A stretch of 64,000 nucleotides of DNA from Octopus vulgaris. Taxonomy: Eukaryota. Where the stretch lies: contig OX597816.1 in NCBI GenBank assembly GCA_951406725.2, positions 83,390,001-83,454,000 on the forward strand, read 5' to 3'. Under the pieces are notes generated by a model. That model saw only the letters and a list, made by a program, of their open reading frames with translations, had not been told where the DNA came from and made no database searches. How positions within the stretch are numbered: position 1 is the first letter of the stretch; each line of letters begins with the position of its first letter. A program made the translations under genes and the position numbers. This document shows positions 1-64,000 of the stretch, piece after piece.

Positions 1-535
1 ATGATATGAGTGCTATCTTTGCAATCGCATTGTCTCCCCATGGAATTCGCTATCTTCTCACGATTTATATTTACTCTGTAAAATTATCCCCCGTCCCCAC
101 CGCTACTATCAACTCCTTGCCCTCTTCTTTACTCTTGTTCTTTGTCTCATTCGCTTTTTTTTTTGTATGTTTTGTTTATTTCTAAGAATGTAAACAAATT
201 CTATTGTTTTCAAAAATATTGTCTGATCCTTTTTTCGAATTCAATTCTATCCATCCGTATGATTTGTTTTGTTTTTCTATCTTTGATCTTAGCCATTGGG
301 TATGTGTCTTGCTAGCGAATGTTAGAGGAACAAACTAGAACGCCTCTTTCTTTCAAATCTCTTCTCTAGACTTAAAGTAAAAACGAACATCGCACACCAG
401 AAGGTAAGTTTAGTTACCCTTGTTTCGTTACCACAGTTTCGATTTCCAGTCGTTCCTATCCAGTTTAAAATACACTATGATCCTCAAAGGTATAAATCAC
501 GGACTTCCGAATTTTTGCTCGAGTAAACCAGACGC

Positions 536-640
536 TGTATGTATGTATGTATGTATGTATGTATGTATGTATGTATGTATGTATGTATGTATGTATGTAT
601 GTATGTATGTATGTATGTATGCATGTATGTATGCATGCAT
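536..640. repeat. (GTAT)n microsatellite
   Basis: Direct tetranucleotide run; it produces the MYVC ORFs. Confidence 0.95.
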
Positions 641-987
641 GGCGTTAACCATATTTTCGTCTCCTGTCTGGCTCTAAGGCTGTATTCTGTTTATTTATTT
701 CAGTTTCTTCGTATGTCCACATTTCATCTTGTTTATTTCCGTCTTTATCCCTCGTCTATCCACTAATGGTCTCGTCTTGAATCACATTTATTTCATAACC
801 TGAAATTGTATGTTCACTTTCTGTCATGACTTACCATTTCCTGGTGGCTTCTTGCTGCCGATTCCAGCAGAGGAGAGTAATATTATCGTTGAAGGCATGA
901 AATTGCGTCTGACCCTCCGGCCGTAAACGCTAAGGATTTGATGATCTTCTGTGTCTGTTTTCTGTTTGCGCATTTATTATATGTTTT

Positions 988-1027
<40 letters not shown>

Positions 1028-1034
1028 AGAGGCT

Positions 1035-1468
1035 TGTATCGATCGTATAGATTTATAATGCTAGAAAACACATAAAGTGCAGAAAAAATATCGTTCAGCA
1101 GCAGACGTAATTTTCGTCTGCTACTGATATTCATCCGTGCAGTGTACGTCTACACGAGATGCTTTTTCGCGACGAATATCGAAGTTGTGTGTGTTTCGAC
1201 TTACAGGAGGATGTTCTGAAATATTCTGAAATAATACTGTTTCCACCGCTAGTAAGAATACGCCATGTTGGATCGTTAGCCCCTACACGCAATTTTTTTC
1301 TCTCCTTGTTTCTCTCCTTGTTTCTTTTCTGTGTATCTTTCTGTCGAAGAGCGTAGGCTCGAAACGTAAAAGACTTGTTTTATTTCTATTCCTGAGCGCC
1401 ATACTAATACATTGTTTGTTTGTACTCCACCTGCCTTGGTCTTTTGTTTATTTTCGTAAACTTTCCCG

Positions 1469-1470
<2 letters not shown>
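1035..1470 (+). mobile_element. Non-autonomous Penelope-like/HHR-type element with a short inverted 5' arm, ending in (TA)n
   Basis: Fold-back near 1111 (cagcagcagacg/cgtctgctactg). The 3' part is homologous to 49015-49190 (-) and the 5' part to 25550-25990 (-). Contains an HHR-like motif and ends at the (TA)n starting at 1470. Confidence 0.55.
1336..1373 (+). ncRNA. Minimal hammerhead-like motif (variant core)
   Basis: tcttt-ctg-TCGAAGA-gcgtaggctc-GAAA-cg-TA-aaaga. ACGT palindromic stem III. The core deviates from CUGANGA and stem I is offset by 3 nt. Confidence 0.4.
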
Positions 1471-1536
<66 letters not shown>

Positions 1537-1538
<2 letters not shown>

Positions 1539-2030
1539 AAGTGTTACGGAATGGAGTAGGATCAATCCGGGCTACATATGTTTCATAGGGAGTGAAACCT
1601 CAGAAGTGGTAAAATCCAAGCGATGTGTATACCACCGGCTACTCTTCAGGCCAAGGATTTCTTGATTAGATTAAAGGTTACATTGTCGCATAGAGGTATA
1701 TGTTGTCACAAAGAGGATTCAATCAGAATATGCGGAGGGCACACATTCTGATTGAATCCTCTTTGCATCAACATGTACCTCCATTTTTCCTACTCCATTC
1801 CGTAACTCTTGCATTCCGTAACTCTTATATTCTTTTTCGCACTCTCGGCAACCCTGTTCGCCTATTGGGGAATATATAAACAGGTTAGCTGCTTATTTCA
1901 CTGCGATTGGTTAAAATGATGTAGACACCTTTGATGACAGCACAATAAGTGTCGTAAATCGATGAAGCCTGTAGGATTTGTTTTCAATCTACGGAAAAAT
2001 AGTTAAATTTGCTCTGTTGTATTTATACTA
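1537..2030. mobile_element. Head-to-head inverted HHR element (older, right arm internally deleted)
   Basis: 1693-1729 is inverted at 1745-1781 and 1538-1561 is inverted at 1788-1811. Flanked by TA-rich microsatellites. Confidence 0.65.
1564..1659 (-). ncRNA. Type I hammerhead ribozyme
   Basis: Minus strand reads aatccttggc-CTGAAGA-gtag...gtggta..taccac...ctat-GAAA-catatg-TA-gcccggatt. Canonical core, stems I and II pair, palindromic stem III, GUA site. Confidence 0.85.
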
Positions 2031-2099
2031 TGTAGGTTTACACACACACAGATAAATATATATATACATATATATATAGTAAATAATATATTGTATGTG

Positions 2100-2169
<70 letters not shown>

Positions 2170-2175
<6 letters not shown>

Positions 2176-2700
2176 TGGTTATATGGGTACAGGACGTCAC
2201 CAATGGTTCAAACAACATGTGAAATGCGTAAACAACGAGGGAAAATGGAGAACAGGACAAGTAAATACAAAGAAATGACCCTTCTTCAGTTGTCGGCTGT
2301 CTATCTACTCCTCATTTAGAGCATTCAACGACAATGTGAGTCTTCAAAGACATATAAATAGAATTTAGGATTTATAGAGGCTCAAAGCTGGAAACAAAAA
2401 ACATGACACTGGTGACATACAAGAAAACCGAACGAAAACAAATATGGAATGTTCATTACATATTTTTCCTTCATTAGAACAAATTTGGCTTACAGCTGTT
2501 TCCAGTAGTCGTTATAGGTACGTTACTGATTGGTTTATTCAATCCGTCTATTGACGAATTTTTATCAATTTTTCTCTACCGTCAATAGACCAATTGAGTA
2601 AACCTATCAACAGCGTACCTATAAGGACTACTGCAAACAACTGCAAACCAAATTTGTTCTAATGAATAAAAAATATGTAAATGACCATTATTTATACTGT
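2170..2700. mobile_element. Old TA-anchored element ending in a fold-back with ~110-bp arms and a decayed HHR
   Basis: Arms 2448-2556 and 2580-2689 are imperfectly complementary. Minus strand 2487-2520 reads cct-ataacga-ctactg-GAAA-cagctg-TA-ag. Confidence 0.55.
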
Positions 2701-2839
2701 GTCTTATATATCCATAATGTTGTATCCTGCTAAAGAATACTTAGAGTTCTTCACTAATCTAAACGATATTGTTGGCCTGGGATGCTAACAGAGAGCTCAC
2801 GAGGTATGTTGCCCGGATTGATAGTTTTTCACTATTTGC

Positions 2840-2887
<48 letters not shown>

Positions 2888-3054
2888 TGTTTCCTCGTTC
2901 TCGCGTATGGCCATCGTTCGAAGCACAGCTGGTGGAAGCGCTCCAGCTGTTTCAGATCCTTTCTGTAGGATACCTATGTCTCACTGGCATACAACAGGGG
3001 AATGGGGACAGCACTATATAGATCTTCACTTTAGTATTGCTAGAGTTACAATGT

Positions 3055-3620
3055 GGAGACCATAGGCTGTGTGGTAAGAAGCTTGCTTCCCACTTACATG
3101 GTTCCGGGTTCAACTGAAGAGCATAGCACCTTGGGCACTTCTACTATAGTCTCAGGCGAGCTAAAACCTTGTGAGTGGATTCGGAAGACAGAAGCTGAAA
3201 GAAGCCTGTCCAATATTTGATTCGCCGTCTGAAGAATTTTTAATAGAAGATATCTTACATGTTTATTCTACAGGTTTTTGTAACTCCTATTGATAAATGA
3301 AATAAATGAAAACATTGCAATGGTGAATAAATAATTGCCAAAAAGTTTCAAATTTCCTGTTTTAATATATGTATGTGTATATATGTACGTGCATACATAT
3401 GTGTGTATATCTGTGTATGTATGTGTATTTTCGTGTTTGTCCCCCACCTCGGTTTGACAACTGGTGTTTTGTCTGTTTACGTTTCGTAGCTTAGCAGTAT
3501 GGCAAAAGTGACCGATAGAATAAGTAGCAGGTACTGGGGTAGATTTCTTCGTTTAAATCCCTCAATTCGGTGCCCCAGCACGGCCGTAGTCCAATGGCTG
3601 AAACAAAATATAAAAGATAA
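3055..3620 (+). mobile_element. SINE family B (tRNA head, CORE-like, internal microsatellite), interrupted
   Basis: Head ggctgtgtggtaagaagcttgcttccc...ccttgggca; tail gaccgatagaataagt...ctgaaacaa. Confidence 0.75.
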
Positions 3621-3914
3621 AAGACATACGAATACACACACGAAGGTACATATGAATATATAAACACACACACACATACGCGCGCGCGCACACGCACACA
3701 CACACACACGCACAGATGCGATCCAAAATATTTGAGAAAAGATGGAAAGCTAGAAAGTATGTAAGAGCATGTTTGGGGTGCTGGCCAGGTGATTAAAAGA
3801 TTTGGTCACAGTCTTGTCACAAGATTAGCGCCAGGTTCTGTCTAAAGATTAATGCAACACCCAACTAGCGAAATTGACTCATACAAACACGCATATACAC
3901 AAATGTATGTATGT

Positions 3915-4012
3915 CATTCAATTTTATCTCAAGATTTCTTGTCAATAGAGAAAGAACCGGTTTCTAACCGAGACCCAAGGCTCCTTCATTAGAATTTCAA
4001 GATCAACAGAGT
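3915..4012 (-). mobile_element. 3' UTR fragment of R4/Dong-like LINE in (CATA)n
   Basis: Homologous to 21305-21395; flanked by (TATG)n on both sides. Confidence 0.7.
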
Positions 4013-4144
4013 ATGTAATTATGTATGTATGTATGTATGTATGTATGTATGTATGTATGTATGTATGTATGTATGTATGTATGCATGCATGCATGCATGC
4101 ATGTATGTATGTATGTATGTATGTATATATGTATGCATGAGCGT

Positions 4145-4237
4145 CTCTAGTATTTTTGATTATTTCAATTCCTCCGAGAAAGAAGTTGGTTTCTAAATAC
4201 AAACTTTCATCATTGGAATGTAGATAAAAAATATCCC
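4145..4237 (-). mobile_element. 3' UTR fragment of a related R4/Dong-like LINE
   Basis: tcattggaatgtagata is shared with 63125-63141; sits in TATG repeats. Confidence 0.5.
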
Positions 4238-4612
4238 ATGTATGTATATATATATATATATATATATATCATGGATTCTCTCGTCGTGAGCGACAAATAA
4301 AAATAAAGGTTAAGAAAATAAGCTGGTAATCATGTTCTATGGACATGCATGTGTCTCATGAGGCCCGCTGGTGCCTTGCAAACCTTTTGCCAAATAAAAC
4401 AAGTTGAGGATTCAGTTTGCTCGAGTGTTTGCGGATTATTTGCTATGTGTTTTCTTGTGTGGACGGCAAGACCTGCCGTGCTCCGTGCTACTAAACTTCG
4501 TGCTAATGATGAGTAAGGGTTTCACTTAGAGGAGCGCATTTTACTACGAAGTCGGTACCGATACTGGAATCGACTTTAATGATAGAAAAAAAGCTAAAAT
4601 ACAAAATAATAT

Positions 4613-5030
4613 CTTATTTCTTTATTGCCCACAAGGGGGTTAACATAGAGGGGACAAACAAGGACAGACAAACGGATTAAGTCGATTACATTGACCCCAG
4701 TGCGTAACTGGTACTTATTTAATCGACCCCGAAAGGATGAAAGACAAAGTCGACCTCGGCGGAATTTGAACTCAGAACACAACGGCAGACGAAATACTTA
4801 TTTCTTTACTACCCACAAGGGGCTAAACACAGAGAGGACAAAAAAGGACAGACAAACGGATTAAGTCGATTATATCGACCCCAGGGCGTATCTGGTACTT
4901 AATTTATCGACCCCGAAAGGATGAAAGCAAAGTCGACCTCGGCGGAGTTTGAACTCAGAACGTAGCGGCTGACGAAATACCGCTAAGTATTTCGACCGGT
5001 GCGCTAACGTTTCTGCCAGTTCGCCGCCTT
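4613..5030 (-). mobile_element. SINE family A (Meta-domain type), one head plus duplicated body
   Basis: Reverse complement of aaggcggcgaactggcagaaacgttagc..., followed by two copies of ctttcatcctttcggggtcgat; ~185-bp internal period. Confidence 0.9.
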
Positions 5031-5188
5031 ATACAAAGTGATACCTTACCATTATTATAGTTAACAAATAACACAGTTTGAGAAAATTGGAATGATCGCA
5101 ACAGAAATGTTGTTCTATATAAGTGAACCTAATTAAAGTATGATTTGAGTCAGAACAATAACATTAACAACAACACGATATTCTTATT

Positions 5189-5480
5189 CTGGTGCTCCGT
5201 CGGTTACGACGACGAGTGTCCCAGTTGATCAGATCAACGGAACAGCCTGCTCGTGTAATTAACGTGCAAGTGGCTGAGCACTCCACAGACACGCTTATTC
5301 TTAAAATAGTTCTCAGGGAGATTCAGCGTGACCCATAGTGTGACAAGGCTGGCCCTTTGAAATACAGGTACTACTCATTTTGCCAGCTGAGCAAACTGGA
5401 GTAATGTGAAATAAAGTGTTTTCCTCACTCTATTTCACAACACGTAACCGGGAATCGAACTCATGACCTTACGATAATGA
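5189..5480 (-). mobile_element. SINE family D (tRNA/CORE-type)
   Basis: Reverse complement of the 13419-13725 family; B box gttcgattccc. Confidence 0.8.
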
Positions 5481-5732
5481 TAAGAACAACAACAACTACA
5501 ACTTGCTAAAAATCTCAGCTGCATTTCCATCAAATTGCACCAACTGTACAGACCCAGACATGAACAAACGAACAGAATACAGTAGTAGCAGGTATGTATT
5601 TGTATCTGTATAATAGGCTCGATGATCACAACCTGCAAACCTTTTGGTTCTATATCAGCTGGAAGAGAGCTAAGACTGTACTAAACAACGAAAACCACAC
5701 CAACACCAACAACCACACCAACAACAGCAACT

Positions 5733-6152
5733 AGCGCAGGCGTGGTTGTGTGGAAAGATGTTTGCTTACCAACCACATGGTCCCTGATTGTGCACCACAG
5801 AGTGGAACCTTGAGCAGGTGTCTTGTAATATATCCTCGGACTGACGAATATCGTGTGGGTAGAGTTGGTAGATGGAAACTGAAAGAAGCCTGTCGTATAT
5901 ATATATAGACAACGTATGAGGGTTCGGCTATTTCTTACCGAACAACCATACAGATGATTTTTTTTTATAGTGGTTAAATGTCAGATCGACATTACCTGCA
6001 CAAGTGCAACATGTCAGATGTCGAAATGATCACAGAGCAACGTGAAATGAAGAGCTTTGTTCAAGAATAAAACGCAACGCCCGGTCCAAGAATCGAACCC
6101 ACGACCTCGCAATCTTGAGTGCAACATCTTAACCATATATATGTGCGAGTGT

Positions 6153-6220
<68 letters not shown>

Positions 6221-6390
6221 TTGTATTAGTGTTTGTCACCCCCGGGTGTTGGTGTGTTTACGTCCCTGTAACCTAGCCGTTCGGCACAAGAGACCGATAG
6301 AATAAGTTAGAGACTTCACACAAAAAATTGACTGCACAAAAAAATTTTCATGACTGCAGTCTAATGACTGAAACAAGTAAAAGATAAAGG
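5733..6390 (+). mobile_element. SINE family B with a minus-strand tRNA-derived SINE (5910-6135) nested in its internal microsatellite
   Basis: B head at 5733-5900 and B tail at 6225-6390; the insert has a reversed B box gaatcgaaccc. Confidence 0.7.
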
Positions 6391-7272
6391 ATATAGTAGA
6401 GCAACAATACTCATTTGACCCCTACATGGTGCGTCGATGTGCTTCCTGGTTTATTTGTGGATAACTTTCGCATATCATAATTTCTGGTGAATGTAGGTGA
6501 CAAAAAGCAGCCCTATTCTAGGAGCTCTATCAATACTATAACCCAATTGTCATGATTAACCACTGGCTGTACGTGGACAACTAAACTACATGAATGTAAT
6601 ATCAATCGCAACAGGCTAAACCAACGCCTATTCGCTTAGGTTCCTTATAAATTAACCTATAAAGTTTTATATTCTGTAGTATCAGTTACATTTGTTTCTT
6701 ATAGATGAACATACTACGTGTAAGAGGCCACTACACTCCCATTCACTAAGGAGGGAGAAGTTTCTTTCACGGACCGATAGAACAAAAGAAAATGCGTTGT
6801 GACACAATGTTTATGTGAGTTTGGTAACAACTAATTTATCATGGCAAACTAGGCAGTTGGGCTTGGGTTATTGAGTAAGATGTAAGCTAATTGTGATTCG
6901 AGACGACGACAAAATTTGCAATGCTGGTTGAAACCATTTTTTATTGCTTATATAGGCCAAGTGGGTGGGGGATAGATTGGCAGGAACGTTAGAACAGCGG
7001 GTACAATGCTTTCGATAATTAGTTGTCCTGCTTTACACCCAGAGTTCAAATCCCGCCGAGGATTCACATTGGCTCAAATTTCTGGATTTGTGTCGATACT
7101 AAAAATAGCTAAGCAACCTAATGTTTCATAGAAACATGTGAATGTTACACTTTTTGTATGTTTTTAGCGACTGGAATAACACAGATCAGAATTAGTTGTG
7201 GTTCCTCTGCATTCTGAGCTTAAATCTCGACGGAGAGGAAGGAATCAGCAATCGGAAACACCACAAGCAATA

Positions 7273-7338
<66 letters not shown>

Positions 7339-7341
7339 TAT

Positions 7342-7770
7342 TGTTAATGTCATAAGAAATTCCGAGAAAAAGTGGAATAATTCTTTTATGGAACAGTGTA
7401 AATCGAAATAGATGAAGCTATAAAAAGAATTGCTATAAAATATTTGGTCCAAAACCCCTTTAGATAGGAGAAACCGAAGGCCGCAGTGTAACTTGAAACC
7501 ACTTCTTCTCCTGACATGATGAACGTTTTACCACTGGACCAAAACAGTCACTCGAATTTCTTCTCTAGATTTGATACTTTACTCTTACCAGGAAAACTGT
7601 ATGGTGTTGACATCATAAGAATTTAGAAAAAAGGTGAAATAATTCTCTTTTGGAACGGTGAATCTGGAAGCAGATAAAGAAATAAATAACAGCGTGTAAA
7701 CCTCGAATTAAAAAAAATCACTTGGGATAGAAGTCGACGGCTGCCCTAATGACTTGAACCAACAAACTAG
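7342..7770 (-). repeat. Degenerate ~263-bp tandem repeat containing a tRNA-like segment
   Basis: tcataagaaattccgagaaaaagtggaataattc (~7350) recurs as tcataagaatttagaaaaaaggtgaaataattc (~7613). Minus strand 7479-7541 has A-box-like tggtccagtgg and B-box-like ggtttcaagt. Confidence 0.5.
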
Positions 7771-8242
7771 TCCTGTTTAAATCGACTACTAGTTATATTC
7801 TTTACCTAAAATTACGTTGTTGGTCGAGTAGAAATACCAACCCCTGCAATCTGCTAGGCATTAACCAACATAGTTTATTTCAGGGTTTCACTATAAACCT
7901 CTACTTCTATTTATTACCTGTTCTGGACTAACTTAAAATAGAATTGAATTACTAGATCATTCTATAATGACAAGACATGACTCTCTCGTACATTACCACC
8001 ACGACCATTACCATTACTGTCACTAAAAAATATTTTCTTCCATTGAAAGACCGTCAACACATTATCCATCCGGGATTTACGGCTTTTTCGTGTCTCCCTA
8101 TAATACCACATAACACATATGAGTCAATAGTTCAGCATTGTGGCTTAATAAATCCATCATTCAGAGTTCAACAGTACTTTCATCTTTTCACACACGCACA
8201 CACACACACGCACACACACACACATAAATGTGTGTGTACCTC

Positions 8243-8275
<33 letters not shown>

Positions 8276-8409
8276 AGATGTGTTTAGGTATTATATATAC
8301 ATGTGCATGTGTGTGCATGCATGCACACATGTTTACATATATATATATATATTTACACATACATACATATATATATATACATATATAGAGGTGTGTATTT
8401 TTATATATA

Positions 8410-8451
<42 letters not shown>

Positions 8452-8475
8452 TAGAAGTGTTTATTTTTATATATA

Positions 8476-8530
<55 letters not shown>

Positions 8531-9149
8531 GCACGCACACACATATGTAAACACACGTACACACACATACACCGTATATATTAGCTGTTTCGTTGAGATT
8601 TTGTTACATTGTGTCGGTATTTCATCTTTTAAGCTTTATGCGGCATCAAAGACTTAAAGAGACAACCAAGGTCAAAAGTAAGAAAGAAAAAGAGAAAAAA
8701 AAAACTAAATAATAACAACTAAAACGAAAACAAACAGAAATACTTTTTAAGTAAGTAAATATGTTTGAATATGACTTTGTCTTTGAGAAAAACGTCCTTT
8801 TTATCATATTTTTTACATTCTTACCATTTAAATACGTGATATTGTTACGTTGTTAAAACCGGGATAACGATAACAACACGTATTTAGTCATTTCCGTTGG
8901 TTTAATGGTTACTTTTATTTCGAGTTTGGACTTATAATTTTCACTCTAATACGAGAAGTATAGCTTTATATATTTATCAGGTACTTAGTTTTTGTTTACT
9001 GATGTTGATTTTCATGGGTTGTTTGGTTGTATTGTTTGTAGGTCATTCTGATGGTTTAGTAAGGAAACAAAGGAATGAACCTGAGTCATGATGCTGATGG
9101 GAATAATGGAGTTTCAATCGGAAGACACGGCTCAGATATACTATCAAAC

Positions 9150-9560
9150 TCTTTCTAATTTTGGTACAAGGCCAGCATTATTTTTCGGAGAGGTGCTAAG
9201 TCGTTTATATCGACCTTAGTGCTTGACTGGTACTTTATCTTATCCATCCCGAAAGGATGGAAAGCAATGCTGGCCTAGAATAAATGCCGCTAAGCATTTT
9301 GTCCGATGTCCGACCGATTCTGCCATTTCACTGACTTATTGTTTCAAATTTTAGCACACGGTCAGCAATTTTGGTGGGTGGGTGTTAGTCGATTTGATCC
9401 CCCCCCCCCCCCCAGCATTTGACTTTATTTTAGCAAACCTGAAAGAATAAACTGCTGAAGAGACCTCTGCGGTATTTGGACTCAGAACGTGAAAAGCCAG
9501 AAGAAATTCCGCTATACATTTTGAGTTGTTAACGATTTTGCCGGCTTGTCGCCTTACCTT
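9150..9560 (-). mobile_element. Two degenerate SINE A copies
   Basis: cccgaaaggatg, ctcagaacgt and gcacaaggccagc-type tail motifs. Confidence 0.7.
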
Positions 9561-9784
9561 ACTGAAAGCAAAGTGGACTCCACTAAATGCGTCTAAGAAC
9601 CAGATGGCAGATTTCATCAAAGTAGGCCGTGATATACAGGAATTCAAGGATACACACGGTTTAAACAAAGCCCTTTAAGCAACACACCCCAACCGCTTTC
9701 GATTTCGTCGATCCATCTTCTAAGATTCTTAGTTTATTTATTGCTTCGGGATGAGGAAAGGTGAAGTTGAACTCACAATACAAC

Positions 9785-9847
<63 letters not shown>

Positions 9848-9899
9848 CATAAATATATGCACACGCACAAGCACGTACACACACACACACACAAACACA

Positions 9900-10070
9900 C
9901 ACATATATATGACGGTCTTCTTACAGTTTCGGTCTACCAAATCCACTCACAAGGCTTTGGTCGCCCCGAGGCTATAGTAGAAGACACTTGGCGAAGGTAC
10001 CACGCAGTGGGACTGAACCCGGAACCATGTGGTTGGTAAGTAAGCTCCTTACCATATAGTCACTCTTGTG

Positions 10071-10075
<5 letters not shown>
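9900..10075 (-). mobile_element. SINE family B head
   Basis: ccaaatccactcacaaggctttgg...gggactgaacccggaaccatgtggttgg. Confidence 0.85.
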
Positions 10076-10108
<33 letters not shown>

Positions 10109-10603
10109 CCATGCGTGTGTGTGTTTAGTCACACATATACGTAGGCACATATGAGAACCAAGGAAAAATTAAGTTTAAAGACATTTCATGAAAAGCAGAA
10201 GAGAAAAACAAAATTATAATTTTTTTTTTAAATGTGTATTCCAGGACAATAAGGAAGTGACTTATTTTGTTAAGTCGAAAGGATTAACGGAATGCAGCGA
10301 AAATTACAGAAATGAAATCAAAGAAAAGAGTAGAAGAGAACAACAACAAAAGGAACCGTAAGAGCCACTTCAACAACGAGAAGAATGCATCGACTACAAC
10401 AATAACAAGAACAGAGGACTATATGTGGAAAAGTGTTCGAGTATTCACTTACTAACACACGGTTGTATTATGGGCATGTATGTGTATGCTTGTAGACATT
10501 TATACACAAACACATTACACATACACATACAAACATGGGCATATAAACATACACTCACACACATATATTTATATGCACGCATATTTATATGTATATAAGT
10601 ATG

Positions 10604-10645
<42 letters not shown>

Positions 10646-10695
10646 ACAGACAGAAAACGGAGCAGGCACACACACATATATGTTCTGTGTGTGTG

Positions 10696-11011
<316 letters not shown>

Positions 11012-11464
11012 AAGAGAGAGAGAGACATTTCAGTGGTGTATGTATGTATGTGTGTGTTTGTGTGGGTGGGGGTGAGTGTGTGTGTTAAGGAAATATATCA
11101 GATGATTAATTCCCTTGTCACACAACAAGGTAAGTCTGAAGAATGTGAATGTTGGACTGTTAGCAGTTGTGTCAACTGGATGGCATGAAGGAATTAACGA
11201 AAGCTGGCATAGAATTTAAGAAATATGTACAAAGGACATCACTGCAACATTTTCCGGACATTACTGAGCGTAGTTCATGTTCGACGAAAAATGTCGAATA
11301 TAGGGTGGAATAATTATTTAAGTTAAATATTTTAATACGCGTATGCTTGTGGTTATCTATATCACAAACAAGCGGTCAATAGATATTATGTTTATCGATA
11401 AAGTTTGGTGAATAATAGAGGAAAAGACATGTAAACGTTTTGAACAGAAATAACTTAAAGTATT

Positions 11465-12057
11465 AGTTTCAAAATTTGGCTCAAGGCCAGCATTTCGAAG
11501 GAGAGCGTTAGTGCTAACATCAGCTGGTACTTAATTTACCGACTCCGAAAGGATGAAAGGCAAAGTCGACCTCGACGGAATTTCAAGTCTGAAACGTAAA
11601 GACGGACGAAATGTTGCTAAGCATTTTCCTTGACATGCTAAAGGATTCTTTCCGCTCGCTACCATAACGACTTAGAATATTCCGTTCTACTATAGGCAAA
11701 AAGGCCTGAAATTTGGTGGGGGCAGTCAATTAGATCGACCCCAGTACGCAACTGGTACTTAATTTATCGTCTCCGAAAGGATGAAAGGTAAAGTCGACCT
11801 CGGCGGAATTTGAGCCTAGAACATAGCGGCAGACGAAATATGTTTCTTTATTGCCCACAAGGGGCTAAACACAGTGGGGACAAACAAGGACAGACAAACG
11901 GATTAAGTCGATTACATCGACCCCAGTACGCAACTGGTACTTAATTTATCGTCTCCGAAAGGATGAAAGGTAAAGTCAACCTCGGCGGAATTTGAGCCTA
12001 GAACATAGCGGCAGACGAAATATCGCTAAGCATTTTGCCCAGCGTGTAAACGTTCCT
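11465..12057 (-). mobile_element. Cluster of SINE A copies (monomer plus body dimer)
   Basis: Three Meta-type cores (ccgaaaggatgaaagg.aaagtc.acctcg). Confidence 0.85.
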
Positions 12058-12265
12058 AGGCTGCGAACTGGCAGAATCGTTAGCATGCCTGGCAAAATAC
12101 TTAACGGCATTTCATCCGTTTTTAGGTTCTGAGTTCAAATTCCTCCGAAGTCAACTTTGCCTTTCATTCTTTCGATATAATAATAACAATTTGTTCACTG
12201 GAACGATGTATTCGATACTCATACTTCTCTGAAATTGCTGGCCTTGTGCGAAAATTTGAAACCAA
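12058..12265 (+). mobile_element. SINE A, head-to-head with the preceding copy
   Basis: aggctgcgaactggcagaatcgttagc...gagttcaaattcc. Confidence 0.8.
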
Positions 12266-12387
12266 TAATATTATTCAAAATGATATGCATGTGTGTGTGT
12301 GTGTGTGTATATATATGTGTGTATATATAGGTTAATTAGAATAAGTTTGTGACTTGTTTCAGCCACTGTCTGGCGTCGATACGAATG

Positions 12388-12462
<75 letters not shown>

Positions 12463-12564
12463 TTATATGTATGTATACATGCAAAAATGAGCTTAGAAAA
12501 ATAACTCAGAGTAACCAGCGGAATATATTCCAACAACCTAGACAAATGCTAATGTTTCAAATAT

Positions 12565-13212
12565 TCTTTTCTACTCTAGGCACAAGGTCCGACATTTTTG
12601 GGGAGGGGGGAGGGAATCGATTAGATTGACTCCAGTACGCAACTGGTACTTAATTTATTGACTCATAAAAGGATGAAATGCAAAGTCGACCTCGGGGAAT
12701 TTGAACTCAGAACGTAAAGACATACGAAATACTTATTCCTTTACTGCCGACAAGGGGCTACACACAGAGGGAACAAACAAGGGAAGACAAACGAATTAAG
12801 TCGATTATATCGACCCCAGTACGTAACTGGTACTTATTTAATCGACCCCGAAAGGATGAAAGCAAAGTCGACTTCGGCGGAATTTGAACTCAGAACGCAA
12901 AGGCAGACGAAATGCCTATTTCTTTACTACCCACAAGGGGCTAAATACAGAGAGGACAAACAAGGACAGACAAACGGATTAAGTCGATTATATCGACCCC
13001 AGTGCGTAATTGGTACTTATTTATTCGACCCCGAAAGGATGAAAGGCAAAGTCGACCTCGGCGGAATTTGAACTCAGAACATAACGGCAGACGAAATACT
13101 TATTTCTTTACTACCCACAAGGGGCTAAACACAGAGAGAGCGTAAAGACAGACGAAATACCGCTAAGCATTTCGTCCGGTGTGCTAACGTTGCTGCCAGC
13201 TCGCTGCCTTTA
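12565..13212 (-). mobile_element. SINE A multimer (three bodies plus a partial one, single head)
   Basis: ~185-bp tandem of ctcagaac...acaaggggcta...cgaccccagt; head at 13150-13212. Confidence 0.9.
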
Positions 13213-13418
13213 ATGTTTCAAATATTATGCAACATAATTCTTGATTTAGTAAAACCATCTCAGCCTTTACAGGATGTATCACAAGAAAACAAATAGCAAT
13301 TGAGACCAACACCAACTGAGAAAGGGAGATAATCTCAAGTACTAAGATTTCTCCGAAGTTCACATGCCTTTATAGAAAAGATGGGTTCCAGATAAAACAA
13401 TAATACATACATGCGAAA

Positions 13419-13902
13419 GGTGCGTGGCTTAGTGGCTAGGGTATTTGGCTTACGAACATAAATCTGTGAGTTCGATTCCCGGTTGCGCGTTGCGTCTTTG
13501 AACATGACGCTTAATTTCTCGTTGGTCCAGTCCACATAGCTGGCAAAAATGAGTTGTACTTGTAATTCAAAGGGCCAGTCTACTCACACCCTGTGTCACG
13601 CTGAATCTCTCTGAAGATTACCTTAAGGCTGTACATGTCTGTGGAGTACTCAGCCACTTGTACGTTAATTTCACGAGCAGGTTGTTCCGTTGATCAGATC
13701 AACTGGAACACTATTTCTCGTTGCCCCACTCCATTCAATAAGTGAAAATGAGTTGCACCTGTATTTCAAAGGGTCAGCCTTGTCATATTGAACCCTTCTG
13801 AGAACTATGTTAAGGGTATGCACGTCCGTGGAGTGCTCAACCAGTTTATTTCACGAGTAGGTTGTTCCGTTGATCGGAGCAGTTGGAACACTCGTCGTCG
13901 TA
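13419..13902 (+). mobile_element. SINE family D plus a partial second body
   Basis: A box tggcttagtgg and B box gttcgattccc; the body aaaatgagttg.ac.tgta.ttcaaaggg is repeated at 13745. Confidence 0.85.
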
Positions 13903-13944
13903 TTCCTTTGCTGTGAAATAGCATATGTTAATATTCAGTCCTGT

Positions 13945-14257
13945 GGAGGCGCAATGGCCCAGTGGTTAGCGCAGCAGACTCGCGGTCGGAGGATCGCGGT
14001 TTCGATTCCTAGACCAGGCTTTGTGTGTGTTTATTGAGCGAAAACACCTAAAGCTCCACGAAGATCCGGCAGGGGGTGGTGGCGACCCCTGTTGTACTCT
14101 TTCGCCCCAACTTTCTCTCACTGTTTCTTGAGTAACGCTGCGATGGACTGGCGTCCCGTCCAGCTGAGGGAAGAACACATACGCCACAGAAACCGGGAAA
14201 TCGGGCCCATGAGCCTGGCTAGGCTTGAAAAGGGCGCATAAATAAAAAAAAAAAAAA
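13945..14257 (+). mobile_element. SINE family C (tRNA-derived, V-domain-like), full length with A tail
   Basis: A box in ggaggcgcaatggcccagtgg, B box gtttcgattcc, V-like motif gcgatggactggcgtcccgtccag, then aaataaaaaa tail. Confidence 0.85.
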
Positions 14258-14914
14258 TTCACGGCTATTCTCTTCGACGGCAAAACAAACAACGTGATTG
14301 TCCTCACATGCTTTACGGTTTGTTTATCAGCTGGGGTGGAAATGCCTTTACACATCGAGCCATAAGGAACGTAACCACGTTCATATCCAAAATAAGTTCA
14401 TGTGACTGATTACCAAAGGCTCGTTCACCGACACACTACAAATACTAACACTCCGACGCGCTGTAAACATTTTCTGCTTATTTAAGATCAACAACAACAG
14501 CCCCTGATCTTCTGAACTAATTATATGTAACCTTTACTCAGATGAACTCAATATATTCATCTCGTTTCATGTCACTTTTGCTGCGTCAGTCACCTGCCAG
14601 GTCGCCCATTTTATCCTATTCTTCTTGCCCCGAATGCCACTTGTCTGAGGGTTCTTCTTTTTGTTTGTTTATGTCGGTTTACGAATGATCAAGTTGTTTA
14701 TAAGCAATCTGTATAGATTTCGCCAGGTTTGTAAAGCTTCTAAAATTCATGGATTCTGCCCCTCCTCCACACTAAATATATACACGCACGCGCGCGTGTG
14801 TGCGTGTGTATACATTCATACAAAGATTCAAACATACACACATATCTCTTAACTCAAAAAGGCTTATCGCTCTGTTTGTGACCGGCTTGAAACCTCTCAA
14901 GAACTTAAATAAAA

Positions 14915-15093
14915 CTATTTGTTTCAGTCATTTGACTGTGGCCATACTGGACCACAACCTTTTAGTAAAATAAATTGACTTCATGACTTATTCTTTGTAA
15001 GCCTAGTACTTATTCTATTGGTCTCTTTTGCTGAACTACTAAGTTACGGGGAGGTAAAAACACCAACATCAGTTGTCAAGTGATGGTGGAGGG

Positions 15094-15136
<43 letters not shown>

Positions 15137-15297
15137 CGACGCGTTTCTTTAAGTTTCCGTCCACCGAATTCACTCACAAGGCTTTGGTCGGCTCGAGGTT
15201 ATAGTAGAAGACACTTGCCCAAGGTGCCAGGGAGTGGGACTGAAACCGGAACCACGTGGTTGGTAAGCAAGCTACTTACCACACAGCCACCCCTGTG

Positions 15298-15334
<37 letters not shown>

Positions 15335-15535
15335 TCTTTTACTCTTTTACTTGTTTTAGTCATTTTGACTGCGGCCATGCTGGAGCACCACCTTTAGTCG
15401 AGCAAATCGACCCCGGGACTTATTCTTTGTAAGCCCAGTACTTATTCTATCAGTCTCTTTTGCCGAACCGCTAAGTGACGGGGACGTAAACACACCAGCA
15501 TCAGTTGTCAAGCAATGCTAGGGGGACAAACACAG

Positions 15536-15566
<31 letters not shown>

Positions 15567-15738
15567 CATATATACGACAGGCTTCTTTCAGTTTCCGTCT
15601 ACCAAATCCACTCACAAGGCATTGGTCGACCCGGGGCTATAGCAGAAGACACTTGCCCAAGATGCCACGCAGAGGGACTGAACCCGGAACCATGTGGTTG
15701 GTTAGCAAGCTACTTACCACACAGCCACTCCTGCGCCT
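14915..15738 (-). mobile_element. Two tandem full-length SINE B copies
   Basis: 14915-15300 and 15332-15738, each with tail, internal (CA)/(TA) run and tRNA head. Confidence 0.9.
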
Positions 15739-16046
15739 ATATATATATTTTTTTTTTTTTTTTTACCGGATGAATGTAAGTTCATTCTTTAATTGGCATT
15801 ATTTTCCAATATTTTTCTAATGTCTTTTCTTCATACTTTACTTTCGAATGTTCTTATATAAATTCGTATAAGTATGAAAGCTTGTATAGAAATAATCAGT
15901 ATATGACTTAATTTATTAAAGTTCAACAAATTCATTCATATTTATGTAATGGAGGAGATTAGATGTTAAAATGGATTACAGTTTTTAGTTTTTATGTTGC
16001 TATACAGATGTTTCGTACAAATGGACTCACATATTCATAAATAATA

Positions 16047-16091
<45 letters not shown>

Positions 16092-16094
<3 letters not shown>

Positions 16095-16378
16095 TAGGTT
16101 AGTCTCTGGATCATGCTAGTAGAGTGGAGAAGGTCTGTGAGGTGTTGTGCAAGACTACTGGGCTTAAAACTTTGGGTTGAGCGATCGCCAGTGAAACGAT
16201 TTTCTGGTACCCGGTCAAGTAGGAGGGTATCGTAGAGAGCACGAAAGCATAGGGTGCGAACCTGGAAAGAAGCCAATCGCGGCTGCAATAACCTCATGCA
16301 CGGACATTGCTGATATTTTTCATGGGCAGTGGTATGTGATGGTCTTCTCGGTCACGAGTGGACATCCATCATCAGCAT
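16092..16378 (-). mobile_element. Possible LINE 3' end abutting (CA)n
   Basis: Minus strand reads GCPLVTEKTITYHCP (decayed Cys/His knuckle-like), and the frame ends at the (TG)n tract. Confidence 0.3.
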
Positions 16379-17228
16379 TATATATATGTGTGTGTGTATT
16401 GTATGATTGTGTGTATGCATGTAGGTCTGTATTCGTGTGTACATTGATTTGCTTGTATAAACATTATGAATGTGCGTCTGTGAGCGTGTGTATGATAGAA
16501 AGAAGGGTAATGGGGGGTAGTATAGAGGAGCTGTATATTTGTATGTATATGTATGTTTGTATGCGTATGTATGTGTATACGTTTGTCTGTGTGTGTGTTT
16601 GTGTGTGCGTGCGATTGTGTTCGTGGAAGAAAAACTACGATTAGAAGCAACTTAGAAACAAATAAAAAGATAAACAATTTAGTGGAAGAAAGAGAATCGT
16701 GTGGAGGCGTAGGGGAATTGTATTAGCTTAAGTACAAAATAGAAGGGGATATAGAAGGAATTAAATAGAAGCTGAACAACCCTAGATGCCAGTATCTTGT
16801 GATAAATGACAAGTTTTCACGAAAATCAAAATTTACCAGACTTCCGCTTTTAAATGAATTCTAGATATGAGAAAAATGTTTTCTTTCATTGTGCTCGAAA
16901 TTCTCAAGAAAACTCACAGGAGTTTGGCACATTCCAATATTAACAGGATTATGGACAGTTGAATAAATTGCGAAAACTATACAAGAACCTGATTAAATTT
17001 CCGTCATTGTGTGTCTAGTATCTAGTTAGCTTCATACCTCACCATTATGGTTTCAAAATCTTGTAGTATTTGGGTATGCTTTTCATTTATTTCTGTGTCG
17101 ATAAAACACGCTATACCAAAGTGGAGGAAGCTTTTACACACACACACTCTCTGTCTCTCTCTCACACACACACACACTTGTACCCCCCCCCATATATATA
17201 TATATATATATACATACACACACACATA

Positions 17229-18060
17229 CAGGGTGAGGTGAATATATTGTCGTCTAAATTACACAAAAATGAAAATAACACTGACATCTCATTTTAACAG
17301 ATATATTTACCAAAATTAATAAAAATATCTCGCAATACTAACAGAGTAAATTTATTCAATACAATCGCCATTGACTTCAACCACGACCTCCAGACGACTT
17401 CGGGAACCTCCTGCAACTCTTCTGGGCGGTCTCCTTGTTTGTAGTGAATGCTGCCATAATCCTTGCCTTCAGTTGATATTTGGTGTTACAAGGTTTCTTT
17501 TTGTTCTCTTGATCAACTGCGCCCCACACATAATAATCAATGGGGTTGAAGTCTGGGGAGTTAGGTGGCCAGTTAGGGGCGATGCGGTCGCAGAAATTGT
17601 CTGACGGCCATGACTGGGTTCTCCTGCTCGTGTGGCATGGTGTAGAGTCCTGTTGCCAGACATAGGGTCTTCCAGCAGCCACTCTCTTGACCCAAAGCAA
17701 CAATATCTCCTCCATGCAATTGATGTTAAGCTTCCGTGTTGAGTGTGCGGCCATGTGGGAAGACGAATGGATGCAAAACGTCGCCATGACTAGTGATCAC
17801 TACAAACATGATGTTGACTGGATGTTTGATTTTTATCACTCTTGGTACATGTTTTGGGGACACGACAGCCAATGGTTGTTCTGTGTGTTCACCATCTATT
17901 CGTATTGGAGCTTCCGGTTCATGCCGTTTCTATATTTCTGGCAGAGTGAATTGCGTCATGATGTTATTCTCACAAAAACAAAATATGCATATTACGCATA
18001 TTAACTTTATCAAATTTATTAACTCTACGCATATATCAGGAAACTTCTGGGATACAAGTA
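17229..18060 (-). mobile_element. Tc1/mariner-superfamily transposon remnant (DD37D/maT-like)
   Basis: GRPYVWQQDSTPCHTS...WPPNSPDFNPIDYYVWG, with 36 residues between the last two Asp in this decayed copy. TA-CAGGGTG terminus at 17227. Confidence 0.85.
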
Positions 18061-18083
18061 TTGTAATATTATAACGTAAATAA

Positions 18084-18290
18084 AGGCTGCGAGCTGACAG
18101 AATCGTTAGCACGCCGGGCAAATGCTTCCCGGCATTTCGTTCGTATTCACCGTTCATCGTTCAAATTCCGCCCTCTTTGCCTTCATCCTTCGGGGTCGAT
18201 AAAATAAGTGCCAACTGAATACTGGGGTCGAGGTAGTCGACTCATCCCCTACCCGGAGGTTGTTGGCCTTGTGCTAAAATTTGGTACAAA
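18084..18290 (+). mobile_element. SINE A
   Basis: aggctgcgagctgacagaatcgttagcacgccggg...ccttcggggtcgataaaataagt. Confidence 0.85.
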
Positions 18291-18979
18291 TATTATAGCG
18301 TAAACATGTAGTGTAAACACTGAATCATCGTCACTATTTTTTAAAAATCCTGCCGCATTTCTCATGAAATCTTTCGTCTTCCCAAGTCATCTTCGTGTAT
18401 AGGCCGACCTACGTTCTTTAGTTGTAGATTTTGGTCTAAGGACTACGACCTGTATGACAGAAAACGGGTTGATTTTATTTTAAGTTATCACAGCACAATT
18501 CTTTATCAATAATTTAAGTATATTTTTTGTATTGCTTTGATCTGGCGGATGTAGTTGTACTTCTGGCCTTGGGAAATTGGTGAGATTGATGCTGTTCAGT
18601 GTACTGAATCCTATAGTATTTATTTATTTATTCAAAGCAGGCCACATCATACATAGATCATAATTGGGCGCCTAGAGCCGTGAAAACCCCAGGGTAACTA
18701 ACAGCACCAGTGTATCCATGCATTAAGATGACACTGACATAATGAACGAATGCTGAATGACCAGACCGAGCAAAATTATTCATTATTTTTCATCATTCTC
18801 TGCACATTTTCTGGTCATGTGCTAAATAATCCGATTGAAATATGGCTTCCGATACTGACCGCCATCACTTACTATTCAACACTACAGCGCTTTCTTCTTA
18901 CTGACTACAGACAAAATGATCTATTTACGTTTAGTATTCTTGGCATTTGGTTTTCTTGGCAATGATGTTTTTTCATTGT

Positions 18980-19062
<83 letters not shown>

Positions 19063-19205
19063 TATATATATACATATATACATATATATATATATAAATA
19101 TATATACATATATATATACATATATACATATATATATATAAATATATATATACATACATACTTAGATATATATACACATATATATTTATACACACACAAA
19201 CACAA

Positions 19206-19302
<97 letters not shown>

Positions 19303-19591
19303 TAACTTTCTTCTGTCGCTGTATTGAATTTTTGTGTTTTGTATTGTCTCATTGTCTGATAGCTCTTCAGGGAAGGGAGGCGGGAAGTCGTGAGTAAGGT
19401 GTAGGTTCATGGAATGGCTGAAGTAGATTCACACATGGAAAGGAGCCAGCTAGAATTCTGTATCAGTCAGATAAACAAATTAGATTAATGATTCGTTTCA
19501 AGACACATTTACATCAACTCTGCATACACATAGACATATAGGTACAAACACTCATAAACAGTTACCGATTAGACATATGGACATTATATTC

Positions 19592-19631
<40 letters not shown>

Positions 19632-19677
19632 TATTTATTTATATATATATATATCTTTATTTATTTATATATATCTG

Positions 19678-19717
<40 letters not shown>

Positions 19718-19834
19718 AATCTCTCTCTATATATAAATCAATATATATGTATGAATGTGTCTGTACATGTGTGTATATATATGAGTGTGTAGTGTATATA
19801 CTTTTTTGTATATATACATATATAGATGTATGTA

Positions 19835-19884
<50 letters not shown>

Positions 19885-19897
<13 letters not shown>

Positions 19898-19955
19898 GTA
19901 TGCATGTATATATGTATGTATGTATGCATGTATGTATGTATGTATGTAGGTATGC

Positions 19956-19988
<33 letters not shown>

Positions 19989-20123
19989 TGTATGTATTTA
20001 TGTATGTATGTATTCATGTATGTATGTATGTATGTATGTATGTATGTATGTATGTATGTATGTATGTATGTATGTATGTATGTATGTATGTATGTATGTA
20101 TGTATGTATGTATGTATGTATGT
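19885..20123. repeat. (TATG)n microsatellite
   Basis: Direct observation. Confidence 0.95.
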
Positions 20124-20139
20124 ACGGTAAGAAGAAAAT

Positions 20140-20400
20140 GGAGGGGATCTAGTGGTAGTATGCATCAACTGCGTGCTCGAGACCTTAGTCTCCAAAATGG
20201 TCCAAACAGAAAAATCCAACGGATTGAGATCGGGACATCTAGAGGGCCATACATCCTTGCTTTGAATGACGGAATGTTTATCTTAATCCAGCGTTATGTT
20301 TATTTGGAGCTGTGGGATGGTACCAAGTCCTGTTGGTGGTTCCAAGTTGAACCTTGAAAGTGCTTATTCGCCCATAGAAGCTGTTCAACTTCTAATTGCT
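20140..20400 (-). pseudogene. Tc1/mariner-type transposase catalytic fragment
   Basis: My translation gives WNHQQDLVPSHSSK...DVWPSRCPDLNPLDFSVWTILETKV, with stops and a frameshift. Confidence 0.8.
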
Positions 20401-20579
20401 AGCTACAATTCTTCCTGGCAAGTTAGGCCCGCCAAAATTGAGGTGCACCTTATATGCCCGAGCGCCTCTTATGTCCGTGCCCCCTGTATACCCGTACCCC
20501 TTATATGCTCGAAAATGCAGTGTATAGACATGTGTGGATATACTTACACTCAGTTTATGAGTGTGCATTATTTTCTATG

Positions 20580-20740
20580 TATCTCGCTTCGTTTTGAGTT
20601 CAAATTCCGCCAAGGTTGATTTTTGCCTTTCATCCTTTAGGGGTCGATAAAATAAGTACCAGTTGAAAACTGGGCTCGATGTAATCGGCTCATCCCCTCC
20701 CCTAAAATCGCTGCCCTTGTGGAAAAATCTGAAACCATTA
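20580..20740 (+). mobile_element. SINE A (5' truncated)
   Basis: gagttcaaattccgcc...gcctttcatcctttaggggtcgataaaataagtacc. Confidence 0.8.
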
Positions 20741-20949
20741 TTTTCTCTATGTATTTGTCAAAATGATGCATGCATATATGTTTTTGTATGTGTATCATTA
20801 TTTCAGAAAACTCAAATGGAATATCTATAGAAAAAAATATTTTAGAAATCTGCAATGTCTAGTTAATCGATCAGATTTAGAGGATGCGAGGCAGTTTGGT
20901 TTGCTATCTCTTTCCATCGTTCTCAGAATACCTCTAGTATTTCAAATGC

Positions 20950-21200
20950 TTTATGGAAATCTGTTGTTTATATAGTTCACTGCGTTTACAGTAGTACATA
21001 CACATGAGAATCTTTAACATCTGGGAGTTACTTAGTACACAATAAATGTACTCCTTCTGACAATGTAAGAGGTGACATTCACAGCCGCTGGACATTTGAC
21101 CTCTACAGTAGAGCACCACTTTCTTACGTGCCCCAGTGAACAATAACAAATATATTTTTATTGGATGTTCCACCAGTATTCCTTTGTTTTAAAGGTGTGA
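20950..21200 (-). pseudogene. Decayed RLE-endonuclease fragment of an R4/Dong-like LINE
   Basis: KEYWWNI...KWCSTVEVKCPAAVNV resembles KRCTVVEISCRAGVNV in the adjacent LINE. Confidence 0.5.
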
Positions 21201-21300
21201 ATACATATTGATTCTTGAGTGCCTTTGACGACAGTTCTACTTACAGAAAGCACTGTACGTGTGTATGCATGTATGTATGCACGTATATTTGTATGTATGT

Positions 21301-22660
21301 TATTATTCAACTTTATCTCAAGATTTCCTGCCAATATAGAAAGAGTCAGTTTCTAATCTAGATCACAGGCTCCTTCACTGGAATTTCAACCTCAAAAGGG
21401 CATTTTTGTATGAATGTATACGTGCAAATTTGTATGTTTTGTTTTATGTGTCTTCTCATGCATATACTTGCATATCTAGACAAGCTTATATATACTTAAA
21501 TTATAAACTTTCAGAAAGTTTTACAGATTGTTACAGTTCAAGTGATGGCTTGGATCTGTAGTCATCGAAACAGCTTTCTCCTTTCTGGTTTTGGGAAGCC
21601 TAATTTTTCAAGCAGTGTGTTACATATCCCAGTGTCCCAATAATTATAAGTATAAACTGGAACTTGTAATCTTGATAGAGCAAGTGCAGGTTTCTCAATA
21701 GTTTATTATAGGTATTTTGTTTTCCATTGACCTTCTGCTTTACGTTAACACCTGCTCGGCAGCTGATTTCCACAACTGTACACCGTTTCCCTTCTCTGTT
21801 GCAAATCATTATATCAGGTCTATTGTGTTAACATTTTATTAAGGTTATCACTGGGACATTTCACCAAGTAATCCTTTTTATTATTAGTGGCTATGGTTTC
21901 TACGATACTGCTGCTTCTTATTTCTTTGTCCTGGAGTTTATCCTTCCGACGAATTTCATTATGTAGTGTCCTAGCTACGACATGTCTCATTGGTAGATAA
22001 TGCCGTGAGGACATTTTCGAACAACTGCTTATGATGTGGATGATATCTTCGGTGTTATCTTCACAAAGTCTGCATAGGTTGTCACATTTTACTGCTTTTC
22101 CTGCATCTCTATCCCTTTTGTGCATCAGATATTTGGTTGATATTTTCTGTTTCTGGATTGCAAACGCATACTCATCAAATTGGCAGGTAGTAATCCGGTT
22201 ATTGGTCCATGATAAACTGCTTTGAAGATCAATGCTGCTATCACCTCAGAGCTTTCTACGAACATATCCATGAATGGTTTTCTACTCATATATGTTCATC
22301 TTTTCATCTAATGATAGGTTGCGGTAGAGTCATGCAACTCCTTTGGGCGTGTATTTAAGGTTATCAGACGAGGAATGCTGCTCAAGGAGCTGCCTTCCAA
22401 GTCTTAAGATTTTTATCAGCCTTATTCATGTATGCAAAATTGGTTAAGGGATGCACCACGACACTTGGTGGTTAAAAGATATTGCCGAAGGGATATGATA
22501 CGACATTCAAACGCATTTCGGATCGATGTTAAGGCTCTGCCGCCCTGTTTTCGGTTTAGATAGAGGCGGTCTACGTCACTGTTTATGTGAAAATTATGTG
22601 TGCTTGTTAGTATTTTCCTGGTTTTCACATCAATGGCTCGCCTCTCATCAAGCATCCACA
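21301..22660 (-). mobile_element. 5'-truncated R4/Dong-like non-LTR retrotransposon (restriction-like endonuclease)
   Basis: DVKTRKILT...SDVDRLY..RKQGGRAL; CRLCEDNTEDIIHIISSC zinc knuckle; RH motif; PD..ICNREGKRCTVVEISC RLE. Frameshifted, with both ends in (TATG)n. Confidence 0.85.
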
Positions 22661-22880
22661 TGTATGTATGTATGTATGTATGTATGTATACACACACACA
22701 CACACATATATATAACATAAGGGACTAAAGCCATCTGAATATGGCTAGGGACAGGGCAGGGTGGTGGGGGTGTTACTGTTGCATTTAGCCCCAGTCGAAC
22801 ATCGACGTCGCCAGATAGGCTTGACACCATCACGGTGTCCTTTAACCTGCAAAGGGAGATAATTCCCCGATGAAGCGGAA

Positions 22881-22932
22881 ACCACACACGGACCATGGTT
22901 TCAAGGTGTATTGCCTATCATCAACGTGTGGT
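22881..22932 (-). ncRNA. Type I hammerhead ribozyme (U3 variant), GUC site
   Basis: accacacg-TTGATGA-taggcaatacacctt-GAAA-ccatgg-TC-cgtgtgtggt. Confidence 0.8.
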
Positions 22933-23149
22933 AGGCCCCCGCTTCCTCGACGAAATCTCACTCTGCAGGATATTCATATATAGATTTTCAAGCAAAATAC
23001 ATTTGCTGATTTCGAAAATCTGTCTATATCTCATTTAGAGAATTATTATTGCTGTCGAACAGATTTTCGAAATCAGCAAATGTATTTTGCTTGAAAATCT
23101 ATATATGAATATCCTGCAGAGTGAGATTTCGTCGAGGAAGCGGGGGCCT

Positions 23150-23201
23150 ACCACACGTTGATGATAGGCAATACACCTTGAAACCATGGTTCGTGTGTGG
23201 T
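23150..23201 (+). ncRNA. Type I hammerhead ribozyme (U3 variant), GUU site
   Basis: accacacg-TTGATGA-taggcaatacacctt-GAAA-ccatgg-TT-cgtgtgtggt. Confidence 0.75.
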
Positions 23202-23404
23202 TTCCGCTTCATCGGGGAATTATCTCCCTTTGCAGGTTAAAGGACACCGTGATGGTGTCAAGCCTATCTGGCGACGTCGATGTTCGCCTGGGGCTAAATG
23301 CAACAGTAACACCCCCACCACCCTGCCCTGTCCCTAGCCATATTCAGATGGCTTTAGTCCCTTATGTTATGGAGCAGTTACTGTCTATATCTCATTTAGA
23401 GAAT

Positions 23405-23452
<48 letters not shown>

Positions 23453-24350
23453 ATATATATATATATATATCTGCCATTAAGATACTTCGTCTACATTGCA
23501 ATTCTTTGTTACTCATGCCGATATAAATACAGTGAGCCAATGTCTGACCGGTTCCAAACCTGTTACCACAACCCTTTTGTATACCAGTTGCCGTATGAGA
23601 TAAATAAATAAATAAATAAATAATATTATCCTGTCAAGAATCGAACCTGGGATATATTTTCTCAGACTCACTCTAACTACGACCTTAGTCTCCGCCACCA
23701 CCACTTACATACTTCGAGCAATCAGAACACAACATATATAATCTAGTTATAACTTGTTAGTTTCTTTCGACAACGAAAGAGAGAAAGTGTGAAGTTGTGG
23801 CGTGTATACATTGCAAAAGAACATTAACGATATACGTAGATTGAAATGGTTTCCGCCAGGAATCGTTCCACAATAAATACCAAGAGATTACATCCTGTTA
23901 TACGGTGCATACTACACCTAATAATAATTTTATATTGGTGGACATGAGCTATAAAGAATCCGCTGAAAATCCTGTCAAAACAGCTGCTACAGTCTTTTGT
24001 GTTTTCAATGTAACATAATTACGCGTGCGTTCTACCCACATTGGCGGGCATACACACGCACTCACGGACTTATTATGTCTCACAGACGCATAAGCTGAAA
24101 GACTCTCGCAGACACTTAGGCGAACACCAAACAACGCAAGCATGTTGTGTACGTAGATAATCACTTGCAGGCATGCACATATACCGATTCTTAGCAGCCC
24201 ACTGCTCAAACTAATGCATATACACACACACGTAAACGCACACTCGCATTCATAAACAGGAGCACGTGTGCACACACACACACACGCCTATAGGTACGAT
24301 TCATAAATACTATATATATATTATTATATATATATATATGCATGTGCATG

Positions 24351-24399
<49 letters not shown>

Positions 24400-24467
24400 A
24401 TATATATATACAACGAGTGAGAGAGGGAGAGAATAAGGGATATATGTGTATAATATATGTGCGTGTT

Positions 24468-24506
<39 letters not shown>

Positions 24507-25179
24507 ATATATGTATATGTATATTATGTGTGTATAAGTATGTATGTATGTATGTATGTATGTATGTATGTATGTATGTATGTGTATATATATACGCATA
24601 TACAAATACACGCATATCGGTTCCGCATTATATATACGCATATACAAACACATGCATACATATAAATATAAGGTAAACAATTTCTGATACATTGAATTTT
24701 AACCTCGTCGTGCAAAGTAGTTTCACCACAGGTTTTATCACTCCGTGAACAAAGCAGTCTTCTACTTGTTTCTAGTTTTGTTACAACTTCAGCAAGGAAA
24801 AGAATACTTATCTTCTGTGCGCAGAGAGTTTAGTACTTCATAGGTATTTATAGTGAATGTAAATTAGGATTCAAACAAACCAGTCGGTATAATGTACATA
24901 ACGTTACATGACGTGAAAAGGTTGTTTATTTCATGTAGTTTTGTTATTAGTAACAGAAGCAGTTTTTAGTTCTATATTGTTTGCTGTATGATTTTATTAA
25001 GTTGGATATACTGTCATCGTCATTATCAAGCTTGTCGGGCATTTTAACCCGTGCTCGGCATGCATGTCGGTTCCGCATTAGCTGAGAAAGGTCTTCATTT
25101 GTAGATCATCTTTGTAAGATGATCTACAAACGTCGTGTTCAAACGACCTGCTCGTGTACGGCTCTGCTTTGGCATCCAT

Positions 25180-25500
25180 GGCAGTAGGTCAAAAATTTAT
25201 AATTCACTCCTATTCAACAGGATACAACTAGAAATTGAGAAAGTTTTGAGAAGAAATCAAAATGGCTTCAGAAAATATAGATTAACTCTCGGACAAATAC
25301 TTACTGTTTGTTGTCTACTGGAAGGGGTAAGGACCGGACATCTTCAAGCAGTATTACTGCTTGTTGATTTCTCAAAAGCATTTGATTCCATCTACCATAA
25401 TAAAATGGGAGAAATACTACTGGCCTATGGTGCCTTTGAGGAAACAGTAGCACCAACTATTATGCTTATAACAACACTAAGTCAATAGTAAGGTCCCCCA
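25180..25500 (+). pseudogene. Non-LTR reverse transcriptase fragment (RTE-type)
   Basis: SKIYNSLLFNRI...RRNQNGFRKYR...QI...LLLVDFSKAFDSI. Confidence 0.85.
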
Positions 25501-25549
25501 AGTTTCTTTGACAAATAAGCTGGAGTGCTCGGGGAGGTCACACTGAGGA

Positions 25550-25990
25550 TAATATGTAGAAAGCCACAGAACTGCGATATTCACCTTGAGACAGTATCTC
25601 ATATAGACGTATAATGCTAAAAAGCACAGAAGTATAGGTAACAACAGAAAAGTGTCCTGTAGCGGCAGTGGAATTGTTAAATCTAAATTTCAGCTTATTT
25701 GCATATCATCAGTAGTAAATATCCACTAGCACCAGCATGCTTATGAAAATTTAGCATCTGTTGATATAGAAAGAACAGTGATTAACAAATCATTGGTGCC
25801 GCAAATATCCGACGGGTAAGGTAACACTTCGTTATTTGTGACAGAAGTCGTATTTGCTTCAAATAAGATTCGGTATATTTAAATTTATGTGGATACAACA
25901 TAGAAAGCCAAAAAAAAAAAAAAAAAAAAAATCTGTGGCATTCGACTCGAGACAGCATCTCGTACAGACGTATAGCGCTAAGGAAAGAGA
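25550..25990 (-). mobile_element. Old terminally redundant element related to 1035-1470, with a decayed HHR
   Basis: gagacagtatctcatatagacgtataatgctaa (25588) recurs at 25949 and is homologous to 1045-1200. Minus strand 25682-25718 has CTGATGA..gc aaataa gc t GAAA. Confidence 0.5.
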
Positions 25991-25997
25991 CAGAGAG

Positions 25998-26031
<34 letters not shown>

Positions 26032-26058
26032 ACAGAGGAAGGCAGACATGGGAAAAGA

Positions 26059-26089
<31 letters not shown>

Positions 26090-26873
26090 TAGCGGCTGAT
26101 AGCTATTTAAAGTGCTTACAAATTAGATCCCAATGAAAAGTGTTAGTCTAATTTGCATAACACTAACCTACATTAGCATTTTAGGATAACATTTTGGGTT
26201 CATTCAAAAACTGCATCATTGTATCTTAAATTATCTAAAAACGCACTGTGTTGCTCTCTAAAACTCAAAATAGTTAACACAATTCTCATGCACAACACAA
26301 CACAACAAACGTACACGTAAGCAATTTCAAACGCATATGCTTACTAAAATTTGTTGTGTAATGAGTAAACATTTGCATGCATTTACGCTCGCGCGTATGT
26401 ATATGCGTATGCAATATGTGTATAGAATATAACATTAGATACATATATATATGAATATATTATATTAATACGATACACACATACACACAACACACACGCA
26501 GATATGCAAACAGCTGTACAAACTTTTGAAGTTTCAGGTATATATGCACACTAGAATCTCTACTCTATAATCATCCGCGTATATATACATGGACATATAC
26601 ATATATACGAACATAAGCATTTATATACACATACATATGTGTATATAAATATATATAAATAAATACATTTCATATTCAAACATGTATATATGTATATATA
26701 TATATATATACATGCATGTATGTGTAAGTATACACATAAATACATACACACATATATATATATGTATATGTATACATATATATATGTCTATATATATTTA
26801 TATGTATATAAATATGTATATATATATGTATGTATATATATATATATATGTATACACACACACACACACACAT

Positions 26874-26927
<54 letters not shown>

Positions 26928-27272
26928 GTGTGTGAGAGATTAAGAGAAAGAGAAGGAAAGATGGAAGAAGAAAGAGTAAAATTGATGAGAGAGTGCAAAT
27001 GGAGTGAATTCATTGATCCTATAGTTGTATTCTCGAGGGTTCTGATAAATATCTTAACATTGCAAAACCCAATAAACCTGTCCTCGGTGTTCAATACAAT
27101 CAGTTGGAAAGTGCAGCTTATACACTGATTGTCGTTGTATCCCAAACTGCTGTGTTACCAGTTACATCGTTAGGATTTTTATGTAAACTGTATTACCCAG
27201 TATATTCTCTCTCTTTCTCTGTCTGTCTGCCTGTCTCTATCTTTCTCCACACACATACGTATATAAATATAT

Positions 27273-27330
<58 letters not shown>

Positions 27331-27334
<4 letters not shown>

Positions 27335-27648
27335 CGGACCATGGGATTGCACCTAGGAAGTTACCCTCCCAAGTACAAGTCTGGGCAAGGTTGTTAATGG
27401 AAGACCAGCAGTCATCCATGCATACTGGCCTCCCCTCTCCACGCCACTAGTGTTATCCATGGGAAAGGCAAAGGCGGATACAGCTTGGCACCAGTGACGT
27501 CGCAACACATTTCTACAGGTGAGTGAACTGGAGAAACGTGAAATAAAGTGTCTTGCTCAAGAATACAACACGCAGCCCGGTCCGGGATTCGAACTCACAA
27601 CCTCACGATCGTAAGCTCGCTCAACGCTCTAATCACTGAGCCATGCGC
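27331..27648 (-). mobile_element. tRNA/CORE-type SINE
   Basis: gaaataaagtgtcttgctcaaga...gggattcgaactc...cactgagccatgcgcc. Confidence 0.8.
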
Positions 27649-28632
27649 CGTATATATATATATATATATTATATATACGAGGGATTATCCAAAAGAAACC
27701 GGAATTTTGCAACGTTTCTATATTCACTTAGTTTTACATGTGTCGTAGTGTATCCATTAACCAAGTTTACATACATGAATAAGGCTGATAAAATCTTAAG
27801 ACTTGGAAGGCAGCTCATTGAGAAGCATTCCTTGTCTGATAACCTTAAATACACACCCAAAGAAGGGATATCTACTATTTGTATCTGGTCAAACAATCAC
27901 GATGATGTGTCCTCATTAGTTGTAAGACATTGGTGATGTTAAGTTAATTAGTGTTTAATCTCAGGTCAGTGTTGATCCAGCGGATTTACGATCAAATTAT
28001 TCCAGTCGTGATCATAAGTATTTGAAAGCATCTAGGGGGGATATTATCTATTTGTCAGTCAGTGACGTTTGATTTGAGGAGTTTGGGCTGCTATTCATGA
28101 CATAATAAGTGACCATATATATAGGCTACCTTGTCGTTTTGTTTAAATGGTGGTATTATTGTTGTTGCTTAGCCCTCGACCTGCCCAGATCGTGCAGTGT
28201 TATGACACGCCGGCTATCGAACGAACGACGAAGCACGATTCGCTGATACCCATACAGCACACTCCGACATTTAGTGATGAATCATATGAGGTACGGTTGA
28301 CAATAGTTCGGACATTTTGCATGTTATCCGCTATCATATTTATTTCTGTACACCAGTTGGTACTGCTTGTGGTGACAACGAATGCAAGCAAGGTGAATTC
28401 TGAGTCGCTGTTACTCTGCTCCTAGTGTTAATTCTGTACAAGCTAGCACAGTCTTCGAGGATGCAAAAAGATTTGATTACACGTCTTTCCAACAGACGAT
28501 TAAAGAAATACCAGTTCAATGCTAGGGGAGAGGCACTTTAAAGTGCCTGTATCTATGTAGAAAACCATTATTTCCGCCAGAAACACCAGCGCAGAGCTGT
28601 AGATGAAATACTTTGCGGGATTAACCCTTTAA

Positions 28633-29045
28633 GGCGAGCTGGCAGAATCGTTAGCACGCCGGGCGAAATGCTTAGTGGTATTTCGTCTACCGTTACGTTC
28701 TGAGTTCAAATTCCGCCGAGGTCGACTTTGCCTTTCATCCTTTCGGGGTCGATCAATTAAGTACCTGTTACGCACTGGGGTCGATGTAATTGACTTAATC
28801 CGTTTGTTTGTCCTTGTTTGTCTCCTCTGTGTTTAACCCCTTGTGGGTAGTAAAGAAATAGGTATTTCGTCTGTCGTTACGTTCTGAGTTCAAATTCCGC
28901 CGAGGTCGACTTTGCCTTTCATCCTTTCGGGGTCGATTAAATAAGTACCAGTTTCGCACTGGGGTCGATATAATCGACTTAATCCGTTTGTCTGTCCTTG
29001 TTTGTCCCCTCTGTGTTTAGCCCCCTGTGGGTAGTAAAGAAATAA
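28633..29045 (+). mobile_element. SINE A body dimer with target-site duplication
   Basis: 184-bp internal period, flanked by gggattaacc(c/t)tttaa at 28617 and 29046. Confidence 0.9.
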
Positions 29046-29049
29046 GGGA

Positions 29050-29445
29050 TTAACCTTTTAACAATTGAACCGGCCATATCCGGCCCAAATATTTTACTTG
29101 CTTTATGTCCAAACCAGCCAGGTCTGAATTCTCACACCTACCTTACAATGTCATACTAAAAATATACAATCACATCATCAAAATTTCAAAACTTGAGAAA
29201 ATGCATGATTAATTCAAAACAATATGAATAAATATGCATTACTTTTGACAAAGTAATACTCTTTTACTTGTTTCAGACATTTGACTGTGGCCATGCTGGA
29301 GTACCGCCTTTAGTCGAGCAAATCGACCCCAGGACTTATTCTTTGTAAACCTTGTACGTATTCTATCGGTCTCTTTTTGCCGAACCGCTAGATTACGGGG
29401 AAGTAAACGTCAAGCTATGTTGGGGGGACAAACACAGACACACAA

Positions 29446-29480
<35 letters not shown>

Positions 29481-29674
29481 CATATATACGATGGGCTTCT
29501 TTCAGTTTCCGTTTACCAAATCCACTCACAAGGCTTTGGTCGGCCCGAGGCTATAGTAGAAGATACTTGCCCAAGGTGCCACGCAGTGGGACTGAACCCG
29601 GAACCATGTGATTGGTAAGCAAGCTACTTACCACACAACCACTCCTACGCCTAATCTGAATGCTAAAGAGTTAA
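29050..29674. mobile_element. piggyBac-like MITE (TTAA-bounded) carrying a nested SINE B
   Basis: ttaaccttt ... aaagagttaa termini; the SINE B at 29258-29652 is flanked by taat. Confidence 0.55.
29258..29652 (-). mobile_element. SINE family B, full length
   Basis: ctcttttacttgtttcag tail through to the actcctacgcct head. Confidence 0.9.
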
Positions 29675-30103
29675 ATCAGATGATTTCGTGATTTTGTTTC
29701 CAAATGGAATCTGCTGGATTCTATTCTACCATTCCATTCTTATGGCGTCGATAAAATAAATACCAGAAATTGACTGAAATCGTACTACGATGTATGACTT
29801 TGTATTAAGAATCATTATTCCTGAAATTGGTGGAAACGACAGACTATCGCAAGCTAGCGATATTCTCTCTTGTCAGCATTACTGTTAATGGCCTTAGCAC
29901 AGCTAGGTTGGGTCAGTCGGAGGTGACAACGGAATGACACTGTCTACTTTAAGGTGTCAAAATCAACGTGATCTTCTGTTGACCACAAATGATGCTAACA
30001 TCACGAAAAGGAAAATTCTTTGACGCATATTATCCTTTCTCTCTTAAAATCTTTCTTTCTTTTTTGTTGGTGTTTCTCTTTTGGATAATATGTTATATGG
30101 TAT

Positions 30104-30204
<101 letters not shown>

Positions 30205-30446
30205 TGTGTGTGTGTGTGTATGTGTATGTGTGTGCGTGTGTGGGGGCATGTATGTGTGCGTGTATAAATATGTACATATATAAAAATATATATAGACGTA
30301 TATATACATGTATGTAAATATGTATGCATACAAATAAATACTTGATTATGCATATATGCATGCAGACATACGTTAATATACATATATGTACGTATGTATG
30401 CATCTATGTACGTCTATATACATATATGAATAAATGTATGTGTGTA

Positions 30447-30541
<95 letters not shown>

Positions 30542-30764
30542 TCATGTGTGTATGAGTCACATTTATTCTGAGCCTGATTCATATATTTATTCGTATACAT
30601 ATACACATGTATATTAAGTATATTAACCCTACCTGTCTGCCTACCCGCTCGATATGTGCCTACTCGTACGTACAATCTTATACACTCACGCTCACTCTCC
30701 CCCTCTCTCACTTCTCTTTCTCCATTCCCCCTCCTTCTCTCATATACAAATACACACATATATC

Positions 30765-30945
30765 CTTTAATTGTTTCAGTGACCAGTCTGTGGCTTTGCT
30801 GGGGCACCGACCTTGAAGAAGCTGTAAGTCGAATGAATCAACCCCAGTACTTACTCCCTTTTAAAGCTTGGTAATTATTATATTTTGCCGAACCGTTAAG
30901 TTACAGGAACATAAACACACCAACACCGGTTGTCAAGCAGTGCTC

Positions 30946-30999
<54 letters not shown>

Positions 31000-31320
31000 G
31001 ACAAGCGTCTTTAGTTTCTTATTTCTTTATTGCCGAATAAGGGACAAACAAGGACAGACAAAGGGATTAAGTCGATTACATCGACTCCAGTGCGTAACTG
31101 GTACTTCATTTATCGACCCCGAAAGGATGAAAGACAAAGTCGACCTCGGCGGAATTTGAATTCAGAACGTAACGGCAGACGAATTACCGACATGCTGCCG
31201 TTTCTGCCAGCTCGCCGCCTTATCATCTTTAGTTTCTGTCTGCGAAATACACTCACAAGGCTTAGGTCGGCCCAAGGTGTCACAGTGCGACTGAACCAGG
31301 ACTGAACCACAAAGCCATGC
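30765..31320 (-). mobile_element. SINE B interrupted by SINE A (31018-31222)
   Basis: B tail at 30765-30950; the B head is split around an A copy, with tctttagtttct on both sides. Confidence 0.75.
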
Positions 31321-31337
31321 TTATATATAATATAATG

Positions 31338-31402
<65 letters not shown>

Positions 31403-31422
31403 CATATATATAAATATATATA

Positions 31423-31825
31423 TTACGATTACCCTGAAGGCGCGCATGGCAGAATTTTGGAGGGAAAATTTACGTTCCCAGTCGTTACTTAGTTTTAACA
31501 TCTGCGCACTTCCCCGCACTATCTGATGTCGTTGGGTCAGAAGTGAGGGCCGGTGGCATTTGGTAAAGCTATCGAATATAGCGCCGATGACGGAAATCAA
31601 ACTACTTTTCTATGTTTGTGATCCAGAAACATGTGTTCGTTATTAACGGTAAGTGACTGTTTGCGTCTATTTGCTACTCCGGTTTTGTGTATGTGAGCCG
31701 CACGGGCCTTCGTTTTTGGAATCTCCACTTACAGAAAATGGAAAAAACAGTCTTTGACTGCCATTTCTAATCCCTTCGGTATGAGGCGAAACAGCCTGCT
31801 GCTAGCCCTCTTATTTACTTTACTA
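31423..31825 (+). mobile_element. ~400-bp unique-sequence insert between (TA)n tracts carrying an HHR
   Basis: GC-richer island bounded by TA runs; HHR motif at 31579-31642. Confidence 0.6.
31579..31642 (+). ncRNA. Type I hammerhead-like ribozyme (CCGAUGA core variant)
   Basis: tagcg-CCGATGA-cgga..caaac...gtttg..tcca-GAAA-catgtg-TT-cgtta; stems I-III pair. Confidence 0.6.
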
Positions 31826-31835
31826 TATGTATATA

Positions 31836-31951
<116 letters not shown>

Positions 31952-31979
31952 GTATATATATTTATATATTTATATATAT

Positions 31980-32025
<46 letters not shown>

Positions 32026-32057
32026 ATATGTATATATATATATATATATACATATAT

Positions 32058-32109
<52 letters not shown>

Positions 32110-32117
<8 letters not shown>

Positions 32118-32385
32118 ATCATGTGACCAACCAGTTCATCAGATGTAGTTACACATCACTGGTCACAATGCGTTGGCATTGTTTTAGCCTTCGAATGACG
32201 CCACCCAACAGAAGAAAGAGTTGGAGAATGAGTGGTGAAAGAGTACAGTAGGCATCACCACCTCGTGGAGCCTCGTGGAGCTTTTAGGTGTTTTCGCTCA
32301 ATAAGCACTCACGACGCCCGGGAATCGAAACCGCGATCCTACGACCGCGAGTCCGCTGCCCTAACCACTGGGCCATTGCGCCTCC
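32110..32385 (-). mobile_element. SINE family C head with a different tail
   Basis: Reverse complement of ggaggcgcaatggcccagtggttagggcagcggactcgcgg. Confidence 0.85.
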
Positions 32386-32807
32386 ATATATCCTTTATAT
32401 ATGTATATATATATATATATTATGCATATGCATATGCTTATATATATATGTGTATGTGTGTGTGCATGTATGTGCATATATTTGCCTATATATTTGTGTG
32501 TATATATATAGGTGTGATATACATATATGTGTTTGTATATGTATGTATTTATGTATGTATGTATATTTGTATATATACGTTTGTACGTATGTATCTCTTT
32601 ACAGAACTCTATTGTTACTCTAAGTTTCGCATTACTACTTCTCTCAGTGGTACATAGAATGCAAAGTAAGTATTTCTAGGAATAGTGCAAAGTTAAGAAA
32701 ATACGCAAATAGATATATCGAACCCAAGAGAGGATAGATATCTGATTTATCGATGCCTGCCTATGTTACATAAAATTAATTATACATTATATTTTGTGTC
32801 ATAAAAT

Positions 32808-32808
32808 A

Positions 32809-32870
<62 letters not shown>

Positions 32871-32886
32871 GTTGTTGTTTTTGTTA

Positions 32887-32978
<92 letters not shown>
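32808..32978. repeat. (TAT)n microsatellite
   Basis: Direct observation. Confidence 0.95.
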
Positions 32979-32981
<3 letters not shown>

Positions 32982-33859
32982 TTTGTTCATCATGTACTAG
33001 TACGTATATATTCATGAGTATTTTATTTATTTCATTCATTTAGAAAAACTGATACATATTTTTGACAATTCCGGAGCGCATTGAACTTACTGGTGCGAGA
33101 CTTTTGACGTACCCTGTATATAAAAGAGAATAGTATTAAATTGCTTTAAAACGAACAGTCTGCATGCATTGCACTTTAACACAGTGAAATACACATGCAT
33201 TATGTGGTGCAGTGAATAGACTCAATTTTCTAAATATCCAGAGATTTTCTGTCTCACTTAAAAACAATCACAGCACATTAGCATATTTGCACAAGTGTGC
33301 TGCGGTGCAGTGGATGATAATCTTTGGCTTAATCACGGTTTCTGTTATTTTATTCCATATTCTTTGCCTTCTCTCCTATCCCGGAGATTTGACTAAAAAT
33401 ATTGGAGTCGCAATTTCCTACTGTGGTCATTGCTGCTTTTGCGGCTATCAATTATTATGTTTTTTAGTTGTTTCTACGTTCAAAAAATCCGTATGTCGTT
33501 CAACAATTTTGTCATCAAGCTTTTCTCTCACCGCAAGCAGTTTTATCGCAAACATTTCTGCACTTACGACAGGGCACAAGTCCTCAGTTACTGTATGGTC
33601 TTTGGGCTCATTAGTACCTGTACATTCGTATACACTCAACCTGACCATGTGTTACTATTTTGGCGATTAACAGCTGCTCATTTTATTCCACAAAAACGAG
33701 TTAAGAGTTAACATCATCACTAATACCCTTTACCGTTGGCTGTATGATGCGCTGTACCAAGTATTGAGATACCAGCTTCTATACAGGGACAAGTAACACA
33801 CCAGCTTGGCCTACTTATGCTCTCATCTTCTTTCTCGCCGTACTCTTCTTAGTCATTAG

Positions 33860-34012
33860 TAGGGCGAAATGCTTAATGATTAGCGACACTTCGTCCGTCT
33901 ACGTTCTGAGTTCAAATCTAGCCCATGTCGACTTGACTTTTAACCTTTCGGGATCGATAACTTAAAGTACCAGCCCCCAAATTTCACGCCTTGTGCCGTT
34001 AGTAGGAAGGAT
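33860..34012 (+). mobile_element. Degenerate SINE A
   Basis: gggcgaaatgctta...acgttctgagttcaaa...cctttcgggatcgataa. Confidence 0.7.
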
Positions 34013-34277
34013 TGTTATTATTGTATACTTTCTTTTCTTTTTTTCATTATATGTAAACTCCCACATTTTTATGTCTGTCTTTGTATTGTCCCTCTCATCC
34101 TTCACCGTTGTGGCAAATAAATGAAATCATCATCATTATTATTGTTGCTGTTGTTGTTGATGTTGTTGTTGGTGTTGGTGTTGTTGTTGTTGTAGCAGTA
34201 GTAGTAGTAGAAATTGTAGTAGTTATTGTTCGCCATTCTTGGCATATTTTGTGTACCTTCAGAAGTGTGTTAGAAAT

Positions 34278-34347
<70 letters not shown>

Positions 34348-35243
34348 ACACACACACACACACACATCTTGCGCTGTACTTTTCTTTTTCCTTTTGTTCC
34401 AATTTTAATGGAATTATTGGAAAGAGTCGATTTTTGTGTCTTTGCGAATGAAAGAAAGAACATTTCTTTTTCGAAAATTGAAGTCTTTCTACTGCAAACA
34501 ATGAAAAATTAAAGCAATTAAAATCTCCACCTCTGTCATTTAGAAGTCAGCGCATGAAATGACAAAAACAACTACGACAATGAAGACGACGACGACGATT
34601 ATGATGATGATGATGATGTTGATGATGATGATTATGGTGGATAGTGGTGGGGATGCTGAGGGATAATTACGATCATTAAAATCAACTACAATGACTGCTG
34701 TAATAATAACGATACTTCTACTTGTTCCAATTACAATATATATATATATATATATATTGTGTGTGTGTGTGTGTGTGTGTGTAATAACATCAGCAACATC
34801 ACAACCCATTAACAACAACAACAACAGCATCAAGCATAGCTTGATGTAACGCCAACAACAGTATCAAACACATCGCCTTTAACAACAGTAACAGCAATAA
34901 CACTAACAATCGCCGGATGCAACTGTAATAAGGCTCTTCAACACAACAAACATCAAAATCAACAACCCACAAAGAAAATAGCAAGAACAACGACATACTA
35001 CAAACATATCAGCAAAAGCAACATCACATCAAACACAACAGCAACAAGAACAACAACAACAACAACTAGAACAACAACAACAGCAGCAGCAGCAACAGCA
35101 ATAGAAGCAGCAGCAACAATAACACACGTGAAATATAACGCTAACAGCAACAAAAGCAGCACAGGTCTATCACAACAGTAATATCACACATCAAACACCA
35201 CAACAACAGTAACAATAGCGCGCACCAAATAATATAATAGTAG

Positions 35244-35275
<32 letters not shown>

Positions 35276-35439
35276 ACAATAGCAACAACAACAACAATAG
35301 CAATAACAACAACAATAGCAACAATATCAGATTATATGTGGAATATTAATGATTTCCTTGCTATATATATATGTAACAGTTGAAAGAAGAATGTTGTGTA
35401 TTTCACGAGACACGCCTGTTTATAGCGCGCGCGCGTGTG

Positions 35440-37182
35440 TAAGTAAGATAGAGAGAGAGTGTGTAAGAGGAAGGGGAGACTGAGAGTGAAAGGAGAAGTG
35501 AGACTGAGAGGGCGGTTGGGGAAGAGAGAGAACGATTGAAAGACGGTGAAAGAAACGGGGGTAAAGATTGAAAATGGAAGAGTAAGACATGTTAAAAGTA
35601 CATAATTGAGAGAGAGAGAGAAAGAGAAAGAGTAAGAGAGAGTTGGAATTACGAAAGAAAGCGTGAAGAATGAGAGAGAGTCAGACAAAGTCAAAAGGAG
35701 AAAAGGAGGAAAAAGAAAAAGATTAAGAAACAGGAACAGGGAAAGCGAAAAAGGCTGAGAAAGAAAGAGAGAAGAAAGATAAAGTTAAACAGGTAAATAC
35801 AAGCAGGTAGAGAAAGGGAGAGAGGGAAAGAAAGAGTGAGAGAGGAAAAAGAAAGAGAGAGACAGAAAGAGAGGGGGAAAGAAAGAGAGAGGCAGAGAAC
35901 GAGACAGATAGTGAGAAACAGATGGAGAGAGAGAGGCAGAGATAGACAGCGATACAGTGAGCCATACAGGCAAAGAAAGGTATACTGGGTGATAAAGTAA
36001 TAAAACTGAAGGAAGTAAAGGGTGAAATGTAAAAAAGAAGAAAAAGAAGCAAAGAGTAGGTTGAGAAAGGCAGAGAAAATGGTGGTTTAGAAGATATAAG
36101 ACGGTGGGAGGAAGCAATAGGGAAAATAAATGAAGAGGAAAAGTGTATAGAAGTGGAAGCGGGAGAGAAGTAAAGAGAAAGAAGAAGAAGAAGAGGGGAA
36201 GAGAAATCAGGGTAGAAAACGAAAGTGAAACTGAAAGTGAAAGAAGAATATAGACGAATGGTAGGGGAAAAGAGGAACAGAAAGACAAAAAGCGAAGAAA
36301 AGTGGAGAGAGAAGGAGAGAGAGGAAGAGAGAGTGTGTGCATGTATAAGAGAGTAAAATGATAGATGATTGAGTATATTATGAAGAGAACGGTGAAATCA
36401 TAGAGAGGCGGAGAACAATGCAAGGGAGATTGAAAGCATAGAGAGAGAGGAGTAGTAAGAGTAGGTGCGAAAGAAGAAGGTGGTTGAGAAGAGGGGAGTG
36501 GTTACAAACAAGATGTAGGAGAAAGAGAGGGGTGTGAGACGGCCGTGAATGCAAGAGAAGGAAAATAGAAAGTGTTGTTGGAACAGAGGAATGAGATCAC
36601 TAAGAGAGAAAGAGAAAGAGAGAGAGAGATAGAGAGAAAGAGAGAGGATAAAAGGAACAAATGGAAGTTTGAGTAGAAAGAAGAGGAGATCGAGAGAGGT
36701 TAGACACTGGAAAAAAAGAAGAGAAGGGTGGGGATCGAAGTGGAAGTAGGAGATAAAGCACAGAAAAGAGGGTGGAGAGGCAGACAGAGAGAGAGAGAGG
36801 GGGTGAGTAGAGAGAGAGGAGGAAGAGGAGGAGGAGATGCAGAAAAAGAGGAGGGGAAAGGACAGGGCGGTTTTAAAACGGAGGAGAGAGAGAGAGAGAG
36901 AGGAGGAGTCTGCGAAAGAGGATTGATTAAAGCGATAGACAAGGAAGAATTGAAGGAGGAAGTAAGAAGATACAAAATGAAAAACATGGAGAGGGGAGAG
37001 AGAACCAGAGACAGAGAGATAAGAAGAAAGAGAGATGGAAAGAGAGAAAGAGGGTGAGGAATATAAGAGAGGCGTGAAAAAGATATACTGATGGAAATGT
37101 TGAGGAAGTGCCGGAGATTATTCATTCACTCTGTGAGTGAATGAATAGAAGAGACGAAATAGAAGGTGGTTATATATGCGAT

Positions 37183-37225
<43 letters not shown>

Positions 37226-37295
37226 TGTGAGAGAGAGAGTGAGAGAGAGAGAGGGTAACAGAGAGAGTGGGAGATAGAAAGAAGGAAACAGAAGG

Positions 37296-37360
<65 letters not shown>

Positions 37361-37460
37361 TACAAGAAAAGTTGAGAAGAACTCTAGCGGCTGAGAAGCG
37401 AGAGAGATGGAAAGCTATAGCGAAATATAATAGATGAAGATGGAGACGGCAGAAATGCAG
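35440..37460. repeat. ~2-kb purine-rich (GA) low-complexity tract
   Basis: Strong A/G strand bias with (GA)n runs. Confidence 0.9.
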
Positions 37461-38409
37461 TAGTAGTAGTATTAGTAGTAGTAATAGTAGTAGTAGTGGT
37501 GTTGGTGGTGATGGTGGTGGTGTTGATGGTGGTGGTGGTGGTGGTGGTGGTGAGTGACATTTGTTCTCATTATGACGGTTGCGGTAGTAATAATGGTTGT
37601 AGTGGAAGCGGTGGTTTTAACCGTAGTAGTAGTTGTAGGAGTTGTTGCTGTTATTGTAGGAGTAGTAGTTATAGGATGAGTTGTGTAGACTGTGGTGATA
37701 GGGATAGATGAGTTGATGGGGAAAAATGAGAGGAAAAAAAACCAGAAAAATTGTTGGGATAAAGTAAAGGAAATAGAAAAGATGTAGATTGTTGAGAATA
37801 GGGATGAGGATCGGTTGGAGGAAACAAGAAAAGGGAATAAAGAAAGGGATACGATGAGGAGGCAGAAAGAAATAAGAGAAGCACACACACAGACATACGC
37901 ACACACGCAAACACGCACACGCACACGCACACGCACACAAAAACACACACGTTCGCATTTGATAACAGTTTGACTTAAGGCTACTGAAAGTTTCGTAAGT
38001 GTAGAAAACATCCTTATCATATGTTCGGAGACGTTTTTTATGCCCACGAAACTGTAAGTAATGTGGGCTGAGTCAAACCCGTATTAAATATATATATATC
38101 TCTGTGTGTGTGTGTGTGTGTCCAAGTAAAGTTTTGAGGGCTAGATGCTTTCGTTTCTTTACTCATATATACAATTTGTTCGGGCTAAATTTGAAGATTT
38201 TTTTTTCAACGTTTATTTACTTCAGGATCAGCTTGATGTATTGGTGAATGGTCGGTCAGCGGCGTTGGAGAACCAAATGGCAACAGTTGTAGTTGAAGAA
38301 AAGTTAGCTGACATGTAGGGTTGGCAGCCATTTGAAAATGAAAAAAACTTACAGGTATCAAAATGTCGATATCATCACTGCAGCTCAATATTCTGTGAAC
38401 ACTAAAGAC

Positions 38410-38645
38410 GGAGGTGCCTGACGTAGTGGTTAGGGTATTGGACACATGATCTGAAGTTTATGGTTTCGACCCCTGAATTAGTAATGTGTTGTGTATTTGA
38501 ATAAAACACTTCATTTTGCGCTGCTCCAGTCCCCTCAGCTGGCAAAAATGAATGATCCTGCAGCGGAACGGTGTCCCATCCTGCAAGGAATATAAAAATC
38601 ACACAAACCGGGAAAGCGGCCTCATAAGTCTACATGACGCAGGGA
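38410..38645 (+). mobile_element. tRNA/CORE-type SINE with V-like motif
   Basis: tagtggttagggtattgg, gtttcgacccc, ctccagtcccctcagctggcaaaaatg, gtgtcccatcc. Confidence 0.75.
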
Positions 38646-38779
38646 GGAGCTCTATCCTTTCTTTTCTTATTGTAAAAGCAGGAAGACGTGACATGGATGG
38701 ATGCAACAGAGATACTGAAACTGTGGCCAGCCGAAAGAAACAAGCGTTTTGATTGCGTCCGCTCGCCGGAATTTATCCT

Positions 38780-39200
38780 CGATATCTTTGAACGGAACCT
38801 TAGACTCAATTCAGATGGCTATGTGAAAGCTTCTGGAGACTGTGGTCAATCTGTTGAAGGAGATGGTTGCTGCTGGAAGGCCATATGTGTGTGGTAGCAA
38901 GAAATTTGCCCCTTGCTATACCTCCAGAAAGAGTCAGAAGTGGTTGTCTGTGAGTTTCTACAACTTCAGCGGCCCAATTTCGGGCCTCCTAATTCTCTCG
39001 ATTGTCATCTCATGGATTCATATGCGTGGAGTACGATTGAGAAAGATACCAACTACTCTGCCTGCAACCCCAGTACCGAGCTGGTGGCTAAGATCAACAA
39101 AGTGTTCGAAGATCTCGGGACACAGTGAGGAACGCATGCATTAGACTACGGACCCGTCATGAGGCCGTGATGGAAGTCGAGAACAGGTACTTTAAGTAAA
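38780..39200 (+). pseudogene. maT/Tc1-mariner transposase fragment related to 17229-18060
   Basis: VAAGRPYV...APCYTSRKSQKWL...PPNSLDCHLMDSYAW, frameshifted. Confidence 0.8.
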
Positions 39201-39300
39201 CTGTTACAAGCCTCGCCATAATGCAGTTGATATTTTTTTTTTTTTTTAAATACTTGTATTTTCTAAAGGGATAATGATATATATATAATGATATATATAT

Positions 39301-39525
39301 CACTAGCTGGTGATTAATACACACTGACGAGGGGGTAACCAGCCAGAAATTCGAGTCCGTGTGTATCACGTAAGGCTAGAGATGGGAGCGATGACCCCCC
39401 CCCCCCTCGAAAATACTAATCGGACGCAGAATGTGTGTCATTAGCCAGTTTGAGAAGGTGTCTTCATGAGGCTATAGACATCAGTAGCACTGTCTTGTAT
39501 AGGACGCCACACTTAGTTGGCAAAA
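39301..39525 (+). mobile_element. ~220-bp HHR-bearing insert between TA tracts
   Basis: Unique GC-richer island with a weak terminal repeat cactagctgg/cacttagttgg. Confidence 0.55.
39317..39366 (+). ncRNA. Type I hammerhead ribozyme
   Basis: atacaca-CTGACGA-gggggtaaccagcca-GAAA-ttcgag-TC-cgtgtgtat. Near-palindromic stem III and GUC site; the first pairs of stems I and II are mismatched. Confidence 0.7.
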
Positions 39526-39542
39526 ATATATATAAATTCACT

Positions 39543-39585
<43 letters not shown>

Positions 39586-39720
39586 TAGCTTAAGTTAGTC
39601 GATACATGCAGTAGAATGAATGTATATTATTAATTCATTTATTACTGGCTCTAATGGGACTCTAACAAGACTTGTACTAACTGTTCTTCGTTAAATCCTC
39701 AGAGTTTATTTCACCCCTGA

Positions 39721-39755
<35 letters not shown>

Positions 39756-40549
39756 TGTATGCATGTATGTATGTATGTATGTATGTATGTATGTATGTAT
39801 GTATGTATGTATGTATGTATTATGTATGTGTGCGTGTGTGTATATATGTATATGTATGTATATAAACAAGAGGTAATTCATTTGGTTTGACCTGACACAT
39901 GAATATTAGCATCCATTGCAACGTGGATATTAGAACAAAATATACTTTTTGTCCTCCACAAAATTCAAATACCACAAAGCCCTTCAATAGAAAGAACATC
40001 AAAATTCGTTACATTTCTAAAGGAAAGCAATGCAATTCACAGCATATATAGAAATAGTAGAAAATACAGATAGAATATGAAGCAATACGATAGATAAAAG
40101 TTTATTGCTTATTGAAATAACGTTTCTATATTCTTTGATACACCTACAAAAAAACAAAAAACAAAAAAAAACAAAAAAACACGAAATTTAAAATCAGGCT
40201 TAATGAGCTTCAAGCAAAGAACTAAATGCCATCACGTTAAATACTGTTTCACATTTAGTACGATCTACTATTGATTTTGGTAACTCACTGCCGTAATAGT
40301 AATAATTTATTACACAAACACGAAGCCACAAATTTAGGAGGAGGGAACAGACGATTGTATCAGACACAATTCTTGACGGGCTCATTATGGTTTTAACCCT
40401 GGAAGTATGATCGGTTAATTTGACTTCGGCGCGATTTGAACTGGGGGAAATGAAAAGAAGTGGCACAAATGCCACAAGTCATTTTGTCTGTCGTTTAAAC
40501 GATTCTGCTAATAAGCCATTTTTTGAGCAGATGATCCAGTCGATTAAAT

Positions 40550-40585
<36 letters not shown>

Positions 40586-40929
40586 ACAACAATAACAACA
40601 ACAACAATAATAATAATTTGTAACGTAAATGCAAGACATCATTTTGAGGGGGCGGATTATAGTTGATAGCAATAAATCCTAACACTGGAATGTCATTTTG
40701 TTTTATCAGCGAAGAATGAAAAAGCAAATTTACCTGAGCAAGACTTGAAGTCAGGAAGTAAAGAACGGTAACTAAATATATAAAAAAGGTACTCTGCCCG
40801 ATGCTCTGACCATTCCCCATTTTTTTGAAGAAACATCACAGTCGATTTGATAGACAACACAGCTTCAGAGCCAATGATTTTACTCACCATGTAAAAATTG
40901 AAGGCATTGTAGTGTAGATAGCATGCTAA

Positions 40930-41103
40930 TAGTCGCAGGCGTGGCTGTGTGGTAAAAAGCTTGCTTTCCAACCAGATAGCTCTGAGCTCAGTCCCTCTGC
41001 ACAGCAACTTAGGCAAATGTCTTCTACTTTAGCTCCAGGCCGACCAAAGCCTGGTGAGCGGATTTGGTACAAGCCCATAGTGTACACACACGCACGCACA
41101 CAC

Positions 41104-41135
<32 letters not shown>

Positions 41136-41156
41136 GCACACACACACACACACGCA

Positions 41157-41206
<50 letters not shown>

Positions 41207-41885
41207 TTAAGAACAATCTGTAAACAAATTTCCAAGAGCTCAGTGAATCGGTACTCCACAGAAAATTAAGGAATTCTCGGGCACGGGATAGCTGTGAAGA
41301 CAACTTAGTAAAGTTGAGTAAATGCCCTCATATGGTACTCGAAAAAGTGACCAGCAAGCCACTACTAAGACTCGAAACCTGTTCCTCTCAAATGCCGGTT
41401 GAATTCGCTGTACCATTAAGCTAATTGATCCCTGACAGCGACTATTCTCTTTTTATAATGCAAACTAATAGCATTTCAAATGAGAGAACATTTTGTAAAC
41501 AAACTTATAAACACCTTGAGTATCGGTATTCTAAAGGAAATAACAGAATCCTCCAACATAAGATGGCTGGGCTGTGTGCGTGCGCGCGCGAGTGTTTGTG
41601 TCTGTGTATGTGTGTGAGAGAGAGAGTGAGAATGAGAAAGAGTGTGTGTGCGTGTGTGTGTGTGTATGTCTGAATCAGTGTTTGTCCTGCAACACCAATT
41701 GACAACCGGTGTTGGCTTGTTTACGTCCCTGTAACTTAGCTATTTGACATAAGAGACCGGTAGAATAAGTAACAGGCTTTACAACAACGAAAAAAAAAGC
41801 ACTGAGGTCGAATCATTTGACTAAAACCCTTCAGGGTAGTTCCCTTCCATGGCCGCAGTCAAATGATTGGACCAAGTAAATGATA
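40930..41885 (+). mobile_element. SINE B head (40930-41075) and tail (41675-41885) separated by an insertion or microsatellites
   Basis: gcaggcgtggctgtgtggtaa head; gacaaccgg...aagagaccggtagaataagt tail. Confidence 0.65.
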
Positions 41886-42922
41886 ACAAAGAACTGAACC
41901 AGCAACCGAAGTATAGTTATTTTTATTAGTTATTCCGGGTAGACAGCGAATGACATTGGGAGAGGCTTATCGCAACGTGAATTGCTTTTAACAACAAGAA
42001 TTCTATACAAGTAGTAACCTCTCAGGATACATCTAAGCACGAAACGTCAAGCACATGACGGCCATGTATAACATTCATGCTACTTTATAAATGAATATTC
42101 ATTCATTTTCCCTTTAAACCACAAATGGGATAAGAAGAAAAGGGTAGATAACTCTCGAAAGACAATAATGTTGGCGTCGGTGGTAGTCGAAGTACTGATC
42201 AAAGGCAGAAGATCGACCTAATCTTACAAAGTAGACATCTTAAATCATTTCCATGTCCATAGTTATATCAGACATTCAGCCCATGTGAATAATGGTGACT
42301 TAAAAATAACCAATGCAGTCACTACGGCCATTACCACTATCGTCACACCAGCTAATCGACCACCACTGCCACCGTCGTCATCATCATCATCATCATCATC
42401 ACATTCGATGCAAGAATAAAAATACTGACTACAAAGAAAAACAGGGTGGCAAAAAGATGTCATTGTGAAAGACGTTTCTCTTTTATGTCATTCATTTTGT
42501 TTTTGTGATTTTGACACATTTATTTTACCCCTCCCGTCTTTCATTCCAAATGCTGCATGTGAATACTACGTATTCATAAACATACATATATACATACACA
42601 CACACACACACATATTAATATATATATATATATATATACGTTCACACATATACGTTGCTGTATATGTACGCGCATACATATTTGTATACATACACTCATG
42701 CACACGCATATATATTTATATTATTCCGTTAGATAAACGATAAAAGGTTATATGACGGCTGAGAACGAGGTGAGTAAAATGGCGGCTGCTTGGCGCAAAT
42801 GGGTAGACTGTCGACGTCTATTGAAACCATCCACCATTTCTAAAAGTCGTGTGTGCATATGTGTATGTGTGCTTATGTGTTTGTAATGTATGCATGCATG
42901 TATATATATATTTGTATGTGTA

Positions 42923-42954
<32 letters not shown>

Positions 42955-43202
42955 GTGTATGTTTCGTGGAGAGAGCGATACCTGCACTTTTTTCTGTTCG
43001 TATTTCGTTTTATTATAGTGTCTTTTTTTTCGCAGTAATGTGAATATCAAGCAAACAAAAAAAAAAGGAAAAAGAATGCTGCTATTACAATCACTGTCTC
43101 CGCCGCTATCGCCGTTACCATCACAAGCACTATTGCAATCACGATCACCAACATATTACCACTACCAACACAACTACCTTCTTCACCGCCATAACAACAA
43201 CA

Positions 43203-43267
<65 letters not shown>

Positions 43268-43268
43268 C

Positions 43269-43367
<99 letters not shown>

Positions 43368-43764
43368 CTCAATACCACAGACTTGCTTGACCATAACCAC
43401 TTGAGCATACCCCTTACTGGCTGACGATATGTGCATCTCTGATCACGAGCAGAAGTAGTGGTGGAGCATCATCACCATTTGTTGAGAGGAAGCTTTTGAG
43501 TTTGGATAATTCACCTCTGGAAACATGGGTGTTTAGTTCAACATCCTTTAACAACCCTTATTCGGGGACCTGAAGAAAATTCTAACTAGGCCCTACTTGC
43601 AAGGTTATGCACTGTTAATCTTGATATGAGATCACCATGTCGCACACATATGGTTGTGATGCATGTGCCTGGTGTAGCCTTATTAGACGGGTATTCTCGA
43701 TGGGTATGCTGGATTTCATATATTTTACCACAGTGTCACTCTGATGGCATGCACTGTTCTTTCA

Positions 43765-43767
<3 letters not shown>
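43368..43767 (+). mobile_element. ~400-bp retroposon-like insert within (TAA)n
   Basis: Complex sequence precisely embedded in (AAT)n on both sides. TAA targeting is known for Dong-type LINEs, but the family and strand assignment are inferred. Confidence 0.55.
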
Positions 43768-43818
<51 letters not shown>

Positions 43819-44089
43819 TATTATTATTTCATTATTAACCACTAGGGTTTACATTAAGAAAAACATTATGAACAGTACAGGACAAAAAAGAATGTATGTG
43901 TGTATATGTAAATGGGTTGTTGTGAGGGTTTTGTGCGTAAACAGAAGAAAAAATTCAACAATGTGTAATCCTCAATAGGGAAGAGACAGTCGAGAGCTGA
44001 TCATGGAAAGACCCCAGAAAAAAATCATGGTTACCCTGACTTTTGGGACAAGAGCCTTTTTTCCTTTCCTTTATTTCCAGCTACACTAA

Positions 44090-44365
44090 TCCTTTCTAAT
44101 ATAGGCACAGGGCCTGAAATTTGGGGGCAGGGGTTTAAGTTGATTACTAAATTTATTGACCTCGAAAGGATGAAAGGTTACGTTGACCTAAGGGCAGCAA
44201 TTTTGTGGGAGGGGATAAGTCGATTACATCGACCTGAGTTACTTTATCGACCCCTAAAGGATGAAAGGTGAAATCATCCGCGGCGGAATTTGAACTCAAA
44301 ACGTAGCGACGGGCGAAATAGCACTAAGCATTTCCTCCGGGGGCGTTAAAGATTCCGACAGCCAA
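44090..44365 (-). mobile_element. SINE A copies
   Basis: aatcctttct..tataggcac tail and Meta-type cores. Confidence 0.75.
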
Positions 44366-44369
44366 GATA

Positions 44370-44480
44370 TAGACAAATGACTGAAGGAGATTGAAATAGA
44401 ATGCTTAGTAGAGCTCCTACAAAGAAAGTTTGTCTCTTAGGGACAGCAAGGATTATCAGGAGGGTCCAAAGCACTTAAAA
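44370..44480 (+). pseudogene. C-terminal fragment of an R4/Dong-like LINE ORF
   Basis: VELLQ / KVCLLGTARIIRRV, a typical RLE-LINE C-terminus. Confidence 0.6.
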
Positions 44481-44719
44481 GACTGCTAAATATTTTTGGA
44501 AACTAAATATTTGTGGATAATTCCTACCAAGAATATGAACGAACCTGAGACAAACCAAATTAACAACAAAAACAATAAAAATGTTGATGATGATGATGAT
44601 GATTTCTTTTATTGGCCACAAGCGCCAAAATCATGGAGGACAATACCAAAGGACGGATTACGATACACAGAATCAAAAACGAAGACAAAAATAACAGCTA
44701 CAGCAACAACAACAACAGC

Positions 44720-44936
44720 AATCCTTTAAGCGATAGGCACAAGGCCTGAAATTTCGAATGAGGGAGGTAAGTCGATCACATCGACCCCAGTACATAACTG
44801 CTGTTTACTTTATCGATCCCGAAACGATGCAAGTCAAAATCGACCTCGGCAGAGTTTGAACTTAGACCATAGCGATGGGCGAATTGCCGCTAAGCATTTC
44901 GTCCGGCGCAGTTAAGATTCTGTTAGCTTTCGCCTT
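44720..44936 (-). mobile_element. SINE A
   Basis: ggcacaaggcctgaaattt...cgacctcggc...gctaagcatttcgtccggcg...tcgcctta. Confidence 0.8.
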
Positions 44937-44940
44937 ACTA

Positions 44941-44975
<35 letters not shown>

Positions 44976-45081
44976 TGTTGCTGCTGCTGCTGCTGCATGT
45001 TGCTGCTGCTGCTGCATGTTGCTGCTGCTGCTGCTACTACTACTACTACTACCACCACCACCACCACCACCTCCACTACTA

Positions 45082-45147
<66 letters not shown>

Positions 45148-45357
45148 GTTGTTGTTTTCTGTTTGTTGAATATTAACAAATGATGGTTCCAGAATAAAAG
45201 TTGATGAGGACAAAATATGGGAAAAGCTTGATATAATCCATTCCCACGGCGCTTATATTTAACAATATATACGCATATATTTATATTTTACATATTTATT
45301 CTGGAATCAAAGTGTGTATGTGTACACACACACACACAAAAAAATATACATATATAC

Positions 45358-45390
<33 letters not shown>

Positions 45391-45417
45391 TCTACATCAC
45401 TAAATGCATACTTGATA

Positions 45418-45469
<52 letters not shown>

Positions 45470-45560
45470 ATTCACATATACATGTATGTATACACATATA
45501 TGCGCATATTACTATATATATTTATACATATACATGCATGCATATATATATATATGTATG

Positions 45561-45620
<60 letters not shown>

Positions 45621-46289
45621 AATATATGCATATACGTACGTGTATGTGTGTGTAGAAAACTCGTCACAGTTATGCATTTAGACTTATAAATACCACATAC
45701 ACACATACACACATTTACTGTAAATGGCAATATGGGATGAATACATGTATATTAAACAGACAGGATAAAAAAGCAAAAAGAACCATGTAAACGAAAACAA
45801 AAGAAAAATAATAATAATCCTATAGATAAATATAACAAATTCTAGTGCAGAATAGAAGTCATGATGGCGGTAAGGGCAGGAGTTTAAGCGAAGTTGGCTC
45901 TTTCTTGGAAGATTTCATTGCATCAGGAAAAATATTCAGTTTTCCATATGTTGAGGAAACATGACACGGGACTGTCATTTAAGTTTTTTTTATTTATTCT
46001 GCATTTAAAATAAAGAAACAAAAATATATAAATAAATAAAAATGTATATATTGCAAATGTATAATAGCAAAAAACAAGCCTGGATAAGATGGAAAAGAGA
46101 GCTAAATATTTGTGAAAAAAAAATCATTCTGATACAAGAAAATATTAAGATATTATCGAAGTTTTAAAAAAATGAGGAAAACAACATACATGTATATCTA
46201 CATACATACATACATAAACACTGGGCGTGCACACACACACACATGTAGTATCAAGTATATTATATGTATGTGTATATATATATATATGT

Positions 46290-46545
46290 ATACATATTTG
46301 TATATCTATAAGCTTTACATAATGAATGCTTAAAATGTGCATACATAAAATTGTATATATATGAATATATATTTATGTTTACATATATATATATAAGTGT
46401 GTGTGTATGTGTGTGTATGCATGTGTGTGTGTGTGTGTGTATTATATTTATATTATATATATATATATATATAATATATATATTTGTATATCTATAAACT
46501 TTACATAATGAATTCATAAAATGTGCATACATAACTTTAATATGC
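46290..46545. repeat. ~187-bp-period tandem duplication
   Basis: atatttgtatatctataa.ctttacataatgaat...aaaatgtgcatacataa occurs at ~46293 and ~46480. Confidence 0.8.
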
Positions 46546-46640
46546 ATGTGTATATATTTCTGTATATATAAATATATATATATGTTTTTATATATATATG
46601 CATATATATATACATTTATATACGAATATATGTATATATA

Positions 46641-46682
<42 letters not shown>

Positions 46683-46720
46683 AATATATGTATATATATG
46701 TATGCATATAAATATATGTA

Positions 46721-46769
<49 letters not shown>

Positions 46770-47169
46770 AGGTAGGTAGGAATTAACGTATGCATTTGTG
46801 TAACAATACCCATTACACTCATATATGTGTTTATATGTATATGCATATCATCATCATCGACATCAACAATAAGAGCGATAAAGATGACACTTGAATAAGG
46901 CTTGATAAACAATAGCAGAGACATCTACAATAGAGAAAATACGATAAATATATATATATATATATATATATACAGTATATAAACGAAGCAAAAACAATGT
47001 GCAGCGTGTGTGTAAATGGCTGTCTCGTGAGGAGAGGGAAAAAAACGGAAAGATTACGATGATTGTATAATATATACAATAACGCAATGCCATCGCTGCT
47101 ACTTCTACAGATGCCCTCATCATTGTCGGCGTTACCGTCGTTGGCATCGTCGACGTCATCTTCGACGTC

Positions 47170-47201
<32 letters not shown>

Positions 47202-47263
47202 TATCATCATCATCATCGTCGTCGTCGTCGTCGTCATCATCATCATCGTCGTCTTCATCATCA

Positions 47264-47900
47264 TTACCATCAAAAAATCATTATCATCACCATCGTTGTC
47301 GTCATCGTCGTCGTCGTCGTCGTCATCATCTTCACCATCATCATCGTTGTCTTCATCATCATCCTAATCCTCACCATCATCATCATAAGCATCATCGTCG
47401 TCGTCAGCAGCATCATCATTACCATCAAAAAAACCTTCATCATCACCATCGTTGTCGTCATCGTCGTCGTCGTCGTCGTCATCATCATCACCATCGTCAT
47501 CGTCGTCTTCATCATCATCCTAATCCTCACCATCATCATCATAAGCATCATCGTCGTCGTCAGCAGCATCATCATTACCATTAAAAAAATCTTCATCATC
47601 ACCACCGTTGTCGTTATCATCGTCGTCGTCGTCATCATCATCATCACCATCATCATCGTTGTCTTCATCATCATCCTAATCCTCATCATCATCATCATAA
47701 GCATCATCGTCGTCGTCAGCAGCATCATCATTACCATCAAAAAAACCTTCATCATCACCATCGTTGTCGTCATCGTCGTCGTCGTCGTCATCATCATCAT
47801 CACCATCATCATCGTTGTCTTCATCATCATCCTAATCCTCACCATCATCATCATAATCATCATCGTCGTCGTCAGCAACATCATCATCACCATCGTTGTC
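47264..47900. repeat. 155/156-bp higher-order tandem repeat (4 units) built from CAT/CGT triplets
   Basis: ttaccat(c/t)aaaaaa at 47264, 47419, 47575 and 47731. Confidence 0.9.
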
Positions 47901-47925
47901 GTCATCGTCGTCGTCGTCGTCGTCG

Positions 47926-47958
<33 letters not shown>

Positions 47959-48727
47959 ACAACATCGTCAAGGGTATCATTGGAAACGTCATTAGCAAAA
48001 GAAACGACATCGGACTTCAAAGAAAATTAGATAGGAGAAAAAAAAATAGAGAAAGAAAAAGAAGAGAAAAAGAAAAAAAGAAAAGGAAAAAAGATTGCTA
48101 AAAGCAACAACAACAATAACGACATCAATAATATATAGCTACAACAATTTCCACAACAACAGCAACATAACAATAGCAGCAGCAGCAACAACAACAACAA
48201 CAATTTGTATTCAATAACACAAAAATACAAAACAACACAAAACGAAACATATTCGTCGACGACGCTGAGGATATCCAAGACGACGACAATAATGATGATG
48301 ATGATGATGATGATGATGATTATGATGATGATGATAAACATTATGATAAATAATTTTGATGGTGATGATGACGATAATGATGACGATGATGGTGACGATA
48401 ACGATGACGACAACGACGCTGTTGGAATAAATCTAGAAAAGGAAAAAAAAGATACATCCCTCCTTGCCAAAAAAGTTGGTATTTTCTGCGACAGATTATG
48501 ACAACTTCAAGCAAAGATCGAAAGGTTTATGTCGTATCTTTACGACGTGTATGCATATAGATGCAAAGACACACACACACGTGCGCACACATACACACAT
48601 ACACACACATACACACATATGCATACACACATCATACACACACACATATATACATACATATATATATGTATATATGTATGTATATATATATATATATGTA
48701 CCTGTATATATATGTATATATGTATCA

Positions 48728-48758
<31 letters not shown>

Positions 48759-48784
48759 ATAATGTATATGTATTCCTATACGTG

Positions 48785-48848
<64 letters not shown>

Positions 48849-48865
48849 TGTGTGTATGTGTGTTT

Positions 48866-48992
<127 letters not shown>

Positions 48993-49014
48993 AATATATA
49001 TACATATATATGTA

Positions 49015-49190
49015 TAGTTGAAATTTACATAAAAACAAAAGACGAAGACAGGTGTATGAACAACGAGCAGGTGTATTAGTTTGACGCTTGGGAATGTGAG
49101 AAAGTCTTTTACATTTCGAGCCTATGCGCTTCAACATAAAAGAATATGAGGAAACATAAACAGAGAAAAAAAAACTTGGATTTATATTCA
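49015..49190 (-). mobile_element. Second copy of the 1290-1470 element; 3' end at the TA tract, HHR-like motif at 49105-49143
   Basis: Minus strand tgTTGAAGCgcataggctcGAAAtgTAaaagact matches 1342-1375. Confidence 0.6.
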
Positions 49191-49649
49191 TTTATACATA
49201 CACACACATACATTCATTTATACACACACACATATACATTCATTTATACACACATACACACGCATGTTGCATATGCATGGGAGAGAGAAAGTGTAAGAGA
49301 GTGAGATGGTGGTGTAACTGCATTTGCACATGTAAGTTTGGTTGTGCTTGCGCCTCTGGTTATTATAATACTGCACTGTATGCAAATACAGCCAGCCACT
49401 TATGTCTTCCCACTGTGTTGGTATACGCTGTTAATGTCTACAAGCTGTCAATATCTCTGAAAATAGAAACTTTTTTCTTTGAAGATATCCAAAGAAAACT
49501 AGAAAGTAGATATATCGTTTCCACTTCTTTTATGTCCACGGAGTGATAGAAACCTTTTATGAAACCATTTCGTTTAATTTTGACAAGTAATGTTACAATT
49601 GTTTGTTTACTATAATGAAGATATAAACATTCATATCATATTGTAAGAT

Positions 49650-50640
49650 GCTCCAGTTCCCTCCTGGTTGCGAAGGCCTTCATCTTTTTTTGATGATGAT
49701 CTGTAGAGGAATCATGAATAAGGACGTGATGACAAAAGTTCCCACCAAGCTGTGTAAGAAGAACTTTGAGACAAGCGAATGATCTGCAGATTGGATGCAA
49801 GTTGTTTCCAACGCATTACCAAAAAATGCGTACAACAATCGCATTGGAGGCAATGCTCTGTACCATAACTCTCATTCGTCATCGCAGCAAAAGAGATCTT
49901 TCTGAGAATTCTACAGAAGAGGATGGAACGGACCGCAGAAGAATTGCTATTGCTAGTGCAGGCCAGTTTTCGTAAAAGAACAGGCGCTCAAAAGACCACA
50001 TTTTTAATATCAGGTTCCTTGTGAAAAAAGCCCTTAGCATTAGATTCCGTTATACTCAGCTCGGAGTTCTCCATTATAGATAGTAAACCAAAAGTTCAGG
50101 AAGACAATTCTGAAATAAAAATTAACCGAACACGAGTAATAATTATCATTTGAGCCGGACTAGATGCCTTGAGTATCTAAATTTTCTGTTCCCTAGGTAA
50201 TAATCGATAAAATGTCTACAAAAAATATGTATGACCAATAAATATTGGAAAGACTGTCTTTCCTTCGACTAGAAATAGCAGCCCGATACCCCTGAGATTA
50301 CATTCTACCGTATTAAAAAAATGTAGCTTTAAATATATGGTGCTCACCAAACAAAAAGATGAAAAAGGCATAGCTGCAACTTCTCTGATCATTGGTCCCT
50401 TCAATCAAGACTAATCTATAACAGTTACGAACGACTAACAAGGGAATAATGACTCGGTTGTTATTCGTTTTTGAATATTACCTTCATTTGTATCTTAAAC
50501 TAGGAAAGACATACTAGCAAAAGCAAAGCTATGACTGAATAAAATATAGAAAAATAGACGTAAAAACATGCGGATGGCTTATGATCGTATTTGCTCAGAG
50601 AGGGCTGGCCTTCGGCTAAAGAAAAATATCTACAACAACA
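49650..50640 (+). mobile_element. Degenerate RTE-clade LINE fragment
   Basis: TITLIRHRSK / IFLRILQKRMERTAEELLLLVQASFRKRTG / DHIFNIRFLVKKA RT motifs; the 3' extent is uncertain. Confidence 0.65.
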
Positions 50641-52006
50641 GCAACATCAATAAAGCATCGACGAACAAAACCAAGATAAATTGATTTTTGTGACTGTCTA
50701 ATCTAAAGAAATCCCCGAGAAACAATTCTGAAGGAAAACCAGAATTGCAATAAAGACTTCAATTCCTCGATAGCCCCGAAGCTGCAAGCGCGAGCTGTTA
50801 TTAAAGTGAAATGGCTGCAGAATGGTCATATCGCATGTTCGGATCACTGGAATCGTACCAAGATATCGGAATGCTTGTACTCTTTCTTTTGTTTGATTTT
50901 AGCTATTTGGAACCACACATGATCAACTGCACTACCGACCACATTCACACTCAACTTCCTTTCGTTTTATTTACCGCACACCTCCTATCGGCACACATGC
51001 AACATACTTTCTCTCTCTAACGTGCCAAACTACTTTTCTACTCACTTCCAAACGCATACAGTTTTCTGGACGACTTCAAGCATACTTTATCGAACGAAAT
51101 AAGGCTCTCTATTTACCTCGCTCTCTTTTTCTCTCTCATTTAAACCCTATCTATAAATATCTCTCTTTACCATGTTATTACTCTTTCATCTCATGTTAAA
51201 CATATACACACATATTTACACACATATACAGTAATGACCCTGAAACTATCGTCTCTCCACCATTCATTCTCTGTCTCTCTCCCTCTGTTTATATGAGCCG
51301 TGTGTGTATTTCCTTACTACTCAATTGTGAACATAGACAAACGTAGAGGAAAAAAACCCACACGGAATCTCTCTTTCTACCTCGCTCACTATTTCTCTGT
51401 CTCTGTGTATCTCTCTGTCTGTCTCTCTCTCTCTCTCACACACACACACATACACACACTCACACAGGCGCAGAAACACAGAAATGCACACGCACGATTC
51501 ATACTTTTACCCTCTTTGCAAATCGCACTTTACGCTTCATACAACCGCAAGCACACACACACACACTCACACACTTTCATTCACTCTCACACACAAAATC
51601 TCACACATACACACACTCTGGTTGTCAGTCTCCTTGCCTCTCTCTCTTTCTCTCTCTCTCTCTGTCCATCGCATGCAAAATTCTACCTCTCTCGCTATCT
51701 CTCTCTCATATGAAATATCTCCTTAACTTCTCTCCTCTAATTTCCTCACTCTTTTAGCCAACCTCATACTACTGCCTTCTCCCCCTCTCTCACTTCAGGT
51801 TTTTTTGAGTTTTCCGTTTCCCTCACATACGTTCATCTGGTCACAAGCGCTTGCACACTCACACTCACACACACAAAATCAAACACAAACACACTTGGGC
51901 GCCCTATCATTCTCTTACTACAGCTCACCCTTGATTCTCTAAAGTGTTCACTTCAACCGGCTAAAACCTTCTGACAATATTTCAAGTTTCAATATTTCGC
52001 TTTCAA

Positions 52007-52048
<42 letters not shown>

Positions 52049-52331
52049 TCACACACACACACACACGCACACACGTACATACTGGCACACACAAACACAC
52101 AGACACATGCCTACATTAGTACATACTCAAACACCCCCCCCCCACAGATTTACATAAATACATAGGTATACACACAAACCTATCTATCTACCTACCTACC
52201 TACCTACCTACCTACCTACCTACCTACCTACCTATCTATCTATCTACCTACCTACCTACCTACCTACCTACCTACCTATCTATCTATCTATCTATCTATC
52301 CATCTATCTATCTATCTTTTCTCTCTCTATT

Positions 52332-52367
<36 letters not shown>

Positions 52368-52592
52368 CACCTACATACATATATATACATATATATATAT
52401 GTATATATATGTGCATATATATGTGTATATGTATATATATATATATATACATATTTATATATATGTATGTATATATATGTATATATGTATATATGTATAT
52501 ATAGATATGTATATGCATACGCACTCAAACATGCGTACACATACATTTATAAAACACACATTCATATATCCATGCACATACATATTAATACA

Positions 52593-52631
<39 letters not shown>

Positions 52632-52849
52632 TACATTCTCAGGGAAGACATAACGTGAAAAATTAGATTTCCCTAATCAAAACAGATGGCGCTTCTGTAT
52701 CAAAAACTCACGATTAATCACCGTCACCTTCCACAAGAGACTATTGTTGTTTCCTGTGCTGCTGTTGTTGTTGTTGTTGTTGTTTTATTGGCGGGAGGGG
52801 TGGCAGTTGTTGTGGCGATGGTACTTTCATTTATCTTTACATCTCCATT

Positions 52850-52884
<35 letters not shown>

Positions 52885-52934
52885 CTTCTTCTTCTTCTTC
52901 TTCTTCTTCTTCTCTTCCTCCTCCTTCGTCTTCT

Positions 52935-52966
<32 letters not shown>

Positions 52967-53175
52967 TTCTTCTTCTCCTTCTTCTTCTTCCTCTTCTCCT
53001 TCTTCTTCTTCCTCTTCTTCTCCTTCTTCTTCTTCTTCTTCTTCTTCTTCTTCTTCTTCTCCTCCTTCTTCTTCTTCCTCCTCTGCTTCCTCTTTTTTCT
53101 CCTTCTTCTTCTTCTTCTTCTTCTTCTTCTTCTTCTTCTTCTTCTTCTTCTCCTTCTTCTCCTTCTTCTTCTTCT

Positions 53176-53222
<47 letters not shown>

Positions 53223-53498
53223 TTCTTCTTCTTCTTCTTCTTCTTCTCCTTCTTCCTTTCTTTTCCTTATCTCACCTACTCCAATTTTCTTCCTCCTCCT
53301 TCTGCTCTTCTTCTTCCTGCTCCTCCTCCCTTCGTCCACCTCTCCCCTTTCTCCATCATGCTTCTGTAGTCTATCTGGTTTTCCAGTTCTTTCTGTTTAC
53401 GCCTTTTCGTGTCCCTTCTTTTTCATTCTTTCTTTTTTTCTTTCTTTTTCTCTTTCGTCTTCATTTGTTTCTTCTACTTTATCCATCATGCGAAACCT

Positions 53499-53536
<38 letters not shown>

Positions 53537-53672
53537 GCTGCTGCTGCTACTGCTGCTGCTGCTGCTACTGCTGCTACTGCTGCTGCTGCTGCTGCTACTA
53601 CTAATACTACTACTTCTACTACTACTAATACTACTACTTCTACTACTACTAATACTACTGCTGCTACTACTG

Positions 53673-53719
<47 letters not shown>

Positions 53720-53799
53720 GCTGCTGCTACTACTACAACAACTACTACTACAACTACTACACACACACACACACATATACCACCACCACCACCACCACC

Positions 53800-53830
<31 letters not shown>
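52850..53830. repeat. Compound trinucleotide array (GTT)(CTT)(CTA/CTG)(CAC)
   Basis: Direct observation; source of the poly-S/F/L/T ORFs. Confidence 0.95.
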
Positions 53831-53851
<21 letters not shown>

Positions 53852-56333
53852 GTAGTAGTGTACTGTTGCTGCAGTTGAGCAGTAGCAATGGAAGCAGCAG
53901 TAGCAGTCTCAGTAGTAGTAGTCACAGCAGTAGTAGTGGTAGTAGTAGTTGTCCATTATTTATTCATATAGTTTCCCTCGTCTGTTATGTCATTTGTTTT
54001 TTTATCTATCTCTTTATTACACTGAATGTATGTGTGTGTGTGTGTATGTGTGTGTATGTGCGTCTTTGTGTGCGTGATTGATTTCTTGTAAGTGCGTGAG
54101 TGTGTATGTGTCTATATGTGCACATGCGCGCGTGTGTGTGTATATGCGCGTGCGTGTGCAAACGTCTGTCTGAGTATGCGTGCATTTGTGTGTTTTCATG
54201 TTCGTTGAGTTATACACAGGATGTGTGTGCGCGTGTATGTGTGTGCATATGTATGTAATTGCATGTATATATGTTAGTAGCGTTTTGTGGTAGCATACTG
54301 AATGCGTGTGTGTGTATGTGTGCTAGAGTATATGTAGCTCTATATAGACGGGTGTAGAAGAATGTATGAGTGCATGTATGCTTGTGTGTATGTATGCATG
54401 TATATGCATGTGTGTGCGAGCGCGTGTGAATGTTTGTGTGTGTGTGTGTGTGTCTGTGTGTGCATGCGAGTTAGTTGGTTGCTTTTATGATGTTTTATTG
54501 TTTTAGGTCATTTGTAGCTTTCAATTGAAATAGTCATAAATATATTTCAAAATTAAACATCTCTCCTCGACTCCCTCCCTCCCTCCCTCTCTCTCTCTGT
54601 CTTTCTGATACACACTCACATACGCACTTTCGCGTATAAACATGCACATATAAGAAACCACGAGCACAAGCACTCAGAATTCTAAACAGTCACATACATA
54701 TTAACACATACTGGCTGATCAACACAGACTCAGGCGGTTACAAACTCACAGGCAACAAACGGGGAATTTTACACATATACACAATTTAAGAAAGTATAGA
54801 TACACACATACTCACACATCACACATCACACACACATAAACAAATAGATACACAACCATGCAATTATACGTACAGTGTAATACACATGGGCATTCTCACA
54901 GATGCAGTAAAAATTATACTCATGCATATACATCTTTGAAAGGAGACATGAAAAAAAGACACCCAAAATCTCACATGGATATACTAAATATTTTACATAC
55001 ACATACATACAGACAGCATACATGCAAAGAATGTCAGAGACACACATACATATATGAACAGGAGTATAAATGTATGTGTACGTGTATGTATAAGTGTGAG
55101 TATATATATGTAATGTGTGTGTATGTATGTATATATGTTCACGCACAGACACACATTCAAAAACATTGATATTTTTCTACATTTACACATATCAATGCAT
55201 GCATACGCATACGCACATATATAAAAACATCCTGTAATAAACGCATGCATAAATCATTAAATACATATATTCCTTCAAATATACACATACTTTTGTATAT
55301 AAAAAGCAAGCAAAGAATATTAAGTGTGCGTGTGTGTGTGTATGTGTGTGTCTATCTGCATGTGTGTTTGTCTATATATATATGCATGTATACATATATG
55401 CATCAAACAATATTGAGCTAAGAAAAATAGCTTGCTGTGTATATGAAAAACCTATGAAAATATAGGTATATCAAATACCATACAATATATTTTCTCCAAC
55501 TGAGAACAACTCCACATGGGAAGGAGCGATAATCTTACGAATAAAGAATTCTCCAATGTGGACGGGCCATTAAGGAACTGCACAGCATATTGTCTGATGA
55601 TAAAAAAAGGTTTTCATGCTTCAATGGACACAACACTTATCCAATCCATTCTCGTGCAGCCAAGGGCCATAAATATATACAAAATAGGTAGAAAACATTT
55701 ATGGGCTATGAAATTTGCATAAATTAAGAAAAGAAAAAAATATCTAGCTAAGAGAAATAACTCAGAGCGGCCGTTGGCATATATGTGAACAACATAGACA
55801 AATATAGTCACATCAACTTCCATATAGTTTCATGCCTTTGATAATACAATATTCGGACGAGCTTGTATATCATGCTTTGTATCATCTGGCAGTCGTTGAG
55901 GCTTAACGTAGAACATGATACGCTCTTAGAAAAAGGCTCTTGCTTTGTTTGAATGCGAATTAAAAATGATGGATGTAACTAATTCGACGGGGAAAGGTTA
56001 AAGTTCGTGGGAATTTCTGCTTTATCCGGAAAGAGTGGTATTTTCCTGTTCGATAATAAAAACTTATGCAGATGCATATACTGAATTCTTTATCCAAAAC
56101 TTTCACTAAATGCTAGCATCTGATTAACTTCCTGTTATAGAAACCCTAAGTTTCGCTTTCGACGCTCTTTGAAGTTCTACTTCTGTCTTTATTAGAGCAC
56201 ATGAAATGTTTATTCACATTGACTTATAAATACAAACACAAAGGCACACTCACATATATGTATGCATGCATGTATATATATGTGCATATTTATATGTATA
56301 TATAAAGATATATATATACATACATGCATATGA

Positions 56334-56433
<100 letters not shown>

Positions 56434-56453
56434 GTTTTGTTTATGTTTATGTA

Positions 56454-56510
<57 letters not shown>

Positions 56511-57757
56511 ATGTATCCACTCACCGAAGCATTCACAGTCGCATATACACATCTATATCCCAACTTACACATATTTTACAGGACATAAAAATTTATAGGC
56601 ACATACATGGTAATACCACGCTAGTGTACACATACACACATACAAACATTTGATTTTCCCTCAGTAAATATTAACACTGAACACGCACTAGCCCATATGC
56701 ACATACACACATGCACACATGCAAACACGAGAACACACAATTCAGTACACAAACATACATACACATACTTCCCAACGCCCTGTTATGATATACCCACATA
56801 ACTTACTCGGACGCATACACACACATACACTTTTACTCCACCGTAGATTGCGGTGAATTTAGTTTATGTGTTTCGTTGCTGATTCAGAGCAGCAGAATCT
56901 CTCATCAAAGATAATTAACTAATTAATTTATGCTGTAGATTACCCATTGTGACACACAGATGGCGCACTCCGCTCGCTGATTAATAACCTCTTAAAGGCG
57001 GCACATAAACCCAGGTGTCACCTTATTTCACATCATCTCGTTCTAATGACGGCGAGACAGTTAATAGTACTATGTTGACCACCACAGCAACGGCGAATGG
57101 TGTTGGTGGTGGCGATGATGATGATGCTGACGATGATGATGATGATGACGACGACGACGACGATGACGACGAAGGCGATAAAGACGACTACGACGACGAC
57201 GACGATGATAATGATGTAGATGACAAGGATGACGAGGTAGGAAGGGAGAAGAGGAGGCATAGAAATATGAATGTCTACAATGAATATAATGGTGACAAAG
57301 TTGATGATGATAATGATGATGATGATAAGGAGGAGGGGAGGAGGAGGAGGAGAAGGAAGAGAAGAACGACGACGACGTTGAGGAGGGTGAGGATGAGGGT
57401 GACGGGGAGATGGTGACTATGAGCATGATCATGACGACGACGAGGATCATAATGACGACGACGGTGACCACGATGATACTTCTGCTGAGGGCAGGAGTGG
57501 AAAGCTCATTTTTGCTTCTGCTGCTGCTGTTTCTGCTGCTAGTGTTGTTGCTGCTGCTGAGGACGGTTCTGTTATAGGTCTTTTTTTTTTAAATAGTGAT
57601 AAAATTGACGATTAAGGAGATAAAATCGATGATGATGATGATAATGATGATGCACATCTTTGATCAAAGGAGGTTTCGAAGCCCAGTATCCCGTATTTTT
57701 GTGCCTGTATGCCCCCAGTATCGTTGTGATGATTGTGTGATACACACAGATTACATA

Positions 57758-57945
57758 ATCCTTTCTACTTTAGGCACAAGGCCTGGAATTTGAGGGGAAG
57801 GGGATAGTCAGTTACATCGGTACAATAGTACTTGATTAGTACTTAATTTATTGACTCCAAAAGGATGAAAGGTAAAGTAGATCTCGGCGGAATTTGAACT
57901 CAGAAACTCAGAACGGACGAAATGCCGTTCCCGGTGTGCTATCGA
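57758..57945 (-). mobile_element. SINE A
   Basis: aatcctttctactttaggcacaaggcctg...aggatgaaagg...ggcggaatttgaactcagaa. Confidence 0.8.
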
Positions 57946-57956
57946 TTCCACCAATG

Positions 57957-58013
<57 letters not shown>

Positions 58014-58083
58014 GCACGCATGCACGCACACACACACACACACATATACACACACATGCACACACAGGCAAATACATAGGTCC

Positions 58084-58116
<33 letters not shown>

Positions 58117-58376
58117 TGAGGGAGATAAATTAATATTAATTTTAATATCAATCTAAAACCAGTAGTCCAGCATTCAAAAAATCTGAGGAGTCAGAGAAAA
58201 TTCAAATATATGTGTATATTGGCAGGGCTGGCCTGCTAGGTAGCCGGCCAGAATGCTAGAAATAGATCATCAACGATCAAACTACAAGGGAAATTCTCTA
58301 GAGGAAGAATTCAGCGAACACCAGAACCAAATTTGGCGGGCAGGACATATGAACAATTAAATAAAAAACAGACTTA

Positions 58377-58452
58377 AATGCATACCTCGGTTTCGGTCTT
58401 AACAAAAGAATTACTTGCATAATTCAAGTGTCCGTGACTTCTTCAGTACATT
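58377..58452 (-). ncRNA. Type I hammerhead ribozyme
   Basis: Reverse complement of 59127-59202. Confidence 0.85.
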
Positions 58453-59126
58453 CGGTCCTCGAGATGCAAACCGCAAGACTAACCCCAGCTCTCTGTGTCA
58501 AGACAGACACGTGCTTAGTCTTACTGATTACATCGGGAATAAAATTTCAAATGTCTTGGTTCCGGCGCGCTAAGAGACTCCTGAAGCGAAGGGCTGCAGT
58601 GAATAATTCACTGCGGGTAAAGCTTACTTCTAGGGAACGTATTTATTTAAATATTTAAAAATTGAGGGAGATAAATTAATATTAATTTTAATATCAATCT
58701 AAAACCAGTAGTGTTCGCTGAATTCTTCCTCTAGAGAATTTCCCTTGTAGTTTGATCGTTGATGATCTATTTCTAGCATTCTGGCCGGCTACCTAGCAGG
58801 CCAGCCCTGCCAATATACACATATATTTGAATTTTCTCTGACTCCTCAGATTTTTTGAATGCTGGACTACTGGTTTTAGATTGATATTAAAATTAATATT
58901 AATTTATCTCCCTCAATTTTTAAATATTTAAATAAATACGTTCCCTAGAAGTAAGCTTTACCCGCAGTGAATTATTCAAATGCAGCCCTTCGCTTCAGGA
59001 GTCTCTTAGCGCGCCGGAACCAAGACATTTGAAATTTTATTCCCGATGTAATCAGTAAGACTAAGCACGTGTCTGTCTTGACACAGAGAGCTGGGGTTAG
59101 TCTTGCGGTTTGCATCTCGAGGACCG

Positions 59127-59202
59127 AATGTACTGAAGAAGTCACGGACACTTGAATTATGCAAGTAATTCTTTTGTTAAGACCGAAACCGAGGTATGCA
59201 TT
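59127..59202 (+). ncRNA. Type I hammerhead ribozyme, GUA site
   Basis: aatgta-CTGAAGA-agtc..acttg aattatg caagt..gacc-GAAA-ccgagg-TA-tgcatt; 6-bp stem I, extended stem II, minimal stem III. Confidence 0.85.
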
Positions 59203-59387
59203 TAAGTCTGTTTTTTATTTAATTGTTCATATGTCCTGCCCGCCAAATTTGGTTCTGGTGTTCGCTGAATTCTTCCTCTAGAGAATTTCCCTTGTAGTTT
59301 GATCGTTGATGATCTATTTCTAGCATTCTGGCCGGCTACCTAGCAGGCCAGCCCTGCCAATATATACATATATATATATATATATAC

Positions 59388-59557
59388 ATTTCGTTTTTGG
59401 ATTTGGTTTGCAAGATTCTTTATGTGAGTTCGTGTGTTGAAGCACATTCTGTTGTGTCTGGGGAGAGTCAATTTCTTTTTGTGCCTTATAATTTAACAGA
59501 CTCACCGGTAAAATTACAAGGCACAAAAAGAGCATGACTCTGTCCAGACATAACAAT
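59388..59557. mobile_element. Short TA-flanked insert with fold-back (no HHR retained)
   Basis: 59450-59494 is inverted at 59511-59555; TA runs on both sides. Confidence 0.6.
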
Positions 59558-59768
59558 ATATATATATTTGAGTAATTGAATGAATTATCTTATTAAGGAT
59601 AATTCGAAAGATAACCGATACCTGGGTAGCAAATTCACATCAGAAAGAACACGGTTGAAACTACGTCCATAGGGCATAGACTACGTGTCTTCGTGCGGAA
59701 ATTTGTATGTTTATTTTAAAATTATAAGTATATGAAAGAATGGAGTTGAACGACTAGTTAACAAATAT

Positions 59769-59863
59769 CCTTTATTCTCGACATATGTTTCGAAGGCTGC
59801 ATATTCCTAATTCCGAAGGAATAAGGAGTACATTATGCAGATTTCTCATCAGGAAAATCAAGG
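59769..59863 (-). ncRNA. Type I hammerhead ribozyme
   Basis: Reverse complement of 59989-60083. Confidence 0.9.
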
Positions 59864-59988
59864 AACTTATGTCGACAACAAAATGCACAAAAAACTTTTA
59901 GCTGACCGCTCTCAAGGAGCCCATGGGCTCCTTGAGAGGCGGTCGGTCAGCTAAAAGTTTTTTGTGCATTTTGTTGTCGACATAAGTT

Positions 59989-60083
59989 CCTTGATTTTCC
60001 TGATGAGAAATCTGCATAATGTACTCCTTATTCCTTCGGAATTAGGAATATGCAGCCTTCGAAACATATGTCGAGAATAAAGG
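59989..60083 (+). ncRNA. Type I hammerhead ribozyme, GUC site
   Basis: ccttgattttc-CTGATGA-gaa..ctgcata...tatgcag..ttc-GAAA-catatg-TC-gagaataaagg; canonical core and long stem I. Confidence 0.9.
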
Positions 60084-60125
60084 ATATTTGTTAACTAGTC
60101 GTTCAACTCCATTCTTTCATATACT

Positions 60126-60157
<32 letters not shown>

Positions 60158-60184
60158 CACGTATTTTCTTTTTCCTTTTTTTGT

Positions 60185-60401
60185 TCTTGTTTCAATGATT
60201 AGATTGCGGTTATGCTGGGGCGTCATCTGGAAGGGTTTTGGGCGAGCAAATCGATCCCAATAATTCTAATTTCTTTTTCAGCCTGGTAATTATTCTATCG
60301 GTCTCTTTGTCGAACCGCTAGGTTACGGGCACGTAAATAACCAACACCGGTTGTCGAGCGGTTGTGGTGGTGGACAAACACTGACATAAAGTCACATAAA
60401 C

Positions 60402-60499
<98 letters not shown>

Positions 60500-60537
60500 A
60501 CGAGCTTATTTTAGTTTCCATTTACCAGACTCACAAG
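60185..60537 (-). mobile_element. SINE B (head truncated)
   Basis: cttgtttcaatgatt tail, tattctatcggtctc, internal (CA)n(TA)n. Confidence 0.8.
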
Positions 60538-60774
60538 GAATGGACGAAAGAAATTGGCGTATCAGCAATCGCATATCACAAACACAGAGACACAGACAGA
60601 CACTCACACACATACATACATACACATACACATATACAAATACGTATGTGTGTGTGTTTGTATGTATACACCAGTGAGTGGACAATCGTAAGAGGCACAT
60701 CGCACTCACACACACACATGCACGCAAGCACAAATACACACACAAGTACTCATGTCTGAGTTGTGCGTATAGAG

Positions 60775-60857
<83 letters not shown>

Positions 60858-61060
60858 GTCCATATGTCTGTCTATATGTATGTATATATCTGTGTGTGTG
60901 TGTGTGTGTGGCTAGGTAGATGGGGGAACAAACGCAGACACCAAGACACACATGGATATATACATACATACATACATACACTTGTGTGTGCACAATTTTA
61001 TGGTCTTGTCTAGGAAAATATACATAGATATATACATGCATATATGTATACATACGTCTA

Positions 61061-61103
<43 letters not shown>

Positions 61104-61925
61104 GTGTGTGCGCGCGCGCGTGCGTGTGTCCTTGTGTGTGTGTGTGTGTGTGTGTGTGTAATTAGTGCTCATTGATTAAAGAGTACTTTTGGCCTCCTGC
61201 TGAACTACAGGCCACGTTAAATGTTGTTTCCGCCATTCATCAGAGTTATTACTTCGACTTAACAATTCTTAACTTGTGTAGTGTAATGAGAAGTTATGTT
61301 TACAACCTAAATTGAACACCAAACAGATAACTGTACGTGTATGAATGAAAGTCGTAGACACCCAGACACACACAGAACATTCACCAACATTCATATATAG
61401 ATAAACAGTCATATCGACAAATATGCATGTTGATAGTGTACAAACACCAATATATTTACACAGAGATAATGAACAAACACATATGTGCAAATATATATGC
61501 ACAATTATATTTGTGATTTGTATGTATAATAATTCCGTGTACAAGTCTGCGCGTAAAAATATTTGCTCAGTTTACGGAAGCAAATGTTAATAAGGTTTCC
61601 ATTCTTCTGTCCTCTGCCTCACCTCTATCTCTTTCTCATATAATATCGCCTGCAAGTACTTCTAACTATATCACAGAATCTCTCTCTCACTCTCTCTCAT
61701 TTTTTTTTTAGTTCTTGTTTAATCTTATTTCCCTTTCCAATGTGTGTCCATTGATAAACGTAGATATACTTTCGAATAACAACTATGTGAAGTCGTGGTA
61801 GCAATATTATATTGAGCTAATTTCCAGCATTCGTATGTACGAGTGTATTTGCTCTATATCCATATACATGTGTGTTTATGTTCATATGTTCGTGATGTAT
61901 GCCTGTATATACGTGTATGTATATC

Positions 61926-62015
61926 ATTGTTCAGTTTATTTCAATCTTTCTTGCCAATAACCTAGATCCAAGAATCTTGCATTGGAATTTCAACATCAAC
62001 AACACGGTATATTTT
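61926..62015 (-). mobile_element. 3' UTR fragment of R4/Dong-like LINE
   Basis: ttcttgccaata..cctagatccaag..cattggaatttcaacatcaac matches 21320-21395. Confidence 0.65.
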
Positions 62016-62088
62016 GTATATATGTATGTATATTTGTGCATGTATTTATGTGTGTCTATATACATACATACACACACCTACATTAATA

Positions 62089-62194
<106 letters not shown>

Positions 62195-63053
62195 AAACTC
62201 TCAGCCCTTGAGTCATTCTGTTGTTTCTGCTAAATGTACGTGTGTGCACACGTGCGAGTTTGTGTTCATTAGTATACACAAAATAGACGCGCATAAAGAA
62301 TATGCGGGCGAGAACACAAGCTTATACACACACACACTCTCGAATATATACCAATTACCCATATGTGCATTTAGGTATGTATGCATTTAAGTATGCATAC
62401 ATGCATGTTTGTAAATAAGTATGTGAGTGCCTATGTGTGCATGTGGATGTAGGTGTGGGTTTATGTGCCGTATTTGTAATGACCAATAGAATAATTTGGC
62501 CAAGCAGTTAATTTGACCTGGTGTTATGAAATGTTCTTTTGTAACTTTATCGTAACTTTGCTATTTCATTGGCAAATACACGTTACAAGACTCACTCATA
62601 AGGGGTGCTAAAAATTCAGAATTTTTGTAAAAATTAACAAAATTAGAGAAATAAGAACAAAAGTAACAATTACCAAAAATAATTATCAAAAAGAATAATA
62701 ATTAGTAAAGAGGATAATTATAATTATTTTTGGTAATTATTATATTTGCTTCAAGAATTGCGACTCCAAGCGTGCCATAATTATCTCTTCATATGAAGAA
62801 TATTTGCTCTTTGTTGGGAAATACCGCTCCTAACTTATCGAATGAAATAGTGAGGTTTCAACGCCAGAAAATTTCATTACGTATCTCAAGGTGCCTTTTC
62901 AACGACAGTGCAAATGAAAAATTAAGTAACTGAATGTCATACGTTTTCGATCAGACACACACAAACGTACACACGCACGCACACACACACACGCACACAC
63001 ATACACACACACACACACGCACGCGCACACACACACACACACATGTATGTATG

Positions 63054-63388
63054 TTCACTTCTATCTTTAATTATTTGAAGTCTTCCTGTAAGGAAGGTGC
63101 AGTCTAACGAGATACAAAGCTCTATCATTGGAATGTAGATAGCAAAAGTACATTTTGAACGTGAGAAAGTCTTACATATTTTTACTGTTCCGCTTACAGG
63201 TTGCTTTTGTAACGTACACCTTCGCTGGTTGATTTCTTCTGGAAATTTCAGTTTTACCAAAGTGTCACTTAGGCGTTTACTCATCAGACCAGGTGCACAG
63301 TTTATTATGCCTATAAGTGTGAATTTATCATATAGATATAGAATCTGAAGGTTCAGAAGCACTTGATACCGGCCTGTTACATTTGCTC
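63054..63388 (-). mobile_element. 3' end of an R4/Dong-like LINE in (CATA)n
   Basis: YQVLLNLQILY...LQKQPVSGTVKICKTF C-terminus plus UTR; TATG repeats at both ends. Confidence 0.7.
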
Positions 63389-63456
63389 TGTATGTATGAA
63401 TGTATGCATGCCTGCGTGCGTATAAATACACACACAGACAAACACAAATATTTATA

Positions 63457-63487
<31 letters not shown>

Positions 63488-63579
63488 GAACTTTAGATTA
63501 GTTAAAATATGTAACAAATATATTCTAACCTCAAGTTCGCTTATGCCTAAACACTGCTTATGCATACATACATACATAC

Positions 63580-63621
<42 letters not shown>

Positions 63622-64000
63622 CAAACATATATTTATATATATACCTGTACATGTACACACACACACATATGTGTATGTAGAGAGATAGATAGACAGATAC
63701 GTGTATGTGTGGATACATTTGTACTTAGAACAGAAAGTGTGCGTCACTACTTTTATGTATATGTCATTACGTATGTCATCCATTCTCACTTTTAAATTTA
63801 TATGCATGTTCACAACACAAGACGCAAATTTAGAATACTTGGAATAATTTAGAACTCTTCAATGTAGCATACATATGCATGAGGCGTCTATCGTAGCGAT
63901 TTTTGTAGAAATTGTACAGCCATAATTCAATTGAGAAGTTCACTATAATTTTTCCATACCTGACCATTGTTTCTTGTCTTGCCCTGCTGCATATTGTAAT

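Follow-up and report, generated by a model that had tools for sequence, protein, structure and literature searches.

Within 64,000 nucleotides of Octopus vulgaris DNA (the window), positions 22705-23470 hold a single insertion of a non-coding 361-nt hammerhead repeat and the TA tracts around it, and the anatomy of this insertion was confirmed. The repeat belongs to a family of non-LTR retrozymes—that is, of non-autonomous Penelope-like elements (PLEs)—whose copies were likely (with a probability of about 0.85) placed in (TA)n by a Penelope-type reverse transcriptase (RT)/endonuclease acting in trans. The single locus is ordinary; its value lies in the statistics of the family.

Anatomy of the locus

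The features of the locus and its flank are the following.

21820..22650, minus strand: non-LTR retrotransposon fragment in the unrelated flank, with a broken ORF (Pfam zf-RVT E=5e-4, below cut-off)
22705..22711, no strand: left (TA)n target remnant, adjoining (CA)n and (ATGT)n
22712..23023, minus strand: left arm, unit positions 40-351, with its 3′ end at family site A (351) and no tail
22881..22932, minus strand: mirror hammerhead of the left arm, with the family-typical GUC and a predicted cut after 22891
23020..23023: junction microhomology of 4 nt, CTGT on one arm and ACAG at unit 40-43
23020..23410, plus strand: right arm, unit 1-361 plus 1-30, 5′-truncated at 23020, with its 3′ end at site B (position 30)
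23097..23107, plus strand: TATA-like element upstream of the ribozyme stem, a candidate internal promoter by sequence only
23150..23201, plus strand: predicted type-I hammerhead, with stem I at 23150-57/23192-201, the core at 23158-64 (U3, G8), stem II at 23165-79 with U10.1-U11.1, GAAA at 23180-83, palindromic stem III at 23183-90, the triplet GUU and a predicted cut after 23191
23371..23410, plus strand: PLE-type tail, confined to one arm; its length is 40 nt here and most often 44 nt
23411..23470, no strand: right (TA)n target tract

The original prediction described the right arm as one 361-nt monomer plus 30 nt and the left arm as a 312-nt inverted copy, with the run CTGT belonging to both; the coordinates match ours, and the shared run was confirmed. 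The inverted arms (22712-23023 and 23059-23370, 312 nt each) are separated by a spacer of 35 nt, with the junction microhomology at 23020-23023, and arm B, ending at site B, extends 39 nt further inward here than arm A, ending at site A. Numbering of the unit starts at 23020, which is the point of 5′ truncation of the right arm and no natural unit start, and no second copy of the unit was found elsewhere in the 64-kb window. The direct repeat of 30 nt (23020-23049 and 23381-23410, spacing 361) had been taken as a special terminal redundancy; it means only that one arm is 391 nt long, and is ordinary, the two fixed 3′ ends ~44 nt apart corresponding to the known PLE tail. The 4-nt microhomology proved no more special, with overlaps of at least 4 nt in 19/70 two-armed loci versus 1.5 expected, although the overlaps were taken from BLAST alignments, which may inflate them somewhat. 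Both traits are ordinary because the inverted-arm-plus-tail footprint described for PLEs in the consulted text of PMC8557442 and PMC3846280 already includes such ends.

The arms differ at exactly two positions, namely 22891/23191 (GUC left, GUU right) and 22795/23287. A read artefact, against which these differences had been held to argue, is indeed not the explanation, nor is chance: the two-armed shape recurs in 70/90 other loci. The GUC/GUU difference is real but not a functional pair of variants; GUU is a private mutation of the right arm, because C stands there in 201/202 unit copies. Both outer ends of the insertion run into TA repeats, as originally proposed for a TAT at each 3′ end; this TAT is not special, however, the last bases of the site-A end coming from the TA target, since in one haplotype position 350 is G in internal units and A in the terminal unit. 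The target tract being (TA)n, a target-site duplication is unreadable, and in a search for the empty site no contig of four DNA-type runs spanned the locus.

Since there is only one ribozyme per strand, the locus cannot release a 361-nt monomer or circle; the distances from cut site to arm end are 219 and 179 nt. Transcription reading through both arms would give a 312-bp hairpin, and the circular unit is predicted to fold more stably than shuffles (z about −4, 30 shuffles). A 147-aa frame at 23168-23611 was rejected as a gene, its ATG being missing in haplotypes with a swapped stem III palindrome, and Rfam miRNA-family matches at the locus were set aside as reflecting the inverted repeat. The flanking fragment at 21820-22650 is, by its motif, presumably R4/Dong-like. 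Elsewhere in the window, strong GC and AT skew was seen at 36001-38000 and 50001-54000, which are probably simple-repeat tracts.

Insertion ends and the missing coding partner

The genome searched comprised 2.8 Gb in 227 contigs. A search with the unit gave 1436 candidates, 40 of them scored, and exact junctions of site A (unit 351) with TA numbered 528 genome-wide. Set (a) consists of 62 distinct loci from full-unit or ribozyme queries and is biased to long copies and to the window's haplotype; two of its loci, counted separately, are an 837-nt insertion found twice (G000:C30 10292967-10293802 and 10303869-10304704, L021 and L027) with identical flanks 10.9 kb apart, which is a segmental duplication rather than two insertions. 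Set (b) consists of 90 of the first 100 listed of the 528 site-A junctions (the other 10 being 8 met in earlier searches and 2 others); it is unbiased for length, and as it was chosen by site A, the arm-A end at 351 is selected for. Set (c) consists of 70/88 junctions from an older subfamily with an identity of about 88%. Simple two-armed insertions make up 70 of the 90 set (b) loci, with 17 one-armed and 3 complex, and 44/70 loci of set (c) are head-to-head and two-armed. Nested insertions clustered in TA tracts were seen at L288:3850-5960, including a ~600-nt duplicated block and small inverted units.

In the two-armed loci of set (b), arm B ends at 34 in 57/70, at 30, as in the window, in 5/70, and at 28-35 in 69/70; in the older subfamily it ends at 34 in 40/44. 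Each arm thus has its own 3′ end site, and the two sites lie ~44 nt apart. In set (a), which was assembled without selecting for either end, an end at 337-351 is paired with an end at 27-35 in 42/62 loci, and (TA)3 lies within 3 nt of 99/107 3′ ends. Inner (5′) ends, by contrast with these fixed sites, showed no departure from a uniform spread over the unit register (KS p=0.43; 107 arms of the length-biased set (a)), so the check on whether other copies start in different registers came out as originally anticipated: 5′ ends start anywhere.

Fixed ends of this kind are known from PLEs. In vitro, two RT start sites spanning the tail are used on both target strands, according to the text seen of PMC11167929, and the one-sided tail is described there and in PMC8557442. 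Endonuclease-plus PLE insertions, as far as the consulted portions of PMC3846280, PMC8557442, and PMC11167929 describe them, share with the octopus copies an inverted 5′-truncated copy on the 5′ side, a head-to-head junction with overlap or palindrome, a hammerhead in the repeat, a one-sided tail of 30-40 nt, and microsatellite targets. Head-to-head inverted arm, one-sided tail, and microsatellite target, the marks of PLE mobilization, are all present in the octopus family. It differs in having no ORF, a tail of 44 nt, up to 14.7 units per arm, and two start sites that lie in non-coding sequence, at 179 and 223 nt downstream from the cut site. By analogy, the PLE enzyme would nick both strands of the TA tract, and reverse transcription would be primed at two internal RNA sites, A=351 and B=34.

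The fixed 3′ ends and the tail, being PLE features, are also what would be expected if the copies were 5′-truncated pLTRs of a coding PLE. The original prediction had named this as its refuting case, and the 3′ ends are fixed as that case has it; for the sampled loci, however, descent as pLTRs of a coding PLE is contradicted. On the 5′ side of their arms no ORF was found, nor was any RT plus GIY-YIG ORF between pLTRs, the layout of an autonomous PLE. In 30/90 loci, two or more complete ribozymes stand 361 nt apart in one arm with nothing between them, and the longest arm holds 14.7 tandem units (L221), with no ORF between units. PLE protein matches in the 243 fetched loci (duplicates included) lie only beyond the element's outer ends, and none was found in the 17 one-armed loci of set (b). 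All 29 tail read-throughs (of 30 places fetched) continue as unit sequence, 27 for a whole unit; in the remaining two, other DNA begins after 12 nt and after 37 nt. An origin as truncated pLTRs is hence highly improbable, and the lack of an own ORF together with arms of up to 14.7 units makes the family a non-LTR retrozyme, or non-autonomous PLE. A coding copy in unsampled loci would name the parent and would leave the non-autonomous status of the arrays unchanged.

The enzyme could come from coding PLEs, which are abundant in the genome, some of them intact, with RT plus C-terminal GIY-YIG. They end in (TA)n, and one (L121) has the same inverted-arm shape. The genome holds active coding PLEs, which class as Neptune/Nematis-type by the cysteine linker criterion given in the consulted text of PMC8557442. 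With 150 of 6136 GIY-YIG candidates scored, no pLTR sequence in common with the unit was found by blastn in 74 loci of about eight coding PLE families; 13 coding-PLE 3′ regions and three more of the L374 family gave no match to the unit, the 13 scoring at shuffle level. A tail match in L121 turned out to be a separate older sister repeat, and a 13-nt match to the L288 3′ region was dropped because it is not kept across subfamilies. The odd ribozyme build of the unit recurs in the L121, L129, and L130 families, where positions 10.1/11.1 are mismatched as U-U or C-A and L121 has U4C as well; as candidate partners these families are a lead only.

The coding PLE insertion at L121:1321-4483 forms a perfect inverted repeat of 766 nt whose two arms share one end site; its ribozyme has a C3/C4 core with a U-U mismatch, like the youngest subfamily of the 361-nt repeat. 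L111-L120 (for example, L114:68-1504 and 1426-3768) belong to a young PLE family in which the 781-aa RT/GIY-YIG frame is intact in 17/150 listed places and overlaps an upstream frame of up to 479 aa that has no convincing Pfam match, a two-ORF PLE layout; the upstream frame of L291 is related to it. L374-L387 (for example, L377:2815-6126) form a very young PLE family, 40/40 scored of 1279 candidates being ~100% identical; its C-rich frame is up to 1104 aa long, and close to its 3′ end lies a hammerhead-like motif of the U3-G8 kind. L131-L155 are an older sister non-coding family (2835 candidates) with a canonical core, a C-A mismatch at 10.1/11.1, a stem III palindrome of its own, and a tail end that is almost the same, likewise in (TA)n.

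By its sequence the family fits the definition of a non-LTR retrozyme, and it inserts in the way of a PLE. Chlamys elements such as MRC1, in the available account of PMC8557442, are likewise non-autonomous PLEs with multicopy head-to-tail insertions; unlike the octopus repeat, for which no autonomous partner was found among 74 coding PLE loci, they are similar to autonomous families in their 3′ ends, and canonical hammerheads are absent from most of them. Metazoan non-LTR retrozymes, in the portions consulted of PMC7229834 and the preprint 10.64898/2026.07.22.740005, are non-coding tandem ~300-nt units with a GC of about 45%, carrying type-I hammerheads with a short palindromic stem III, ranging from monomers to multimers, and proposed to be moved by PLEs, a link put forward in both sources. 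The 361-nt family has these features, the GC of about 45% among them, in common with metazoan retrozymes and lies within the unit range of 150-400 nt, so that the original assignment to a retrozyme-type unit with a predicted hammerhead stands, and it carries the type-I hammerhead of each unit as a motif (52 loci), without an Rfam match. Tandem complete ribozymes (at least two), the mark of an active copy, occur in 30/90 loci and not in the window. The differences are that the core deviates here, that the octopus family is known from DNA sequence alone, and that its arrays appear to be long at birth; in addition, no insertion ends are mapped in the text seen of those two sources, whereas a PLE two-site inverted-arm footprint is found here.

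A predicted, deviant hammerhead probably under selection

The hammerhead-like motif (unit positions 131-182) was located by pattern and by hand. Rfam gave no hammerhead at gathering score over the window, and none among the 45 matches with E<=10 at 22600-23500. In the window, the core reads U3-U4-G5-A6-U7-G8-A9, with U3 replacing C3. The full motif is present in 52 loci of set (b) (184 copies), where the 3-8 pair is C-G in 45, U-G in 6, U-A in 1, and never C-A; the older subfamily of set (c) has mostly U3-A8. Stem II is identical in 52/52 loci, stem III consists of one palindrome in 47/52 and a swapped one in 5/52, and the cleavage triplet is GUC in 52/52 by locus majority. The older sister family has a canonical core and a third stem III palindrome. 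Pairing at 3-8 is always kept and position 7 is free to vary, the pattern predicted by selection on a hammerhead; the 3-8 covariation and the stem III palindrome swaps argue that the motif is under such selection.

Every version of the core is nevertheless deviant, having either U3-G8 or U4C (C3/C4, in 45/52 loci), plus U10.1-U11.1. As far as the sources were consulted, U10.1-U11.1 and U4C are natural, weaker variants (Perreault 2011), and U3-A8 is natural, with dimer action at low activity (Cervera 2014; PMC4209133). The minimal PLE hammerheads of PMC4209133 resemble the octopus motif in being type I with a palindromic stem III, in a covariant U3-A8, and in predicted dimer cleavage; in the octopus, stem I is longer and bulged, U3-G8 and U4C versions occur, and a 3-bp stem II lies behind a U-U mismatch rather than G10.1-C11.1. 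Folding predictions bury the ribozyme core in the monomer (MFE), and a stem III dimer duplex is predicted at about −11 kcal/mol.

In L292 (L221), the change of UU to CC at core positions 3-4 strengthens the predicted inactive monomer fold (−19.1 versus −14.7 kcal/mol), and the same change goes with longer arrays, the median longest arm being 779 nt (n=45) versus 405 nt (n=7). One reading is that the change may protect a circle from re-cleavage. Four runs presumed to derive from RNA contain contigs with parts of the unit, and in 3/4 of these runs contigs cross the 361-nt back-joint, as tandem genomic arrays also would, so that these contigs can neither separate a circle from tandem DNA nor give an expression level.

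Origin of the mirror arm and of the arrays

Arm lengths at a locus are correlated (rho 0.70, n=70, set (b); 0.33, n=44, older subfamily), and the correlation of 0.38 among long-long pairs shows long arms co-occurring on both sides. In readable set (a) loci, stem III is of the same type in both arms, single mutated copies apart, and in six short loci a private variant is common to both arms. The mirror arm is no independent insertion, because the two arms of a locus share haplotype, stem III type, and private variants and are coupled in length. Permutation was carried out within the 45 loci with two short arms, which removes the short/long contrast. In 9/45, no more than 2 nt separate the two inner ends (2.3 by permutation), arm A reaches 5-18 nt further in 16/45 (4.4), and arm B does so in 3/45 (3.7). 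Lock-step synthesis of arms of equal length was discarded, equal lengths being seen in 3 loci versus 3.3 expected. Overall, the deeper inward reach belongs to arm A in 42/70 loci and to arm B in 20/70, so that a single fixed fold-back order cannot explain all loci; nor was a scar of site A seen within arm B.

Offsets the size of a loop, together with junctions located at intrinsic hairpins, suggest that the 3′ end of a cDNA primed close to itself, either by folding back or by using a sibling cDNA, two routes that these data do not distinguish. The 3′ end of the nascent cDNA would prime through a few complementary bases, on itself or on a sibling, and so build the inverted arm within the same event; here the bases would be ACAG/CTGT, with a 35-nt loop. 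Self-priming on antisense RNA, discussed in the consulted text of PMC3846280 and PMC8557442, would likewise give an inverted arm, the outer ends then being set by endonuclease cuts ~44 nt apart. Offsets clustering at 0 and 5-18 nt, the size of a hairpin loop, junctions at intrinsic hairpins with overlaps of 15-18 nt (L218, L247), and microhomology at the 19/70 junctions would all suit this model, but cDNA fold-back fits them equally well and requires no antisense template. Moreover, the two tail-matching RT start sites in PMC11167929 were shown in vitro on sense RNA. The antisense route is consequently considered unlikely.

The arrays themselves are homogeneous. Unit divergence is 0.30% within an arm, 0.35% between the arms of a locus, and 1.27% between loci (110 units, 15 loci, indel-prone zones excluded). 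Locus-private variants occur in 6/6 units of L162 and of L259, in both arms, five private variants are present in only some units of a locus, and L250 and L274 have a private variant at the same outer register in both arms. The least-mutated arrays are the longest, with 2 single-unit substitutions in ~23 units of L221 and none in L163 and L223. Several haplotypes are each represented by long, homogeneous arrays of their own. In the youngest haplotype, the longest arm has 15 units, in 1/17 loci among the first 100 listed of 222 matches, and a longer master array may exist among the others; arms of the older subfamily have at most about 2.7 units.

Local amplification, in which solo pLTR-like units would have grown into arrays after insertion by unequal crossover, is favored for retrozyme arrays in the accessible part of the preprint 10.64898/2026.07.22.740005, and variants shared by scattered units in L240 are as conversion or unequal exchange would give. 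Against such growth, the longest arrays carry the fewest mutations, the arms of the older subfamily remain short, and long arms co-occur on both sides. Post-insertion growth is therefore rather improbable, and the data favor arrays made at insertion. Coupled arm lengths and homogeneous long arrays suggest that both arms and the arrays were made from one template, perhaps a circle.

A circular template for the long arrays has, in our estimate, somewhat better than even odds. Repeated reading of a monomer circle, formed by dimeric hammerhead cleavage of multi-unit transcripts, would yield long homogeneous arms; the studied copy, with one ribozyme per strand, would be no source of circles. More specifically, and with odds just under even, the arrays may have been born multimeric, the enzyme starting from two fixed positions of a single 361-nt RNA circle, rolling round it up to 15 times, and making the mirror arm from this template as well, all in one event. 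The same family and enzyme could also do without a circle, if long source arrays were transcribed into linear multimers that served as templates without being cleaved; the hammerhead would then be weak or only dimerize RNA, and arrays would stem from a master array or from template jumps. This possibility is a serious one, though we incline away from it. Hammerhead mutants left PLE insertion in vitro unaffected, with uncleaved RNA the main substrate (PMC11167929), and 8/9 Xenopus retrozyme dimers remained uncleaved (preprint 10.64898/2026.07.22.740005); every octopus hammerhead core is deviant, too. The position-specific variants common to both arms in L250 and L274 are what a linear multimer template would give, but a first-strand error copied by fold-back would give the same pattern. 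Against linear templates stand the homogeneous arrays of individual haplotypes and the private variants in all units of two multi-unit loci, which call for repeated expansion from one unit, and the presence of a 15-unit arm in only 1 of the 17 youngest-haplotype loci among the listed matches. As to the 5′ ends, no pile-up is seen at the predicted cut site (3/157 at 173-174); an excess just 3′ of the cut (40/132 versus 9/92 at risk, p=2.5e-4) was not replicated in the older subfamily (21/83 versus 11/62, p=0.32).

In the literature as far as consulted, the case for PLE mobilization of retrozymes has so far been based on ribozymes in common, on co-occurrence, and on the phylogeny of pLTRs, and no statement on arm-length coupling was found in the openly accessible part. 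The octopus family contributes the anatomy of insertions from hundreds of young copies, with PLE ends on pure retrozyme arrays, and adds arrays that are longest when youngest and arms that are coupled in length. If the arrays were born multimeric on a circle, the family would document rolling-circle target-primed reverse transcription on the scale of a whole genome, and it would offer a minimal substrate for the second half of PLE integration, which is still unsolved. The 361-nt RNA makes two questions testable, namely whether a circle serves as template and how the PLE inverted arm is made.

Follow-up and report, generated by a model that had tools for sequence, protein, structure and literature searches.

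A young head-to-head hammerhead retrozyme insertion in Octopus vulgaris and its likely twin priming on one RNA template

Architecture of the locus and its hammerhead motif

The window considered here is a 64,000-nt stretch of the Octopus vulgaris genome (assembly GCA_951406725.2, contig OX597816.1, positions 83,390,001 to 83,454,000, forward strand), a microsatellite-rich genome of 2.8 Gb. At 58084-59387 the window carries two head-to-head arms, made up of 1.10 and 1.20 units of a 546/547-nt repeat, with a (TA)n microsatellite flanking each side. The parts of the locus are as follows.

58084..58110, no strand: left half of the (TA)n target microsatellite, from sequence reading
58111..58712, minus strand: left arm, 602 nt, 1.10 units, period 546; 3′ terminus at 58111, coinciding with the "long" start site A
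58111..58166, minus strand: left-arm terminal redundancy, 56 nt, equal to 58657-58712 (56/56 bases identical)
58711..58712, no strand: GT overlap where the 5′ ends of both arms join
58711..59364, plus strand: right arm, 654 nt, 1.20 units, period 547, ending at the "short" start site B
58911..58938, plus strand: internal copy of start site A, traversed by the right arm, from end mapping
59258..59364, plus strand: right-arm redundancy, 107 nt, exact, equal to 58711-58817
59365..59387, no strand: right half of the (TA)n target, within which a target-site duplication is not definable

A first-pass annotation had described two opposite-strand copies, each longer than one unit, that meet in a GT overlap, and the arm lengths, periods and redundancies listed above bear this out. 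The match that defines the right-arm redundancy continues to 59373 through TA-like bases. The two arms are 99.4% identical over 508 nt. The sense of the ribozyme lies on the minus strand in the left arm and on the plus strand in the right arm, and the 3′ ends of both run into (TA)n. When the arms are placed on a common register, the right arm begins 155 nt upstream of the point at which the left arm stops. An open reading frame with a reverse transcriptase and a GIY-YIG endonuclease, as in an autonomous Penelope-like element (PLE), is not present in the element; its longest stop-to-stop frame is 97 amino acids, antisense to the ribozyme, in agreement with the earlier view that no frame is credible.

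The hammerhead motif occurs once in each arm.

58376..58453, minus strand: type I hammerhead motif, left copy, 78 nt, same sequence as the right copy, predicted cut between 58383 and 58382
59126..59203, plus strand: type I hammerhead motif, right copy, 78 nt, predicted cut after 59196
59188..59195, plus strand: palindromic stem III octamer, predicted to pair between two motifs (double hammerhead)

All of the elements of a type I hammerhead (a CUGANGA...GAAA core, an NUH site and three stems, with stem I open) can be paired in this motif, which combines a 7-bp stem I, the core CUGAAGA...GAAA, a long stem II capped by a GCAA loop and a GUA site. The predicted GUA site is intact in both motifs, as expected from the annotation's claim that each arm crosses the cleavage site without interruption. 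The base of stem II is irregular, beginning with an A.C opposition or a bulged G-C, and similar stem II variants are found in PLE hammerheads (PMC4209133; here and below, statements about cited papers refer to the parts of them that were available). The stem III octamer pairs with itself through tandem G.A pairs at −6.6 kcal/mol, compared with +1.8 kcal/mol for a lone hairpin; stem III is thus predicted to pair between molecules yet not as a hairpin, which fits cleavage as a dimer and supports the dimer-type stem III proposed previously.

Because a search of the whole window at Rfam gathering thresholds gave 0 matches, the ribozyme call rests on motif, fold and variation pattern. The predicted hammerhead fold lies 1.7 kcal/mol above the local optimum, and the 96-nt motif region folds with a z score of −0.13. 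A viroid-like RNA replicon would be expected to carry ribozymes in both polarities and to fold into a compact rod; one hammerhead motif per unit was recognized by eye here, and the unit folded as a circle has a z score of only −2.2 against 40 shuffles. Across the family described below, core position 7, which is free to vary, is A in 135 passes and T in 54, and the two common changes in stem I preserve pairing. At the 16 positions of the core, 8 of 3149 cells are variable, compared with 1343 of 88363 elsewhere, a figure that is biased low for the core because many loci were retrieved by exact core patterns. The pattern of variation fits what would be expected of a ribozyme under selection. The junction at the predicted cut site is seamless, with 0 to 2 differences per position across about 144 passes.

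A 546-nt tandem unit with one hammerhead, a noncoding sequence with a GC content of 39% and dispersed, recently mobile copies are among the marks of a retrozyme, and these are found here. The window element is a young insertion of a noncoding hammerhead-bearing repeat of this kind.

A dispersed family with two fixed start sites

Exact matches to four family motifs occur 184, 349, 260 and 508 times in the genome. The second of these counts is that of the 17-nt ribozyme motif; the counts for the motifs on the two sides of the cut, 349 and 260, should not be compared directly, since a polymorphic base lies within the latter motif. From the matches listed, a selection that favors long arms containing the ribozyme, we mapped at least 137 distinct insertions on many contigs, with a mean divergence of 2.3%. 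Overlapping windows of one insertion, matches of less than 85% or of about 20 nt, and two duplicated insertions (L160 and the second copy of L099) were left out, as was, from the variant count, an older piece at L096. At L099 and at L159/L160, whole insertions are duplicated with the junction intact, 1.8 kb and 325 kb apart, respectively; these are later DNA-level duplications.

With register numbering beginning right after the predicted cut, the 3′ ends of the family lie at two A/T-rich sites inside the unit, separated by 107 nt, while the 5′ ends are scattered. Site A lies at about 262-289 (about 272 nt past the predicted cut in the window) and site B at about 159-179; the right arm of the window element ends at site B, about 165-177 nt past the predicted cut. 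Two arms were present at 95 of the 137 loci, with 3′ ends at A/B in 73, A/other in 19, B/other in 2, A/A in 1 and B/B in 0; the remaining 42 had one arm only. Among pairs in which both ends fell at A or B, 73 of 74 used one of each (P = 4e-21 against independent choice, under which half of the 74 pairs would be alike). The "other" 3′ ends lie mostly at 100-143 and run into TA, and a few appear interrupted. B ends, which contain ACAC, were followed by CA-run flanks in 6 of 85 cases and A ends in 0 of 117, pointing to pairing with the target. The proposal that priming occurs at TA-like internal sites is supported. The annotation had also regarded the copies as differently permuted, with fixed termini as the finding that would count against it; the arms do differ in register and their 5′ ends vary, but they are not free permutations, since the 3′ ends are fixed at two sites.

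The 5′ ends are concentrated at one place.

59092..59096, plus strand: 5′-end hot spot at register 440-447, with 14 of 209 arms in 8 nt compared with 3 expected

This hot spot recurs across subfamilies, no promoter motif was recognized by eye there, and it could be an RNA start or a pause. Stops at the predicted cut showed no excess (3 of 209 arms, compared with 1.5 expected; P = 0.2). Three loci (L002, L214 and L217) and one piece of L007 have an arm whose 5′ end lies at the predicted cleavage site, which is suggestive but within chance.

Of the 168 arms at the first 111 loci examined, 69 were longer than one unit, 5 were longer than two and 3 were longer than three. The longest arms reached 3.9 units with a seamless ribozyme junction, and lengths of 2 to 3.9 units were attained on several haplotypes; arrays above about 4 units were not found among the 137 loci drawn from the matches listed. 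Overlaps of 1 to 4 nt were seen at 34 of 68 simple junctions. A few loci consist of three pieces, which implies that template jumps occur.

Sharing of variants between arms and laps

The two arms of an insertion, and their successive laps around the unit, largely share variants. For variants present in at least four loci, every pass of the two arms agreed at 175 of 189 sites, and divergence was 0.57% between laps and 0.73% between arms, compared with 2.3% between loci. Two variants are unique to the window locus.

58879, plus strand: variant unique genome-wide to the window locus, shared by the two left-arm passes, where it lies within 58149-58160 and within 58695-58706
59225, plus strand: second variant unique genome-wide to the window locus, present also in the left arm, within 58350-58361

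The second left-arm pass that holds the 58879 variant is clipped by the junction. Privacy was verified genome-wide for these two variants, and the others described here are private among the sampled loci. Twenty-four variants restricted to one sampled locus occur in every pass of that locus, and 119 single-locus variants are confined to one pass, as expected of later mutations. Locus-private variants that run through different laps numbered 14, in 12 loci, compared with 1 that is lap phased. The lap-phased variant, at L114, occurs in each of the two arms, which is what a mixed linear array would produce, while at L094 a variant present in both laps of one arm only fits neither a circle nor a mixed array.

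The positions at which arms stop are also related. Of 65 simple pairs, 8 had arms whose stops lay within 10 nt of each other on the template, compared with 1.9 by permutation (P = 0.0004). Stops in the same register but in different laps, as would arise from laps colliding on a circle, numbered 2, compared with 1.3 expected, and thus showed no excess. Judged by these sequences, both arms are copied from one template haplotype.

One triplet behaves differently. At 59105-59107 (register 456-458), passes of one insertion vary in 17 of 47 loci, mostly between GCG and TCA, though other variants agree; in older subfamilies the triplet is TCA or ACA. As TCA it is the complement of a sequence in the ribozyme core, at a distance of 30 nt, suggesting a recurrent hairpin-templated change.

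Relation to Penelope-like elements and a probable mechanism of insertion

A second hammerhead-bearing head-to-head element lies 200 nt from the window element, at 59556-60129, and between the two, at 59450-59555, is a 106-nt imperfect hairpin (77% self-complementary) that is possibly a small inverted-repeat element. The second element is the 3′ end of a PLE family with 2787 candidates, longer copies of which continue into reverse transcriptase- and GIY-YIG-like frames. The ends of this family lie about 57 and 213 nt past its predicted cut, and an opposite arm with the short end is present in 15 of 30 loci. In the 59556-60129 copy, the 5′ ends of both arms halt at the same base, and in the family 17 of 30 long arms have their stops crowded into a 36-nt interval immediately below a TATA-like box, a pileup that looks like runoff from a linear RNA.

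The genome also contains an autonomous PLE that is very young (L221-L270, e.g., G000:C3:37226137-37238316); its unit measures 2.59 kb, and its 717-aa frames are open. This family has 22345 candidates, of which the 150 scored are 99 to 100% identical. It forms head-to-head arrays of up to five tandem units and has a hammerhead-like motif with the core CCGAAGA and a 67-nt tail. Nineteen head-to-head loci were retrieved, and in all 16 that were resolved at both ends (16/16), one end was long and the other short. Protein look-alikes of both PLE families in the atlas combine RVT_1 with HTH_animal, and those of the 2.59-kb family include GIY-YIG in 21 to 47% of members in several clusters. Pfam gave a single weak RVT_1 match in one of three PLE frames, and a search of solved structures for the PLE protein gave 0 matches. 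Comparison of the 546-nt unit with these two PLE families revealed no similarity beyond A/T-rich matches. In the start sites of the three families, several share CAAT or CAAAT directly ahead of the TA run, a candidate recognition motif. A loose end in run X9 was considered as a partner element and rejected as flanking DNA, because the 20 sequences fetched of its 28 genomic matches lacked similarity to the unit.

The anatomy of PLE insertions, namely, an inverted truncated copy, a one-sided tail and a microsatellite target, is that of the 546-nt family as well. PLEs have been described with pLTRs in inverted orientation, one of which bears a tail (PMC3846280), and with partial tandem copies, a truncated copy in inverse orientation, a tail that is often confined to one end and (TA)n targets (PMC8557442). 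The family thus resembles endonuclease-bearing PLEs in its head-to-head copies, one-sided tail, 5′ truncation, short overlaps, (TA)n targets and hammerhead upstream of the ends. It differs from them in having no open reading frame and in that the rule of one long and one short end and the shared haplotype have been counted here. The tail is 107 nt, compared with 30 to 40 nt in those two papers and with 67 and about 155 nt in the two PLEs of the host. The annotation had read the registers of the arms as the footprint of a circular RNA, a reading that the registers do not by themselves support, since two fixed starts combined with random 5′ truncation are the known footprint of a PLE, and the autonomous PLE of this genome behaves alike. 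A connection to PLEs was not named in the annotation.

The purified Poseidon PLE of the green anole (Frangieh et al. 2024, PMC11167929) cuts and extends both strands of its target and has two internal start sites that define the tail, and the protein is predicted to act as a dimer. Hammerhead mutants left its insertion unaffected, and unprocessed RNA was the main substrate. The octopus family resembles Poseidon in its two tail-defining internal starts, its use of both target strands and its A/T-rich targets. It differs in that Poseidon uses starts without target homology, uses the same starts on either strand and does not need cleavage, whereas in the 546-nt family the two start sites are both target-like and one insertion makes use of each of them once.

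Among metazoan non-long terminal repeat (non-LTR) retrozymes (Cervera and de la Pena 2020, PMC7229834; Li, Clavereau and Pollet 2026, bioRxiv 10.64898/2026.07.22.740005), a noncoding low-GC tandem unit, one type I hammerhead in each unit and many dispersed copies are likewise the rule; a dimer-type stem III is found in those of amphibians, and a link to PLEs has been proposed. The 546-nt unit is larger than the 170- to 400-nt RNAs of the former paper but falls inside the 51- to 972-bp range of the latter. In the parts available, neither describes head-to-head arms or fixed start sites. Circular RNAs have been demonstrated for coral, mussel and axolotl retrozymes (PMC7229834), and a circle of the kind considered here has been proposed for PLEs (PMC4209133).

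L1 twin priming, in which a single RNA is primed twice, leaves an inversion with a microhomology joint, and the arms derive from different parts of a linear RNA. Unlike those of L1, the two arms of the octopus element copy the same stretch and can exceed one unit.

Taken together, these observations suggest that the reverse transcriptase-endonuclease of a PLE likely started cDNA synthesis on either side of a cut TA microsatellite, with the same RNA, probably a single-unit circle, as the template for both. The arrays would be transcribed; tandem hammerheads would cut as dimers, and a host ligase would close the monomer, by analogy with PMC7229834. The PLE protein would then bind this RNA and cut both strands of (TA)n, such that one cDNA starts at site A and the other at site B, aided by A/T base pairing. 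Each cDNA would be of random length, displacing its partner and lapping the circle when long, and the two cDNA ends would finally be joined through microhomology. We regard PLE-type priming on both strands as highly probable and assign to the whole chain, including the circular template, a probability of roughly 0.6. An RNA-templated origin and a template longer than one unit, both advanced in the first-pass annotation, are supported. Because the two-site registers match the known "inverted copy plus tail" footprint of PLEs, the circle does not follow from registers alone; it is still the likelier template, as the annotation had held, but by way of variants carried through successive laps, which favor twin priming on one RNA and a single-unit template. 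Contigs from runs presumed to be RNA cover the unit, which speaks for its presence and not for expression, strand or circularity; a unit-containing stretch is found in 19 of 24 run rows, none recorded as RNA, with run labels that name four organisms.

The same PLE twin priming might have used an uncleaved or partly cleaved linear transcript of a multi-unit array, which would make a circle unnecessary. Such a template would suit the preference of the anole PLE in vitro for unprocessed RNA (PMC11167929), the runoff-like 5′ pileups in the neighboring PLE and at register 440-447, the coincidence of arm stops within the same lap, the lap-phased variant of L114 and the case of L002, where an arm reads through one intact ribozyme and ends at the cut site that follows. 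A cycle that is linear only, however, can shorten arrays but can neither lengthen them nor spread a new variant to all units, which points to a circle, and variants that cross laps outnumber the lap-phased case 14 to 1. The multi-unit arms on several haplotypes and the limit of about 4 units among the matches listed also weigh against a linear template. We consider it less likely than the circle, though templates may be mixed. Cleaved linear monomers joined by template jumps, or expansion and homogenization at the level of DNA through unequal crossover or conversion between arms, are improbable. Inverted arms are able to convert each other, and the few three-piece loci do show jumps; local expansion by unequal crossover is discussed in bioRxiv 10.64898/2026.07.22.740005. 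Against this reading, the cut-site junction is seamless, conversion at the window locus would need to have covered three passes that lie in two orientations, and the shared haplotype is the rule across young loci.

The second arm could instead be a fold-back copy of the first cDNA, an idea of self-priming raised in PMC3846280, or the product of a local DNA inversion. Near-perfect palindromes with both arms from one point (L199, L200 and L201) are what fold-back would leave, and it may account for a minority of loci. It is excluded at the window locus, where the right arm begins upstream of the left-arm stop, and is very improbable as the general explanation, given that the B arm exceeds the A arm in 26 of 59 pairs and that arm lengths are uncorrelated. 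The reach of the short-end arm also upholds the earlier rejection of a simple inversion. That the design is an artifact of assembly is scarcely credible: the exact junction was unbridged among the 32 contig pieces listed (372 more exist) from four other runs, which is uninformative, while 95 loci share the design with differing junctions. Furthermore, an independent run has three other head-to-head joints, and site A ends run into TA in four runs, so that the design is not peculiar to the assembly used.

The literature already covers retrozymes and their connection to PLEs, as well as inverted copies with a tail on one side and the pair of start sites. In a literature search by title and abstract opening that took in few subscription papers, we found neither twin priming for PLEs or retrozymes nor octopus retrozymes, nor a head-to-head anatomy for retrozymes. 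Both PMC8557442 and PMC11167929 describe the way in which PLEs form tandem and inverted insertions as an open question, and bioRxiv 10.64898/2026.07.22.740005 says the same of the route by which retrozymes re-enter the genome. What this locus contributes is counts, in that each start site is used once per insertion, each insertion has one haplotype and its laps are alike, and these counts constrain how PLEs and retrozymes insert. A tentative generalization, for which the odds are somewhat less than even, is that PLEs and retrozymes integrate by twin-primed rolling-circle reverse transcription, in which a protein dimer copies one circular RNA from two fixed starts, one for each side of a cut microsatellite, and each cDNA is able to lap the circle. 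If true, such copying alone would account for the partial tandems and pseudo-LTRs as well as for the inverted copies and the tail on one side. The presence of a 546-nt noncoding template and a very young 717-aa PLE in one genome makes the question directly testable.

The window contains, in addition, a 184-nt dispersed repeat, partly in tandem, at 4608-4980, 12617-13139, 28677-29044 and 57790-57945, which we take to be an octopus SINE.
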